A stretch of 64,000 nt of DNA, from the NCBI GenBank assembly GCA_044229975.1, contig JBGARZ010000002.1, forward strand, positions 704,001-768,000, written 5' to 3'. Below are positions 1 to 64,000 of the stretch, piece after piece. Within the stretch, counting starts at the first letter, position 1. Each line of letters begins with the position of its first letter. This stretch comes from Polyangiales bacterium (GTDB taxonomy: Bacteria > Myxococcota_A > Polyangia > Polyangiales > Ga0077539). Made by a program: the position numbers and the translations under genes. The notes beneath the pieces were generated by a model. That model did not search any database and had not been told where the DNA came from. It saw only the letters and a list, made by a program, of their open reading frames with translations.

Positions 1-1579
1 CGACGAGCTCACCGCCCACGCGGCCCCGCATCACCCGGCCGCGCTCGGTGGCGCTCGTGCGAAGCTGGATCGTCACGTTGACGGGGGCCATCGGCGGCAC
101 CACCGGCACCGTCGGGCCGACCCCAGGCGCCGGCACGACCGGCGGCGGTGTCGTCAGCGGGCGAACGATGGGCGGGACGGTGGATGGATCGTCGGCGGGC
201 ACTGGTGCGGGACCCACCAACGCATAGCCGCCGACGCCGAGCATGACGCCCGCGCTCACCACGGCGCCCGCGAGCACCCACCCCCAGCGACGACTGGTCG
301 CGGGCAGCGGCTGCGGGGGCGGAACAACGCTGACCCCAGGCGCCGTGTCGGCGGGCGGGCGCTGCGACGGCGGCCCCATCGTGGGCTGCGACGAGCGATC
401 GACCGAGCTGGTCGATGCGATGGGGGACGGGCGGATCCATGTTCCGTCGTCGAGGGCCGGGGGGATGGTCTCGGGCCCCGGCCGACGCAGCCTGAACTCC
501 GCGCGCGTCGCGCCATCGAGTGACTGCAACGCCGGGAGCATTCCGCGGCTGAACTGCGCCGTCGCCTGGTCGGAGTCGTCGAGCGCGCGCGGCACCTCCC
601 CCGCGCGACACCGTTCAAGGTCTTCGCGCACGTCGTCGAGGGAGTCGTAGCGAGCGTCCTTCGTCTTCGCGAGGCACCGCAGGATGACGGCCTCGAACGC
701 GGGCGTCATGCGCTCGCACTCGGGGTAGACGCGGGGCGAGACGGGCGTGTGATAGAGGTGCGCCGTCAGGATGCCCATGAGGTTGTCGGCGTCGAAGGGC
801 ACCTTGCCGGTGGCCATCTCGTACATGAGCACGCCGAGCCCGTAGATGTCCGTCTTGTGATCGATGTTGCGATCGCCCGACGCCTGCTCCGGGGACATGT
901 AGTGGGGCGTCCCAAACACCGAGCCGGTGCGCGTCTTCTGGGCCTTCGAGTTCTGCACCTTGGCGATGCCGAAATCGAGGATCTTCACGAAGTACGGCTC
1001 GTCGGCCTTCCGCACGATGTGGAAGTTGTCGGGCTTGATGTCGCGGTGCACGACGCCGATGGCGTGCGCGGCGCCGAGGCCCTCGCAGATCTGCGTCGCG
1101 AGGTGGATGGTGAACTCCTCGGACATCGGCTGCCGACGGTCACTGCCCGCGGGCTTGGGCATGCGCGCGAGCACGTCGCCGAGCGATCGCCCCTCCAGGT
1201 ACTCCATCACGAAGAAGCGCGAGTTGTCGGGCAGCGACCCCCAGTCGTAGATCTCGACGATGTGCGGGTTGTTGATCGACGCCGCGGCGCGCGCCTCCTG
1301 CTCGAAGCGCACCACGAGGTCTTCCTCGGCGCTGTACTCCGCGCGCAGCACCTTCACTGCGTAGCGGATGCCGCTCTGGATGTCGCGCGCGCTGTAGACC
1401 ACCCCCATGCCGCCGTCGCCGAGCACGCCGTCGACCGCGTAGCGGTTGAGGATCGTCGTGCCCACCAGCCGCTCGCGCTCGGACGCCACCACCAGGAGGT
1501 CGAGCACCGCGCCGTCGACGTCGCAGATACGCGCGTTCGATTCGAGAAAGCGCTTACCGCATTTGGGACACTGTCGCAT
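1..1579 (-). CDS. Membrane-anchored Ser/Thr protein kinase with N-terminal zinc-ribbon-like segment; runs off the left edge
   Basis: Translated by hand (absent from the ORF track): MRQCPKCG...LGDGGMGVVY...YAVKVL...HRDIKPDN...KILDFGIAK...GTPHYMSPE; in-frame TM segment WVLAGAVVSAGVMLGVGGYALV near 220-290; SD-like GAGAGGG before the ATG. Confidence 0.93.
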   Translation of the reverse strand, partial: MRQCPKCGKRFLESNARICDVDGAVLDLLVVASERERLVGTTILNRYAVDGVLGDGGMGVVYSARDIQSGIRYAVKVLRAEYSAEEDLVVRFEQEARAAASINNPHIVEIYDWGSLPDNSRFFVMEYLEGRSLGDVLARMPKPAGSDRRQPMSEEFTIHLATQICEGLGAAHAIGVVHRDIKPDNFHIVRKADEPYFVKILDFGIAKVQNSKAQKTRTGSVFGTPHYMSPEQASGDRNIDHKTDIYGLGVLMYEMATGKVPFDADNLMGILTAHLYHTPVSPRVYPECERMTPAFEAVILRCLAKTKDARYDSLDDVREDLERCRAGEVPRALDDSDQATAQFSRGMLPALQSLDGATRAEFRLRRPGPETIPPALDDGTWIRPSPIASTSSVDRSSQPTMGPPSQRPPADTAPGVSVVPPPQPLPATSRRWGWVLAGAVVSAGVMLGVGGYALVGPAPVPADDPSTVPPIVRPLTTPPPVVPAPGVGPTVPVVPPMAPVNVTIQLRTSATERGRVMRGRVGGELV

Positions 1580-1689
1580 CGCCCTCTCGTCGCGCGGTGG
1601 GGACAGTGCCCTCCGGTGCCGCCGACCGTCGGTGACAGGTAGCGCTTTCGCCGCCCCGAAACAAGCGCGCAACGCCGCCAGCGGTCAGC

Positions 1690-2700
1690 TCAATGGCGCC
1701 GGCGCATCTCCGTCACCCGCGCCAGGGCCGCCGCCGCGCGGTCATGCAGCGCCGGGTCGGTCGCGCCCGCCGCCACCGCACGAAGGCCCGCCTCGGCGCC
1801 CGCGAGGTCACCCCGCTCGGCCAGCATGAGCGCGAGCACGTACCGATAGGTGAAGTCCTGCGGCGCATCACGAACGGCCTGCGTCGCCTGGGCGACCCCG
1901 CCGTCGAGGTCGCGATTGGCCCAGAGCGCCTGCGCGAGCTCGACCCGCAGCGCCGGGGTCGGCGCCGTCCGCACGGCCCGCTGGAGCGCCTCGACCGCCA
2001 GGCGCGCCTCACCGAGCCGACGGAGTGCAGGCCCGGCCAGACCGTGGACCGACGCGTCCGACGGAGCCCGACGCATGGCCTCGCGGAGCATGCCGACCGC
2101 CTCGACCCGCGCCGTCGGGTCGGCGACGCGCGACGGGTCGGCGAGCAACAGCCCAAGGCTCAACGGGGCCCGCGCGTCGGAGTGAAGCCGCGCCGCGGCC
2201 GCGCGAAACGCCGCCGTCGCACCTGGGATGTCGCCCAGCTCTTCCAGGCAGAAGCCCAGGTCGAGCTGCGCCTCGCCGAGCAGCGGCGCCCGCTGCAACG
2301 CCTGCCTCAGCGACGTGACCGCGTCGCGCGGACGCCCCAGCTCACGCAAGGCCACCGCGCGCTGCACCATCGCCTCGACCAGCGTCGCGTCCATGCCCAC
2401 GGCCTCCGCGTACCGGGCCTCGGCGGCGGCCCACTGCGACCGCGTCCGCGCCACCTCGCCCAGGTAGAACACCGGCCGCGCATCGCGCGGATCGAGCCGC
2501 CGCGCCGCCTCGAAGCGGGCCTCGGCCCCGGCGACGTCGCCGCCCCGCAGCAGCACCTCTCCCGCCGTGTACTCGCGCTCCGCCGGCGTCGGATCGGTCG
2601 TCATCCCGCGGATGGGAAACGGCAGCCGCGGCCGCTGGGCGGAGGCCGTCGTCGAGGCCACCAGGCCCGCCATCACCAGCGCGCAAAACCCTCGTCTCAT
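1690..2700 (-). CDS. Exported tetratricopeptide-repeat protein
   Basis: Signal peptide ending ASA-Q; repeated TPR-like helices (AEARFEAARRLDP, LRQALQRAP, YRYVLALML); 4-nt overlap with glnD stop. Confidence 0.8.
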   Translation of the reverse strand: MRRGFCALVMAGLVASTTASAQRPRLPFPIRGMTTDPTPAEREYTAGEVLLRGGDVAGAEARFEAARRLDPRDARPVFYLGEVARTRSQWAAAEARYAEAVGMDATLVEAMVQRAVALRELGRPRDAVTSLRQALQRAPLLGEAQLDLGFCLEELGDIPGATAAFRAAAARLHSDARAPLSLGLLLADPSRVADPTARVEAVGMLREAMRRAPSDASVHGLAGPALRRLGEARLAVEALQRAVRTAPTPALRVELAQALWANRDLDGGVAQATQAVRDAPQDFTYRYVLALMLAERGDLAGAEAGLRAVAAGATDPALHDRAAAALARVTEMRRRH

Positions 2701-5429
2701 GTCGCCTCCACAGCTTGCAGCAGCGCCGCCTGCACGTCGCCGAAGCGGGCCTCCGGGACCTTCGCTCCGTCGCTCGCGGTTACGTAGAAGACGTCCGCCG
2801 CGCGCCGACCTTCGGTGTTCACCTTCGCCAACCTGATCTCCAATCCGAGCCGATGGTGCGCCCGCGCCACCGTGTGCAGGAAGCCCGGCCGGTCGCGGCC
2901 GAACACCTCGATCACCGTCGCCGCTTCGCTCGCGTCGTTGTGCAGGAGCACCCGCGCCTCCACCGACGGCTCGCGCCGCGCCATGCCCGCCCTCCCCCGC
3001 ATCATCGCGACCACCGAGTCTCCGTCGAGGCGCCCGGCGACCACCGCGTCGAGCTGCTGCGCGAGCCGCTGCTCCAGGCCCACGAGCTCGCGCGACGTCG
3101 GGTCGGGGTGTCGCACCACGAACACATCGACCACGTCGGCGCCCACCGAATGGATCTCCGCCCGCTGGATATCCAGGCGATGCGCGAACAGGAGCCCGGT
3201 CAGATCGGACAGCAGCCCCGGGCGGTCGGGGGCGTGCACGAGCACCTCGTAGAGCCCGGCACCGACCGCGTCGTCGACCGGCTGCAGCCGCAGCCTCGCC
3301 TCGCCCGGCGCCACGTCGTGGAGCGCCCGCGCGTGGCGCATCACCTCCCTCGGCGAGGCGGCCTGGAGGTATCTCGTCGGCATCGAGCGCACCCAGCGAA
3401 CGACGGCGTCGTCCGTCGTTCCATTCAGCCCGAGCGCGCGACCCACGATCGACTCGCGCTGCCGTTCGGCGCCGACGCCCTCCTCGCGGAGCGCCTCCTC
3501 GGCGCGCTGGTAGAGCTCATCGAGCAGGCGCGCCTTCCACGCCGTCATCGCCGTCGGCGAGGTGGTGGACAGGTCGGCCACCGTGAGGAGGAAGAGCGCC
3601 TGCAAGCGCCACGGCTCACCCACTAGCGCCGTGACCTGCGCGAGCGTCGACGGGTCGGAAAGATCGCGCCGGGTGGCAAGGTGGTAGAGCGTGAGGTGCT
3701 CCCGCACGAGCCACGCGACGGTCGCCGCGTCGTCGGCGTCGAGGCCCAGGCGCAGCGCGATGGGCGGCGCCATCTCCGCGCCGACCTTGCTGTGTGCGCG
3801 ACCGTGACTCTTGCCGATGTCGTGCAGGAGCGTCGCGAGCAGCAGCACCACCCGCCGATCGACCGTCGCCATGAGCCGCGCCGAGAGCGCGAAGTCACCC
3901 GAGAGCTCACCGCGGCTGAGCGCGTGCAGCCGGTCGACCGCCGCCACCGAGTGAACGTCCACCGTGTACACGTGATAGACGTCGTGCTGAACGCGGGCGG
4001 TGACGGCGCCAAACTCGGGGATGAGCGCGAGCATGAGCCCGAGGTCGTGCAGGTCGACGAGCACGCTCTGGGTGTTGTCGGGCGTCCCCGAGACGCCTGC
4101 GCCCTCAGCGCTCGGCGCCACCCGATGGGCGCTGTCGAGCAGGCGCAGGAAGCAGCTCGACGCCTCGGGAGTGGCCCTCAATCGCTCGCACCACGCGGGG
4201 TCGCCGGCCGCGCTCGCGACGCTCGAACGCGACGACGACGCCACCGGGAGCTGATGCAACAGCGCCGTCTCGATGAGCCGCAAGGCGACCGACGGATCGC
4301 GCTGGAGCTCATCAGCCGAGGCGAGGCAGACGTGGCCGTCGAAGCGCGCGACCCCGTCGGCCAGCGGGTGCGCACGTCGGGCGTGGTCGGGCGCGCGCCC
4401 CGCTCGACTGCGGGCGAGCACGTGGGAGAGGTGCGACGCGACGCCCCGCGCGTGGCGGTAGTACTCGGACATCAAGCGCTCTGCCGCGGCGGCCACGGCG
4501 CGCGTCGCGTCACCGCCCGCGTCGGCACCTTCGAAGAACCCCAACGCCGCGGCGCACTCCTCCTGTGCGTCGAAGGTGACCCGATCGTTGCGGCGGGCCG
4601 ACCGGGCGTGGAGGGCGGCGCGGAGCTGGAGGTGAAACTCCCGCGCGGCGGTGAGCGCGTCGTGTTCGGTCTGTGACAACGCACCGATGCCGAGAGCCTC
4701 TGCGAAGTCCGGCGCACGCATGCGAGCGCGCAGCGTCCAGCGGATGATGTCGAGGTCACGCAATCCCCCCCGGCCGAGCTTCACGTCGGGCTCCAGGAGG
4801 TACACGGTGGCGCCGAAGCGCTCGTGGCGCAGACGGAGTTCGTCGCGGAGGGCGTCGATGAAGTTCGCCAGCTCGCGCTCCCCGCGCAGGCCCGCGGAGC
4901 GCTCGCGCAGCGCGTCGGCGAGCCCGCGATCACCCGCCAGGAAGCGCAGGTCGAGGAGCATCGTTCGGGTTCGCAGGTCGTCCCTCGCCTCGCTCACGAT
5001 GCCGTCGACGTCGTGCACCGCGTGACCGACGCTGACCTTCGCGTCCCACAGCGGATAGAGCATCGCCTCGGCGAGCTCACGCACCGGCGGCGACTCGGGC
5101 TTCTCGGCGAGCAGTACGAGGTCGAGGTCGCTGCCGGGCGAGAGCTGTCGACGGCCGTACCCACCCACGGCCATCAGCGCGATGCGGCCACGGCCCCGGG
5201 ACTTCGGCCAGCGCGCGAGGCAGTCCGCGACGTGCTCCCCCACGAGCGCGTCGTAGGCGTCGGAGATGCGGCCCGCGTGCTCGGAGCCGCCGCGCCCGGC
5301 GAGGGCTTCAGCACGCAGGGCGTCCATGCTCGCGCGAAAGGCCGCGAAGGCCGCGTCGGGCAGCGGGTGGCGGGTGGCGTGCGCGCTCACGGGCGCCGGA
5401 GGATGCACGGCCCCAACCCCGCGCGACAA
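2697..5429 (-). CDS. glnD: [Protein-PII] uridylyltransferase/uridylyl-removing enzyme (start uncertain)
   Basis: AVGGYGRRQLSPGSDLDL nucleotidyltransferase motif; EPDVKLGRGGLRD; HVYTVDVH and LLHDIGK (HD domain); two ACT domains (DRPGLL, DRPGFL). Confidence 0.95.
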   Translation of the reverse strand: MSRGVGAVHPPAPVSAHATRHPLPDAAFAAFRASMDALRAEALAGRGGSEHAGRISDAYDALVGEHVADCLARWPKSRGRGRIALMAVGGYGRRQLSPGSDLDLVLLAEKPESPPVRELAEAMLYPLWDAKVSVGHAVHDVDGIVSEARDDLRTRTMLLDLRFLAGDRGLADALRERSAGLRGERELANFIDALRDELRLRHERFGATVYLLEPDVKLGRGGLRDLDIIRWTLRARMRAPDFAEALGIGALSQTEHDALTAAREFHLQLRAALHARSARRNDRVTFDAQEECAAALGFFEGADAGGDATRAVAAAAERLMSEYYRHARGVASHLSHVLARSRAGRAPDHARRAHPLADGVARFDGHVCLASADELQRDPSVALRLIETALLHQLPVASSSRSSVASAAGDPAWCERLRATPEASSCFLRLLDSAHRVAPSAEGAGVSGTPDNTQSVLVDLHDLGLMLALIPEFGAVTARVQHDVYHVYTVDVHSVAAVDRLHALSRGELSGDFALSARLMATVDRRVVLLLATLLHDIGKSHGRAHSKVGAEMAPPIALRLGLDADDAATVAWLVREHLTLYHLATRRDLSDPSTLAQVTALVGEPWRLQALFLLTVADLSTTSPTAMTAWKARLLDELYQRAEEALREEGVGAERQRESIVGRALGLNGTTDDAVVRWVRSMPTRYLQAASPREVMRHARALHDVAPGEARLRLQPVDDAVGAGLYEVLVHAPDRPGLLSDLTGLLFAHRLDIQRAEIHSVGADVVDVFVVRHPDPTSRELVGLEQRLAQQLDAVVAGRLDGDSVVAMMRGRAGMARREPSVEARVLLHNDASEAATVIEVFGRDRPGFLHTVARAHHRLGLEIRLAKVNTEGRRAADVFYVTASDGAKVPEARFGDVQAALLQAVEAT

Positions 5430-5432
5430 CCC

Positions 5433-6629
5433 TCAGCCGCCGGGGATGTGCTCGTCGATGGCGCGCGCGATGGAGCCCGCGAGCAGGTCTCGATACGCCT
5501 CCGAGCGCAGCCGTTGCTCCTCGGTGAGGTTGGAGATGAACGACAGCTCCACGAGCACCGCGGGCATGCGCGTCGTCACGAGCACATGGAAGCGCGCCGG
5601 GTGCACGCCCATGTCCTCGACCTGGGGATAGAGCAGCCGCGCGTCGTGCAGCATCGCGCGCTGGATCGACGACGCGAAGCCAACGGAGTCCCTGCCGTGC
5701 CGAGACAGGCTGAGATCGGCGAGGATGCGCGAGACATCCCAGGTGCCCGCCGTCTCGCCGTCGACGAGCTCGCCCTCGCGGGCGGTCAGCCGCGCCGCGA
5801 CGCGCGGGCTCTCCTCCAGCGCGAAGGTCGAGATGCCGCGGGCCTCGCGGTTGTTGGCGGCGTTGCAGTGGATGGAGACGAAGAGGTCGGCCGTGGTCCC
5901 GTTGGCGTGCGCCGCGCGCTGCTCCAACGGAACGAACACGTCGCGATCACGCGTCAGCGCGACCTGGAATCCGTAACGAAGCGCGAGGCGATCGGCGAGG
6001 CGTCGCGCGACGTCGAGGGTGACCTCGGCCTCCTTGAGTCCGGTCGGGCCGATGGCTCCGGGGTCGGTTCCTCCGTGGCCGGCGTCGATGACGACACGAC
6101 GATGTCGCGCCTCCTGCGTTCGCGGGCTCGCCGGGTGGGCCTGCGCGGTCGCTCCGGTGCAGCGCGCGAGCGACGTCTGCAACGCCGCCTGCGCTCGTGC
6201 CCGCTCCCCGACGCGGTCGAGCAGCGACGCGAGCGAGCGAACGTCTTCGCACTCCGTGAGCGCGCCCGTCGCAGGCAGCGCGGCGAGCAGGAAGTCCCTC
6301 GCACGCGATCGGTCGCGGAGGTTGTGCTGCCGGTCGGCGCGTTCGAGCAGCAGCGCGCCCGCGAGTCTCATGGCCGCCCCGCGCTGTCGCGCGTCGTCCG
6401 AGCCCGCGAGCGACAGCCGCTGCACGAGGTCATCGACGCCCGGAACGGTGCGCCCCGCGCGGAGCGCCTCCACCTTCGCGCGCGCTTCACTGAAGACGTC
6501 TTTCGAGGCAGGGAGATCGGGCACCGACTCCAACGAGTCGGCCCTCGTCGGCGACGCGCCCGCGTTGCCGCACGACGAGGTCGACCCGCTCAGCAACACC
6601 CACGACACGACGGCGACCGACCAGCGCAC
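5433..6629 (-). CDS. N-acetylmuramoyl-L-alanine amidase (Amidase_3), probably a lipoprotein
   Basis: VVIDAGHGGTDPGA, LTRDRD, FVSIHCNA and PAVLVELSFISN zinc-amidase motifs; GTG at 6629 gives a signal with STSSC. Confidence 0.92.
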   Translation of the reverse strand: MRWSVAVVSWVLLSGSTSSCGNAGASPTRADSLESVPDLPASKDVFSEARAKVEALRAGRTVPGVDDLVQRLSLAGSDDARQRGAAMRLAGALLLERADRQHNLRDRSRARDFLLAALPATGALTECEDVRSLASLLDRVGERARAQAALQTSLARCTGATAQAHPASPRTQEARHRRVVIDAGHGGTDPGAIGPTGLKEAEVTLDVARRLADRLALRYGFQVALTRDRDVFVPLEQRAAHANGTTADLFVSIHCNAANNREARGISTFALEESPRVAARLTAREGELVDGETAGTWDVSRILADLSLSRHGRDSVGFASSIQRAMLHDARLLYPQVEDMGVHPARFHVLVTTRMPAVLVELSFISNLTEEQRLRSEAYRDLLAGSIARAIDEHIPGG

Positions 6630-6733
6630 AGCCCCGTCGGGGTAGCAGGGAGCCAACGATCGCCCGCAATTTCCTGCAACCCCTTGTCCGTCACGGGTGA
6701 CGCCTCACAGACCGCCGCCCTATCATCTGCCCC

Positions 6734-7774
6734 GTGACACCACGCCTGCTCCAGGTCGACAACTTCACCCCCACGAGCCGGACGCCCTGGGGCGGCACAC
6801 GCATCGCCGCCGAGCTCAAGCACGACCTCGCGGCCCTGCCCCCCGGACTCGTGGTCGGGGAGAGCTGGGAGTTCTCCGTCGAGCCCGACTTCCCGAGCCG
6901 CGTGCACGGCACCACCACCACCCTCGCCGAGTGGATCGCCTCCGACCCGACCGCGATCCTCGGCCGCGAGGCTGACGGCCGCGGCGGCACCGCCCTGCTG
7001 GTGAAGCTCCTCGATGCGGCCGACGAGCTCTCGGTGCAGATCCATCCGTCGGACGGCGACCCGCTCCTTCGTGTGGGCGAATCCGGCAAGCCCGAGTGCT
7101 GGTACGCGGTGGCCGCCGACGCGGGCGCGGGCGTCTACCTCGGACTCGCGGACGGCGTCTCTCGTGAGGCGCTCGGTGACGCGCTCCGCTCGGGCGCAGA
7201 CGTCTCGCGCATGCTGGCCTTCGTGCCCGTCGAGGTCGGCGACTTCCTGCTCATCGAGGCCGGGACAGCGCACGCCATCGGCCGCGGCCTCACGCTCGTC
7301 GAGCCCCAACGCGTACTCCCCGGCTGCCGCGGTCTCACCTACCGCTACTGGGACTGGAACCGTCGCTACGACTCCACCGGACGCACCACCCCGGCGGGTC
7401 AGGCGCGCGCCCTCCACGTCGACGAGGCGCTCGCCGTGACCCGTTGGGATGCCCCACGTGGCGAAGCCCTCCTCGCCACCTGTCGGGTGCGCGCCGGTCG
7501 CCCCGACCTCGCCGCCGCCGCGCGATACACCGACCTCGCCGGACGAAGCGCCGGTCTACGCAGCGGCCATCTCCAGGTGGCGCGCATCGCGGGCACCGGC
7601 GACGTCGACCTGCCCGACTGGAACGCCCTCCGCGCGCTCACGGTCGTCGACGGCGCGGTCACCATCGACGGCGTCACGGTCTCGCGCGGTCAGTCCGCGG
7701 CCGTGCCTGCGAGCGGCGGTGTACGTCGCGCCTCCCTGCGGGGCGCACACGCCATCATCTCAGCCGTGTATTGA
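6734..7774 (+). CDS. Class I mannose-6-phosphate isomerase family protein
   Basis: PWGG, GESWE, LLVKLLDA..LSVQIHP, GKPECWY and AGTAHAIG motifs. Confidence 0.88.
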   Translation: MTPRLLQVDNFTPTSRTPWGGTRIAAELKHDLAALPPGLVVGESWEFSVEPDFPSRVHGTTTTLAEWIASDPTAILGREADGRGGTALLVKLLDAADELSVQIHPSDGDPLLRVGESGKPECWYAVAADAGAGVYLGLADGVSREALGDALRSGADVSRMLAFVPVEVGDFLLIEAGTAHAIGRGLTLVEPQRVLPGCRGLTYRYWDWNRRYDSTGRTTPAGQARALHVDEALAVTRWDAPRGEALLATCRVRAGRPDLAAAARYTDLAGRSAGLRSGHLQVARIAGTGDVDLPDWNALRALTVVDGAVTIDGVTVSRGQSAAVPASGGVRRASLRGAHAIISAVY

Positions 7775-7802
7775 AAGAAGGGTAGCGAGAGACCGACGAC
7801 GC

Positions 7803-9011
7803 TCAGGCGCCGGCGGTGCTCTCGGACGAGGCGGGCGGGGTCGGCGCGGTCGGGGTGACCGTGATGCCGCCATCGTGGAAGAAGCGCGAGTCGATCCACT
7901 CGGTGAGCGGGGCCGCCACGTAGATGGAGCTGTACGTCCCAGCCAGCACGCCGACGATCATCGCCCAGGCGAAGTCGCGGATGACGCCGGTGCCGATGAA
8001 CACGAAGGCCGACACCGACAGCACCACCGTCACGGAGGTGAGGATGGTGCGCGAGAGCATCTCGCTCACCGACAGGTTGATGATGTCGAGCATCCGCGCG
8101 TTGCGCTTCTTGGCGAGGTTCTCTCGGATACGGTCGTACACGATGATGGTGTCGTTCATCGAGTAGCCCACCACGGTGAGAATCGCGGCCACCGTGGAGA
8201 TGGTGACCTCCTTGCGGGTGATGACGAAGAACCCGAGCGTCACCACCGAGTCGTGGAAGAGCGCGAGGATGCCGCCCGGCGCGAACCGCAGATCGAAGCG
8301 GAACGCCACGTAGATCATGATGAAGACGATGGAGTAGAGCACCGCGCGGAGGGCCGCGTACCGGAGCTCGGCGCCTGCCTTCGGCGAGACCCACACGCTA
8401 GCGTTGAGCCGACCGTTGACGCCGACGCCGTCGGAGGCGACGAGCCCGCGGAAGATCTCGTCGCCGATGCCCACGAGCGGCACCTGCCAGCGATGCTCCT
8501 CGGTGGCGCCCATCTGGAGCGCCACTTCGCCGCGCACGTTGGCGCCCGCGGAGCGGACGAGCTCGGCCACCCGCTGGCCCGAGAGGGTGCTCTCGTTGAG
8601 CTGCACCACGATGTGATCGCCGCCCGGCGAGAGGCGGAAGTCACCGAGGGTGCCCGCGCCCTCGACGCCCGCGAGGCTCTGCGACAGCGCGCGGCGGATC
8701 TCCCCGCTGCGGGCCGTGCTGATGGGCGAGCTCTTCTCCACGCGGATGAGAAACTCGTTGGGGCGCTGCGTGGGCACCACCTCGGAGTGGTCGTGGCCCA
8801 TGCGTTCGAGCACCCCGCGCACACGCCCGGCGTCGACGCTGCCGTCGAACTGCACGGTGAGCTCGGTGCCTCCGAGGAAGTCGATGCCGTACTTGGGGCC
8901 CGGCTTGAAGACCAGGATCGTCGAGATGATGGTCAAGAAGATCGAGAAGCTGATCCAGTACTTCCGGACCGACATGAAGTCGTAGACGCGGTGGCTTCTA
9001 TTGAATTCCAT
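7803..9011 (-). CDS. secF: Protein translocase subunit SecF
   Basis: GIDFLGGT, YVAFRF, ALFHD, GYSMNDTIIVYDRIREN, GTYSSIYVA; real start MEFNRSH at 9011, just after the secD stop. Confidence 0.96.
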   Translation of the reverse strand: MEFNRSHRVYDFMSVRKYWISFSIFLTIISTILVFKPGPKYGIDFLGGTELTVQFDGSVDAGRVRGVLERMGHDHSEVVPTQRPNEFLIRVEKSSPISTARSGEIRRALSQSLAGVEGAGTLGDFRLSPGGDHIVVQLNESTLSGQRVAELVRSAGANVRGEVALQMGATEEHRWQVPLVGIGDEIFRGLVASDGVGVNGRLNASVWVSPKAGAELRYAALRAVLYSIVFIMIYVAFRFDLRFAPGGILALFHDSVVTLGFFVITRKEVTISTVAAILTVVGYSMNDTIIVYDRIRENLAKKRNARMLDIINLSVSEMLSRTILTSVTVVLSVSAFVFIGTGVIRDFAWAMIVGVLAGTYSSIYVAAPLTEWIDSRFFHDGGITVTPTAPTPPASSESTAGA

Positions 9012-9019
9012 GACGGTTC

Positions 9020-10891
9020 CTACTTCGCCCCGAGGAGGGTCTTGACCTTCAGGCCGCGCACCAGCCAGTCGAAGACCACGCGCGTCGCAAACACACCCGT
9101 GAACAGGTTGGCGAGCACGCCGATGAGCAGCGTGACCGCGAAGCCCTTCACCGGCCCAGTGCCGTACTGGAGCAGCACCACGCCCGAGATGAGCGTCGTG
9201 ACGTGCCCGTCGAAGATGGCGGTAAACGCGTGGCTGTACCCGGCGTCGACCGCCGCGCGCAGCGTCTTGCCGCCGCGCAGCTCCTCGCGGATGCGCTCGT
9301 TGATCAGCACGTTGTTGTCGACGCTCATGCCCACCGTGAGCGCGAAGCCCACGAGGCCCGGCAGCGTGATGGTCGCGCCGAGAAACACCAGGATCGCGAG
9401 CTGGATGGCGAGGTTGACGAGCACCGCGCCGTTGGCGATCCACCCGGCCGCGCCGTAGTAGACGGCCATGAAGAGCAGCACCAGCGAGATGCACACGAGC
9501 ATCGCGTTGCGCGCGTGGCGGATGGTGTCCGAGCCGAGCGTCGGACCCACGTAGTCCTGCTTGCCCTCGGAGAGCGGCGCTGGGAGGGCGCCCGCGCGAA
9601 GCACCACCACGAGGTCATTCGCCTCGCGCATGATCTGCTGGTAGTCGCTGTCGCTACCGAGAGTGATGCGGGCCTGACCGCCGCCGATGCGCTGCTGGAT
9701 CTGCGGCGCCGAGCTCACCCGGTCGTCGAGGACGATGGCGAAGCGCTTCTTGACGTTCTCCTCCGTGACGCGCGCGAAGACCTCGCCGCCGCGGCGGTTG
9801 AAGGTCAGCGAGACGAAGGGACGGTTCTCCTGCGGGTCGACCGAGACGCGGGCGTCGTCGATCATCGAGCCGTCGACCTGGGCGACGCTGAAGACCGTGT
9901 ACGTGCGCCAGATCTCGCCCGCCGCCGCGTTGGCCGCCTCGCCGCGCTCGGCCTTCCCCATGAGAATCTGCCGACCCTCGGGGATCACCGACCGGATGGA
10001 CTCCAGGTAGTCCTGGAGCTGCTGCCGGGCGTTGGGGCCCGTCGAGCGGAGGTACGGCGACGGCGCCTGACGACCGGGCCCGATGGGGGCCATCTCGCTC
10101 TCCTGCGTGATGCCCGACGGGAGAGGATGAGCCACCGGCGCCGGAGCACCCTCGACCGGCGTGACGCCGGGAATGGCGTTGCCCGCGATGATGGCCGGGA
10201 GCGCCTGGCTCTCGTCGTCGAGGATCTTGAAGTCCAGCCGCGCCGTGCGACGGATGATGTCGCGGATCTGCTGGAAGTAGTTCTGATCTTGCCCGGGCAC
10301 CTCGACGACGATGGTCTCGCCGCGCGCCGTGATGGACGTCTCCTTGATGGCGAGCTCGTCGATGCGATTGGAGATCGTCTGGATCGCCTGCTGCACCGCG
10401 CTGTCTTCGAGCGCCGTGACCTCGCGGGGATCAAGACCCAGCGTGAGGTTGTTGCCGCTCGTGCCGAGACGGCGCAGGCCCTGGTTGGTCACCGTGCGAT
10501 CGGTGACGCGCGCGAGGTCGGCCGCCGTGCGGAAGCGCGCGATGAAGTCGCGGTTGGTCGACCCGGCCACCACCGTCACGCGCTGGGCGAGGCGGGTGAT
10601 CTCGTCGGGCGTCAGCCGCCCTTCACCGTGGTGGATGCCAAAGTCACTCGCGAGCTGACCGCGGAAGCTCTCCATGGAGCGCGCGCGTCGGTCGGCGATC
10701 GCCTGCCCGATCTGCACGTCATACGAGAGGCGCGCGCCCCCGCGGATGTCGAGACCCTCGTTGAGTCGAAACGGGATGTGCGCCCGGACCCACGGCGTCG
10801 ACAGCTTTGGGATGCTCGGCCAGAGCACCACGAACGCCCCGACGATGACAAAGAGCACCGTCCCCAACCGCCAGTACCAACCGCGATTCAT
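9020..10891 (-). CDS. secD: Protein translocase subunit SecD
   Basis: GLDIRGG, AIVLDD, LRAGALPAPL, VGPTLG, GMSVDNNVLINERIREE, GTGPVKGFA. Confidence 0.97.
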   Translation of the reverse strand: MNRGWYWRLGTVLFVIVGAFVVLWPSIPKLSTPWVRAHIPFRLNEGLDIRGGARLSYDVQIGQAIADRRARSMESFRGQLASDFGIHHGEGRLTPDEITRLAQRVTVVAGSTNRDFIARFRTAADLARVTDRTVTNQGLRRLGTSGNNLTLGLDPREVTALEDSAVQQAIQTISNRIDELAIKETSITARGETIVVEVPGQDQNYFQQIRDIIRRTARLDFKILDDESQALPAIIAGNAIPGVTPVEGAPAPVAHPLPSGITQESEMAPIGPGRQAPSPYLRSTGPNARQQLQDYLESIRSVIPEGRQILMGKAERGEAANAAAGEIWRTYTVFSVAQVDGSMIDDARVSVDPQENRPFVSLTFNRRGGEVFARVTEENVKKRFAIVLDDRVSSAPQIQQRIGGGQARITLGSDSDYQQIMREANDLVVVLRAGALPAPLSEGKQDYVGPTLGSDTIRHARNAMLVCISLVLLFMAVYYGAAGWIANGAVLVNLAIQLAILVFLGATITLPGLVGFALTVGMSVDNNVLINERIREELRGGKTLRAAVDAGYSHAFTAIFDGHVTTLISGVVLLQYGTGPVKGFAVTLLIGVLANLFTGVFATRVVFDWLVRGLKVKTLLGAK

Positions 10892-10911
10892 GCCTCAGAG
10901 CCTCCGCTGCG

Positions 10912-11358
10912 TCACTTCTTGTCGGCGTCGGCGGGCTTCGCGTCCGCGGTCGGCGTCTCGTACTTCTTGGTCACGCTGTCTCGCGTGAAGCGCACCCGAA
11001 CCCTGTCGGCCAGCTCGATGACGATCTCCTTCTCGAAGACCTCGTGCACGGTGCCGATCATCCCTGCGTTGGTGACCACGCGGTCGCCCTTGGAGAGCCC
11101 CTTCTGAAGCGTCTCCTGCTCCTTCTGCTGCTGCCGCATCGGGCGCAGCATGAAGAACCACACGAACAAAAAGATCGCGGGGAGCATCAAGGTCTGCATC
11201 CACGACCCGGCGCCCCCACCGCCGCCACCTGTGGCACTGCGAGCGGCACCACCGCCGCCGCCCCCACTGCCCGGGGTGAGCGTCGGCTGAAACGCCAGCA
11301 GCGCCGCGATGCCGCGGTAGGAGAGGGAGACGAGGGAGTCGATCGCCGTGGGTGTCAT
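10912..11358 (-). CDS. yajC: Preprotein translocase subunit YajC with Gly-rich N-terminal extension
   Basis: FFMLRPMRQQQKE and LSKGDRVVTNAGMIGTV; directly upstream of secD. Confidence 0.92.
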   Translation of the reverse strand: MTPTAIDSLVSLSYRGIAALLAFQPTLTPGSGGGGGGAARSATGGGGGGAGSWMQTLMLPAIFLFVWFFMLRPMRQQQKEQETLQKGLSKGDRVVTNAGMIGTVHEVFEKEIVIELADRVRVRFTRDSVTKKYETPTADAKPADADKK

Positions 11359-11535
11359 CGGGTCACTCTTTCGAAGCCCTTCGAGGCGCGTCGCGACGGC
11401 TCTCGTCGGACGGCGTGCGGAGACCATCCATGGAAGGTCGGCGCGGGGCGGAGGGCGCTGCTAACACGCACCCCGACGCGGGGTCAACCGCGCATGGCCC
11501 GGTGCCGAACCCGCATCGTGATAGCCTCGGCGCCT

Positions 11536-12069
11536 GTGAACCCGGCCCGCCGCTCCCTTCTTCCCGCCCTCGTTCTGGGCTTCGCGGCGATGACCTCGCA
11601 CGGCTGCGCCTCGCCGCCGACGACCTCCGACGCGGCGACAGACGACCGGCTCTCCGTCGTCGATCCTTCGCTGGAGGTCGGCACGGGACAGTCGTCGTGG
11701 GAGTCGCTGACGGACGGAGCGCCGGTGGAGCTCATCCACGGCCCGCAGGGTGGCTACCACCTCTTCGCCCGCATCCGCGAGCAGCGCCTCGGAGGCGACG
11801 TGCAGGTGACCTTCCGCGTGACGCCCGTGGAAGGCGGCGAACCCGTCAACGACCCCGCCGACCGCATCCGCCTCCTGGAGGGCCGCGGCCTCCTGCGCAC
11901 CACCGCGGGCTGGGAGTCGTCGAGCGCGTTACTGGTCATCCTGACGCGCATCCGAGGCCCCGCCGAGGTCGTCGGACGTCGCTTCATCCTCGAAGCCAAC
12001 GTCGCCTCCACGGGCTCATCGACGATCTCCACCGTCCGACGAACGATCGCCATCGTCGACGAGACATGA
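11536..12069 (+). CDS. Hypothetical lipoprotein
   Basis: GTG start, hydrophobic signal ending SHGC; HGPQGGYH motif. Confidence 0.7.
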   Translation: MNPARRSLLPALVLGFAAMTSHGCASPPTTSDAATDDRLSVVDPSLEVGTGQSSWESLTDGAPVELIHGPQGGYHLFARIREQRLGGDVQVTFRVTPVEGGEPVNDPADRIRLLEGRGLLRTTAGWESSSALLVILTRIRGPAEVVGRRFILEANVASTGSSTISTVRRTIAIVDET

Positions 12070-12126
12070 ATCAGCCGCACGGGGGTTGTGGCCGTCGGTC
12101 GGCGGTCGGTGGTAGGGTTTCCGACC

Positions 12127-14265
12127 GTGACGGCGAACCCCTACCGACCCCGTTCCACGATTCTGCGCGCGCCTGGTGTTGAGCCCGTCGGGGCACCACC
12201 GGTGCCACCCACCCCGCCGCCTCCAGCGTCGACGGGCCCCGCGCGATCGCTCTCGCCCGGTTCCGTGGTGCTTGGCCGCTACACCATCCAGAAGGTCATC
12301 GGCCGCGGCGGTATGGCGACCGTCTACCTCGCAAAAAACCAGGAGACCGAGCGCCTCGTCGCGCTCAAGATCCTCGACCCGGAGATCTCCAGCGACCCGA
12401 GCTACGTCGAGCGCTTCCGCCGCGAGGCCCGCGCCGCGGGACGTATTCGCAGCGACCATGTCGTGGCGATCTACGACCTCGGCACCGACGTCAACGGCAC
12501 CCTCGTCCTGGTGATGGAGTACCTCGAAGGGCAGACGGTTCAGCAGGCGCTGCGCAACGGCCGTCTTCCCATTCCGCGCATCGGCCATCTCGGGCGTCAC
12601 CTCTGTGAGGGCCTCGCGGCGGCCCACGAGTGCGGCGTCATCCACCGCGACCTCAAGCCGGCCAACCTCTTCATCGAGCGCATGCCCGCGGGCGCCGAGA
12701 AGCTGAAGATCCTCGACTTCGGCATCTCCAAGCTGGCTGAGGCGTCATCCCAGGAGCTGACGCGGGCCGGGCAGACCCTCGGCACGCTCGCGTACATGGC
12801 CCCGGAGCAGATTCGCGGAACGGTGAAGGGCAACGACCCCCGCATCGACCTGTACGCCGCGGGCGTGTCGATCTTCCTCATGCTGACGGCGAAGCGGCCC
12901 ATCGACGCCGAAGACACCGTGCAGCTCCTCCAAGCCGTGTTGGAGAAGCCGCCGCTCACGCTCGCGCAAGCATCGGGCGTGGAGTTTCCCCACGCGCTCG
13001 AAGCCTTCGTCGCGCGGGCCCTCCAGAAGGAGTCGGCGCGCCGCTTCCAAAACGCCATCGAGATGCGCGACGCCCTCCTGTCGGCGGTGAGCGCCCCGGT
13101 GTCTCTCGGTAGCGTCGAAGAGGTGCCCGAGGTCTCGTCCACGATCATCTCCGAGGCGCCGCGCTTCGACGGCCCGCTGCCGATGTCAACGCCTTCGGGC
13201 GTGGTCGCGCGGGGCGGTCACGACGTGGCGCCACCAGGCCCGGTGATGCTCCCGTCGTTTGATGACGACGAGGAAGAAGGCAAGACCGTCGTGCGGGCGC
13301 CGCAGTCCGCGCCCAACGAGTCGCCCGCGGTACTCCCCGCGGCCGGTCGTCGCATGGGCATGGCCCCCGACTACGGCGCTCCGCCTCCGGGCCCGTCGCC
13401 CATGCGCGCCGCGACCATTGCCCCGACCGGCCTGTCGGGCAACGGCCCCCCGATGTACGCGCCACCGCCTACCGAATCGACGATGCTCGCCGACCCGGCC
13501 GCATCCAGTCCTTTCGGAGCCTTCAACGGTCCGGGCATGCACCCGCCGATGGGACAGGGAAACCCCGCGATGGGCGCCGCGGTCGGGCCTCCGATGCCCT
13601 CCAACAACCCCTTTGGTCCGCTCGGTGGAGGGTCCCCCTTCGCGCCTCCGCCCTACGTCGCCCCGGCGCCCGCGCCCGCTCCTGCTGCACCCGCCAGGCG
13701 CTCGCCCATGGTCTTCGTGCTCGGTGCCGCAGCCCTCGTCGCGGTCGCGCTCGTGGGTCTCGCGGGCAAGGTCGCGGTCGATAGCCGCGCAGCCAACAAC
13801 GCCGCCGCGCGCATCGAGCGACCGCGCCCCGCCGTTGCGCCAACCCCGACTGCTGCACCGACCGTCGAAGCCGTGGTCCCGGTCGCGCAGCCCATCGTCG
13901 CGCAACCCATCGCGGCGCCTGCACCCATCGCGGAAGCGCAGCCCCTCGCGCCCGCTGCGCCTGTCGCCGCCGCAGCCCCGGCCCCGGAGCCCGCGCCCGA
14001 ACCCGCCGCTGCCCCCCCTGCCCCGACGCCGGCACCGGCTGAGCCCGCTCCCGCGGCTCCCCCCGAGCCGGCGGTCGCGCACACTCGCCATGCGCCGCGA
14101 GCGCCCCGCCCCGCCACGACGGCAGCGGCCGCCCCCGCTGCTGCGCACACCGCCCCGACGCCTCGCGTGGTCCGTCCCACTCCGGCACCTGCGGCGCCGC
14201 CCGCTCCGCGAGCACCGCGCCCTCGACGTGGTGGTCGCGGCGTCATCACCGACCTGCCGTTCTAG
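12127..14265 (+). CDS. Membrane-spanning Ser/Thr protein kinase with long Pro/Ala-rich extracytoplasmic tail
   Basis: GRGGMATVY, VALKIL, HRDLKPAN, DFG, YMAPE; TM segment MVFVLGAAALVAVALVGLAG; start GTG 12127 chosen from an upstream -10-like box. Confidence 0.93.
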   Translation: MTANPYRPRSTILRAPGVEPVGAPPVPPTPPPPASTGPARSLSPGSVVLGRYTIQKVIGRGGMATVYLAKNQETERLVALKILDPEISSDPSYVERFRREARAAGRIRSDHVVAIYDLGTDVNGTLVLVMEYLEGQTVQQALRNGRLPIPRIGHLGRHLCEGLAAAHECGVIHRDLKPANLFIERMPAGAEKLKILDFGISKLAEASSQELTRAGQTLGTLAYMAPEQIRGTVKGNDPRIDLYAAGVSIFLMLTAKRPIDAEDTVQLLQAVLEKPPLTLAQASGVEFPHALEAFVARALQKESARRFQNAIEMRDALLSAVSAPVSLGSVEEVPEVSSTIISEAPRFDGPLPMSTPSGVVARGGHDVAPPGPVMLPSFDDDEEEGKTVVRAPQSAPNESPAVLPAAGRRMGMAPDYGAPPPGPSPMRAATIAPTGLSGNGPPMYAPPPTESTMLADPAASSPFGAFNGPGMHPPMGQGNPAMGAAVGPPMPSNNPFGPLGGGSPFAPPPYVAPAPAPAPAAPARRSPMVFVLGAAALVAVALVGLAGKVAVDSRAANNAAARIERPRPAVAPTPTAAPTVEAVVPVAQPIVAQPIAAPAPIAEAQPLAPAAPVAAAAPAPEPAPEPAAAPPAPTPAPAEPAPAAPPEPAVAHTRHAPRAPRPATTAAAAPAAAHTAPTPRVVRPTPAPAAPPAPRAPRPRRGGRGVITDLPF

Positions 14266-14328
14266 GACCGTCGGCGCGGCGCACTGTCGGCTTGACGCTC
14301 GGGTCGGCGCGGGACGAACATCCCCGCC

Positions 14329-15141
14329 GTGTTGAGACCCGCGACCCTCTCCCTCTCTCTCTCCCTGGTCCTGCTGTCATCGCAGGCCTTTGCGCAACAG
14401 GCGACCACCGACGAGTCCCGACTCGAAGACGCACGCAACCAGTATCGGGCCGGCGTGCAGGCCTTCCAGCGTGGGCGCTTCGGCGAGGCGACGGTGGCGT
14501 TCGAGCGCTCGTTTCGCGCGCGCCCGCACCCCGCGACGCTCTACAACGCCGCCGAGGCTCGCATGCGAGCTGGCGACAACGAGGGCGCCCTTGCGCAGCT
14601 CCGAGAGCTCCTCGCGATGACGACGCCCGCGCCCGATGCCGACCTCGCGGGCCGTGCGCGCAACCTGGCCCTCCAGATGAACGAGCGTGACCTCCAGCCG
14701 GCCGTGGCACGGGTCGAGAGCGCCCCCTGCCCGACCTGTCCGACCTGCCGAACGGAGACGCCATCGTGTCCCCCGGCGCCCGAGCCCGAGGTGGTCACCA
14801 CGCGCATTGGCGGCGGGGCCTACGCGTTGGGCGCCGGTGCCCTGGTGTTGACCGCCGTGGGCTCGGGCTTCCTGGCGGTGGCGATCAACAACGCTTCGGT
14901 CTTCACGGACATCGGCGCGATGTCCAACCGCGCTGGTCTTCGCGAGGTGCAAGACCAGTTGCAGGACCAGGGCGAGACCTACCGCACGGTCGGCATCATC
15001 GGCCTCGCGCTCGGAGTCGGCGCGGCCGTGGGCTCCATCTGGATGTTCACGCACCCGCAAGAGCGCCGCTCGCAAGCGCCCACGGCCGGCCTCAACTTCG
15101 GCATCTCTCCCGGCGGCATGGCGCTGTCGGGTCGCTTCTAG
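14329..15141 (+). CDS. Exported TPR protein with two hydrophobic segments and C-terminal ...LSGRF
   Basis: Signal peptide AFA-Q; TPR (FERSFRARPHPATLYNAA); CPTCPTC linker; hydrophobic helices. Confidence 0.78.
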   Translation: MLRPATLSLSLSLVLLSSQAFAQQATTDESRLEDARNQYRAGVQAFQRGRFGEATVAFERSFRARPHPATLYNAAEARMRAGDNEGALAQLRELLAMTTPAPDADLAGRARNLALQMNERDLQPAVARVESAPCPTCPTCRTETPSCPPAPEPEVVTTRIGGGAYALGAGALVLTAVGSGFLAVAINNASVFTDIGAMSNRAGLREVQDQLQDQGETYRTVGIIGLALGVGAAVGSIWMFTHPQERRSQAPTAGLNFGISPGGMALSGRF

Positions 15142-15200
15142 CCCCGCGGCGCTCTGCCACGGGAGCCCCTCTCTGCCCGACAGGTCACGTCATCCCCACG

Positions 15201-16583
15201 ATGCCCAACGTCACGCCCTCCGTCACTCCTCCTTCGCCCGTCACCAACCTTCTTCAGCGCCTCAACCGAAGCGCCGATCGCCACTCGCGAATCACGGCGG
15301 GCCCGGTGCACGTCGGCTTCCCGGGTGGCGCGGTAGAGACCTACCACCTCGGCAACGGCCTGCGGGTGCTGCTCCAGATCGATCGACGCGCTCCGGTGCT
15401 CTCGTATCAGGTCTGGTTCAACGTCGGTTCGCGCCACGAACGCGAGGGCAAGACGGGCCTCGCACACCTCTTCGAACACCTGATGTTCAACGAGACGAAG
15501 ACCCTGCGGGCCGGTCGCTTCGACGCGTTGATGGAGCGCGCGGGCGCGGAGACCAACGCCGCAACCTGGACGGACTGGACCTACTACCACGAGAACATTC
15601 CCGCCGATCAGCTGCCGCTGGTGGTGCGGCTCGAAGCTGACCGCATGCGCAACCTCGTGCTCCATCCGAAGCTCGTCGCGAGCGAGAAGGAGGTCGTCGC
15701 CAACGAGCGCCGCTTCAGCGTCGTCGACAGCGTCGACGGCATGCTCGCGGAGACGCTCTGGTCGCTCGCGTTCAACACGCACCCGTACCACCACCCGACC
15801 ATCGGTTGGATGAGCGACATCGAGGGCTTCACGCCGGCCGACTGCCGGGCGTTTTACAAGACCTGGTACGCCCCCAACAACGCGACGGTGGTGGTCGTCG
15901 GTGACACCGACCGCGCGCGGGCGCTGCGGCTCATCCAGCGCCACTACGGTGCGATGCGACCGGCGACGATCCCCGACCTGACGATCCCCGACGAGCCCGC
16001 CCAGACCGACGACCGCCTCGCGGTGCTCGAGCTGCCGACGCCCACCGCCAAGGTCGCCATCGGGTTCAAGTGCCCCGCGTTCGCGCACCGCGATCACGCC
16101 GCGCTCTCCGTCCTCGTCGAGGCGCTCACCGGAGGTCGCTCGGCGCGCCTCTTCCAGAGCCTCGTGACCGAACGCGAGATCGCCACCGACGTCTCCGGGT
16201 GGGTCTCGCCGTTTCGCGACCCCGGGCTTCTCGACATCAGCGCCGTCGGACGCGGTGCGGTCACGCCAGAGGCGTTGCGTGAGGCGGTGGAGCTCGGCAT
16301 CGCGTCGGTGGGTGACATCCCCATCACCGAAGACGAGCGCGATCGCGCGATCGCGCGCATGGAGTTCGGCTTCCTTCGCGGCCTGGAGACCGTCGGCGGG
16401 CGCGCCGAGCTCCTCGGCAACAACGCCCTCGTGCTGGGCAACCCTGTCGGGAGCCTCACGCGCGTGGAGACGATGCGCTCCCTCACCGCCGCCGACCTCC
16501 AAGACGTCGCGCGCCGCTACCTGCTGGGCCAGGCCCGCTCGGTGGTCCTGGTGCGCTCCAACCTCGCCGCAGGGGTCGCGTGA
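15201..16583 (+). CDS. M16B zinc peptidase, catalytic subunit
   Basis: GLAHLFEHLMF (HxxEH), NAATWTDWT, EKEVVANERR, WYAPNNA. Confidence 0.93.
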   Translation: MPNVTPSVTPPSPVTNLLQRLNRSADRHSRITAGPVHVGFPGGAVETYHLGNGLRVLLQIDRRAPVLSYQVWFNVGSRHEREGKTGLAHLFEHLMFNETKTLRAGRFDALMERAGAETNAATWTDWTYYHENIPADQLPLVVRLEADRMRNLVLHPKLVASEKEVVANERRFSVVDSVDGMLAETLWSLAFNTHPYHHPTIGWMSDIEGFTPADCRAFYKTWYAPNNATVVVVGDTDRARALRLIQRHYGAMRPATIPDLTIPDEPAQTDDRLAVLELPTPTAKVAIGFKCPAFAHRDHAALSVLVEALTGGRSARLFQSLVTEREIATDVSGWVSPFRDPGLLDISAVGRGAVTPEALREAVELGIASVGDIPITEDERDRAIARMEFGFLRGLETVGGRAELLGNNALVLGNPVGSLTRVETMRSLTAADLQDVARRYLLGQARSVVLVRSNLAAGVA

Positions 16584-17869
16584 TGCCCCCGACCACCCTG
16601 TACTGCGAGTCCGCCCACGACCTCCCGCTCGTCGACCTGCAGCTCGTCGCACGCACCGGCGCGCAGCACGATCCGGCGGGCAAGGAGGGCGCGCTCAACC
16701 TCGCGCTCCGAACGCTCCGCCGCGGCACCCGCGCCCGCAACTCGCGGGAGATCGACGCGCTCATCGACCGGCTCGGTGGCGAGTTCGGCGCCTCGGCCGA
16801 CGTGAGCTCCGCGACGCTGCACGCCGCGGTCATCCGTCGCAACCTCCCGGCCTTCCTCGACCTGTTCGAGGAGTTCGTCACCGGCGCCACGCTGCCCGAG
16901 GCCGAGGTCGCCCAGGTGCGCCGCGAGATGCAGGCCGACATCGTCGAGAGCCGCGACGACGACCGCACGCTCGCAGGTCGCCACTTCCGCCGCACGCTCT
17001 TCGCGGGCCACCCCTACGGTCGCCCCACGCAGGGCACCGTCGCGGGCCTCGACGCGGTGACGGGTGACGACGCCCTCGCGGCCTTCCGGCGCACCTTCAG
17101 CCGCGACAACGTGTTCTTCGCGGCGGCGGGCGACGTCTCCCTCGCCGAGCTGGCGGCTTTCTCCGATCGCATCAACCCGGGGCTGGCTTCGGGGCCGTCG
17201 CCCACCACGACGATCGAAGCGCCGAAGCCCATCCGCGGTCGCCGCCTCGTGATCGTCGACAAGCCCGAACGGTCACAGACCCAGATCTACATCGGCAACC
17301 TCGGATCGCAGCCGCGCGACCGCGACCAGCTCGCGCTCTTCGTGGGCAACACCATCTTCGGCGGAACCTTCACCGCTCGCCTCATGCGCGAGATCCGCTC
17401 CAAGCGCGGCCTGTCCTACGGTGCCTCGTCGCGGCTCGGTCGCGACCGCGCGCGCAGCAGCTGGTCCATGTCGACCTTCCCTGCCGCCACCGACGCAGCG
17501 CGCTGCATCAGCATCCAGCTGTCGATGTTGGAGGGGCTGTTGGAGAAGGGCGTCACGGCGCGCGAGGTGTCGTCTGCGCGCGCGTTCATCACGCGTGGCT
17601 ACGCGTTCGAGCGCGACACCGCCGCGAAGCGTCTCGGACAGTTGATCGAGATCGACCTCCTCGACCTGCCGAAGTCCTACTTCGACGACTACATCGAGCG
17701 CATCAACGCCGTGACCGTGGACGACGTCAACGCCGCCCTCCGCAAGCGCCTCTCCGCGGACAACCTCCTCGTCACCGTCGTGGCCACCGCGGACACCCTC
17801 CGCGGGCCGCTGGAGAGCTGCATCCCCGGGCTCGTCGACACGCGCGTCGTGCCCTTCGACCGCGACTGA
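16580..17869 (+). CDS. M16B peptidase, non-catalytic partner subunit
   Basis: No HxxEH; GHPYG and RLMREIRSKRGLSYG (R/Y motif); 4-nt overlap with the catalytic subunit. Confidence 0.9.
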   Translation: MMPPTTLYCESAHDLPLVDLQLVARTGAQHDPAGKEGALNLALRTLRRGTRARNSREIDALIDRLGGEFGASADVSSATLHAAVIRRNLPAFLDLFEEFVTGATLPEAEVAQVRREMQADIVESRDDDRTLAGRHFRRTLFAGHPYGRPTQGTVAGLDAVTGDDALAAFRRTFSRDNVFFAAAGDVSLAELAAFSDRINPGLASGPSPTTTIEAPKPIRGRRLVIVDKPERSQTQIYIGNLGSQPRDRDQLALFVGNTIFGGTFTARLMREIRSKRGLSYGASSRLGRDRARSSWSMSTFPAATDAARCISIQLSMLEGLLEKGVTAREVSSARAFITRGYAFERDTAAKRLGQLIEIDLLDLPKSYFDDYIERINAVTVDDVNAALRKRLSADNLLVTVVATADTLRGPLESCIPGLVDTRVVPFDRD

Positions 17870-17890
17870 CCCGGCGGTATCGTCCCGCTC

Positions 17891-19456
17891 GTGGACGAAC
17901 TCCCCTCGGGCACCCTCTACGCCGGACGCTACGCCGTCGTCCGCCTCCTCGGACGCGGCTCGGTGAAGCAGGTCTACCTGGCCTACGACCGGCTCACGCA
18001 GACCCAGGTCGCCCTCGCGCGCCTCGCCGAGCGCCACGGCAGCGACGCCACCGTCGGCGCGAGGTTCTCGCGGGAGGCGCGCGCCGCTGCGGCACTGACC
18101 TCACCGTTCACGGTGCGGGTATTCGACGCGGGCAAGACCGCCGACGGTGAGCGCTACCTCGTGAGCGAGGCCGTGTTGGGTCGCGGCCTCGACGACGCCG
18201 TCGCGGCCGGACCGCTGCCCCCGCGCTTCGCCGCGACGTGGACCATCGAGGTGTTGAGCGCGCTCGCCGAGGCGCACGCGAAGGGGCTCGTGCACCGAGA
18301 CGTGAAGCCGGAAAACGTGATGCTCGCGCCGAGCGACGGCGACGCGATCGGCGAGGTCGCGCGGCTGACGGACTTCGGCCTCGCGAAGGTGCTCGACGAG
18401 CGGATGGAGGGCTCGGTGGTCGTCCGCACCGCCGCCGGCGTCGCGATGGGAACGCCCGACTACATGTCCCCCGAGCAGTGGTCGGGCGGCGCCGTCGACC
18501 TGCGCTCCGACCTCTACTCGGTGGGCGTGATGCTCTACGAGATGCTCCTCGGGCGGGTGCCCTTCGAGGGGCCCTCCCTCATGGCGCTGGCCGCGGCTCA
18601 TCACGTCGCGGAGGTCCCTGCCTTCCCCGACGACGCCCCGCCCGCGGTGCGCGCCCTCGAATCCGTCGTTCGACGAGCGCTGGCCAAGCGCACCGACGCG
18701 CGTTGGGCCTCCGCCGACGCGATGCGCGTTGCCATCGAGGCTGCAGCGGGTGTGCGCCTCCCGACGCCGCCCACGGTGCGGGCGCTCATCCCCGATGACG
18801 AGGTGCTCGACGACGTCGCCCACGTCGAGCTGATGAGCGACGCGGGCATCGGCCCCATCCAGGTGCTCGCAACACCGCGCTTGTTCCTGGGACGAACGGG
18901 GCACGTCGTGGCGCGCTGCCTTCCGCAGTCTGAAGACAACGACCGCCGCTCGCGATCGGTCTCTCGTCGCCACGCGCGCATCGAGTGGCGCGGCGGCCAC
19001 GCCTCTCTCGCCGACGCCCGCAGCGCGTCGGGCACCTCCCTCAACGGCCGCGCCGTGCTGCCCGATCGCGACCCGATCCGCCTCGAACACGGCGACGAGA
19101 TCGGCCTCGGCCCCCACGTCCGCTTCCTGTTCGAGCACGCCCGCGCGCCTGCTGGAGAGCTTCCGTCGTGGGCCCGCCTGACGCGCCTCGACCGCCACGG
19201 CGAAGGCATCGTGCACGTGCTGGTGCTCATCGAAGCGATCGTCTCCACATCGCCCGACGCCGCCGTCGTCGCGCCGACGAGCGCCCGCGACGCGACGCTG
19301 ATCCTTCGCGCGCGCAACGGTCGCATGGTGGCGTTGCGCGACGAGTCCGAGATGCCCGTCGAGCTCTTCGACGGCCAGCGCTGGCGCCTCGGCGACACGA
19401 CGTGGACCGTCGCCGTGCACGACCGCCGCGGCAGCTTCCCGACCCCCGATCGCTGA
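17891..19456 (+). CDS. Ser/Thr kinase-FHA protein with WNK-like lysine relocation
   Basis: GRGSVKQVY, VALARL (no beta-3 Lys), RFSREA, HRDVKPEN, DFG, YMSPE; FHA motifs LGR, VSRRHARI, SASGTSLNG. Confidence 0.9.
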   Translation: MDELPSGTLYAGRYAVVRLLGRGSVKQVYLAYDRLTQTQVALARLAERHGSDATVGARFSREARAAAALTSPFTVRVFDAGKTADGERYLVSEAVLGRGLDDAVAAGPLPPRFAATWTIEVLSALAEAHAKGLVHRDVKPENVMLAPSDGDAIGEVARLTDFGLAKVLDERMEGSVVVRTAAGVAMGTPDYMSPEQWSGGAVDLRSDLYSVGVMLYEMLLGRVPFEGPSLMALAAAHHVAEVPAFPDDAPPAVRALESVVRRALAKRTDARWASADAMRVAIEAAAGVRLPTPPTVRALIPDDEVLDDVAHVELMSDAGIGPIQVLATPRLFLGRTGHVVARCLPQSEDNDRRSRSVSRRHARIEWRGGHASLADARSASGTSLNGRAVLPDRDPIRLEHGDEIGLGPHVRFLFEHARAPAGELPSWARLTRLDRHGEGIVHVLVLIEAIVSTSPDAAVVAPTSARDATLILRARNGRMVALRDESEMPVELFDGQRWRLGDTTWTVAVHDRRGSFPTPDR

Positions 19457-19460
19457 CGCG

Positions 19461-20996
19461 TCAGTCGAGCGGAGGCAGCGGGCGATCGCGCATCCGCCAC
19501 GCGGTGCGGGTGGCCACGGTCATGATGGAGAGCTGCGGGTTTACACCGAGGCTGGTGGGCAGAACGCTGCCGTCCGCGATGTAGAGCTCCTGCGTGTCCC
19601 ACACGCGCCCGTCGGGGTCGACCACCGAGTTCTCGCGCGAGCAACCCATGCGAGCGCTGCCGAGCGGGTGCTGCGACGCGCACTCGATGCGCGACGACGG
19701 AAACTTCGTCAGATCGGTTCGGCGAAAGGCGTCGGCGTCGAGCCCGCGCAGCCCGAGCACCGGGATGAACACCTCCTCCGCCCCCGCCGCGAAGAAGGTC
19801 TCCGCGAGCAGCGTGATGACCCGCGGAATCTTCGCGCGATCCTCCGGCGCCATCCGGTAGGTGACCACCGGCTCGCGACCCGGCCCGCGGTGCACCGTGC
19901 CCCCGCCCGCGTCGTGGATGATCCCGCCGAACATCGCGAGGTGGTCGATGTTGCGCGCCGCCGCCACGTGCTCCGGCCCGACCCCCGGCATCGTCGCGCC
20001 GAGCACGCCGTTGGGGACGAACAGCCCCATCAGCGTGATGCCCTCATGCTCGAACGCGTCGGTGTACGCGCTCTGCAACGCGCCCTGCCAGCCGCGCACC
20101 GGCCGCGCGAAGCGCGCCAACACCCTGAACCCCGGGTGCAACGTCATCCCCTGCCCGACCCAGCGCGGGTGCCCGACGCCGCTCCGTCGCAGCAGCAGCG
20201 GCGTGTGCCAGGCCCCCGCAGCCACGACGACCCGTCGTGCGCGCACCCGCAACCGATCGCCCGGCGAGGCCCCATCGCGGTTGAGCAGACGCCCCACGAC
20301 ACCCACCGCACGCCCGTTGCGAGTGACGACGCGATCGACCAGCGCGTGTGACCAGACCTGCACGCCCTGTTCGACGGCACGCGGCAGGTAGCTGAGGTCG
20401 ACGCTCATCTTGGCGCCGTGGGGGCAGCCGAAATTGCAGCGACCGCAGCCATTACAACCCTTGGTATTCCGCCGGATGGGCTTGATCGGCAGGCCCAGCC
20501 GCTCGGCCCCTTCGACGAAGAGCGAGGTCGAGCGGGAGCGCATCCCCACGGGCACCTCCTCGACGTGGATCGCCCGCTCCACGTGGCTGACGTAGGGTTC
20601 GAGCGCCGCCTCCGAGTACTCCTCCAGTCCCAGCTCGCGCTGCCACTCGTCGAGCACCGCGCCTGGGATACGGAAGCAGACGCCGCCGGTGAGCACCGAG
20701 GAGCCTCCCACGCACCTTCCCATGGTGACGTTGATGGCCGGGCTGTCGCCGACCCCCAACGCCGCGACGAAGGCCCCGTCGCGCCACGCGGGGCGCATCG
20801 ACTCGCTCGGACGCATCTGGCCGTGCTGCGGCCCCTCGATGCGTGGCCCCTCCTCCAACACGATCACCCGCAGCCCGCTCTGGGCGAGCTCCGTCGCGAC
20901 CACCGAACCTCCGGCCCCGGAGCCGACCACCACGACGTCGCAGTCGAGTTCCAGCGGACCGCGGTGATCGCGCGCCGAGAAGTACCCGCCGTTCAC
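19461..20996 (-). CDS. GMC family FAD oxidoreductase (long-chain alcohol oxidase-like)
   Basis: VVVGSGAGG, GRCVGGSS, CNGCGRCNFGCP, SQHPLGSARMG, PTSLGVNPQ; GTG start overlaps the upstream stop. Confidence 0.92.
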   Translation of the reverse strand: MNGGYFSARDHRGPLELDCDVVVVGSGAGGSVVATELAQSGLRVIVLEEGPRIEGPQHGQMRPSESMRPAWRDGAFVAALGVGDSPAINVTMGRCVGGSSVLTGGVCFRIPGAVLDEWQRELGLEEYSEAALEPYVSHVERAIHVEEVPVGMRSRSTSLFVEGAERLGLPIKPIRRNTKGCNGCGRCNFGCPHGAKMSVDLSYLPRAVEQGVQVWSHALVDRVVTRNGRAVGVVGRLLNRDGASPGDRLRVRARRVVVAAGAWHTPLLLRRSGVGHPRWVGQGMTLHPGFRVLARFARPVRGWQGALQSAYTDAFEHEGITLMGLFVPNGVLGATMPGVGPEHVAAARNIDHLAMFGGIIHDAGGGTVHRGPGREPVVTYRMAPEDRAKIPRVITLLAETFFAAGAEEVFIPVLGLRGLDADAFRRTDLTKFPSSRIECASQHPLGSARMGCSRENSVVDPDGRVWDTQELYIADGSVLPTSLGVNPQLSIMTVATRTAWRMRDRPLPPLD

Positions 20997-21433
20997 GAGG
21001 GCCTCTTCAGGCAGAGCCCGTCGTAGCCAACCTCGCGCGCCGCCGCGGGGTGCTCGTACCAGACGATGCAGAGCGCCGCCTTCGCACCAAAAAACGCCAG
21101 CGCGAGCGGGCTCTCCTCGAAGCGGGTGAGCGCGACCGCACGCGCCTCGGGAGGGAGCGCAGAGAAGCGCCCGAAGCGACCGATGAGGAGCGGCGCCAAC
21201 AGGTCGAGCACCGTGATGCAAAGCAGGAAGACCGAGCGAGAGCGGGTGCCAGCATGGGCGAAGAAGTGGTCGAGGTCATCGCCGAGCCATGTGAGGCGGT
21301 CGACCGGCGGCGCGCCCTCGTCCCGGGCGAACAACGTCCCAGCAATCGCCACTGCCACGCGACGAGCGTCGTCGGAGAGGCCGTCCCCACCACGCACGCC
21401 ATCCGGCACCTCGACACGCAATCCGTCCGACAT
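20993..21433 (-). CDS. Small GMC-associated protein (gluconate 2-dehydrogenase gamma-subunit-like)
   Basis: RFSALPPEARAVAL and WYEHPAAAREVGYDG; translationally coupled to the GMC gene. Confidence 0.7.
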   Translation of the reverse strand: MSDGLRVEVPDGVRGGDGLSDDARRVAVAIAGTLFARDEGAPPVDRLTWLGDDLDHFFAHAGTRSRSVFLLCITVLDLLAPLLIGRFGRFSALPPEARAVALTRFEESPLALAFFGAKAALCIVWYEHPAAAREVGYDGLCLKRPS

Positions 21434-21472
21434 GGACAGATCATCGCATAGAGGCGCGGAACAACGACGAGA

Positions 21473-22018
21473 CTAGCGGTTGTACTCGGGGGCGTACTGC
21501 CCGGTGGCGGGATCGATTCCGACCGCGCGCAGGCCGTCGTCGAGGGAGCGCGGAGTTGCGTCGGCGGCGACGGGGGCAGGCGTGCGGTTCCAGACGGTGA
21601 CCAGGGTGCGGTCGCCCTCGTCACGCACGCCAACGTCGACGACGAAGTTCGATTGCACGTTGCGGACGATGCCACGGTGGATCAGCGCCGCGAGCGGATG
21701 GATGTCCGCATCGCGCATCTCCAGGCGCTGCTCCAGATAGCGCATCACGCGCGGCATCGGCGCCTCGACCCTGAACGTCTTCATGCTGTCGGTGGCGAGG
21801 TGCTCCCGAGACACGGTCGGCATCGCGAGCCCGAACGCGCTCAGACTCCCAGGGAGCAGATCGTCGTTGGAGGGAGGAGCGTCGTCGAGCGACTGCTCCT
21901 GTACCACCGCAGCCGCAACAGGCGCCGCGGAGGCGGAGGGCGTGGCTCGTGGCCGACGGTGGCAGGCCACCACCGCCGACAACAAGAGGAGAATGCTACC
22001 GAGCCGGGTGCCCATCAC
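21473..22018 (-). CDS. Hypothetical lipoprotein coupled to pilY1
   Basis: Lipobox VVAC; ATGA overlap with the pilY1 stop. Confidence 0.72.
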   Translation of the reverse strand: MMGTRLGSILLLLSAVVACHRRPRATPSASAAPVAAAVVQEQSLDDAPPSNDDLLPGSLSAFGLAMPTVSREHLATDSMKTFRVEAPMPRVMRYLEQRLEMRDADIHPLAALIHRGIVRNVQSNFVVDVGVRDEGDRTLVTVWNRTPAPVAADATPRSLDDGLRAVGIDPATGQYAPEYNR

Positions 22019-25000
22019 TCAAAGACAGCGGCGACCGAGTCGATGCGCGAGGGGATGATCGGCGAGGGCAACGAGCGGGAGAACACAGCGGTGGTCGTCC
22101 CGCCCACCATCCCGGTCTGCGCGATCTGCAACACGAGGCGGTACTCGCCGCCCGTGGTGGAGCTCACGAAGGTGCGAGGCGAACCGGTGATCGGGTCGAT
22201 CACATCGGCGCTCACGTTGCAGTTCGGGCGGCGGGCGACCGCGACGCCGAAGAGCAGGCTGTTGGCGTCGTCGAGGTCGCTGCCGTTGTTGTTGAGGTCA
22301 CGCGTGACCCGCACGACGTCCGCCGTGGTCATCGGGTCGCCATCGCGATCGAGACGGCCCTGCGGGTACGTCGAGCCCGTTGGATCGTTGCGGCTCAGGT
22401 CAACACCCCAGAGGCGGGCCGCGCCCATCTGGCAAGGATCGGTGCCCGTCTGCGGCGCAAAGGTGCCGAAGTAGAGGACGTTGTTGAAGAGCGTCATGGA
22501 GCCCGTCAGGCGCTCGCCGGCGAGGAGATCGCGGTCCGTGGTCTGCGACCCCGGGCGAATACCCCAGTTCTCCTCGATGTTGATCGCGACCGAGGTGCCC
22601 GCGGCGTCCGTGGTCGTCGACTCCATGATGGACTCGATCCGGTTCTCCTGGGTGCCCGAGAGGTCTTCGGTGTCGCCCGATCCGAATGCGATGATCGTGC
22701 GGCCGAGGTCATCGATGCTGGTCACCGGGCGCTCGATGATGGGCTGACCGCTCTGATAGCCCCGATCCCAGAAGAGATCGAACTCGGTCGCCATCCACCA
22801 CTGGGCGGGGTTGGGGTTGGTCAGGTCGACACGCCAGAGCATGCCGTCCGCGTCGCCGACGTAGGCGCGCGTGGTGACGACACCAGCGAGGCCGTTGTAG
22901 AGGGCCGGCGCACCAACGATGGGGGAATGCGTTGGCGTGGGGCTCGTCGTCGTCGGCATCGCGGGGTCGTAGGGGACGGCCGACGGAGCAGCGCCGATCT
23001 TCCGGATCAGCTCACCCGTCTGGAGGTTGACCACGTAGAAGAACCGACCGTGGTTGCTGTTCCAGCAGCGGACGAAGGGACGCTGCGCGCCGCGACCACC
23101 GGACCAACCTGTCATGAGACCATTGGGCCGGGTGCTGCTCGGTGCCGAGGTCGGGGAGCAGCTCGCGGCCTGCTCACCGGTGCCGCCCGGAATGAACGCG
23201 ACCGCTCGCTCCACCGAGGGCCCGCCGTTCGGCGAATAGAACACCGTACCGATCGCCGGCGTGCCCGACGAGACGGTCAGGTCGGGGTCGGTGAACTGCC
23301 ACAGGAAGCGAGGGTTGTAGGGGTCCGTCACGTCCATGCCGATGTACGCGCCGCCGCCACCGCGGAGTCCCACCACGAGCACGGTGCGCCAGCTGCTGTC
23401 GTCCTGCAGTGAGCCCGTCGAGCGCTCGTAGTAGATCTCCTTGACCACCGGCGAGCCGTCGACACCCAGGGTACGGGTTGTCGGGTACCCGCTGCGAAGG
23501 TTGGGCACGAGGTACGGAGGGACAAACCCCCACACTTCCTCGCCCGAGTCCGTGTTGAAGGCGTGGAGCACGCCGTCGTTGCTGCCGACGTAGACAATGG
23601 GCTCACGCGTTCCGACGGTCACCGCGGTGCGACGACGGCCAGTGAGCGGCAACGTTCGCTGGCGAAAGGCGAGGAAGGTCTGGTCGGGGAGATTGATACG
23701 CGGCGCCGAGACATAGGTCGGCGTCGAGCGGAAGATGTCACCGAGCGGACGATCCTGCCGGATGGTGCCGACATCGCCACGAAGCCAGGCGAGCAGGTCA
23801 GAGACCTCCGTCGTCGTGGTGTAGTTGAACAGCGCCGGCGACATGGAGGGCGAGAGTTCGACCGCGGTACCCGCACCGGCCGTCAAGCCGTTGATCATCG
23901 TTTGGCGGAGGTCCGCAGAAGTGGTGGCGGTCGTGGGCACGAAGGTCCACAGGTAGCGACCACCCCAGCCACGGCTGTCGCGAATCGGGCGACGGAGATT
24001 GTAGGCAAAGTCATCGCCCGCAGCCTGATCCGGCGCCACTGGGGTCGGCACCGGAGGAGCACCCGACGACGGAGCCTGACAGACCGTTCGCGTGCGCGTG
24101 AGCAACCCGGACCACGGACGCCCGGGCGTCACGTTGAAGGCTGCATTGAACTGGTACTGGGAAGTTCCGCTTGCGGCCGTCGTGCCTGCCTCGCCAAACA
24201 CCGGCGGCGTGCGCGTCGAGGTCTGCGAGGTGATGGTATCGATGATGGCCGAGAGTGCGGCCGAGAACGTCGGCCGGTCGTTGGCGTAGTAGACGCGCGT
24301 CGTGTTGCCCGCCATCGCGATGGGCTCAAGCGCGCTGACCGCGTCGGGATCGCTGGCGTTGAACGCGAGCACGTAGGTCTTCACGTTGGGGGCACCGCCG
24401 CCTGCCATCGCCATTGCAAAGGCGGTCGCCGCAGGCTCCAGATACGGGCAGGTGCCACCCACGCACGCCGGGCGGAAGTCTGTCGGCGCGCCATCCGTGA
24501 TGAGGATGTTCGCGCGGGTTCGGCAGTTGAAGTAGGGGTCACCCGCGCCGCCGGACGAGCCGTCGGTGACGTCGGTGTTGTTACGCCAGTAATAAAGGGC
24601 GTCTTCCAACATGCCGGCGATGGGAGTGGCCCCGAACGGGCGCACACCAGGCATCTCCGTGACCATCGTCATCGGGTTGGCCACGCGACCCGCGAGGCTC
24701 TCCTGCACCTGGCGGTTGATGAGCGCGAGGGCCGCCGTGTCCGCGCTGGCTGGACCAACCGAGATGAGGCCGCCCGGCACCACATCGGCGACGTTGCCGT
24801 CCGTCGAGGCGCGCTTCGCTCCGACGTTGACCGTCAGCGGGGTCGTGCACATCGGCGGGCTGAAGATGCGGTCGCCGTTCGAGCCCGGACCCGTGGGGTA
24901 CGAGAACATCCCGTCGTTGGCGAGAGTGCCCGTGCGGTTGTCGTTGTCGAAGGTCATCAACCCGAAGCGCACGCGGTCGGCGTACACGTCGAGGATGCCG

Positions 25001-25440
25001 TCGTTCGCCTGGCGCGCGGCAGGGTCGTGCAGCGGCACGTTATGGGACAAGGGCTGGTGGTGCGAATACGCGTAAAGGTAATCGTAGTTGAAGTTGGCGG
25101 TGGTGCGCGCCGACTCCACACACGAGAATGCCTCGATGGTGCCAGTGAGCACCTCCAACGCAGTCGTCCAGCGGTTGCGCTGCTCGTCCGCGGGACATGC
25201 CGATGAGCACATCGACGCGCCGTTCGAGCACACGTTGCAGACGCCGCCCGACGCTCCCCGGCACAGGTTGTTGGGGACGTTGGTCCTGAACTCCATCGAG
25301 CCCGACGTGTCGTCGAGCACCATGATGTTCGGTCGAATCAACCGCACATCTGCGGGCTGAGCGCCCGCGATACGCGGGGCTGAAAGCCAGCCCAACACCA
25401 TGATGGAGAGGGCTCCGAGTCGCTTGCGGTTCAGTTGCAT
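22015..25440 (-). CDS. pilY1: Type IV pilus tip adhesin PilY1/PilC (vWA plus beta-propeller)
   Basis: Signal peptide; MIDAS-like DTSGS...ATP...LITDG; WLRGD, LGDIFRSTP, YVGSNDGVLHAF, EVWGFVP, GVDGSP, WRTVLVVGLRGGG; follows the minor pilins. Confidence 0.92.
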   Translation of the reverse strand: MQLNRKRLGALSIMVLGWLSAPRIAGAQPADVRLIRPNIMVLDDTSGSMEFRTNVPNNLCRGASGGVCNVCSNGASMCSSACPADEQRNRWTTALEVLTGTIEAFSCVESARTTANFNYDYLYAYSHHQPLSHNVPLHDPAARQANDGILDVYADRVRFGLMTFDNDNRTGTLANDGMFSYPTGPGSNGDRIFSPPMCTTPLTVNVGAKRASTDGNVADVVPGGLISVGPASADTAALALINRQVQESLAGRVANPMTMVTEMPGVRPFGATPIAGMLEDALYYWRNNTDVTDGSSGGAGDPYFNCRTRANILITDGAPTDFRPACVGGTCPYLEPAATAFAMAMAGGGAPNVKTYVLAFNASDPDAVSALEPIAMAGNTTRVYYANDRPTFSAALSAIIDTITSQTSTRTPPVFGEAGTTAASGTSQYQFNAAFNVTPGRPWSGLLTRTRTVCQAPSSGAPPVPTPVAPDQAAGDDFAYNLRRPIRDSRGWGGRYLWTFVPTTATTSADLRQTMINGLTAGAGTAVELSPSMSPALFNYTTTTEVSDLLAWLRGDVGTIRQDRPLGDIFRSTPTYVSAPRINLPDQTFLAFRQRTLPLTGRRRTAVTVGTREPIVYVGSNDGVLHAFNTDSGEEVWGFVPPYLVPNLRSGYPTTRTLGVDGSPVVKEIYYERSTGSLQDDSSWRTVLVVGLRGGGGAYIGMDVTDPYNPRFLWQFTDPDLTVSSGTPAIGTVFYSPNGGPSVERAVAFIPGGTGEQAASCSPTSAPSSTRPNGLMTGWSGGRGAQRPFVRCWNSNHGRFFYVVNLQTGELIRKIGAAPSAVPYDPAMPTTTSPTPTHSPIVGAPALYNGLAGVVTTRAYVGDADGMLWRVDLTNPNPAQWWMATEFDLFWDRGYQSGQPIIERPVTSIDDLGRTIIAFGSGDTEDLSGTQENRIESIMESTTTDAAGTSVAINIEENWGIRPGSQTTDRDLLAGERLTGSMTLFNNVLYFGTFAPQTGTDPCQMGAARLWGVDLSRNDPTGSTYPQGRLDRDGDPMTTADVVRVTRDLNNNGSDLDDANSLLFGVAVARRPNCNVSADVIDPITGSPRTFVSSTTGGEYRLVLQIAQTGMVGGTTTAVFSRSLPSPIIPSRIDSVAAVFE

Positions 25441-26105
25441 GGAATCACCGTGATGGCGCGGAGCGATTCCGTCCCGCGCGCGATGTTGGTGGGGTCAGTG
25501 CCGTAAAGGCTGGAAGCAAGTTCGGTCGTACCTTCGGACTCGACCAGGAGACGCACCGGGAGCACCGTGAGGCTCGGATCGCTCACATCGGTTCCCCGCT
25601 GAGGCGATGTGTCAGCACCAAGTTCGGTGACGCGGACCTGGAAGCGCGGCGTGAGACCGCCCGCGCCGAACGACCCCGCGGTGCGAGAAATGCCCGTACC
25701 CGTGGCGTCGGTGAACACCCTCTGAGGCGTCGTGATCACGTCGAAGTCGCCCAGGTAGAAGGTGTAGCAGGGAGGCGTGATGGGCCCGCGCGACGTCGTG
25801 ATGGTCGGACACCCCGGGATCCCCCCGGTCGTCAGCGCACGCACCCGGAGGTTGGAGCTGAAGTACGCGGCGCAGGCGGTGCGCAACCGGGTCATCACCG
25901 CCGACGCGCCGGCCTCAGCGACGTAGTGGGTCTGCGCCGACTGCCGGACGTAGCCCGACGAACGAATCTCGAGGGCCGACGAGCGCGTCACGAAGACCCC
26001 CGCAGCGCTCACCATCATGAGGAGCATCATCACGACAAACATCGCGACGCCGCGCTGTCCGCGCCGTGTCCTGTGCCGCCTCTTGCTGGTCGCTACACGT
26101 GTCAT
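25431..26105 (-). CDS. pilX: Minor pilin, PilX-like
   Basis: QRG/VAMFVVMMLL prepilin-like N-terminus without Glu+5; YVAEAG motif; AGGAGG SD before ATG 26105. Confidence 0.82.
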   Translation of the reverse strand: MTRVATSKRRHRTRRGQRGVAMFVVMMLLMMVSAAGVFVTRSSALEIRSSGYVRQSAQTHYVAEAGASAVMTRLRTACAAYFSSNLRVRALTTGGIPGCPTITTSRGPITPPCYTFYLGDFDVITTPQRVFTDATGTGISRTAGSFGAGGLTPRFQVRVTELGADTSPQRGTDVSDPSLTVLPVRLLVESEGTTELASSLYGTDPTNIARGTESLRAITVIPCN

Positions 26106-26125
26106 CGTCCTCCTGGGCATTCCGT

Positions 26126-27340
26126 TCAACGAAGGTTGCGAATCGCGAGATTGGGCACCGCGATCTCGGTGACGAGCGAGCGCACACGGGCTGCGCCGAT
26201 GCGGTTGTTGAACACGCGGAAGCGCGTCAGAGCCGACGTGGCGCCGCGAGGAACCCAACCAAACCCAGGCTCCTGATCGCGGTCGCGGATCGACAGCCGC
26301 ACGATGACCGACCGGATCTGCTGCGGGCGCGCGGTGGTCCCGCCGCTCGCCACCGAACCAGCCAAGGTCGTGATGGCGCTATCACCGAAGGCGAGCGTGC
26401 GCATCGAGGGTTGGGCCACGATGGTGTTGGCCGGATTGCCGAGGTCGTAGGCAATCGAGGCATCGAAGTCGACCGCGTACTCGCCGACGAGACGGGCCGC
26501 CGAGGTGATCTCGGTCGGGCTCGGGCGCAGGTCGTACTCGCGACGAATGAGGTCCGTCTTCGCCGCCCGTACGACCAGGTCGGTTGGGTAGAGTTCGCCG
26601 AGCCGCGACGCCAGGCTGCCGATCTCGTACTCGACCATCATCATCGGGGCGACGGTCGCGCCAACGCCGAGGCCCGCGAGACCGCAACCCGCCCCCGCGG
26701 AGCTCGCGCTCGCCCCCGCCCCCTGCACGAGCGGGCTCGACGCCAGGAGCAGCGACGAGAGGCCCGTGGAGTTGGAAGCCACCCAGGTACCGCCCATCGA
26801 GACCGCGAACTGCATCTGCCCGGTGGTGCTCATGATGCGCAGGAGGCGAGGCGACATCGCCGTGCCGAAGATGCGATCGAACTCGACCTGGCTTTGGATG
26901 CGCGTCCACTGCGGTGACTGGTTTTGCAGCGCGAGCGTTGAGCCCGACACGCCAGCGACGGTGTACTCGTCGGCAGAGGCGTAGTTGCCGGTCAGACGCA
27001 TCACGATGGGATTGATGTGCGCGTTGTCCGCAGGCAGCAGCGTGGGGTTGGGGCTGGAGCGCGCGATCTCGATGCCCTGATACCCCGTCGTCGGACGAGG
27101 GCAGACCCTCGGGTCAAGCACGCTGTTGGGCGTACCCATATAACCCGCGCGAGAGACGTCGGCGCGAATCTGCTCCATCGCAAAGCGCAGTCGGAGCTGC
27201 ATCTCCGCAGTGCGCTGCTGCTGATTGAAGGTCTCCGTGGCCGAGCTCGACACCGCGTACAGCGCCGACACGACGATGGACGTGAGGAGGATCGCGATGA
27301 GCAGCTCGACGAGCGTATAGCCGGGGTTCGAGCGCCTCAT
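26126..27340 (-). CDS. pilW: Minor pilin, PilW-like
   Basis: G/YTLVELLIAI prepilin motif; AMEQIRADVSRAGY; IRSVIVRL. Confidence 0.85.
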   Translation of the reverse strand: MRRSNPGYTLVELLIAILLTSIVVSALYAVSSSATETFNQQQRTAEMQLRLRFAMEQIRADVSRAGYMGTPNSVLDPRVCPRPTTGYQGIEIARSSPNPTLLPADNAHINPIVMRLTGNYASADEYTVAGVSGSTLALQNQSPQWTRIQSQVEFDRIFGTAMSPRLLRIMSTTGQMQFAVSMGGTWVASNSTGLSSLLLASSPLVQGAGASASSAGAGCGLAGLGVGATVAPMMMVEYEIGSLASRLGELYPTDLVVRAAKTDLIRREYDLRPSPTEITSAARLVGEYAVDFDASIAYDLGNPANTIVAQPSMRTLAFGDSAITTLAGSVASGGTTARPQQIRSVIVRLSIRDRDQEPGFGWVPRGATSALTRFRVFNNRIGAARVRSLVTEIAVPNLAIRNLR

Positions 27341-27933
27341 GAGTCATGCCTCTGGAGGGTCTGGCTCACGTAGATCGAGCGGATGTTGGTCGTGTCGGTG
27401 CTCACCGTGGAGGTCGCCGAGCGCGCGCAGTCGGAGTAGGCCGCCGGCCGAATTCCTCCCTGACGGAACCACCAGACCCGCACCTCAGCGCGGATGAGCT
27501 GGTTGGGGATGAGCGCCGTCAGCCGGACGTGCGTGCAGTAGTACGCGCGGAAGTCGGTGGTCGCGATGTCGTTGCCGAAGTAGTCGAACGCCGCGGTCTC
27601 GGTCAGCGCCGCAACGCTCGATGCGGGCGAGTCGGGGACATACCAATCGGTCGTCACCGTGCCGCCCAGCCGGGACAGGTACCAGGTGCCCGAGATGTTG
27701 CTCACCGGGTTGGTCTGCGAGGGCTGGGTCCACTGGTAGGAGTCGCGACGCAGACGATCCTGCCAGCGACGCGCGAGATTGGTCGCCATGGTGACCTCCT
27801 GGGCGCGCTGGTTCGCCCCCACGGCGGCGGTCTGCATCCCGACGATGCCGAGGATGCCCGTGGCGAGCACGCCCATCGCGGCGAGGACCTCGACCATCGT
27901 GTACCCGGCTTGCGATCGACGAGAGCGGCTCAT
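27337..27933 (-). CDS. pilV: Minor pilin, PilV-like
   Basis: QAG/YTMVEVLAAMGVLATGILGIVGMQ; ATG 27933 overlaps the upstream stop. Confidence 0.85.
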   Translation of the reverse strand: MSRSRRSQAGYTMVEVLAAMGVLATGILGIVGMQTAAVGANQRAQEVTMATNLARRWQDRLRRDSYQWTQPSQTNPVSNISGTWYLSRLGGTVTTDWYVPDSPASSVAALTETAAFDYFGNDIATTDFRAYYCTHVRLTALIPNQLIRAEVRVWWFRQGGIRPAAYSDCARSATSTVSTDTTNIRSIYVSQTLQRHDS

Positions 27934-28523
27934 GTGCGCATCCTCGGCATTCCCCCGAGGGGGATCAGGATGCGACGCGTCGCACCACCGGTCGTCTGGA
28001 ACACGTTGATCTGGAAGACGCCACCCGTGCCAAGAACGCTGCTGTCGTTGCTCCACGCCTGGCTCGTCGTGATGATCGGGTTGGTCGAGAAGAACGCTGC
28101 GCCCAGCGGCGTGTAGCAGATCTGAAGGTAGGTGGTGCCTGAGGGCACCGAAATGGTCGCCCCGAGGTTGTCGCGAGAAAAGCGCGCTTCGCTGAGGTCG
28201 AGGTTGGCGACCCGCTGCATCGGATCGAGCACGCCCGTCCCGAAGTTGGACAACCGGCACGAAGGCGACGACCCCTCGTAGGCATCGAGCCGGAGGGCGG
28301 CTCCAGCCTGCGACACGATGAGCGTCTGCGCCCGCCCGCGGTACATCGCCCTCGTGCGCACCTCACGAGCGACGTCGAGCACCGTCGTCGCCGCCTGCTG
28401 GATGCGGCGCTCACGAGACGCCTGACCCATGCCGGGCAGCGCGAGCGCCGTCACCACCCCGATGATGACGACGACGATCATCAACTCGAGGAGGGAGAAC
28501 CCGGCCTGTCGTGAGGTTGCCAT
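27930..28523 (-). CDS. Minor pilin, FimU/FimT-like
   Basis: QAG/FSLLELMIVVVIIGVVTALALP; EVRTRAM; first gene of the pilin cluster. Confidence 0.85.
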   Translation of the reverse strand: MATSRQAGFSLLELMIVVVIIGVVTALALPGMGQASRERRIQQAATTVLDVAREVRTRAMYRGRAQTLIVSQAGAALRLDAYEGSSPSCRLSNFGTGVLDPMQRVANLDLSEARFSRDNLGATISVPSGTTYLQICYTPLGAAFFSTNPIITTSQAWSNDSSVLGTGGVFQINVFQTTGGATRRILIPLGGMPRMRT

Positions 28524-28539
28524 CGCGGATCGAGACTTC

Positions 28540-28555
28540 TGCAATGCACATGCCC
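28540..28555 (-). promoter_or_regulatory. Putative sigma-54 (-24/-12) promoter of the minor pilin operon
   Basis: Minus strand reads GGGCATGTGCATTGCA, i.e. GG-N10-GC with TTGC, 16 nt upstream of the first ATG. Confidence 0.6.
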
Positions 28556-28760
28556 CTCCCCCCTCAGGCTGGAAAAGACAGCAGAATTCTTGCCCCCCCT
28601 CCCCCTCCCTCGACGGCATTTGCGTAACCGCGCAATCATTGCGGACCCCACTCAGAGGCCACCACAACGGCGCGAATGACGGCCTGGGTAGGCGTTTCGA
28701 CGACCATGGACGACCGGGCGCTTGCAGGCTCATCGCCTCGCACCGTATCACCCCGGCCCG

Positions 28761-29804
28761 ATGAACCGTACCCCCCTCTTGGTGATCTTTTCCCTGTTTG
28801 CAGCGTGTCGCAGGGAAGCGCCTCCACACCCGCCAGCGCCCCCGAGCGCCCCTCCGGCCCGGGCCCCGACGCCTGCGCCGACGCCCGGGGTCCCTCCGGC
28901 CGCCTCGGTCGACCCCCCGGCCGGGGCTGAGGCGTTTCGGGAGAGCGGTCGGTTTCTCCCCCAAGGTGTCGCTGCGCCGGGGTGGAGTCAGAGCGGGGCC
29001 GTGCGCCTCGTCAACGGACAAGAGCTCTTCCAGGTCATCGACGGCGCAGGGGCGAAGTACATCGAATACGGCTTCCGGCAGATGGCCCGTACCGACTACC
29101 GCAAGGCCGGTACGCAGCTGGTGGTGACCGCGGAGGTCTACGACATGGGCTCGGCGCTCGGGGCATTCGGGCAGTATTCTCTGCAGCTCAGCGACTCGCG
29201 CGATCCTGCTTCCATGCAACCGCGTGCCGTAGCGCACGGAGGAGGAGGATTTCTTGGCACCAGTCAGCTCGTGTTCTGGCGTGGCCAGTACTTCGTTGTC
29301 CTCAATCTCGCGGATGACTCGGGCGAGCAGGATGAGGCAGCTCTTGCCACAACCGCGCGCGAGGTGCTCCCTGCATTGGCGACAACGATGGCCGCGGCGA
29401 TTCCGGGAGAGACGTCGCCCCCCGCGCCGCCCGCTGGGATGCCGACCGACTCTCTGGTCTGGGGTGGCCTGACCTATCTCGCGAGCAACGTCCTGGGCAT
29501 CGAGCAGAGCGGTGCGGGCTGGGTCGGCCACTATCAGGTCGCGGGGGGCGCGCGCTATCGGATCGCAATCCTGTCCCGACCGTCGCCAGAGGAGGCTCGA
29601 CGGGTCCTCCTGCGGGTGCGCGAAGCGAGCGCAACGGGGCTCACGGGCATCGGCGACGAGGCCTTCGCCGGCCCCAACGTCGTCGCGGCTCGGAAGGGCA
29701 GCACCGTGATCGCGGTGGCGGGGCCCGTCCCCGAGAGCCTCACGGCGCTCCCCCGAGAAGCGCGCATCGAGCGCCTTCGGGCCGTCGTCGGGGCGCTACC
29801 CTGA
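28761..29804 (+). CDS. Lipoprotein, DUF6599-like
   Basis: Lipobox FAAC; LFQVIDGAGAKYIEYGF, EVYDMGSALGAFGQYS, FWRGQYFV. Confidence 0.7.
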   Translation: MNRTPLLVIFSLFAACRREAPPHPPAPPSAPPARAPTPAPTPGVPPAASVDPPAGAEAFRESGRFLPQGVAAPGWSQSGAVRLVNGQELFQVIDGAGAKYIEYGFRQMARTDYRKAGTQLVVTAEVYDMGSALGAFGQYSLQLSDSRDPASMQPRAVAHGGGGFLGTSQLVFWRGQYFVVLNLADDSGEQDEAALATTAREVLPALATTMAAAIPGETSPPAPPAGMPTDSLVWGGLTYLASNVLGIEQSGAGWVGHYQVAGGARYRIAILSRPSPEEARRVLLRVREASATGLTGIGDEAFAGPNVVAARKGSTVIAVAGPVPESLTALPREARIERLRAVVGALP

Positions 29805-29879
29805 CCGCGCGTAATCGGCCGCCATCGGGACGGCGAGTTGCCGCGAGGCGACCCGGACAGGTAGATTGCTCGACACGCC

Positions 29880-30977
29880 ATGAGTGCTGACCCCAGACCG
29901 ACCCGTCGAGAGCTCTTGGTGCGCGGAGGCAAGGCGCTGGGCGTCCTCGGCGCCGCGGGCCTGTCGGCCAAGATGGCCTACGACCGGGGAGGCTGGAACC
30001 TCGCGGCCGCTGCTGGTGTGCGCGAGGTTCGCGACTACCACCGCGCTGACCGCGGTGGCCCCAGCGACTTCGCCGTGGCCCGAGGCACCGCGTCGACCGC
30101 CCCGACGTCACTGGTCGAGCAGGCGCTCGCGGCCTTGGGTGGCATGGGCCGCTTCATCAGCCGCGGCGACATCGTCGTGGTGAAGCCCAACATCGGGTGG
30201 GATCGAACACCCCTCCAGGCAGCCAACACCAATCCCGAGGTGGTCGCTGCCGTCGTGCACATGGCGCTCGACGCCGGTGCGCGGAAGGTCATCGTCACCG
30301 ACGCGAGCTGCAACGACCCGGGGCGCTGCTTTCAACGAAGCGGCATCTGGGCGCGGGCGCACCGCGTCGGCGCCGAGGTGGTGCTGCCGGCGGAGCACAG
30401 GTTTCGCTCGATGCGGCTTGGCGGTGAGGTGCTCGATGACTGGCCCGTCTACCGAACGCTCATCGAGGCGGACAAGGTCATCAACTGCCCGGTGGCGAAG
30501 CACCACAACCTCGCGCGGTACACCGCGGCCATGAAGAATTGGTACGGAGTCCTCGGCGGGCGGCGCAATCGCCTCCACCAATCCATCGACGTCTCCATCG
30601 CCGATCTCGCGACCTTCATGCGGCCGTCGTTGACGGTCGTCGACGGGGTGCGGGTCATGATGCGCAACGGCCCGCAGGGCGGAAACGTCGACGACACCCA
30701 GCGCATGAACACCGTCATCGCGAGCATCGATCAGGTCGCCGCCGATGCGTTTGGCTGCACGCTCATCGGGCAGCGCCCCGAAAACCTCGCGTACCTCCGC
30801 ATGGGCGAGGAGCGACGACTCGGCACCACCCGCTGGCAGACGCTGCGCCCACGAGAGATCGCTCTGCATGACGACGGGCGCATCGAGCGGCGCGCGATCC
30901 ATGTGCCCGATGGGGTCGATCCTGCGGCGGTCGCCTTCGCGCTCAACCACGCCGATCGCGCGCTGGTGATCGTGTGA
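29880..30977 (+). CDS. DUF362 family protein with twin-arginine signal
   Basis: TRRELL Tat motif; ALGGMGRFISRGDIVVVKPNIGW, ANTNPEVV, PVAKHH, AMKNWYG, DQVAADA. Confidence 0.88.
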   Translation: MSADPRPTRRELLVRGGKALGVLGAAGLSAKMAYDRGGWNLAAAAGVREVRDYHRADRGGPSDFAVARGTASTAPTSLVEQALAALGGMGRFISRGDIVVVKPNIGWDRTPLQAANTNPEVVAAVVHMALDAGARKVIVTDASCNDPGRCFQRSGIWARAHRVGAEVVLPAEHRFRSMRLGGEVLDDWPVYRTLIEADKVINCPVAKHHNLARYTAAMKNWYGVLGGRRNRLHQSIDVSIADLATFMRPSLTVVDGVRVMMRNGPQGGNVDDTQRMNTVIASIDQVAADAFGCTLIGQRPENLAYLRMGEERRLGTTRWQTLRPREIALHDDGRIERRAIHVPDGVDPAAVAFALNHADRALVIV

Positions 30978-32887
30978 GCGGAGGAGACCTCCCCCTGCCC
31001 ATCCCGTGGCTGGGCGTCATCGGTGAGGTGCCCTCGCTCGACGGCGTCGCCGCGCCCGCGCCCGTCGTCATCGCGAAGGATCTCGTCGCACCAATGGCGG
31101 CGGTCGCCGCATCCCCAGGTGTCGCCGCAACGCCCCCGGCGCCGGGTCTCGTCGACCGGGTGCGCGGCTGGTGGCGCGCGAAGTTCAAGCCCAAGAAGCG
31201 ACCCGGTTCGGGGCTGCCCGCGCGCAAGATCATCGTCGCCCTCCGCAACACGCGGCGGGTGTCGCAGTTCGCGTTCTTCTTCCTGTTCATGTTCCTGCTG
31301 GTGCGGACAGAGTTTCGCGGGGGCTTCGCGGGCGGCGCGACCGTTCGTATGCCGTACCCCGTCGAGGCCTTCCTGCTCGCCGACCCCTTCGTCTCGCTGA
31401 TGACCTTCCTGTCGTCGCACACGGTCTACCGCGCCCTCTGGTGGAGCGTGGGGATGGTCGCGATCACGGTCGTCTTCGGCCGCGTCTTCTGCGGCTGGAT
31501 CTGCCCCTTCGGCACCCTGCACCACTTCTTTGCGTGGCTGTTTCCCAACTCCAAGAGCGGGACGGGCGGCATCCGCCGGGTGCGGGCCAACATGACCCAC
31601 CCCTACCAGAACGCGAAGTACTACCTCCTCGGCGCGTTTCTCGTGGCAGCGGTGTGCGGCAGCGCCATCGGCGGGCTCTTCGACCCGATCTGCATCTGCG
31701 TGCGCGCCATCGGTCTCGCCGTGCTCCCGGCCGTCAGCTACATCGCGGGCCGCGGCCTCGATCATGTCTCGCAGACCAACCTGCACGTGCTGCAGCATGG
31801 CAGCGACGTCACCCGCGACGCCCTCGTCGCGACCGTGCTCCAGCCACGGCAGTACTTCTTCCACCAGACCTGGGTCATCGGCGGACTGCTCTTCGCGGTG
31901 CTGCTCGCCAACCGCTGGATTCCGCGCTTCTGGTGCCGTGCGCTGTGTCCGCTCGGCGCCACGCTCGGGCTCATCGCCCGCAACGCGCTCTTCGGCATGG
32001 AGAAGGACCACTCCAAGTGCACAGACTGCAACCTCTGCCTCGTCGACTGCCAGGGGGCCGACAGCCCGCAGGGCGGCGTGAAGTGGAAGCAGGACGAGTG
32101 TCACATGTGCCTCAACTGCGAGACGGCCTGCCCCGAGGACGTCATCAAGTTCAGCTTCCTGCCCAACCGTCGCAGCGCCACGCTGGCCCAGGACGGACTC
32201 GATCGGCGCAAGGTGATCGTCGCCGCCGCGACCGGGGCCGCCGTGCTCCCGCTCGCCCGCACCAGCGACACGCTCGACAGCAACTACTACGACCGGCTCA
32301 TCCGCCCGCCGGGTTCGGTGCCCGAGCGCGACTTCATGGAGCGCTGCATCCGCTGCGCGGAGTGCATGAAGGTCTGCCCCAACAACGCCCTCCACCCGGC
32401 CTTCCTGGAGAGCGGCCTCGAAGGGTTCTGGACCCCGATTCTCATCCCGCGCATCGGGTACTGCGAGCCGACCTGCGTGCTCTGCGGACAGGTGTGCCCC
32501 ACCGGCGCCATCCAGAAGATCAACGAAGACCAGAAGCTCGGTAACCCCGTCCGACACATCGAGCCCATCAAGATCGGCACGGCGTTCTATGACCAGGGGC
32601 GGTGTCTGCCCTGGTCGATGGCGACGCCATGCATTGTCTGCGAGGAGTTCTGCCCGACGTCGCCGAAGGCCATCTGGGTCGAGGAGATCGACGTGCCCGA
32701 CCGCAATGGTCACATGGTCCATGTGCAGCGGCCCCACGTCGACCCGCAGCTCTGCATCGGCTGCGGCGCGTGCGAGAAGGTCTGCCCGGTGCAAGACCGA
32801 CCCGCCGTCTACGTCACCTCCGTTGGCGAGTCGCGCAGCCGCACCAACGTCATCCTGCTCGAGACCAGCAACTACAACCGACCTTGA
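30974..32887 (+). CDS. Membrane polyferredoxin (NapH/MauN-like domain fused to NapG/MauM-like domain)
   Basis: GRVFCGWICPFG, RFWCRALCPLG, multiple CxxCxxCxxxCP; internal DRRKVI; IRPPGS...CIRCAECMKVCP. Confidence 0.9.
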   Translation: MSGGDLPLPIPWLGVIGEVPSLDGVAAPAPVVIAKDLVAPMAAVAASPGVAATPPAPGLVDRVRGWWRAKFKPKKRPGSGLPARKIIVALRNTRRVSQFAFFFLFMFLLVRTEFRGGFAGGATVRMPYPVEAFLLADPFVSLMTFLSSHTVYRALWWSVGMVAITVVFGRVFCGWICPFGTLHHFFAWLFPNSKSGTGGIRRVRANMTHPYQNAKYYLLGAFLVAAVCGSAIGGLFDPICICVRAIGLAVLPAVSYIAGRGLDHVSQTNLHVLQHGSDVTRDALVATVLQPRQYFFHQTWVIGGLLFAVLLANRWIPRFWCRALCPLGATLGLIARNALFGMEKDHSKCTDCNLCLVDCQGADSPQGGVKWKQDECHMCLNCETACPEDVIKFSFLPNRRSATLAQDGLDRRKVIVAAATGAAVLPLARTSDTLDSNYYDRLIRPPGSVPERDFMERCIRCAECMKVCPNNALHPAFLESGLEGFWTPILIPRIGYCEPTCVLCGQVCPTGAIQKINEDQKLGNPVRHIEPIKIGTAFYDQGRCLPWSMATPCIVCEEFCPTSPKAIWVEEIDVPDRNGHMVHVQRPHVDPQLCIGCGACEKVCPVQDRPAVYVTSVGESRSRTNVILLETSNYNRP

Positions 32888-32959
32888 CCGCTTACCTGCA
32901 AGGGTAAGATGGCGTTGGTCTCCGCGGCCCGCGCGGGTCGTGGTAGAGCGCGACGCCTG

Positions 32960-34336
32960 ATGTCATCCGGACAGGTTCCACGAGAGGCGCTGCGGGGAGA
33001 CGCGAGGCTGCGGGCCGCGGAGGTGCTCACCCGCACCGAGGCCGATGGGGCGTTCGCGGTCGCCGCGCTCGATGCCGCCATCACCCGAGCGCCCCCGCTC
33101 GGAGCCCGCGACCGGGGCCTCGCGACCGAGATTGTCTACGGTGCGCTGCGCACGATTCCGGTGCTCGACGCCACGCTCGCCCGCTTCGCGAGGGACGGGG
33201 CACGCTCCATCGAGCGCCTCGATCCGTGGTCGCGCGGCGTGCTCCGGGTCGCCGTCTACCAGGTGCTCGCACTGGACCGCATCCCGCCTTCCGCCGCGGT
33301 CGATGCCGCGGTCGATGCGCTCAAGCGCTGGCGCTCCAAGGGGCTCGCGGGCTTCGCCAACGCCGTGCTCCGCAAGGTCGCGCTCGAACGCCCTGAGCCG
33401 CTCCCCGTCGATCGACGGGTGACCCTCGCGCTCGAAGCCGTCCCTGCGACGGTTCGGCGGCGCATCGGCGCGCTGATCGGCGACGGTGCGGTCGAGTCGG
33501 TGTTGCGCGCGGCGCTCGAACGCAGCGCGGTGTCGTCGATCCGGATCAACCCGAGTCGGGTGGGGCGTGAGGCGCTGGTCGAGCGACTTCAGCGTGAGCG
33601 CGCCGGGTCGGTGCTGTCGCTGGGCCAGCGGTCGGCGTTGGCGATCTCGGTCGAGCACGCCGGCGACCTGACCTACACGGGCGCCTGGAAGGAGGGGCTC
33701 TTCGACCTACAGGAAGAGGGAGCCCAGGTCGTCGCGGCGCTCGCGGGCGCGCGCCCCGGGATGGCGGTGCTCGACCTGTGCGCGGGGCGGGGTGGCAAGA
33801 CGGCCGCCATGGCGACGTCGATGGAGGGTCGCGGGACGCTGCACGCGGTCGATCAGCACCCGTCCAAGCTGGAGACGCTGCGCGCCAACCTCGGGCGCCT
33901 CGGACTGAACGAGCACCTCTCGCTGGAGACCTTCGCCGTCGACCTCACGGTGGGCGATGGAGACCTCGCGCGCGCCGCTCCCGCCGAGGGCTACGACGTG
34001 GTGATGGTCGACGCGCCGTGTTCGGGTCTGGGCACTCTGGCCCGACGTCCTGACCTCATGCTGCGACTTCGCGACGAGGCCACGTGGGCCGACCTCACGC
34101 GTGCGCAGACCGCGATCTTGAAGCGCGCGGCGCGATGGGTGCGACCGAGTGGGGCGCTGGTCTACGCGGTGTGCACGCTGACCTCCGACGAGGGCGATGA
34201 GCCCGTCCGCGCGTTGCTCGACGGCCGCGACGGGTGGGCCGCATCGCACGAGCGCACCGTGCTGCGACCCGACCTCGACGGCACCGATGGGTTCGTGATC
34301 CATCGCATCGTGCGAACCAATCGCGACGGTGCCTAG
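32960..34336 (+). CDS. rsmB: RsmB/Sun-type RNA m5C methyltransferase with NusB-like N-terminal domain
   Basis: DRGLATEIVYGALR, GFANAVLR, DLCAGRGGKT, DAPCSGLG, YAVCT. Confidence 0.85.
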   Translation: MSSGQVPREALRGDARLRAAEVLTRTEADGAFAVAALDAAITRAPPLGARDRGLATEIVYGALRTIPVLDATLARFARDGARSIERLDPWSRGVLRVAVYQVLALDRIPPSAAVDAAVDALKRWRSKGLAGFANAVLRKVALERPEPLPVDRRVTLALEAVPATVRRRIGALIGDGAVESVLRAALERSAVSSIRINPSRVGREALVERLQRERAGSVLSLGQRSALAISVEHAGDLTYTGAWKEGLFDLQEEGAQVVAALAGARPGMAVLDLCAGRGGKTAAMATSMEGRGTLHAVDQHPSKLETLRANLGRLGLNEHLSLETFAVDLTVGDGDLARAAPAEGYDVVMVDAPCSGLGTLARRPDLMLRLRDEATWADLTRAQTAILKRAARWVRPSGALVYAVCTLTSDEGDEPVRALLDGRDGWAASHERTVLRPDLDGTDGFVIHRIVRTNRDGA

Positions 34337-34371
34337 CGGCGGCCTTCGTCGGCTCTGGTACCATCGCCGCC

Positions 34372-36231
34372 GTGTCGCAGAACGATCTCGTGTTTGAGGC
34401 CCGCGACCCCTTCCTCGCGCGCACGGTAGCCGGGAAGTATCAGATCGACGCGTTCCTTGGCGCGGGGGCGATGGGGCGCGTGTACCGGGCGACGCAGCGA
34501 CCACTCGACAAGACCGTTGCGGTCAAGATCCTCAACGCAAACCTCGGCGCCGACAACGGGACGCTGCAGCGGTTTCTCCGCGAGGCGAAGGCCGCCAGCC
34601 GCTTCGACCATCCCAACTCCGTCGCGGTGTTCGACTTCGGCATCGAGCCCGACGGCACCGCCTACATCGTGATGGAGTACCTCCGCGGCGAGAGCCTCGA
34701 CGACCTCCTCCAACGAGAAGGCACCCTCCCCGCGCCCCGCTGCGTCGCGATCATGTCGCAGGTGCTCGCGGCGCTCGCGGAGGCCCACGAGGCTGGCATC
34801 GTCCACCGCGACATCAAGCCCGAAAACATCATGCTCGTCTCGCGCAGCGGCGACGACGGCGACGGCGAGACGGTGAAGGTCGCCGACTTCGGCATCGCGA
34901 AGATGCTCGACGACGACCCGCGCGCCGCGGCGAAGCTCACCGCCACGGGCATCACCCCGGGTTCGCCCGCGTACATGTCCCCGGAGCAGGCGCAGGCGAA
35001 GCCGCTCGATGGCCGCAGCGACCTCTACCAGTGCGGGGTGATCCTCTACGAGATGATCACCGGCGAGATCCCCTTCACTGCCGACAACGCCATCGGAGTC
35101 ATCCTGCTGCACATCAGCGAGCCGGCGCCGTCGGCCAGGATGCGCAACACGCGGTGCCCGGAGATGCTCGATACGATCATCACCAAGGCCATGGCGAAGA
35201 ACCCCGAGGCGAGGTTCTCCAACGCGCGTGCGATGCGGCAGGCCCTCAAGGCGGTCGCACCCGACCAGGTGATTCCAACGGGGAAGATCTCCGTCCGCGA
35301 GCGTCCTCGACCGGCCCCGCTGTCCCCGCAGCCCCAGCACTCCGGCATCGCCGACACCCTCACGAGCGTCACTGCGCCGCGCGGCGTCGCGGCCGTGCAA
35401 CCGACTCCGCCGACCAAGGCCCCCAGCGGGCCGACGCCGACCGTTCGCTGGATGCGCATCGCGCCGATCGTCGCGGTGGCAGTGGCGCTGACCGTCGCGG
35501 TGGTCTTCCTGTCTCCGCGCGAGGGGTCCGTCATGGTGGTTCCGGCGTCGAGCGCAGCACCGACGCCGACGGTCGCCCCGACCGAGGTGCCACCCCTGCC
35601 GCCGACGACACCCGAGGCAACGCCCCAGGTGATGCCGACGTCCGATCCCTCGGTTGCTCCAACGATCGCCGACGCGGCAGCGCGAGTGCAGACGACCGTC
35701 GTTGGTGGGCGCCGCCTCCCGCGAGACCGCGCCCCGTTGGCTCCAGCGACGACGCCCGTCGTGGCGCCGACGCCGGTCGTCGAGCCCACGCCCGCACCCG
35801 TCCCGACGTCGGCCGCTGAGGTTCCCCCGACACCCGTCCCCGTGGTGGCGCCCCCGCCTGCGCCCGTCGTCGTCGCTCCGGCGCCCGTGCTTCGCGGTGT
35901 GCGCGGATCGCTCACGGCGTTGCAGGCCGGTGGCGGCATCGGCCGCAACCTCCTCCAAAGTCGCGCGACGCAGGCCACCGAGGCGCTTGCGCGGTGTGTG
36001 CAGCGGGCCGCCGAGGCTCGCGGTGGCGCGTCGGCGTTTGGTTCGCCCGCGACCGTGGGCGTCGTGGTCTCGGTGCGCGACCGCCGCGCCGACGAGGTGC
36101 ACCTCACCGGGACTGGGCTCGCGAGCGGGTGCCGCGACGCTGTCCTCGGAGCGTTTCGCGGAGACCTCCCGCAGGGCGAAGACGCCGAGTACGACGTTCG
36201 GCTGAGCGTGCAGTTGGAGCCGCAGCTCTAG
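34372..36231 (+). CDS. Membrane-spanning Ser/Thr protein kinase
   Basis: GAGAMGRVY, VAVKIL, HRDIKPEN, DFG, YMSPE; TM segment IAPIVAVAVALTVAVVFL; Pro/Thr-rich linker and small C-terminal domain. Confidence 0.93.
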   Translation: MSQNDLVFEARDPFLARTVAGKYQIDAFLGAGAMGRVYRATQRPLDKTVAVKILNANLGADNGTLQRFLREAKAASRFDHPNSVAVFDFGIEPDGTAYIVMEYLRGESLDDLLQREGTLPAPRCVAIMSQVLAALAEAHEAGIVHRDIKPENIMLVSRSGDDGDGETVKVADFGIAKMLDDDPRAAAKLTATGITPGSPAYMSPEQAQAKPLDGRSDLYQCGVILYEMITGEIPFTADNAIGVILLHISEPAPSARMRNTRCPEMLDTIITKAMAKNPEARFSNARAMRQALKAVAPDQVIPTGKISVRERPRPAPLSPQPQHSGIADTLTSVTAPRGVAAVQPTPPTKAPSGPTPTVRWMRIAPIVAVAVALTVAVVFLSPREGSVMVVPASSAAPTPTVAPTEVPPLPPTTPEATPQVMPTSDPSVAPTIADAAARVQTTVVGGRRLPRDRAPLAPATTPVVAPTPVVEPTPAPVPTSAAEVPPTPVPVVAPPPAPVVVAPAPVLRGVRGSLTALQAGGGIGRNLLQSRATQATEALARCVQRAAEARGGASAFGSPATVGVVVSVRDRRADEVHLTGTGLASGCRDAVLGAFRGDLPQGEDAEYDVRLSVQLEPQL

Positions 36232-36389
36232 GATCGCCCCACTCGACGAGGCGACTCGCATTGGTTCATGGGAATGATTGGGAGTGGATCAGCGGGTACG
36301 CTCGGTCGCGTCGCTGTCATCTCCCTCCATGTCCCCGAAACGTGGCTCCGAGTGCGGCGCCGCCTGCGAACGCTCTCGGTAAACGCAAT

Positions 36390-36477
36390 TGGGACAGATT
36401 CATACCTTCGCACTGACCCACGCAGGCGCTCGCGCTGCGACTCCGAGAACTTGCGCCGAGAGCGCTGGGACAGATTC
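36390..36477 (+). repeat. 12-bp direct repeat TGGGACAGATTC, two copies
   Basis: Exact copies at 36390-36401 and 36466-36477, just inside the att-like remnant. Confidence 0.75.
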
Positions 36478-36538
36478 GCCGCTTCGCACGGTCCCATCGT
36501 GAGTCCGCCGCCTCGGGATCGAGTGCCCTCGGGACACG

Positions 36539-36808
36539 TTGAGCGTGGAGATCCGCGAGGCCGAGAAGGGCCGCATCAACGTCGGGCCTCGCAAGACGCG
36601 GGCGCGCGACGGTGAGCCGCTCGATGTGAAGGTCCTGCCGCTGCGGCTGGTGGCCGACGTCGCCGACAAAATGGACGAGGCCTGGCGCGCGAAGGGCATC
36701 AAGAACCGCATGGAGTTCTTCCGGGGGGCCAGCGGCCACTACCTCGCGCATCTCGGCGCGCGCGACGCAGCCGCGCTCTTCACGAACGCGGGCGCCACGG
36801 GCGCGTGA
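36539..36808 (+). CDS. Small protein with ribbon-helix-helix-like C-terminus (possibly 5'-truncated)
   Basis: KVLPLRL strand followed by helices VADKMDEAWRAKG and NRMEFFRGA; coding-like codon usage. Confidence 0.5.
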   Translation: MSVEIREAEKGRINVGPRKTRARDGEPLDVKVLPLRLVADVADKMDEAWRAKGIKNRMEFFRGASGHYLAHLGARDAAALFTNAGATGA

Positions 36809-36996
36809 ACGCGGCGGAATCGGAGGGGCGTCGGCAGGCCTACAACCGCCTCCGACGCCCCATGTCCGCGGAACCTCGCGGCTATTCCAAGCGCCTGAAA
36901 ACACGCGCGAAATCAACGTATTCGACCTTGGTAGGGGCGCGAACGGAAGCCGGTATGTCCTCACGCGACGGGCACTTCGCACGACGCGCCGCGGAG

Positions 36997-37047
36997 GACG
37001 ACGATGAGCACGACGACGATGAGCACGACGACGATGAGCACGACGAC
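36997..37047 (+). repeat. 15-bp tandem repeat GACGACGATGAGCAC, 3 units plus a partial unit
   Basis: Units at 36997, 37012, 37027 and partial 37042-37047; encodes MSTTT x3. Confidence 0.9.
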
Positions 37048-37342
37048 AAAGAACACGCAGACGACGAAGACGGTGAGCCAGGCCGAGAGCCGCTACGGAA
37101 CGCCCGAGCCGCAGATCGCGCTCCGCTTCCCCAAGGGCACCAGCTACCGCGTCGTGAAGGCCGCGCTGCACAAGCTCGCCGCCGAGATCGAGCTGGCGAC
37201 GCCGGCAAGCGAGCGCTGGTGCGTGAACACCGAGGACTTCAACGAGAGCGGGCGCGTGTACCTCGAGCTCGCCGACGCGACGGCTGCCGAAGCCGCGCGC
37301 GGGATGGCGCTTCTCACGAAGCTGGTGATGCCGGGCGTTTGA
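37004..37342 (+). CDS. Hypothetical protein
   Basis: GGAGG SD upstream; 112 aa with a globular-looking core. Confidence 0.7.
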   Translation: MSTTTMSTTTMSTTTKNTQTTKTVSQAESRYGTPEPQIALRFPKGTSYRVVKAALHKLAAEIELATPASERWCVNTEDFNESGRVYLELADATAAEAARGMALLTKLVMPGV

Positions 37343-37348
37343 CGGGAC

Positions 37349-37729
37349 CTACTTCGCGGCCCGCTGACGATGCTTCTCGCGCGCCGCGAGCACCTTTGGC
37401 GTGTTCGTCGCGATCCACCGGCCGAGCGCGTCGAGGTGCTCCGCGAGCCCGCGGCCCAAGGCCGTCAGCGAGTACTCGACGCGCGGAGGCACCTCCCCGT
37501 AGTCACGCCGTGCGACGAAGCCGTCCTCCTCCAGAGTGCGCAGCGTGAGCGCGAGCATGCGCTCACTGACTCCACCGACCCGCCGTCGCAGCTCCGCGTA
37601 GCGGTAGGTGCGCTCGGCGAGAGCCAGCATCACCAGCATCCCCCACTTGGATACCACGTGGTCGAGCACCTCCCGACCAGGGCAGTCGGGCGCGTATGAC
37701 TCTCCAAGAAGATCGCCGAGCTTCGTCAT
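37349..37729 (-). CDS. HxlR/DUF24 family winged-helix regulator with N-terminal Cys
   Basis: DCPGREVLDHVVSKWG, GVSERMLALTLRTLEEDG, EVPPRVEYSLTALG. Confidence 0.93.
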   Translation of the reverse strand: MTKLGDLLGESYAPDCPGREVLDHVVSKWGMLVMLALAERTYRYAELRRRVGGVSERMLALTLRTLEEDGFVARRDYGEVPPRVEYSLTALGRGLAEHLDALGRWIATNTPKVLAAREKHRQRAAK

Positions 37730-37737
37730 GATCACGA

Positions 37738-37763
37738 CACTAACAAAAATGTCTGTACTTCCC
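37738..37763. promoter_or_regulatory. AT-rich putative operator of the HxlR-type regulator
   Basis: CACTAACAAAAATGTCTGTACTT, an imperfect inverted repeat between divergent genes. Confidence 0.45.
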
Positions 37764-37840
37764 AAATGAGAGCGACGGACATACCTACTTCCTCAGACCG
37801 GGGCCAGCCCGGGCAGAAGTCCATCGAGAGGAACGTCTTC

Positions 37841-38242
37841 ATGAGCGAGCGCACCACCAGAGTCATCTACCGCGTCAGCACCGGCCTCCTGGCCGCGTTC
37901 CTGGCAGCACTCACCGTCGCCTACTTCACCGTGCCGTACTTCGCAGAGGGCAACCTGCACCTCGGCTTCCCCGACTGGTTCCGCTACGCGCTGGGAGCCG
38001 GTAAGGCCCTGGGGGCCGTCGCGCTCGTCGCCAACGTTCCGCCGCGCATGAAGACCCTCGCGTACGACGGTCTCGCCATCATGTTCGTGTGTGCCGCGAT
38101 CGCCCATCCGATGGCCGGGGACCCGCTCGCCACGGCGCTCGGCGGGGTGTTCGCCCTGACCCTGCTCATCGTCTCGTGCGTTTCGGCGGCAAAGCTGCGC
38201 GGCACCGACAACACCCTTCACGCAGCGCCGAGCGCGGCCTGA
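37841..38242 (+). CDS. DoxX-like membrane protein
   Basis: HLGFPDWFRYALGAGKALG, KTLAYDG, AAIAH; four TM segments. Confidence 0.82.
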   Translation: MSERTTRVIYRVSTGLLAAFLAALTVAYFTVPYFAEGNLHLGFPDWFRYALGAGKALGAVALVANVPPRMKTLAYDGLAIMFVCAAIAHPMAGDPLATALGGVFALTLLIVSCVSAAKLRGTDNTLHAAPSAA

Positions 38243-38258
38243 GGCGAGGAGCGTCCCC

Positions 38259-38930
38259 ATGTCGAAGCTTCTCATTATCGGCGGCAGCGGGCGGACCGGC
38301 CTGCACCTCCTCGAACAGGCAGCCGAGCGCGGCCACACCGTGCGCGCGCTCGTGCGCAAACCCGAGGCCGTGAAGGCCCCGCCCGGCGTCGAACTCGTGA
38401 AGGGCACGCCTTCGAGCGTCGAGGACCTGCGCGAGGCAATGAAGGGCACCGAGGCGGTCATCGTCGCCCACAACAACTCGCGCGCGTCCGACAGCCCCTG
38501 GGCAAAGCAGATCAACTCGCCGAGGTTCCTGACGGACTCGGCGCGAAACATCCTCGCCGTGATGGCCGAGCAGCACGTGAAGCGCGTCGTCCTCCTCTCC
38601 GCGATCGGCGTCGGTGACTCGTGGCCGACCATCCCGCGGCTCTTCCGGGCGTTCATCAAGCTGAGCAACATCAAGATCGGCTACGCCGACCACGATGGCG
38701 TCGACGCGCTCGCGCGCAAGAGCGACACCGACTGGACGCTGGTGCGCGCCGTCGGCCTGAACGACAAGCCTGCAGGCGCGCTCGGCCCGCTGCACACCAC
38801 CGAGGTCGGGGGTTCGAAGCCCGGAACGCTGAACGTGACGCGCGCCGAAGTGGCGACCTTCTGCCTCGACTGTGTCGACAAGAGCGAGTGGATCCACCGG
38901 GCGCCCATCATCTGGAACGGCAAGACGTGA
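38259..38930 (+). CDS. Atypical SDR NAD(P)H-binding protein (flavin reductase/BVR-B-like)
   Basis: IIGGSGRTG, GHTVRALVR, DWTLVRA, VTRAEVA. Confidence 0.88.
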   Translation: MSKLLIIGGSGRTGLHLLEQAAERGHTVRALVRKPEAVKAPPGVELVKGTPSSVEDLREAMKGTEAVIVAHNNSRASDSPWAKQINSPRFLTDSARNILAVMAEQHVKRVVLLSAIGVGDSWPTIPRLFRAFIKLSNIKIGYADHDGVDALARKSDTDWTLVRAVGLNDKPAGALGPLHTTEVGGSKPGTLNVTRAEVATFCLDCVDKSEWIHRAPIIWNGKT

Positions 38931-39069
38931 GCGCGGCGTTTGTCCAGGGCCGGCTGCTCGCCGTGGTGCTCGTGGGCTGTGAGAGCCGCTGCGCGGAGCG
39001 TGCGCCCACGGCGTGCCCACGCGCTCTTTCGACGCGCCGCCGAGCGAGGGAAGCAGCAGGAGAATGCTC

Positions 39070-39723
39070 ATGACCAAGCCGCTCACCATCGACGTGTGGA
39101 GCGATGTGATGTGCCCGTTCTGCTACATGGGCGACGCGCTGCTCGCGAAGGCGCTGGACACGTTCCCGCACAAGGAGCAGGTCGAGGTCCGCTACCGCAG
39201 CTACCAACTCATGCCGGGACTGCCGACGGACAGCGATATGATCGCGACCGAGATCCTCGTGAAGGCGAAGGGCATCCCGCGCGCGCAGGCCATCGCGATG
39301 AACAAGCAGGTCGAGGCGCGCGCGGCCGAGGTGGGGCTCGAGTACCACCTCGACCAGGCGCTCGTCGTGAACACGCGCTCGGCGCAGCGGCTCTCGCAGT
39401 TCGCGCTGGCCGAGGGCAAGCAGCACGCCTTCATGCAGCGGCTCTTCCGCGCCTACTTCACGGAGGGCAAGAACGTTGGCAAGTACCATGTGCTCGCCGA
39501 CCTCGCCGCCGAGGTCGGGCTCGACAGGGCGCGCGCGCTCGAGGTGCTGGAGAGCGGCGGCTTCGACTCCGAGGTCGCCGCCGACCAGAGCCAGGCGAAC
39601 GCGATCGGTATCCAGGGCGTCCCGTTCTTCGTCCTCGATGGGAAGTACGCGGTCTCGGGCGCGCAGCCCGTCGAGGCGTTTCGCAAGGCGCTCGACACGG
39701 CGTGGCGCGCGGGCCGCGGATAG
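39070..39723 (+). CDS. DsbA/FrnE family thiol oxidoreductase
   Basis: IDVWSDVMCPFCYMG, GIQGVPFF, SGAQP; AGGAG SD before ATG 39070. Confidence 0.92.
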   Translation: MTKPLTIDVWSDVMCPFCYMGDALLAKALDTFPHKEQVEVRYRSYQLMPGLPTDSDMIATEILVKAKGIPRAQAIAMNKQVEARAAEVGLEYHLDQALVVNTRSAQRLSQFALAEGKQHAFMQRLFRAYFTEGKNVGKYHVLADLAAEVGLDRARALEVLESGGFDSEVAADQSQANAIGIQGVPFFVLDGKYAVSGAQPVEAFRKALDTAWRAGRG

Positions 39724-39814
39724 TCGCCTTGTCGGCTCAGGGACGACGGGAAGGACCATCGTGCCCATCATCGCGCGTTCGTTTCAGGCAGTCGACGCTC
39801 GTATCTGTACGGCT

Positions 39815-40737
39815 TTACGCCGGCGCGCTCGTGGTGATGGTCGGGACCCAGATCGCGCCCTCCCACTCCTTCACGAGCCGCTCCTGCCACGTCGGGTCGG
39901 GCGCGAGCACCGGGCGACAGCCGTTCTCCGCGTGGAGGATGGCTGTGCAGAGCGCGACGAACGCGTCGGCCACATCGTAGTCGGGCGACTTCGCGGTGCC
40001 CGAGCTGTAGCGGCACGCGAGGGCGACGAGCCGGAGGTCCACGTCGAGCTTGATGGCTGCGGCGGCACACGCGGCGATGCCGAGACGCACAGCTTCGTCG
40101 GGCCTCGACTTGTAGCTCGCGAGCCCCATCGTGCGCAGCGTCGCGCCCGGGTAGACCTCGATGATCTCGCCAGCGCCGCGACCGCCTGGAAACGGCAGCA
40201 CGCGGTAGCGGTGCGACTCCCACAGCCTCGAGAGCAACACGTTCCCGAGGAGCGTCATCTGGAACGTCGCCTGGAACTTGTCCTTGAGCGGCGGCTGCCC
40301 ACCGGCGGCGATGTCCGTCGCGCGCTTCGTCCATAGCCGCGCGCGCTCGGCGCGGTCTCGCCTCGTTGCGAAGGGCGTGAAGTCGAGCGGGTCGGTGAGC
40401 AAGAGGCGCTGCGCGATCCACCAGTTGAAGGAACGCCAGCCGTTGAACGCGCCGTCGTTGTAGCCGAGGTCCGCGGCGAACTGCGGGTCGCGCAGGAGGG
40501 CGTGCGGGACGCAGAACGGGAAGCCGAACCCGACGACGCGGGCCGGTCGGGCCGTGAGCTCGTCGACGAGCTCTTCGCGGTCCAGCCCGGAGGGTCGTTC
40601 GCGAGCAGCCGTGTGTTCATCCCGGTCGCGTCGATGCGGTAGGAGTGCCGGCCCGTTGAGTGCGCTGCGATGGCGATGATCTTCCGCCGCTGGTCGCGCG
40701 CCCGCTGCGGCGCACCGAAGTCGACGCCGACGATCAT
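39815..40737 (-). pseudogene. DUF429-like (RNase H-like fold) gene with a 1-nt frameshift near 40574
   Basis: N-terminus MIVGVDFGAP...PGWTAK in one frame continues as ELVDEL...GFPF...EVYPGATL...DVADA...EGAIWVP in another; AAGAGC where AAG GAG C would restore the frame. Confidence 0.75.
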
Positions 40738-41178
40738 GTCGACCTCGAACGTGCGGCGAAGGGGACCAAGGGGACCATGACCCTCCAGTTCTCGCCGTTG
40801 CCGCCGCCGTGGTCCAGGGGCGATTCGCGGGCCGCGCATGGGACTGCGCCCCAGCGATCAAGAGCGCCGTCAACGCTCGAAGCTCGCGCGACCAGCGCTC
40901 GCGCTCCACGCGCGACGGCGGGCGACCGTTCGTCGCTCGTTGCGAGCCGTCGCCCCGATGATCAACAAGCTCGGCCTCGTCGCGCCCGCCGAAGCTGTCG
41001 ATCAAGGGGGCCGACTGTTGATCGCCGGGTACGCAGTTAAACGCCTCTCGGCTTCTCTCTCCCCACGGGACAGGAGAGAGAGCGGGAGAGCCGCCCTCAT
41101 CGCACTCGCTATGCGCTCTCTGCGAGCGGCCGCAGCAAGCGCGGCGCGTGAAACGCACGGAGTTCAGGGGGAAACGGC

Positions 41179-41210
41179 GAAGCCCCCTCGGATCGCTCCT
41201 TGGGGGCTTC
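41179..41210. terminator. GC-rich hairpin downstream of tRNA-Asn
   Basis: GAAGCCCCC...GGGGGCTTC inverted repeat flanked by AAAC and GTTT. Confidence 0.55.
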
Positions 41211-41251
41211 TGTTTACCGACCCTCGCCCTTTGTTTGTGACGAGAGAAAAA

Positions 41252-41327
41252 TGGCTCCGACTGCTGGACTCGAACCAGCGACCCGGCGGTTAACAGCCGC
41301 CTGCTCTACCAACTGAGCTAAGTCGGA
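41252..41327 (-). tRNA. tRNA-Asn(GTT)
   Basis: TCCGACTTAGCTCAGTTGGTAGAGCAGGCGGCTGTTAACCGCCGGGTCGCTGGTTCGAGTCCAGCAGTCGGAGCCA; 76 nt with encoded CCA. Confidence 0.98.
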
Positions 41328-41344
41328 ATCGCTGAAGGACCGCC

Positions 41345-41372
41345 CTTCTACACCATCGATCTGGGGTGTCAA
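41345..41372 (-). promoter_or_regulatory. Sigma-70-like promoter of tRNA-Asn
   Basis: TTGACA-N16-TAGAAG on the minus strand. Confidence 0.55.
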
Positions 41373-41499
41373 CCATTTCTTCATCGGAGCGCGCGAACGG
41401 CGCTCGCAATCCACGGTCAGTTGTGGCATCCAACGGCCCCTCGGAAATGCGTCGCCCTCAGTCAGAGGCGCGCGACGACGAACGTACGGAGAGCACTTC

Positions 41500-43428
41500 A
41501 TGAGCCACAACGGCACGAGCACCGCGCAGGGTGAGGCCGATCCCAACAGCACGATGCCGCCCGAAGAGGTGGACGACAACATCGGCAACCGCATCGGCCC
41601 GCCCCCCGTTCGTGCGGCCGTCATCGACGACGACGAGCAGCCGACCGAGGAGCCCGCCGGCGAGCCGACGGCCGAGGGTGGAGACGCCGAGGCGGCGAGC
41701 GAAGAGGCCGAGCCGGGCAACTCCCTGCACGACCCCAAGAAGAAGCGTCGTCGCAAGCGCGGCCGCGGCACCGGCGCGGGTCAGACGGCCGAAGGCGGCG
41801 CCCCGAGCGCTGCCCCGCAGCAGTCGAACCACAACAACGCCAACCACAACAACGGCCCCGCGCACCGCGCCTTCAAGATCGGCGACAAGGTTCGCGCGAG
41901 GGTGGTGTCGGTGGGCACCGGTGGCGTGCTCTGCGACCTGTGGGGCAAGGAGAAGGGCGTCCTCGATCTGAGGGAGCTCCTGGTCGACAACGCGGAGCCG
42001 AAGGCGGGCGACGCGGTCGAGGTCATCGTGCTCCAGGATGGCGCCCGCGGCGGCTTCCTCGTGGTGACGCGCGACCTCGCTCGCGCCGAGCGCGGTCGTG
42101 AGATGGCGGCCCAGGCGTTCAACGCGGGCGAGCCCGTCGAGGGTCTCGTGACGGGGCTCAACAAGGGCGGTCTCGAAGTCGACGTCAGCGGCGTGCGGGC
42201 GTTTTGCCCGAGCTCTCAGGTCGACGTGCGGCTGCCCTCGCAGGCCGAGCTCCAGAACATGGTGCTGTCGCGCGAACTCTTCCGCGTGACCTCCATGATC
42301 GAGGGCGGGCGTGAGCTGGTGGTGTCGCGTCGCGCGCTGCGCGAGGGCGAGGTGCGCGAGCGCGCCGAGCAGGCCGCGGCGAACTTCAAGGTGGGCGACC
42401 GGGTGAAGGGCGTCGTCGTGTCGGTGCGCGAGCACGGCATCTACGTCGACCTCGGTGGCATCGAGGGGCGCATCCAGCTCCAGGAGATTTCCCACGACCG
42501 CGGCGCGCGTCCGCACGACGTGGCCCGCGTGGGCGACGAGATCGAAGCCCAGGTGCTGCGCGTCGACATCCCGGCGCCGGCCCCGAAGGCCGAGGAGCCC
42601 GAGGCGAGCGCAGACGGGGCGCCCGCGACCGACGACGGTTTCCCCGCCGGGACGGAGAACCCCGCGACCGAGAGCGCGACGGCAGAGCCCGCCGCCGAGG
42701 GTGGCCGTGGTCGCGACCGCGATCAGCGCAAGCCGCGCTTCTCCCGTCGTCCCGAGGGCACGCCCCGGGTCGAGCTGTCGCGCCGCGCGGTGGAGCACGA
42801 TCCGTGGTCCGACCTGCACAAGCGCTTCCCCATCGGCAGCGCCCACAAGGGCAAGGTCGTGCGGATGCAGCCCTTCGGCGCGTTTGTCGAGCTCGAGAAG
42901 GGCGTCGACGGCCTGCTGCACGTGAGCGAGATCGGCGAGCGCCGCATCGAGCACCCCAACGAGGTGCTCAAGGACAACCAGGAGGTCACCGTCCGCGTGA
43001 CCAAGATCGACCGGCAGGCGCGCCGCATCGGCCTGAGCCTGCTGCCCGACGGCGTGACCGACGAGCAGCTCAAGCAGTCGGTGCAGCCGCGGCCCGGCAT
43101 GATCACGACCGCGAAGATCATCGAGCACGAGGCATTTGGCGTGTTCGCGCAGCTCGATAACACCGTCGGCAAGCTGGGTCGCGGGCTCATCATGCCGCAG
43201 GACAGCAACGAGCCGCGCGGCACCGACCTCAAGAAGGCGCTGCCCGTGGGCAAGGAGGTCAAGGTCAAGATCGTCGAGGTCGACCGCGGTCGCATCAAGC
43301 TGTCGATCCGCGCGGCGATCCACGACGAGGAGCGGCAGGCCTACCGGGCCTACCAGCAGCAGGCCAACACCACCACGGTGGGCGTCTCCCTCGCCGACAA
43401 GCTCCGCAAGCTGAACCTCGGCCGCTGA
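41500..43428 (+). CDS. RpsA-like protein with five S1 domains
   Basis: S1 repeats starting FKIGDKV, GEPVEGLV..KGGLEV, FKVGDRVKG, FPIGSAHKGKV..FGAFVEL..GLLHVSEI, PGMITTAK..FGVFAQL. Confidence 0.88.
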   Translation: MSHNGTSTAQGEADPNSTMPPEEVDDNIGNRIGPPPVRAAVIDDDEQPTEEPAGEPTAEGGDAEAASEEAEPGNSLHDPKKKRRRKRGRGTGAGQTAEGGAPSAAPQQSNHNNANHNNGPAHRAFKIGDKVRARVVSVGTGGVLCDLWGKEKGVLDLRELLVDNAEPKAGDAVEVIVLQDGARGGFLVVTRDLARAERGREMAAQAFNAGEPVEGLVTGLNKGGLEVDVSGVRAFCPSSQVDVRLPSQAELQNMVLSRELFRVTSMIEGGRELVVSRRALREGEVRERAEQAAANFKVGDRVKGVVVSVREHGIYVDLGGIEGRIQLQEISHDRGARPHDVARVGDEIEAQVLRVDIPAPAPKAEEPEASADGAPATDDGFPAGTENPATESATAEPAAEGGRGRDRDQRKPRFSRRPEGTPRVELSRRAVEHDPWSDLHKRFPIGSAHKGKVVRMQPFGAFVELEKGVDGLLHVSEIGERRIEHPNEVLKDNQEVTVRVTKIDRQARRIGLSLLPDGVTDEQLKQSVQPRPGMITTAKIIEHEAFGVFAQLDNTVGKLGRGLIMPQDSNEPRGTDLKKALPVGKEVKVKIVEVDRGRIKLSIRAAIHDEERQAYRAYQQQANTTTVGVSLADKLRKLNLGR

Positions 43429-43448
43429 GTCTCCTGCGCGCGTCGGCC

Positions 43449-44513
43449 ATGTCGCGCGCGCACACGGTCGCCCCTCTCCTCGCTCTCTCCCTCCTCACAA
43501 ACTGTCGCAGACCAGCAACGCCCCACGAGACGACGGCTCCGTCGTCGCGGGGGGACGCTGCGGTTCATGCGCTCCATGACGCTGCGGCGCCGCGAGTGGT
43601 CGCGCCCGCGGTGGTGGCTCCGTGGTGCTTCGAGCCGCTGCCCCGCGCGGATGTGCGGGCCATCGATGACGAGGGGCGCGTGTGGTCCACGCAAGGGGTC
43701 GCGCTCTCCCGCGACGATCGACCGACCGCCGTCACGTTGCCCGACGAGCTCCCCTGCCCTTCGCGCGGAACCTACGCGATGGAGTTCATCAGCGGGGGCG
43801 CGGCCTTCGCGGTGCTCGACGGGCGCTTCTACGTTCGTCCCTCGCGTGATGCTGCCTTCGTGGTCACTCCCGCGTGCACCGACCTCGCCGGGGCGCCGTG
43901 GACGCGTCGTACGGCGGGTGGTTGGGCCTTCGTCGCCAACACCTGGCGCTCGGTGGGGCCGGGGCTGCTGATGACCCGCGAGGCGAGCGGCGTGTCGGGC
44001 TGGTACGCCATCACCGCGCTCGATCGAAGCATCACGGCGGGCGTCCTTGATGGGCAGCACTCGTTGCTCTCGCTCATCAACGAGGGGCGCGTCGTGCTCG
44101 TCGATCAGGTGCAGACCGTCGCTGGCGAGGTGCTCGCCGCGGAGGGCGGAGGCTTCACCACGCTCTCGCGGTCGGCCGCGGGTGTCGTCGCCGCGCGAGA
44201 TGCTGCCGACTCACGCCGCGTGATCGTGACCGCCCCGTCCATCGGAGAGAGCTTCGAGCGCGTCGAGTCGACGCGTGATCAGAACGCTCCCACGAGGGCG
44301 GTGGTGGTGGTCGATCTCGCGCGCTTTGTCGCGGTCACCGACGACTCGATCGAGCTCAGCGTCGACCACGGGCGAACGTTTCGGACGGTGCTGCGCATGC
44401 CACCGGCAGACGGGGGTGGCGCGCGGCTGGAGCGCCCGCACGTGGGGCGGCTGCGGGATGGACGCCTCGCCGTGGCGACCCGCGATGGGCTCGCCGTCGA
44501 TCGATGCCGGTGA
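43449..44513 (+). CDS. Hypothetical lipoprotein, possibly a beta-propeller
   Basis: Lipobox LTNC; Asp-box-like SVDHGRTF. Confidence 0.65.
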   Translation: MSRAHTVAPLLALSLLTNCRRPATPHETTAPSSRGDAAVHALHDAAAPRVVAPAVVAPWCFEPLPRADVRAIDDEGRVWSTQGVALSRDDRPTAVTLPDELPCPSRGTYAMEFISGGAAFAVLDGRFYVRPSRDAAFVVTPACTDLAGAPWTRRTAGGWAFVANTWRSVGPGLLMTREASGVSGWYAITALDRSITAGVLDGQHSLLSLINEGRVVLVDQVQTVAGEVLAAEGGGFTTLSRSAAGVVAARDAADSRRVIVTAPSIGESFERVESTRDQNAPTRAVVVVDLARFVAVTDDSIELSVDHGRTFRTVLRMPPADGGGARLERPHVGRLRDGRLAVATRDGLAVDRCR

Positions 44514-44552
44514 GCGCGAGCGCGAGGCTGCGCTATGGTGCGCCCCGCGCGG

Positions 44553-45779
44553 ATGAGCCCGTTGAAATGCGACGTCCTGGTGCTCGGCGGTGGACCAGCG
44601 GGCGCTGTCACGGCCGCGTTGCTCGCCCGGTCGGGGGTTGGGGTCGCGTTGCTGGAGCGGGCGAGGTTCCCACGGTTTCACCTGGGCGAGTCCCTCGCGC
44701 CGGCGGCGGCTGCCGTGCTCGACGACCTCGGGCTCGGTGACACCTTCGAGGGCCGCTACCTGAGGAAGAACGGCGTGCTGCTGCGATGCGCGCGCACGGG
44801 TCGGCAGCAGCGGTTTCGCTACGACGATGCCTACGAGCCAGGGACGGGCTTCGCCTGGCAGGTGCCCCGCGCGGACTTCGACGACGTGCTGTTGCGCAGG
44901 GCGCGGGTGCTCGGTGCGACGGTGCTGGAAGGGCACGCCGCGCAGGACCTCCTCTTCGAAGACGGCTTCGCGTGCGGCGTCGTGGCGAAGCGTGACGACG
45001 GCGCGACGGTGACCGTGCGGGCCCGGGTCATCGTCGACGCGACGGGGCAGGACGCGCTGCTCGCGGGTCGTCGTGGTGATCGGCATCCCGTTCCGGGCTT
45101 GGAGCGCACGGCCCTCTCGGCGCACTACCGCCACGTCGCGCGGCCGACGGGCGAGGCGGAGGGAGACCTGGAGCTCATCCTCTTTCCCCACGGCTGGATC
45201 TGGAACATCCCGTTTCTCGGCGAGGTGAGCTCCGTCGGCGCGCTCTGCGCCAACACCTGGATGCGCGCGCGCCAGCCCGCCGAGGCGTTGGAGAGCTTCT
45301 TCGACCGCACCGTCGACGACGCCTCCTTCGCGCGGGAGGCGCTCACCCACGCCACGCGGCTCACCCCGGTGCTCGCCCACGCGGGCCTGTCGTGGCACGC
45401 CAACCGACGCGTCGGCGACGGCTGGATCACCGTCGGCGACGCCGGGGGTTTCACCGACCCGCTGCTCTGCGCGGGCACCACGCAGGCCGTCGTCGGCGGC
45501 TCGCTCGCGGCCGCTGCGATTCGTGATGCCCTCGACCGCGGCGACGTCTCCGGAGAGCGCTTCGCCCCCTTCGCACACACCCTCGATCGCGCGACCGAGA
45601 TCTTCGTCGGCACGACGCGCTCGCTCTACGCCGACGAGCTGAGCGAGGTGCTGCTGGGCGGCGGAGCGAAGGCCGATCGTCGCGCCTTCGCGTCGGTGCT
45701 CGCGGGCGACGTCTTCGGCGATGACCCACCCTGGCGCGCCGCGTGGCGGGAGCGCTACGGCGCCCACCACCTCGGGTAG
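44553..45779 (+). CDS. FAD-dependent halogenase-like oxidoreductase
   Basis: GGGPAG, FPRFHLGESL, LRKNG, QVPRADFD, DATG, GWIWNIP (WxWxIP), GDAGGFTDP. Confidence 0.85.
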   Translation: MSPLKCDVLVLGGGPAGAVTAALLARSGVGVALLERARFPRFHLGESLAPAAAAVLDDLGLGDTFEGRYLRKNGVLLRCARTGRQQRFRYDDAYEPGTGFAWQVPRADFDDVLLRRARVLGATVLEGHAAQDLLFEDGFACGVVAKRDDGATVTVRARVIVDATGQDALLAGRRGDRHPVPGLERTALSAHYRHVARPTGEAEGDLELILFPHGWIWNIPFLGEVSSVGALCANTWMRARQPAEALESFFDRTVDDASFAREALTHATRLTPVLAHAGLSWHANRRVGDGWITVGDAGGFTDPLLCAGTTQAVVGGSLAAAAIRDALDRGDVSGERFAPFAHTLDRATEIFVGTTRSLYADELSEVLLGGGAKADRRAFASVLAGDVFGDDPPWRAAWRERYGAHHLG

Positions 45780-46499
45780 TCAGCGCATGTCCATGGTCTC
45801 GACGCGCTCGCCTCGCAGCACCCGCGCGACCGGCCAGCGAGCGAGGGTCTCGGACGTAACCGGTGTGCAGGCGCTCGCGGCGAGGGCCCGCGCGACGTCC
45901 TCGTTGGCGGACACCACCAGGGTCACCGACGCGCGCCCGCCGTACACGAGAATCGCCTCCATCAACGACGCGTGCTCGCCGCGCCATGTGATGCGACGGA
46001 CGGGGGAGGCGTCGGCGCGCTCGGGGCAATCCCAGAAGCCCGTCGGCTCGCCATAGCGCGCGCGCAGCGCCTCGAAGTGTCCCCGCAGCGCCGCGACGTC
46101 ATCGAGCCGCGACAGCACCTGCACCTTCACCAGCACGTCGAGGCGCGGAGCGACGTGGGCGATCACCCTCGCGCCGCTGGCGAGCGTCTCTTCCCAGAGG
46201 GGAGCCTCGGCCTGGGCGCCGCGCGCCGGGTGAAGGCCCGCGCGGAGGCTGCGGAGCTCGGCGAGGGGCATCCCGAGGTACGCACCGCGGAGGTCGTCGG
46301 GCATCCAGCGGGTCGACTCGGCGGCGATGCCCTGGAGCGCCTCGCGAGCGATGCTCGTGCGCGAACGGGCCGCCGTGGTCGGTGCGGTCGATGGGCCATC
46401 ACCCGACGAGGTGCGCCACGCGAGGAGGGCGACGAGGGCGGCGACCGCAGCGGCGCCGAGAAGGAGCGAGAGCCAGGGGCGGGACACGACGCCCGGCAC
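45780..46499 (-). CDS. Hypothetical membrane-anchored protein
   Basis: N-terminal hydrophobic anchor; LGMPLAEL and LRARYGEP. Confidence 0.65.
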   Translation of the reverse strand: MPGVVSRPWLSLLLGAAAVAALVALLAWRTSSGDGPSTAPTTAARSRTSIAREALQGIAAESTRWMPDDLRGAYLGMPLAELRSLRAGLHPARGAQAEAPLWEETLASGARVIAHVAPRLDVLVKVQVLSRLDDVAALRGHFEALRARYGEPTGFWDCPERADASPVRRITWRGEHASLMEAILVYGGRASVTLVVSANEDVARALAASACTPVTSETLARWPVARVLRGERVETMDMR

Positions 46500-46523
46500 C
46501 TTCGCACGCCGCGGAGGCGGGCG

Positions 46524-47939
46524 TCAGCCGAAGGCGAGGCGCATCAGCGTGAAGAGCACGCCGGCGAGCACCATGGTGACCGGGAGGGTTAGCACCCAGG
46601 CGATGGCGATGTTGCGAACGGTGCTGCGCTGGATGCCGCTGCCGTTGGCGACCATGGTCCCGGCGACGCCCGACGAGAGCACGTGGGTGGTGCTCACCGG
46701 GAGGCCGGTGGCGCTCGCGACGCCGATGGTGCTCGCGGCCACGAGCTCGGCGCAGGCGCCCTGGGCATAGGTGAGGTGCGACTTGCCGATCTTCTCGCCG
46801 ACGGTGACGACGATGCGCCGCCAGCCGACCATGGTGCCGATGCCGAGCGCGAGCGCGATGGCGAGCTTGACCCACGACGGCGCATAGTCGGTGAGGCCGC
46901 GGAGGGCCTTGCGCTGGGCGGCGAGCGCCCGGCTCTCGTCGGCGGAGAGCCCCATCCCATTGCGCTTCACCAGCGCCTCCAGGGACTTGTCGGCGACGAG
47001 GATCTCCTCGCGCACGGCGAAGCGATCGGCGCGGGGGATGTCGGCGACGGAAAGGCGGCCCGTGAGGCGCCGACGAACGCCGTCGAGCTGCGCGCGCACC
47101 ACGACGGCGTCGTGGGAGGGCCGGTCGCCGCCGCGGCTGGTGACGGTGAGCTCGATGGCGTCGACGGCGCGGAGCGTGCGCTGGAGGTCGGCCTGCGTCG
47201 CGCCCGCGTCGAGCGAGAAGCCCGCGGGGATGATGGCGATGAGGATGAGCATCACGAGCCCGACGCCCTTCTGGCCGTCGTTGGAGCCGTGCGCCAGGCT
47301 GACCCCGGAGCAGGTCGCGATGAGCAGCGCGCGGATGGCAGGCGGCGGCGGGACGTCCTTCGCGGGCGGTTCGTCCATCGCGTGCGTGTTGCGAAACACC
47401 CGGCGCGCGACGAGCAGCAACAGGCCCGCGGCGAGGAAGCCGAATAGGGGCGAGATGATGAGCGAGAGCATGGTCTCGGCGACCTTGCCGAGGTTGATGC
47501 CCTGGCCGAAGACGTGGCCTGCGCGCATGGAGTTGGCGAGGCCGACGCCGATGATCGAGCCGATGAGGGTGTGGGAGCTCGACGCGGGGATGCCGAGGTA
47601 CCAGGTGCCGAGGTTCCAGAGGATGGCGGAGAGCAGCAGCGAGAGGATGGTCGCGATGCCGATGCCCGATCCGCCGGCGACCACCAGGTCGAGCGGCAGG
47701 AGTTTGATGATGCCCATGGCGACGGAGATGCCGCCGATGAGCACGCCGCTGAAGTTGAAGAACGCCGAGAGCACCACCGCCGTCGTCGGCTTGAGCGCGT
47801 GCGTGTAGATCACCGTCGCCACGGCGTTGGCCGTGTCGTGGAAACCGTTCACGAACTCGAACCCGAGCGCGATGGCGAGGCACAGGAAGAGGAGCAGCGC
47901 GCTCCCAGTGCTCAGTCCGTGGTTGAAGAGTTCGTTCAT
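46524..47939 (-). CDS. pit: Inorganic phosphate transporter, PiT family
   Basis: GFHDTANAVAT, PASSSH, HGSNDGQK, GLPVSTTH. Confidence 0.95.
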   Translation of the reverse strand: MNELFNHGLSTGSALLLFLCLAIALGFEFVNGFHDTANAVATVIYTHALKPTTAVVLSAFFNFSGVLIGGISVAMGIIKLLPLDLVVAGGSGIGIATILSLLLSAILWNLGTWYLGIPASSSHTLIGSIIGVGLANSMRAGHVFGQGINLGKVAETMLSLIISPLFGFLAAGLLLLVARRVFRNTHAMDEPPAKDVPPPPAIRALLIATCSGVSLAHGSNDGQKGVGLVMLILIAIIPAGFSLDAGATQADLQRTLRAVDAIELTVTSRGGDRPSHDAVVVRAQLDGVRRRLTGRLSVADIPRADRFAVREEILVADKSLEALVKRNGMGLSADESRALAAQRKALRGLTDYAPSWVKLAIALALGIGTMVGWRRIVVTVGEKIGKSHLTYAQGACAELVAASTIGVASATGLPVSTTHVLSSGVAGTMVANGSGIQRSTVRNIAIAWVLTLPVTMVLAGVLFTLMRLAFG

Positions 47940-48074
47940 CCGAGCGACCGCCTCGTTACCTTTCCCGGCGCGCGGAGTCACCTGTGGACTCCTCGCGGCC
48001 TCGCCAATGCGGGCGGAGGATAGAGGGTTCCCGTGGCGGAACGGTGACAACGCTACTCGGGCGGGCGAGACAAT

Positions 48075-49010
48075 TCAGTTGCATCGGTGCGGATGACACC
48101 CCGCTGGGTCACCCGAGGCCCGGGCCGACATCCCAAATGCCCCCGTCACGTCGCACGCCCAGAACGCGGGTTCGGCCAGCGCACCCGGCGCCACCGCGCG
48201 ATGGATGCCACAGGCGCACGTGCCGTCCCGCCGTGCGTAGCAGAGCTCGATGTCCGCGGGGACGTCGCAGTTGTTGCGCACCCTCACCTCCACGCTGTCG
48301 ACGTCGGCGCAGTGGGTTCCTCGCACGCCCGACACCGCCGCGACGCAGCCATCGAGGCTGACGCACGCCGATCGCAACGTCGTCCCGCACTCCGCCCGAC
48401 TGGCCGCGCACGCGGGCACTCCGCCCGTCGTCATCGCGCAGCACGTCCGCCCGCAGTCGTCGTCTCCCGAGCAGTTGACGAGACACGTCGGCGCCCCCTC
48501 CGACCAAACGCAGCTCCGCCCGTCGCCGCACGGCGGAGAGCAACCGCGACCCGCGGGAGACCCTGGAAGACAGCGGTACAGCTCCGACGGGGCACACACC
48601 CGACGCAGACCGTCCGCACCGTCCGAGAGCTCGACGCAGCAACCCGACTCGCAGTCGACGTTGGCCTCGCACGAGACGGCGCAGCCCACGCCGTCGCGCC
48701 CCCAGTCGACGCACGCGTCGTCGAGGGTGCACGACCCGCTCCCGCAGCGGAGGCGCCCGCCCACACCCACCAGCCAGCGCGCGTCGACGCACGCACCGTC
48801 GGTCGCGCCCGCCGGGCCAGCGCAGATGGTGAGCCCGCCGTCGCCCGTGGGGCACCTCGTCGCGGCCGTGCACTGCGCCCCGCAACGGCAGTCACCCTCG
48901 GCGCGACACGCGAGCACCTCGCCGCTCGGACACGGGGCGGACGCCGGATCGCCACCGCCGCACCCGACGATCAGCAGCGCAAGCCATCGCATCGACCGCA
49001 TCGCCTTCAT
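48075..49010 (-). CDS. Cysteine-rich lipoprotein
   Basis: Lipobox IVGC; 39 Cys by manual count, with a duplicated Cys module. Confidence 0.75.
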   Translation of the reverse strand: MKAMRSMRWLALLIVGCGGGDPASAPCPSGEVLACRAEGDCRCGAQCTAATRCPTGDGGLTICAGPAGATDGACVDARWLVGVGGRLRCGSGSCTLDDACVDWGRDGVGCAVSCEANVDCESGCCVELSDGADGLRRVCAPSELYRCLPGSPAGRGCSPPCGDGRSCVWSEGAPTCLVNCSGDDDCGRTCCAMTTGGVPACAASRAECGTTLRSACVSLDGCVAAVSGVRGTHCADVDSVEVRVRNNCDVPADIELCYARRDGTCACGIHRAVAPGALAEPAFWACDVTGAFGMSARASGDPAGCHPHRCN

Positions 49011-49078
49011 GCGCGCCCATGGAATGGCACATCGCCATCGCGTGTCGAGCCCGACGGACGACTGATAGAGTCCGCGGT

Positions 49079-51172
49079 GTGTCAGGTGTCGTCGACCGCC
49101 GGTTCGTCGTTGGACTCGGGGTCGTACTCGGGGCCGCGCTGCTCACCTTCGCCCCGTCGCTGCTCGGTGACTTCGTCTGGGACGACCAGCTCCTCATCGT
49201 CACCAACGAGCGGGTGCGTCACCTCGGCGAGCTGCCCCACGTCTTCAACCGCAGCTTCTGGGACATCTCCCTCGCCAGCGCCGACGTCCGCGGCGGGTCC
49301 TACTACCGCCCGCTCATCGCGGCCGCGATCGTGCTGGAGTTCCAGCTGTTCGGGCTGCGTGCGTGGGGCTACCACGCGGTCAACGTCGCGCTCCATCTGG
49401 CGTGCACGGCACTCGCCGCGCGGTGGCTCCTCACCCGACTGCGCGAGGACGATCCGGCCGCTCCTTCACCTGTCGCGGCCGCGCTCATCGGAGCGGCGCT
49501 CTTCGCGGTGCACCCCAGCCGCGTCGAGTCCGTCGCCTGGATCTCCGGCTGCACCGACCTCTGGGCCACCCTCTTCGCCCTCGGCGCTCTGTCGGTCTGG
49601 CAGCGCTCGTCGGGTGCTCGCGGTGCCGCCCTCGCGGCGGCGCTCACCCTCGCGGCGGCGCTGTGCAAGGAGTCGGTGCTGCTGCTGCCAATGTTCCTTG
49701 TGGTCGAGCGTCGTCGTCGACCGTGGCGTGACCTCGCGCTCCCGGTCCTCGCCGTCGCGCTCGTCGTCGTCGCGCGCTTCGCCGCCCTGGGGGTAACCGC
49801 GGTCAACCCGTCGGCCGATGAGCCCACGGTCTCCGCCATCGCGCGCGTTCTGTCCTCCGTCGGTCACCTCGCGCGACTCGTCATCGCCCCTTGGCCACCG
49901 ACGGTGATGCCCGCGTTCTTCCGCTTCGACGCTGCAGGGGCGCTCGTCTACGAATCATGGTCGGTCGCGCTGGGTGCTGCCTGCGTCGTCGTCACCCTCG
50001 CGCTGTGGATCGCGTCGCGACGGCGTCCCTCCCTCGCCCCGTGGTCCCGCGACCTCGCCCTCGTCGCGCTCGCGCTGCTGCCGGCGATCAACCTCGTTCC
50101 GCTGCGGCTCCAATCGCTCGTCTCGCCGCGCTTCCTCTACCTCCCGATGCTCGGCGTCGCGGCGCTCGTCGCCCGCGCGCTCTCCCGCGTCCCCACGGCG
50201 CAGACCCGCGTGGCCACCCTCGCGAGCGGTGCGGCGCTGGTGCTCTGCGCGTCACTGGTCGTCCAACACACGGCTGCCTTCGCGTCGTCGGCCGACCTCT
50301 GGTCCTGGGAGGTCGACCAGAACCCCGACAACCACTTCGCCCTCAAGGCCCTGTCCATCGCTCGCACGCGACAGCACCGCCCCGACCAGGCGCTGCAACT
50401 CTCCCTCCGCGCCTTCGCCGCGGCCGGGCGCCTTCACGCCCACCAGGCGCAGGTCGATCGCGCGCTCGATGTCGTCAGTCGCCTGAGCGACCTCACCCCC
50501 GAGGCCGACCAGGCCACCCTCACCGCGATTCGCACCTTCCTTGAGGCGTTTGCCCCCGATCGCTCGGGCCCCGCAGAGCTCACGACCCGCACCCTCCACC
50601 TGCGCCTCGCGCTCAACGCCGCCGACCGCGACGGGCGCGTTCGACATGCGTGGCGCATCCCGTACGCGATCGCCCTCGCCCGCACGCTCCGCTACCGGGA
50701 GGCCGAGGAGACGCTGCGAACCATCGTGCGCGACCAGCCCCGCGACTCGCTCGCGTGGCGCAACCTCCTCCTCGTCACCGCCTGCCAGGAGCGATGGGAC
50801 GACGCGGCCACCGCGTGCGCCCCTGCCCTCGCCGCCAACCCGACGGACGCCGGCGCCCGTCACCTGTGCGACGCGATCGCGACCGCCGCGCGAACTTCGC
50901 GAAGCCTCCCCGCCGACCCCGTCAACGCCCTCGTCACGCGGAGCAACCTGCTCCTCTCGGTCGGCGCACGGGAGCTGGTCCGCCGCCTGGTCGGTCCCGC
51001 CGCGGCGATTCACCCTGACCGCCGCGACCTCGCGTTGCTCCTCGTGAGGGCAGACCTCGCCGATGGGCTCCTCGACCGCGCGCGCGGACAACTCGACGCA
51101 CTCCGCCCTCTCGGGTCGACGCCCGAGACCAATGCGATCCGTGCGGAGCTCGATCGCCGCAGCGGTCGGTGA
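49079..51172 (+). CDS. TMTC-like GT-C glycosyltransferase (putative protein O-mannosyltransferase) with TPR C-terminus
   Basis: DFVWDD, YYRPL, YHAVNVALH, FAVHPSRVESVAWISG, CKES, RFLYLP; many TM segments followed by TPR-like helices. Confidence 0.82.
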   Translation: MSGVVDRRFVVGLGVVLGAALLTFAPSLLGDFVWDDQLLIVTNERVRHLGELPHVFNRSFWDISLASADVRGGSYYRPLIAAAIVLEFQLFGLRAWGYHAVNVALHLACTALAARWLLTRLREDDPAAPSPVAAALIGAALFAVHPSRVESVAWISGCTDLWATLFALGALSVWQRSSGARGAALAAALTLAAALCKESVLLLPMFLVVERRRRPWRDLALPVLAVALVVVARFAALGVTAVNPSADEPTVSAIARVLSSVGHLARLVIAPWPPTVMPAFFRFDAAGALVYESWSVALGAACVVVTLALWIASRRRPSLAPWSRDLALVALALLPAINLVPLRLQSLVSPRFLYLPMLGVAALVARALSRVPTAQTRVATLASGAALVLCASLVVQHTAAFASSADLWSWEVDQNPDNHFALKALSIARTRQHRPDQALQLSLRAFAAAGRLHAHQAQVDRALDVVSRLSDLTPEADQATLTAIRTFLEAFAPDRSGPAELTTRTLHLRLALNAADRDGRVRHAWRIPYAIALARTLRYREAEETLRTIVRDQPRDSLAWRNLLLVTACQERWDDAATACAPALAANPTDAGARHLCDAIATAARTSRSLPADPVNALVTRSNLLLSVGARELVRRLVGPAAAIHPDRRDLALLLVRADLADGLLDRARGQLDALRPLGSTPETNAIRAELDRRSGR

Positions 51173-51187
51173 CGGTATAGTCGCGGC

Positions 51188-52438
51188 GTGAACCGCCCAC
51201 GCATCCTGGTGCTGCTCGCAGGGTACGCCCTCGCGGGATGTGACGACGCTCCCACTCCGTCGACCGACGCCGCAACGACCGACGTCGTGATCGCCAACGA
51301 CCTCGGAGACGCCGCGAGCGATGCGACCATCGCCGAGGACGTCGCGACGGTGGACGATCTCCCGGTCGCTCCACGCGATGTGATCCCGCCCGTCGACCTC
51401 GGCTCAGGGCCCCTCGATCCGACGAGCTGGCCCGTTGATCGTGCCGGTCCGTACCGCGTCGGCTACCGAACCTTCCCGCACACGTACACGCCGCGCGGGT
51501 CGACGACGCCACGCACCATCCCGCTCCACGTCTGGTACCCGACGCTCGTCGCCGAGGGGCGCACGCCGACGTACGCGCTCATCTTCCCCGACCGCGAGTC
51601 GTACATCGACGCGCCGCCCGCTCCGCCGGCGCACCCGCGCGGCTACCCCGTGCACGTCTACTCGCACGGACACCGCGGCTTCGGCCCGACCAGCGCCTTC
51701 CTCATGCGCTACTTCGCGTCGCACGGATGGCTCTGCGTCGCGCCCGATCACACGGGCAACACACTGCTGGAGTCGCCCGACCCGCGACCCATCCAGATCT
51801 ACTACTATCGCTCGCTCGACGTGAGCGCCGCGCTCGACGCCGTCTCCAACCTCCCGTCGACCGACCCCCTCTCGGGCCGCCTCGACACGCGCGCGGCGCT
51901 GCTCTCCGGCCACTCCTTCGGGACGCACACCGTCTGGGCCAGCGCGGGCGCCACCTTCGATCTCAACGCGCTCAGCCCGATGTGCACCACCGCCAACAAT
52001 TGCCGCCCGGCCGACCTCGACGAGTTCCGCCGTGGGGTCGCGGACCCACGCTTCACCGCGGTGATTCCAATGGCGGGCGCCATCAGCCGCGACTGGTTCG
52101 GCCCCGCCGGGCACGAGTCGGTGCGCGTCCCGGTCTTCGCCATGAGCGGCACCGACGACCCCGTCGGCGCCGACACGCAGTTCATGACCACCGCCGGCGT
52201 CGACCTCACGTGGATCGACGTCCGCAACGGCTGCCACCAGTTCTTCGCGCTGGGGCACTGCCCCCTCATCGACGACTCGCTCCAGGCGCCAATCGTCGGC
52301 ACCTACGCCCTCGCGTTCGCGCGACGTCACCTCCTCGGCGACACCAGTTCGACCACCTTGGGCATCCTCGATGGCAGCCGTCCGGTGCATGAGCGGGTGA
52401 CATTCCGCAGGCACGGGCCATCGACCCGCGACGAGTGA
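51188..52438 (+). CDS. Lipoprotein alpha/beta hydrolase
   Basis: Lipobox LAGC; VWYP, YSHG, LCVAPDH, GHSFG nucleophile elbow, GTDD, CHQFF. Confidence 0.85.
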   Translation: MNRPRILVLLAGYALAGCDDAPTPSTDAATTDVVIANDLGDAASDATIAEDVATVDDLPVAPRDVIPPVDLGSGPLDPTSWPVDRAGPYRVGYRTFPHTYTPRGSTTPRTIPLHVWYPTLVAEGRTPTYALIFPDRESYIDAPPAPPAHPRGYPVHVYSHGHRGFGPTSAFLMRYFASHGWLCVAPDHTGNTLLESPDPRPIQIYYYRSLDVSAALDAVSNLPSTDPLSGRLDTRAALLSGHSFGTHTVWASAGATFDLNALSPMCTTANNCRPADLDEFRRGVADPRFTAVIPMAGAISRDWFGPAGHESVRVPVFAMSGTDDPVGADTQFMTTAGVDLTWIDVRNGCHQFFALGHCPLIDDSLQAPIVGTYALAFARRHLLGDTSSTTLGILDGSRPVHERVTFRRHGPSTRDE

Positions 52439-52494
52439 TGGGGCAATTGTTGTCTATACTCGCGACGTTCATTCCCGCCGCACGGAGGTCTCCC

Positions 52495-54156
52495 TTGCGC
52501 CCCGCCCATCGCTGGTCCCTCGCCCTCGCCGCGCTGTTTGTGGCTTCGTGCAACGAGACGCCGACGCCAATGGCGACCCCTGATGCAGGCGTCGCGCAGC
52601 CCCCCGCGAGCGTGGCGTTTACGCCGGTCGAGCCGGTGCTTCGTCGGCTCACCCGCGCGCAGTACATCAACACGATCCACGACCTCTTCGGCGACGACGT
52701 GCTCATCTCGCGTCCCACCGAACCCGACGTCCCGCTCGAAGGGTCCATCTCCGTCGCCGCGGCCACCACGAGCCTCTCGCCGCGCGGCGTTGAGCAGTAC
52801 GAGGCCCTCGCCTACGACCTCGCCGAACAGCTCCTGCGCAACGAGGCCCGCCGCGCCCGCGTCGTCCCCTGCACGCCCACCGCCACCACCGATCCGGTCT
52901 GTGCCGATCGCTTCGTGCGCGAGGCCGGTCGACGCCTCTGGCGACGCCCGCTCACGGACGCCGAAGCGACCGCGCTCGTGACTCTCGCGGGCAACGCCGC
53001 CACCACGCTCACCGACTTCCACCGGGGCCTCGAATACGCGCTCTCGGCGATGCTCCAGTCGCCGCACTTCCTCTTCCGCGCTGAGCTCGCCGAGCCTGCC
53101 GTGGCCGGCGAGCCAGCGCGCTTCAGCCCCTTCTCCCTCGCCTCGCGCCTCGCCTTCTTCCTCTGGAACGGTCCCGCCGACGACGCCCTCCTCACCGCCG
53201 CGGCCGACGGGCGCCTCGCGACCGACGACGGCCTGCGCGCCGAGGTCGAGCGCATGATCGCCTCCCCGAAGCTCAACCGCGGGCTGCGCGCCTTCGTCTC
53301 CGAGTGGCTCGGTCTCCAGCGCCTCGATGAGGTCTCCAAAGACCCGACCATCTTCCCGTCGTTCGGCGCCGATGTCCCGGGCGCCGCTCGCGAAGAGACA
53401 CTCTCTCTCGCCGAGCACATCGCCCTCACCCGCGATTCTGACTTCCGCGACATCCTCGTGACCCGCGAGACCTTCCTCAACCGCCGCCTCGCGGCGATCT
53501 ACAACGTGCGCGCTCCCTCCGAGGTGCGGGCCGACGGCTTCGGCCTCGCCACGCTCGCCGAAGACTCCCCTCGTCGCGGTCTGCTCGGCCACCTGAGCGT
53601 GCTGGCCCTCGCCGCGCACCCGGTTTCCACCTCGCCCACGCTGCGCGGGAAGTTCGTCCGCGAGGCGCTGCTCTGCAACGAGATCCCGATGCCGCCGGTC
53701 AACGTCAACACCGCGCTCCCCGAACCGTCGCCGCAGCTCCGCACCATGCGCGAGCGGCTCCAGCGCCACCAGGCCGAGCCGTCGTGTGCCTCGTGCCACC
53801 TCCTGCTCGACCCCATCGGGCTCGCGCTCGAACACTTCGACGGCATGGGCCGCTACCGCCGCACCGACCAGGGCGCGACCCTCGATGCGAGCGGCAACCT
53901 CGACGGCGTGACCTACCGCGACGCGCTCGGGCTCGGCCAGACGGTGCGCGACTCGGTGGCCTTCCCGCGCTGCCTTACGACGCGCCTCTACCGCTTCGCC
54001 TACGGCCACCACGAGGCGGAGGGCGAAGAGGCCGAGATCGGGCGCCTCACCCAGGACTTCGCGTATGGCGGCTACCGCCTGCGCCGATTGATGTCGTCCA
54101 TCGCCACCAGCGTCGCCTTCCGCCGCGCCGACGGCACCACCGGGAGCAACCCGTGA
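52495..54156 (+). CDS. DUF1592/DUF1588-type multi-domain lipoprotein with CxxCH
   Basis: LRRLTRAQYINTIHDLFG, WRRPL, LQSPHFLFR, LASRLAFFLW, TSPTLRG, CASCH; GGAGG SD before TTG 52495; lipobox VASC. Confidence 0.88.
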   Translation: MRPAHRWSLALAALFVASCNETPTPMATPDAGVAQPPASVAFTPVEPVLRRLTRAQYINTIHDLFGDDVLISRPTEPDVPLEGSISVAAATTSLSPRGVEQYEALAYDLAEQLLRNEARRARVVPCTPTATTDPVCADRFVREAGRRLWRRPLTDAEATALVTLAGNAATTLTDFHRGLEYALSAMLQSPHFLFRAELAEPAVAGEPARFSPFSLASRLAFFLWNGPADDALLTAAADGRLATDDGLRAEVERMIASPKLNRGLRAFVSEWLGLQRLDEVSKDPTIFPSFGADVPGAAREETLSLAEHIALTRDSDFRDILVTRETFLNRRLAAIYNVRAPSEVRADGFGLATLAEDSPRRGLLGHLSVLALAAHPVSTSPTLRGKFVREALLCNEIPMPPVNVNTALPEPSPQLRTMRERLQRHQAEPSCASCHLLLDPIGLALEHFDGMGRYRRTDQGATLDASGNLDGVTYRDALGLGQTVRDSVAFPRCLTTRLYRFAYGHHEAEGEEAEIGRLTQDFAYGGYRLRRLMSSIATSVAFRRADGTTGSNP

Positions 54157-55463
54157 AGACCCGCATCCACCGACGAACGCTCCTCAAGGGTCTGCTGGGC
54201 GGGGCCGCGGTCTCCATCGGGCTGCCGCCGCTCGAGTGCTTCCTCAACACCACCGGCACGGCCTACGCGGGCGGCAGCGCGTTTCCCAAGCGCTTCGGGG
54301 TGTTCTTCTGGGGCAACGGCGTGCTCCCCGCCCGCTGGACGCCGACCGGCGAGGGCAACGACTACACGCTGTCGCCGCAGCTCATGCCGCTGGCCGACCT
54401 CAAGCCCGACCTCGCGGTCATCACCGCGACGCGCGTGCTCACCACCAACACCGCCCCGCACCTCTCCGGGCCGGCGGGCCTCTTCAGCGGCCAGGGCCTG
54501 CGCGGCGAGAGCTTCGCGAGCCCCAGCATCGACCAGGTCATCGCCGCCGAGCTCGGCGGCGAGACGCGCTTCCGCTCGCTGGAGATCGGCGTGCAGCGCT
54601 CCGACAACAGCTACTCGTACAGCGGCCCGAGCCAGGTGAACCCGCCGGAGACCTCGCCTCGCGCGCTCTTCAACCGCTTGTTCGGTGAGGGGTTTCGCCT
54701 GCCCGGCGAGATGACCATGGTCGACCCGCGGGTGCGCCTGCGCCGCAGTGTGCTCGACGCGGTGATGGGTCAGTCGTCCGACCTCCGCAACCGCCTCGGC
54801 GCCACCGACCGCGCGCGCCTCGACCAGCACCTCGAAGGCGTGCGCGGCCTCGAACGCCAGATCGCCCGCCTCGAAGAGAACCCGCCCAACCTCGCCGCGT
54901 GCCGCCGCCCCGACATGCCCGCGGAGATGTTCCCCGACGTCGACGGTCGCCCGCAGATGTCGGCCATCTCGCACGCCATGTCCGATCTCATGGCGATGGC
55001 CCTCGCGTGCGACCAGACCCGCGTGTTCTTCAACATGTACAGCCAGTCGGTGAACAACACGCTCTTCCCCGCGGCGCCCGCGGGTCACCACCAGCTCACC
55101 CACGACGAGCCCGGCGACCAGCCGCAGGTCGACGCCATCGTGCGGCTCATCATGGCCGACCTCGCGTACTTCCTCACCGCGCTGCGCAACGTGCAGGAGG
55201 GCGATGGCAACGTGCTGAAGCACTCCATCATCCTGTGCACCACCGACTGCTCCTACGGGCGCTCGCACTCGCTCGACGACTACCCCATCGTCATCGCGGG
55301 CAGCGGCGGCGGCGCGCTCCGCACGGGGCATCACGTCGTCGCGCGCGGCGAAAACTCCAGCAAGGTGATGCTCTCCATCCTTCGCGCGATGGGCGTGCGA
55401 GCGAGCGAGTACGGCCTCGGCGCCGGACGCACCACCGACGCGCTCCCGGGGTTGTCGCCATGA
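54153..55463 (+). CDS. DUF1552 family protein with Tat-like signal
   Basis: IHRRTLLKG, SIDQVIA, RRSVLD, ALACDQTRV, HHQLTH; GTGA overlap. Confidence 0.88.
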   Translation: MKTRIHRRTLLKGLLGGAAVSIGLPPLECFLNTTGTAYAGGSAFPKRFGVFFWGNGVLPARWTPTGEGNDYTLSPQLMPLADLKPDLAVITATRVLTTNTAPHLSGPAGLFSGQGLRGESFASPSIDQVIAAELGGETRFRSLEIGVQRSDNSYSYSGPSQVNPPETSPRALFNRLFGEGFRLPGEMTMVDPRVRLRRSVLDAVMGQSSDLRNRLGATDRARLDQHLEGVRGLERQIARLEENPPNLAACRRPDMPAEMFPDVDGRPQMSAISHAMSDLMAMALACDQTRVFFNMYSQSVNNTLFPAAPAGHHQLTHDEPGDQPQVDAIVRLIMADLAYFLTALRNVQEGDGNVLKHSIILCTTDCSYGRSHSLDDYPIVIAGSGGGALRTGHHVVARGENSSKVMLSILRAMGVRASEYGLGAGRTTDALPGLSP

Positions 55464-56338
55464 AGGTCCTCTCCCGCTTCGCCCTCCTACCGATGCTCGT
55501 CACGGCCCTTGGCTGTGGGGGCGACGTCGACGCGCCCGATCCCTTCGCGGGCCCGGTTCCGGCCACGTGTCCGACCACGGGTGGCGAGCAGTCCATGGTG
55601 CTCACGCGCCTCGTGCTGTTGAAGCAGGAGCCCGCCGGCGTGTCGCCGGGCTTCGACCTCGACGGGCGCGTCAGCGGCAGCGACGACACGGCCTCGTGCC
55701 GACGACGCGACCTCACCTCCCCCGAAGGAACGCCCGGCATCGACAACCAGTTCTCACTGCTGGTCCCCGCGCTGGAGACCGCCACCGCGGGCGCGCTCCC
55801 GGCGCTGCTTCAGGCCGCCATCAACAACGGCCAGCTCATGATCGCGATCTCCATCGAGGGCCTCGACGACCGTCGCAACGACCCCTGCGTCACGCTGGTC
55901 TTCCGCCGTGTGTCGGGCTCCCCCTTCGTCGGCAGCGACATGCGCATCGACCCGGGTCAGACCTTCGACACGATGCGCGACCAGGCCATCACCAGGGTGT
56001 CCGCACGCATGCGCGACGGCGTCATCGAGGCGGGGCCGTTCTTCCTCCCGCTGCCCTTTGCGGCGCTCGATGCTCGCTTCATCATCCCGCTGTCCAACGC
56101 CCGCGTGCGCCTCCGCCTGAAGGACGACGACACCTTCGACGGCGTCGTCGGCGGCGCCATCCCGGCGGGCGAGATCATCACCATCGCCCAGGGCCTCACC
56201 ATCGGCGGCGACCTGATGAGCCTCGTGCAGCGCTTGGTGAACTCGCTCGTCGACCTCAACCCCGACGCCAACGGCAACTGCCAGTCCATCTCGGCGGCCC
56301 TCGGCTTCGAGGCCCGCCCCGCCTTCGTCAATCCGTAG
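55460..56338 (+). CDS. Hypothetical lipoprotein
   Basis: Lipobox ALGC; GFDLDG and GIDNQF; ATGA overlap. Confidence 0.75.
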   Translation: MKVLSRFALLPMLVTALGCGGDVDAPDPFAGPVPATCPTTGGEQSMVLTRLVLLKQEPAGVSPGFDLDGRVSGSDDTASCRRRDLTSPEGTPGIDNQFSLLVPALETATAGALPALLQAAINNGQLMIAISIEGLDDRRNDPCVTLVFRRVSGSPFVGSDMRIDPGQTFDTMRDQAITRVSARMRDGVIEAGPFFLPLPFAALDARFIIPLSNARVRLRLKDDDTFDGVVGGAIPAGEIITIAQGLTIGGDLMSLVQRLVNSLVDLNPDANGNCQSISAALGFEARPAFVNP

Positions 56339-56344
56339 CCTCCT

Positions 56345-57856
56345 TCACGCCGCCGCGGAAGATACGCGCGACGCGTTGGCGAGCCGCGACGCGGCGACCC
56401 ACGCCACCGCCATGATCGAGTGCTGCGGGTTCACCCCGAGGTTGGTCGGAAACACGCTCGCATCCATCACATGCAGCCCCTGGACGTCGTGCACCGCGAG
56501 GTCGGCGTCGACGACGCTGCGACGCGGATCGCTCCCGGCGCAGGCCGTACCAAAGAGGTGCGACGCGATCATGTTGAGTTGCTGCGGGCGGATGGTGAGG
56601 CCCTCGATGGCCTCCACCTCGTCGACGCCCTTGAGCACGGACTTGAAGCCGCCGATGCCCGGGATGACCTCCTCGGCACCCGCCGCGAACATCATCCGGC
56701 ACATGAGCGCGACGCCGTAGCGGATGCGCTCCATATCCTTCGCGTTGGGGACGTAGTGGACGGCGGCGCCGCTGCCGCCACCGAAGAGCGCGGGTCGCAC
56801 CCGGCCGTGGGCCTCGGCGCGGCACACGATGCTCCACTGGGCGTAGTGGTCCATCTCGACGAGTCGACGCTGCCACACGCCGCCCGCGCCAGGCAGCCGC
56901 GGGGCTAGGAGCTCTGGCGGGAGCGAGAGGCTCTCGACCTTGATGCGTCGGTCGCGCAGCGGAACCTCGTAGCCCTGCGTGGCGCCGAAGCTCATGCCGA
57001 TGGGGTCGGCGAACCGCCCTACCACCGCGCATCCCGGGTGTGCCTGAAAGCGCTCGCCCACCATCCCCCGCAGCCCGCTGCGTCGAAGGATCACCGGCGT
57101 CTGCACGGCGCTCGCGCTCACGATCACCGCGCGCCGCGCCATCACCCGCAGCACTGCCACGGGCCGCCGCGTCTCGGGGTCGACCAGCACGCCCTCGACG
57201 CCGACGGCGCGGCCCCACTCCATCAGCACCCGATCGATGCGCGCCATCGTCATGAGCCGCGCGCCGTCGTTGATCGCGCGCGGGACGTACGACACGTCCA
57301 TGCTCTGCCGCGCCTCGCCGGGGCAGCCCTGGAGGCAGCGCGCGGTGCCCTTGCAGCGCGACGAGTTGCGGCTGATGGGCTTGCCCGGGAGGCCCATGAC
57401 CTTGCACGCCTCGGCCATGCGCTCGGCGTTGCCGCCCCACAGCGAGGGCGGCGTCTCGGTCACTTCAAGGTCGCGCTCGATGTTGTCGAAGGCGTCGTCG
57501 AGCGCATGACGCTCCATGAGGTGGGCGAGACCGTGCTCGTTGATCCACTGGTCGCGGACGTCTTCAGGGAGGCGCCAGATGATGCCCGAGTTGATGGCGG
57601 TGGCCCCGCCGACACAGCGCCCCTGGAGGAGCGGCAGCGGGTACGAGCCGCGCGTGGTCGCCGTCGCGAAGTCGCGGAACGCGAGGGCCATGGCGTCGAG
57701 CACCTCGGCGGGTCGCTCGGCCGTGCGGAGCTGTGGTCCCTCTTCGAGCATGAGCACATCGTGACCGGCGGAGGCGAGAACCCTCGCCGCGGTGGCGCCA
57801 CCCGCACCGGTGCCCACGATGACGAAGTCGGCGATGTCGTCGACGACCCTCATCAC
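56345..57856 (-). CDS. GMC family FAD oxidoreductase
   Basis: IVGTGAGG, GRCVGGATAIN, CKGTARCLQGCP, SHLFGT, PTNLGVNPQ. Confidence 0.92.
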   Translation of the reverse strand: MMRVVDDIADFVIVGTGAGGATAARVLASAGHDVLMLEEGPQLRTAERPAEVLDAMALAFRDFATATTRGSYPLPLLQGRCVGGATAINSGIIWRLPEDVRDQWINEHGLAHLMERHALDDAFDNIERDLEVTETPPSLWGGNAERMAEACKVMGLPGKPISRNSSRCKGTARCLQGCPGEARQSMDVSYVPRAINDGARLMTMARIDRVLMEWGRAVGVEGVLVDPETRRPVAVLRVMARRAVIVSASAVQTPVILRRSGLRGMVGERFQAHPGCAVVGRFADPIGMSFGATQGYEVPLRDRRIKVESLSLPPELLAPRLPGAGGVWQRRLVEMDHYAQWSIVCRAEAHGRVRPALFGGGSGAAVHYVPNAKDMERIRYGVALMCRMMFAAGAEEVIPGIGGFKSVLKGVDEVEAIEGLTIRPQQLNMIASHLFGTACAGSDPRRSVVDADLAVHDVQGLHVMDASVFPTNLGVNPQHSIMAVAWVAASRLANASRVSSAAA

Positions 57857-58305
57857 GCGGCCTCGGCGGTTGGCGTGAAGAGCGGCAGCGCGATGCGGGT
57901 GGGCGCGGAGACCAATGGGACGCGGCGCTCGTGGTTGGTGCGCGCGCGCGCCGAGGCCACGCGGAAGATGGACATGGACGCTGCGAGCTTGAGCAGCATC
58001 CCCATGCCGCGAAGGAGGATGAAGTCGTTGCCGCAGAAGCGCGCGAGCAGCGCCGAGCGATCGGCGGGCGCGAGGGACGCGAAGGAGGTGAGCCGCCCCA
58101 GCATGAAGAGCGGCGAGAGCATCACCACCACCACCGAGGCGCGCATCCCGAGCTGCGCGATGGCGCTCGACGCGTTGTACATGCGGGTCGCCCCCGCCAC
58201 GAAGTCGACCTCACCCGGCGCGAGCGTGAACCCCCCGGCGCCGGGGTCGACGAACGACGAGAGAACGACTGAGAGCCAGCGATGTTCGACGCGAGTCATG
58301 GTCAT
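57853..58305 (-). CDS. Small GMC-associated protein
   Basis: SFASLAPADRSALL; coupled to the GMC gene. Confidence 0.65.
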   Translation of the reverse strand: MTMTRVEHRWLSVVLSSFVDPGAGGFTLAPGEVDFVAGATRMYNASSAIAQLGMRASVVVVMLSPLFMLGRLTSFASLAPADRSALLARFCGNDFILLRGMGMLLKLAASMSIFRVASARARTNHERRVPLVSAPTRIALPLFTPTAEAA

Positions 58306-58308
58306 GGC

Positions 58309-59058
58309 TTAGGTCTCCTGCGAGGCGGGGTCAGAACCGAAGGCCGCCCGCAGGCGAGCCAGCATGTGGCGGTCGAGGCGCTCGATGAGCACCCGGGCGA
58401 AGCGACGCGCGCGGCCGCCATCGCGACGTTCGATGAGGTCGAGGACGCGGTCGTAGAAGCTCAGCGTCGCGTCGGCCTGCACCAGGAACGCGAGTTCGAT
58501 GCCGGGCTGCCGGTCGAGCATCCGGGCGATGGAGTTGGCGACGAGCACGAGGGCGGCGTTGTGCGTCGCGGTCGCGAAGCGCCGGGCGAGCGCGAGGTCG
58601 GACGCGATGTAGCGGGACGGCTCGTCGCGTAGTCCGCGCTGCACCGAGACATGTGATCGCAGCGCGAGGAGCTCGTCCGCGGTGCACCGTTCGGCCGCGA
58701 GCCCGATGGCCTCGACCGCGAGCATGCGGCGCAACTCCATGAGGTCGGCCAACAGCGCTACCGGGTCGCCCGCGACGTGGACGTCGGGCGCTGCCATGTG
58801 AACCAGAAGCTCGACCCCGCCCGTCTCGCGGAAGTCCAACACGAGCGTTCCCGAACCGTGCACCGCCCGCAGCAGCCCCTCGCCCTGCAGCTGCGTGATG
58901 GCCGCTCGCAGCGTCGCCCGGCTCACCCCGAGACGCGCCGACAGCTCCCGCTCGCCGGGCAACTTGGAGCCGGCCCCGTACTCACCGCGCAGGATCGATC
59001 CCCGCAACGAGGCGGCCGCAACGTCGTCAGCGCGGGTGTTGGAAGAGGGGGCGTTCAT
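58309..59058 (-). CDS. FadR/GntR family transcriptional regulator
   Basis: GSKLPGERELSARLGVSRATLRAA...GSGT; FCD domain (ELRRMLA, ATHNAAL). Confidence 0.92.
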   Translation of the reverse strand: MNAPSSNTRADDVAAASLRGSILRGEYGAGSKLPGERELSARLGVSRATLRAAITQLQGEGLLRAVHGSGTLVLDFRETGGVELLVHMAAPDVHVAGDPVALLADLMELRRMLAVEAIGLAAERCTADELLALRSHVSVQRGLRDEPSRYIASDLALARRFATATHNAALVLVANSIARMLDRQPGIELAFLVQADATLSFYDRVLDLIERRDGGRARRFARVLIERLDRHMLARLRAAFGSDPASQET

Positions 59059-59069
59059 CGAGGGCTCTG

Positions 59070-59084
59070 ACTGGTCTGACCAGT
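59070..59084. promoter_or_regulatory. FadR-type operator palindrome ACTGGTC-T-GACCAGT
   Basis: Perfect 7-1-7 palindrome 11 nt upstream of the regulator ATG; matches the FadR-subfamily TGGTCnGACCA pattern. Confidence 0.85.
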
Positions 59085-59249
59085 TGAGAGCCAGTGCGTA
59101 ACACGCGTAGCACCCCACGCGCAAGGCACGACGCGATGTGGGCCCATCTTCGGTCAGATGGCGGTGAACGCGGCGCGTCGACCACCGCCACGGCTTCGTG
59201 GCAGGCGAACGGTGGGTGGCAGTGTCGAGGGCTTGGAGGAGGGCCGCGG

Positions 59250-59999
59250 TCAGCCCGTGGAGACGGCAACGCCGACGGCGTCGGGGGCGTCGAACTGGTG
59301 CCAGACGCCGCCGATGCGTCGTTGGTGGGGGTGGTACTCGGCCTTGTAGTTCAAGTGGTCGCAGGCGGCGACATACAAGCCCAGGTAATACCACTCCATG
59401 CCGAGCTCGCGGCACAGCTCGATCTCGCGGAGCACCGAGAACACTCCGAGCGAGCGGCGCGCCTCGTCGGGATCGAAGTAGTGATAGACGCTCGACACCG
59501 AGCGCTGGCCGAAGTCGAGGATGCTCACGGCGATGAGGCGGTCGCCGACGAGGTAGCGGAGTTCCCAGCTGTCGACGGAGGTCTCGACGAGGAAGAAGCG
59601 GTAGTCGGTCTCGGTGGCGAGCTGCTCGCGCAGTGAGAGACCGCGCTCGCGCGAGTGCCGGTTGTAGAGCCGCAGGTGCTCGGCCGTGACCGACGGGCGC
59701 ACGCGCTCGACGGTGACGTCGTCGTTGCGCCGGGCGGCGCGGCGCTGCGAGCGCGTGGCGTGGAAGGTCGGAACGTGAACGCGGATGGCCTCGCACGCGC
59801 TGCACGAAGGGCAGGCGGGGCGATAGAGCAGTGGCCCGGAGCGGCGATCACCCTCGGCGAGGAGCTGGTCGAAGAGGTCGGGAGTGAGCCGCGCTGTGGG
59901 CATCCGCAGCGGAAGCTGCATCGTCGCGGTCGGGAGGTACGGGCACGGCTCCGGGTCGTTGGACACGACGAAGAACCTCACCGGCTGCTTCTTCACCAC
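59250..59999 (-). CDS. Ate1/Bpt-type aminoacyl-tRNA-protein transferase
   Basis: PCPYLP, GDRRSG, YRPACPSCSAC, SSVYHYFDP, SLGVFSVL, YYLGLY, NYKAEY. Confidence 0.92.
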   Translation of the reverse strand: MVKKQPVRFFVVSNDPEPCPYLPTATMQLPLRMPTARLTPDLFDQLLAEGDRRSGPLLYRPACPSCSACEAIRVHVPTFHATRSQRRAARRNDDVTVERVRPSVTAEHLRLYNRHSRERGLSLREQLATETDYRFFLVETSVDSWELRYLVGDRLIAVSILDFGQRSVSSVYHYFDPDEARRSLGVFSVLREIELCRELGMEWYYLGLYVAACDHLNYKAEYHPHQRRIGGVWHQFDAPDAVGVAVSTG

Positions 60000-60042
60000 C
60001 TGAACCTCCGGGGATGAGGCCGTCGGGTCAAGCGGCGAACCG

Positions 60043-60411
60043 TCAGCTGTAGTCCTTCTCCGCGCGCTCCTGGTCTTCCTTGCAGCGGATGCAGAGGTTG
60101 GTCTCGGGGCGCGCTTCCAAACGCTTCACCGCGATCTCCTCGCCGCACTCCTCGCAGAGCCCGAAATCCGCGCCGTCGATCTTCGCCAGCGCCCGCTCGA
60201 TCTTCTCGAGGAAGACCTTCTCGCGACCGCGGAGCCGGAAGGTGAACGACTGGAGGTACTCGCTCGACGCGAGGTCCATTTCATCGGGGAGGTCGTTGGT
60301 GTCGAGGGACATGTCCTCCGCGAGCGTGCTCTGCGCGCTTTGCAGAATCTGCGCACGCTTCTCCAGCAGCAATGCCTTGAACCGTTGCAACTCGGCCTTC
60401 GGATACGCCAT
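60043..60411 (-). CDS. dksA: DksA/TraR C4 zinc-finger transcription factor
   Basis: DEMDLA (DxxDxA), FGLCEECGEEI..RLEARP..LCIRCKE. Confidence 0.9.
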   Translation of the reverse strand: MAYPKAELQRFKALLLEKRAQILQSAQSTLAEDMSLDTNDLPDEMDLASSEYLQSFTFRLRGREKVFLEKIERALAKIDGADFGLCEECGEEIAVKRLEARPETNLCIRCKEDQERAEKDYS

Positions 60412-60450
60412 GAGACAAAACCCCTTTCCTACCGCCGATCAGGGCCGGGG

Positions 60451-60478
60451 AGGATATGGACGTTCGCTGAAGTGTCAA
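60451..60478 (-). promoter_or_regulatory. Sigma-70-like promoter of dksA
   Basis: TTGACA-N16-TATCCT followed by a GC-rich tract. Confidence 0.6.
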
Positions 60479-60572
60479 GCGAAACCTCCACGACCGCCTC
60501 GCGGCGCCTCTCCACACACCGGCCCAACAGCGCGTCGATGATTGCTGCGCGAGTACGGTAGATTCGCGGCCG

Positions 60573-61610
60573 ATGTTGCGCCCCTTCGCCCTCGCTCTGG
60601 TCGTCTCCCTCACCTCGGTCGCGTGCAGCTCGTCGACCTCGCCAAGCACCTCGGCGGACGCCAGTACCGCCGACGTCGGCAGCGCTACGCCAGACCTGCC
60701 CATGATCGTCGACGTCGCCACCGAAGACGCGCCCGCGCTAGACGTCGGCGGAGACGACGTCCCGCCCGCGCCGGTGGATGCGCCGCCCACCGCCGTCGAC
60801 GCCGGGCCCAGGGTGCGTGGTCACGCGAGCGTCATCCCGAGCACGCTGCGACCGACCGATGCGGTGCGCCTCATCGTCATGGGTGACTCCATCTCGGCCG
60901 GCGTCGGCGCGAGCGGTCGGAGCACGACTTCGTACGGCGCGCTGCTCGGAGCCAACTCCACCACGCGATGGCCTGACGCCATGAGTCTCGACCTCGCCGC
61001 GCGCTTTGGCCACGCCGTCCCCGTCGTCAACGTCGCGGTGGGTGGCGCGACCACCGGATCGATGCGCGCCGATCAGCCCGGCATGCTGCGAACGCGTCTC
61101 TCGCTGCCGGTGCGCGGCCACTCGGTGGTGGTCATCACCATCGGCGGCAACGACCTCCAGCTCGCCATCATCTCGGGCAACCCGGAGGGGGCAGTGCTCA
61201 ACAGCGCCATCAACAACATCCGGCAGGCCGTCCAGTTTCTCCAGGACCCGGCGAACTTCCCCGACGGCGTCTCGCTCTACATCGCCGCGGTGTACGACCC
61301 GAGCGACGGCGAGGGCTTCGTCGAGGGCTGCTTCTTCAACCTCCGACTGCCGACGTTCATCACCGGGCTCAACACCTGGCGCGCTCGCTACATCGCGCTC
61401 GGTCAGGAGATGGGCTTCGGCGTCATCGACGCGCTCGGCCACTTCCACGGCCACGGCCACAACTTCATGCACACGGACAACCCCTACTACGACACCGCCG
61501 ACCCCTCCGGCTGGTTCAGCGACTGCATCCACCCCAACGACCGCGGCCATCACGAGCTGCGCCGACTGTTCTTCGAAGCCATCGACGGAACGTACCGGGT
61601 GACTCCGTGA
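60573..61610 (+). CDS. SGNH/GDSL hydrolase lipoprotein
   Basis: Lipobox SVAC; GDSIS, GGATT, GGND, DCIHPN. Confidence 0.9.
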   Translation: MLRPFALALVVSLTSVACSSSTSPSTSADASTADVGSATPDLPMIVDVATEDAPALDVGGDDVPPAPVDAPPTAVDAGPRVRGHASVIPSTLRPTDAVRLIVMGDSISAGVGASGRSTTSYGALLGANSTTRWPDAMSLDLAARFGHAVPVVNVAVGGATTGSMRADQPGMLRTRLSLPVRGHSVVVITIGGNDLQLAIISGNPEGAVLNSAINNIRQAVQFLQDPANFPDGVSLYIAAVYDPSDGEGFVEGCFFNLRLPTFITGLNTWRARYIALGQEMGFGVIDALGHFHGHGHNFMHTDNPYYDTADPSGWFSDCIHPNDRGHHELRRLFFEAIDGTYRVTP

Positions 61611-62560
61611 AGGTTCTCCTCACGGGCGCTGCGGGCTTCATCGGGAGCCACACCGCCGACGCCCTGCTCGCGCGCGGCGACGAGGTGGTGGGCTTCGACA
61701 ACTTCAACGCGTTCTATGACCCGGCCATCAAGCGCCGCAACGCCGAGAGCCTCGGTGCGAAGCGCGGGTTCTCGCTCATCGAAGGCGACCTCGGCGACGA
61801 GGCTGCGCTCGACGTCACGTTTCGCGAGCACCGCTTCGACGCCGTCGTGCACCTCGCCGCGTGGGCGGGGGTGCGCCCCTCCATCGACACGCCGGGCGTG
61901 TACGTCGACGCCAACATCCGCGGCCTCACCAACGTGCTCGAGCGCATGCGGAGGGCGTCCGTCCCGCGGCTGGTGTTCGCCTCGTCGTCGTCGGTGTACG
62001 GCGGTCGCACGGAGGTTCCCTTCCGCGAGACCGACGTCGTCGATCGCCCCATCTCGCCGTACGCCGCGACCAAGAAGGCTGGCGAGGTCCTCTGCGCCAC
62101 CTGGAACCACCTCTACGGCATCCACGTCGCCGCCCTGCGGTACTTCACCGTCTACGGCCCACGGCAGCGACCCGAGATGGCGATCCACAAGTTCGCCACG
62201 ATGATCTCCCGTGGCCGCTCCATCCCCGTCTACGGCGACGGCAGCAGCGCCCGCGACTACACCTACGTCGCGGACATCGTGCAGGGGACCGTCGCGGCCC
62301 TCGACCACTGTGAGGGCTACGAGATCTACAACCTCGGCGAATCGCACACGACGCGCCTCGACGCCTTGGTGGAGAAGCTCGGTCGGGCGCTCGGCATGGA
62401 ACCGAAGACCCACCGCGAGCCCGATCAACCCGGCGACGTCCCCATCACCTTCGCGGACATCACTCGCGCGCGCAGCAAGCTCGGCTACGCCCCCACCACG
62501 CTCATCGACGAGGGCCTCGCGCACTTCGCCGAATGGTTCCATCGCGAAGGCGTCCGTTGA
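61607..62560 (+). CDS. NAD-dependent sugar epimerase (UDP-glucuronate 4-epimerase-like)
   Basis: TGAAGFIG, HLAAWAGVRPS, ASSSSVYG, YAATK, RYFTVYGPRQRPEMA. Confidence 0.92.
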   Translation: MKVLLTGAAGFIGSHTADALLARGDEVVGFDNFNAFYDPAIKRRNAESLGAKRGFSLIEGDLGDEAALDVTFREHRFDAVVHLAAWAGVRPSIDTPGVYVDANIRGLTNVLERMRRASVPRLVFASSSSVYGGRTEVPFRETDVVDRPISPYAATKKAGEVLCATWNHLYGIHVAALRYFTVYGPRQRPEMAIHKFATMISRGRSIPVYGDGSSARDYTYVADIVQGTVAALDHCEGYEIYNLGESHTTRLDALVEKLGRALGMEPKTHREPDQPGDVPITFADITRARSKLGYAPTTLIDEGLAHFAEWFHREGVR

Positions 62561-62561
62561 G

Positions 62562-64000
62562 ATGACCCTGGCGCGCGTCGAGCCGTGGCTCCGCGGCGCC
62601 GCCCTCCTCCTCCTCGTCTTCGCCCTCGTCGCCCCGCTCCCCATCGCGCTCCTCGACCTGCTCCTCGTCGCCAACCTCGCCGCGTCGCTGGTCGTCCTCG
62701 CTGCGTGCGCCACCGCGCGACCGCCCCGACTCGTCTCGGCGCTCCCCGCGGTGCTCCTCGGCGGAACCGTCGTGCGCCTCGCGCTGGAGCTCGCCGCCTC
62801 GCGCATGATCCTGCGGGGCGGCGATGCGGGCACCGTCATCCACGCCTTCGGATCCGTCGCCGTTCGCGGTGACGCGCTGGTGGGCGTCGCAGTGTTCGTG
62901 ATCCTGACGGTGGTGCAGTTCGTGGTGGTGGTGCAGGGCGGCGAGCGGGTGGCCGAGGTCGCCGCGCGCTTCGCCCTCGACGCGATGCCGGGTCAGCAGC
63001 TCGCCATCGACGGCGCCGTGCGGGCGGGCACGCTCGACGCGCGCGCCGCGAAGCGTGACCGTGACGCCCTCGAACAGCGGGCACAGCGCGCGGGCGCCAT
63101 GGACGGAGCGATGCGCTTCGTGAAGGGCGACGCCATCGCGGGGGTCGTCATCGTGCTGGTCAACCTCGTGGTCGGCACTGTCCTGGGCGCTACCCGCAGC
63201 GGGCTCCCCGTGCGCGCGGCAGCCGAACGCTACGCGACCCTCGCGATCGGCCAGGGGCTCGCGGCGCAGGTTCCCTCCATGCTGCTCGCGGTCGCAGCCG
63301 CGCTGGCGGTAAGTCGCCCGCAGAGCCGCCTCGACGAGAGCGTCTGGGTCGCCCCGATGACGCTGAGAACTGTCGCCGGCGTGCTGCTCGCGGTGGCAGT
63401 TGCCCCGGGCTTTCCGCTGTGGCCCTTCGCGACGATCGCCGCGGTGCTGCTCGCGCTGAGCTTCGCGCCGCGCCCGGCTCGCCTGGTCGACGCGCGAGTC
63501 CGCCTCACCGTGACGTCCGACGCCGGAGGTCAGGCCCTCGCGACGGACGCGAGGGCGGAGTGGAGTCGCTCCGCCGAGGCGCTGGGCATCAGTGCACCAT
63601 CCATCGAGGTGGTGCGCTCCGAAGGGGAGCCGACGCTCAGTGTCGACGGAACGGAGCACCTCCGCGGTCACTGGACCAACGACGACGTGGCCTCGCTCGT
63701 TCGATCGACGGCGCCGACCTGGGTCGACGTGGACGATACCGAGCGGCGCCTCGACAAGCTCTCGATCGACTCGCCCGCGTTGGTTCGATCGACCGTGCCG
63801 ACGTTGGCCTCGATCGCCAACCTCACGGCGCTCCGTCGGTGGCTCTGCGACGAGGGCGTTCCCGTTGGTGATCTGCGCGCGATGCTTGGTGCGATTCAGC
63901 GAGCGGGTGCGGTCGGCGACTCCGTCGATCGTTGGCGCTCCCGCGTTCGGGTCGAGCTCGGGCCGACACTGCAGGCGCACTTCGCCCCCAGGCGAGCGCT
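62562..64000 (+). CDS. Degenerate FHIPEP (FlhA/SctV) export-gate homologue; runs off the right edge
   Basis: Translated by hand from ATG 62562: PLPIALLDLLL, ERVAEVAARFALDAMPGQQLAID, GAMDGAMRFVKGDAIAG, GQGLAAQVP, PGFP, EGVPVGDLR. Confidence 0.9.
   Translation, partial: MTLARVEPWLRGAALLLLVFALVAPLPIALLDLLLVANLAASLVVLAACATARPPRLVSALPAVLLGGTVVRLALELAASRMILRGGDAGTVIHAFGSVAVRGDALVGVAVFVILTVVQFVVVVQGGERVAEVAARFALDAMPGQQLAIDGAVRAGTLDARAAKRDRDALEQRAQRAGAMDGAMRFVKGDAIAGVVIVLVNLVVGTVLGATRSGLPVRAAAERYATLAIGQGLAAQVPSMLLAVAAALAVSRPQSRLDESVWVAPMTLRTVAGVLLAVAVAPGFPLWPFATIAAVLLALSFAPRPARLVDARVRLTVTSDAGGQALATDARAEWSRSAEALGISAPSIEVVRSEGEPTLSVDGTEHLRGHWTNDDVASLVRSTAPTWVDVDDTERRLDKLSIDSPALVRSTVPTLASIANLTALRRWLCDEGVPVGDLRAMLGAIQRAGAVGDSVDRWRSRVRVELGPTLQAHFAPRRA

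Follow-up and report, generated by a model that had tools for sequence, protein, structure and literature searches.

Among eukaryotic protein kinases (ePKs), the With-No-lysine (WNK) kinases are described in the available text of PMC1821047 as the sole functional family lacking K72, and WNK1 is reported to be active with K233, supplied from β2, taking the place of that residue (PMC4718504, PMC1821047). The accessible portion of PMC7606576 places chloride in WNK1 at G370/L371 with F283, L299, L369 and L371, reports that inhibition is relieved by L369F, and proposes that the lysine shift serves to make chloride binding possible through the freed β3 position; ions are also described near WNK1 T301 (PMC13397483, part of text). 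A comparable displacement, of positive charge away from position 72 to 55 and independent of WNK, has been proposed for the CAK-chloro subfamily of protein-kinase-like small-molecule kinases (Kannan 2007, PMC1821047, as far as the text is accessible), which differs in having Arg rather than Lys, Phe in place of the αC Glu, and membership in the choline/aminoglycoside kinase group instead of the PknB type. Bacterial kinases are recognized by an RF motif in αC, a gatekeeper Met and a G-loop Met (bioRxiv 2025.01.12.632604, partial text). The VAIK lysine is also lost in the published pseudokinase families ActPs1-3, GLW, CP1, DYD and DLHK; going by their descriptions in the available text of PMC12599244 and bioRxiv 2025.01.12.632604, these also alter HRD, DFG or the αC Glu, or have a β3 Arg, β2 arginines are proposed to bind ATP in DLHK, and a G-loop Lys is described in none of them.

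A gene of a Polyangiales bacterium encodes a kinase-FHA protein with the WNK arrangement in a bacterial setting. It lies in the window, the whole 64,000-nucleotide stretch of DNA that was analyzed, with the following features:

17891..19456, + strand: kinase-FHA gene, 521 aa; soluble Ser/Thr kinase, linker, FHA domain, β-sandwich module
17930..18748, + strand: PknB/Pkn2-type kinase domain, about residues 14-286 (Pfam Pkinase, E 7e-37)
17966..17968, + strand: Lys26, codon AAG, in the glycine loop (LGRGSVKQVY) where the third Gly would stand; equivalent to WNK1 K233
18017..18019, + strand: Ala43, codon GCG, at the β3 lysine position, in VALARL
18062..18076, + strand: αC helix with Glu62 and the bacterial RF motif (R58-F59), each in 53/53 family rows
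18164..18166, + strand: Ser92, small gatekeeper where bacterial kinases usually have Met
18293..18316, + strand: catalytic loop HRDVKPEN (R136, D137, K139, N142), invariant in 48/48
18371..18379, + strand: DFG; its Phe162 (53/53) occupies the column of Leu369 in the WNK1 chloride site
18413..18430, + strand: candidate autophosphorylation sites of the activation loop, Ser175 and Thr180
18818..19144, + strand: FHA domain; GR 334-335 and SxxH 358-361 retained, NG Asn replaced (Ser380)
19154..19429, + strand: predicted all-β C-terminal module (AF2 strands), possibly a degenerate second FHA lacking phosphothreonine-binding motifs

Pfam recognizes the kinase and FHA domains in the protein, and its AF2 model has a mean pLDDT of 85.9, with low values in the loop 171-184. 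The first-pass annotation had placed a Lys at the third loop glycine and an Ala at the β3 lysine; alignment to StkP and to homologues confirms both. Its reading of the αC Glu62, HRDVKPEN, DFG and SPE as intact likewise stands in the sequence, and alignment of the kinases of this genome bears out that the other three kinases in or overlapping the window retain VAxK. The protein resembles eukaryotic WNKs (WNK1; PDB 5w7t, 6cn9) in its loop Lys, small β3 residue, identical spacing between the two, small gatekeeper, and intact αC Glu, HRD and Mg Asp. It departs from them in overall identity (~24-29%), in DFG for DLG (Phe at Leu369), in the absence of VAW and KCDN, and in its bacterial RF motif and FHA architecture. 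Mycobacterium tuberculosis PknB and Streptococcus pneumoniae StkP provide the best sequence and fold matches and share the RF motif, RD loop and a GTPxYMxPEQ segment; unlike these, the kinase-FHA protein has no β3 Lys, transmembrane segment or PASTA domains, has replaced the G-loop and gatekeeper Met, and carries a C-terminal FHA domain.

The K26/A43 swap is a fixed trait of the kinase-FHA family. A protein search returned 59 family matches (P0002-P0060, E 2e-90 or better), below which the matches fall to ordinary kinases; some are labeled at source as Polyangiales, Myxococcaceae or Deltaproteobacteria MAGs. Lys26 is present in 54/55 homologues that cover the position, the loop of P0032 being garbled, and a β3 Lys in none of the 56 that cover β3. 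Loop Lys and loss of the β3 Lys covary across homologues, the comparison that the first-pass annotation had proposed. Position 43 is occupied by small residues for the most part (A34 C9 S6 G3 V1 in 53 rows). The 53-row set had been filtered on the loop Lys and so was not used for counting K26; invariance was scored on 48 of the 59 matches, with 11 partial or aberrant rows omitted. Because the outgroup rows of the homologue alignment (P0061-P0121) are partly misregistered or come from second kinase domains, controls were drawn instead from the kinases of the same genome, from same-pattern loops and from the canonical rows of the 53-row comparison. Among the best 150 representatives, three new full-length matches all carry the swap, and no sister group with the same C-terminus and a canonical Lys was found. 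A sequencing artefact is excluded as the source of the swap, since orthologues carry it too, and Arg44 is rejected as a substitute catalytic residue, Arg occurring in only 9/53 rows.

Beyond the family, the same association holds across prokaryotes, in which the swap is widespread, a point absent from the first-pass annotation. At the DNA level, 8 of the 64 parts of the GTDB collection were scanned for GxGxxKxV[FY]x[AG]xDx6VA with the β3 residue left free, which gave 124 loci with 122 distinct motifs, three of them not kinases; the whole collection is estimated to hold ~980 stretches with the motif. The β3 Lys is absent from 118/119 kinase N-lobes with a loop Lys, the exception (L121) being a short frame, and as related loci are not independent, this figure means that a few clades have fixed the trait and does not stand for 118 separate events. 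In the control from the same genome (228 kinase rows aligned, 13 gapped), the β3 Lys is kept in 203/214 kinases without a loop Lys, the swap occurs in one kinase, and no kinase combines the two lysines; in the same-pattern control, it is kept in 13/13 non-Lys loops. This near-perfect covariation supports the earlier proposal of a compensatory WNK-type site. The pattern matches are mostly from Chloroflexota and Actinomycetota, and AAA_16 was found in 13 of 19 scanned, accompanied in some by TPR, cyclase or zinc-ribbon domains. These kinase-AAA_16(STAND)-TPR/cyclase proteins share with the kinase-FHA family the Lys/small-residue swap, the small gatekeeper and the DFG Phe; they differ in length (about 1200-1400 aa) and in their AAA_16, TPR, cyclase or zinc-ribbon domains. 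Members of this large clade, found among the matches L001-L124, come from the cultured species Mycolicibacterium hodleri (L088) and Mycobacterium gastri (L103), and one comes from a Bathyarchaeia MAG (L077). Small further swap lineages (L003, L037, L072, L080, L083, L113) stand apart from both main clades in trees; such lineages include PVC kinases with HLD/DWG, a Myxococcota ARPP-1 fusion and a divergent Verrucomicrobiae kinase.

The gatekeeper is a third position that covaries with the lysine swap. It is T30 S14 L7 in the 53 family rows (T/S in 44/53), T/S in 34/48 rows of the STAND clade and T in 34/40 WNK rows, as against Met in 81/115 and Thr in 2/115 canonical kinases of the same genome; these counts are HMM-aligned, and a few WNK rows are misregistered. 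At position 25, the G-loop Met site, the family has V31 T10 A7 M3 S2 (53 rows), Met being mostly lost. The remaining catalytic positions are constant: K26, E62, H135, R136, D137, K139, N142 and D161-F162-G163 are invariant in the 48 aligned rows, S175 and T180 are each found in 47/48, and both residues of the RF motif (R58, F59) in 53/53. The kinase domain has a dN/dS of 0.22-0.26 relative to four same-genus orthologues, and the family is under purifying selection.

We consider the product to be a PknB/Pkn2-type kinase-FHA protein in which K26 stands in for the β3 Lys, likely catalytically active in the cytoplasm and with a WNK-like site of probably separate origin from that of eukaryotic WNKs; judged from sequence, this reading has a probability of roughly 0.7. 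By analogy to WNK1 K233, K26 would reach from β2 to the ATP phosphates and E62, into space left by the small side chain at position 43 and by S92, the small gatekeeper; D137 would act as the base, and N142 and D161 would hold Mg. The RD motif and the conserved S175/T180 suggest activation by autophosphorylation of the activation loop. With R335, S358 and H361 kept, the input would be phosphothreonine read by the FHA domain, and the protein would therefore act downstream, relaying signals within the genome's network of roughly 200 kinases, rather than as an ion sensor.

The conserved motifs would also fit an ATP-binding pseudokinase. Such a protein, or one of very low activity, would serve as a scaffold through its FHA domain or as an allosteric partner, and the part of K26 would be confined to holding the nucleotide or shaping the loop. 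This alternative is unlikely, although several features would suit it: the β3 Lys is missing in all members, as it is in all seven published bacterial pseudokinase families according to the available text of bioRxiv 2025.01.12.632604; the Met residues usual in bacterial kinases at the G-loop and gatekeeper positions have been lost; and 11 other kinases of the same genome have no β3 Lys. Those 11, which have no loop Lys either, are mostly degraded in the loop, HRD or DFG, whereas the kinase-FHA protein keeps all motifs. (Genome-wide, 223 frames have Hanks kinase domains, and the 11 with neither Lys are probable pseudokinases.) Against a dead enzyme also speak the invariant HRD Asp, K139, N142, DFG and E62, a combination unlike that of the published pseudokinase families as partially accessible, the conservation of S175 and T180, and the placement of the Lys exactly as in WNK1, which is active according to the portions of the cited sources available. 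The active kinase proposed in the first-pass annotation is thus probable, given the invariance of the other catalytic residues and the low dN/dS.

That annotation had further suggested that the enzyme may respond to ions or osmolarity. An active kinase with WNK1-like chloride inhibition or osmotic sensing, through a back pocket that the moved lysine leaves free, would draw on the proposal that the freed β3 position permits chloride in WNKs (PMC7606576, in part), on the small gatekeeper matching WNK1 T301, near which ions are described to bind (PMC13397483, in part), and on G163 and L164 matching G370/L371. In the family, however, the chloride-pocket columns read F162 in 53/53, V77 in 53/53, L164 in 53/53 and L90 in 44/53. 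Chloride sensing appears unlikely because Phe at the 369 and Val at the 283 equivalents are found in 53/53 rows, and Phe162 corresponds to the chloride-insensitive substitution L369F (PMC7606576, partial text); moreover, ion-transport genes are absent from the annotated neighbors. Ion or osmolarity sensing is thus not supported, and we regard this reading as very improbable.

The origin of the swap can be considered separately from its function. Fold, RF motif and trees place the protein among bacterial kinases of the PknB/Pkn2 type and not among WNKs. The best PDB sequence matches of its kinase domain are StkP/PknB, and the top Foldseek match is PknB (TM 0.92 on target). With the eight columns around the swap masked for trees and identities, mean best-match identities are 43% (canonical kinases of the same genome), 42% (STAND clade), 29% (WNKs) and 28% (other ePKs), the eukaryote-type WNKs coming from metagenome and viral contigs and the ePK outgroup being giant-virus-derived and long-branched. 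Giant-virus-contig WNK-type kinases (L265-L273) group inside eukaryotic WNKs yet have DFG, not DLG (8/8). In quick trees, one with 100 rows and one with 50, the family forms a clade (100%) that sits among canonical bacterial kinases and away from WNKs, the backbone support being no more than 80-87 SH-aLRT; this was the tree of WNKs and bacterial kinases that the first-pass annotation had called for. In an AU test of six trees (LG+F+G4; 50 rows and 255 columns; each tree from a single search of 40 iterations), family plus WNK (p 0.004), STAND clade plus WNK (0.0035) and all swap-bearers together (0.0002) are rejected, whereas family plus STAND clade (p-AU 0.62, best likelihood of the six) and family with canonical kinases (0.25) are retained. 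Two-tree AU tests of family plus WNK gave p 0.060 (mixture model) and 0.064, without rejection.

It is highly improbable that the family is a true relative of WNKs, acquired from or ancestral to the eukaryotic ones. The identity of swap positions and spacing, such that the motif pattern also retrieves WNK-type sequences, the two-tree p values near 0.06 and the placing of WNK1 among the better eukaryotic matches of the N-lobe alone would agree with such kinship, yet StkP/PknB outrank WNK1 even for the N-lobe, the family resembles WNKs at best about as closely as other ePKs (29% against 28%), it has the RF motif and no VAW, KCDN or DLG, and the six-tree test rejects the grouping. The WNK-like site is thus very probably independent of that of eukaryotic WNKs, and the convergence suggested earlier is probable: PknB provides the best fold match, identity is 43% against 29%, and one AU test gave p 0.004, with the other two at 0.060 and 0.064. 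A single bacterial origin, with the STAND-kinase clade of Chloroflexota/Actinomycetota as sister or as parent group of the family, is possible but doubtful. The constrained tree joining the two has the best likelihood of the six, and identity to the STAND clade equals that to canonical kinases; however, canonical kinases lie between family and STAND clade in every unconstrained tree, and the two clades differ at the RF Phe, the pre-DFG residue (T versus G), the hinge and in architecture.

No published description of bacterial WNK-like kinases, the STAND clade included, was found in a search that covered subscription literature thinly. A broader reading, offered tentatively at somewhat less than even odds, is that lysine migration is a recurrent working redesign (loop Lys, small β3 residue, small gatekeeper) with several bacterial inventions, in which the kinase-FHA family would have its own origin and be active and chloride-blind; the shift would then be a prerequisite of which eukaryotic WNKs made use later, by way of DLG, and not a chloride-sensing adaptation. 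Bacterial swap kinases with a DFG Phe separate the lysine shift from chloride binding, and the reason for the lysine move in WNKs therefore becomes testable with small proteins. Standard rules would call the kinase-FHA protein, likely a working enzyme, dead, and the VAIK rule would miscall as pseudokinases many prokaryotic kinases, as ~980 GTDB stretches are estimated to fit one strict motif. From the small gatekeeper that covaries with the swap, a larger back pocket is predicted, with possible use for selective inhibitors or analogue-sensitive substrate labeling.

Outside the kinase domain, the FHA fold is confirmed by fold search. All three of GR, SxxH and NG are described as important for phosphothreonine binding (PMC3162421, available text). 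GR and SxxH are each kept in 48/48 family rows, and the change of the Asn motif noted earlier is real, Ser380 standing in place of the NG Asn. Phosphothreonine binding may be altered, because this Asn is found in 0/48 rows and is kept in 43/46 FHA motifs of the same genome. Two other FHA domains of the genome have SG for NG (C32:118835-119983, C38:829309-832431). Residues 422-513 form a confident all-β module in the AF2 model, consistent with the separate C-terminal module of the first-pass annotation; the FHA likeness proposed for it is weak (internal-repeat and Atlas signals against the first FHA) and phosphothreonine-binding motifs are absent; the module is possibly a degenerate second FHA. 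An orthologue of the C-terminal region is present in 21/24 genomes of the same family and in 0/16 other families, and none was found in 249 genomes outside the family (phylum sample, at most 11 candidates scored per genome). The kinase-FHA protein with the swap belongs to one myxobacterial family.

Across 14 loci of relatives, no operon partner or substrate gene beside the kinase is conserved family-wide. Two tandem M16 peptidase subunits (14766-17869, + strand) lie directly upstream, ending 21 bases before the kinase start, and such a pair is found upstream only in four same-genus loci of the 14. Downstream, a GMC oxidoreductase pair (19461-21433) separates the gene from a type IV minor pilin cluster (21473-29531, - strand; N-methyl pilins, PilX_N, PilY1) that converges on it. 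Type IV pilus genes are near the kinase in 9/14 loci, on the opposite strand or separated, with a pilY1 cluster tail-to-tail in 7/14 and PilM nearby in 2/14; this proximity may be inherited synteny. In 5/14 loci (L397, L399-L402), a co-directional pair lies upstream, made of an unclassified protein of ~500 aa with no Pfam match and a TPR/HEAT protein, both of which are encoded on other contigs in the present genome. The ~500-aa protein of these five loci has a DxSxS motif reminiscent of vWA.
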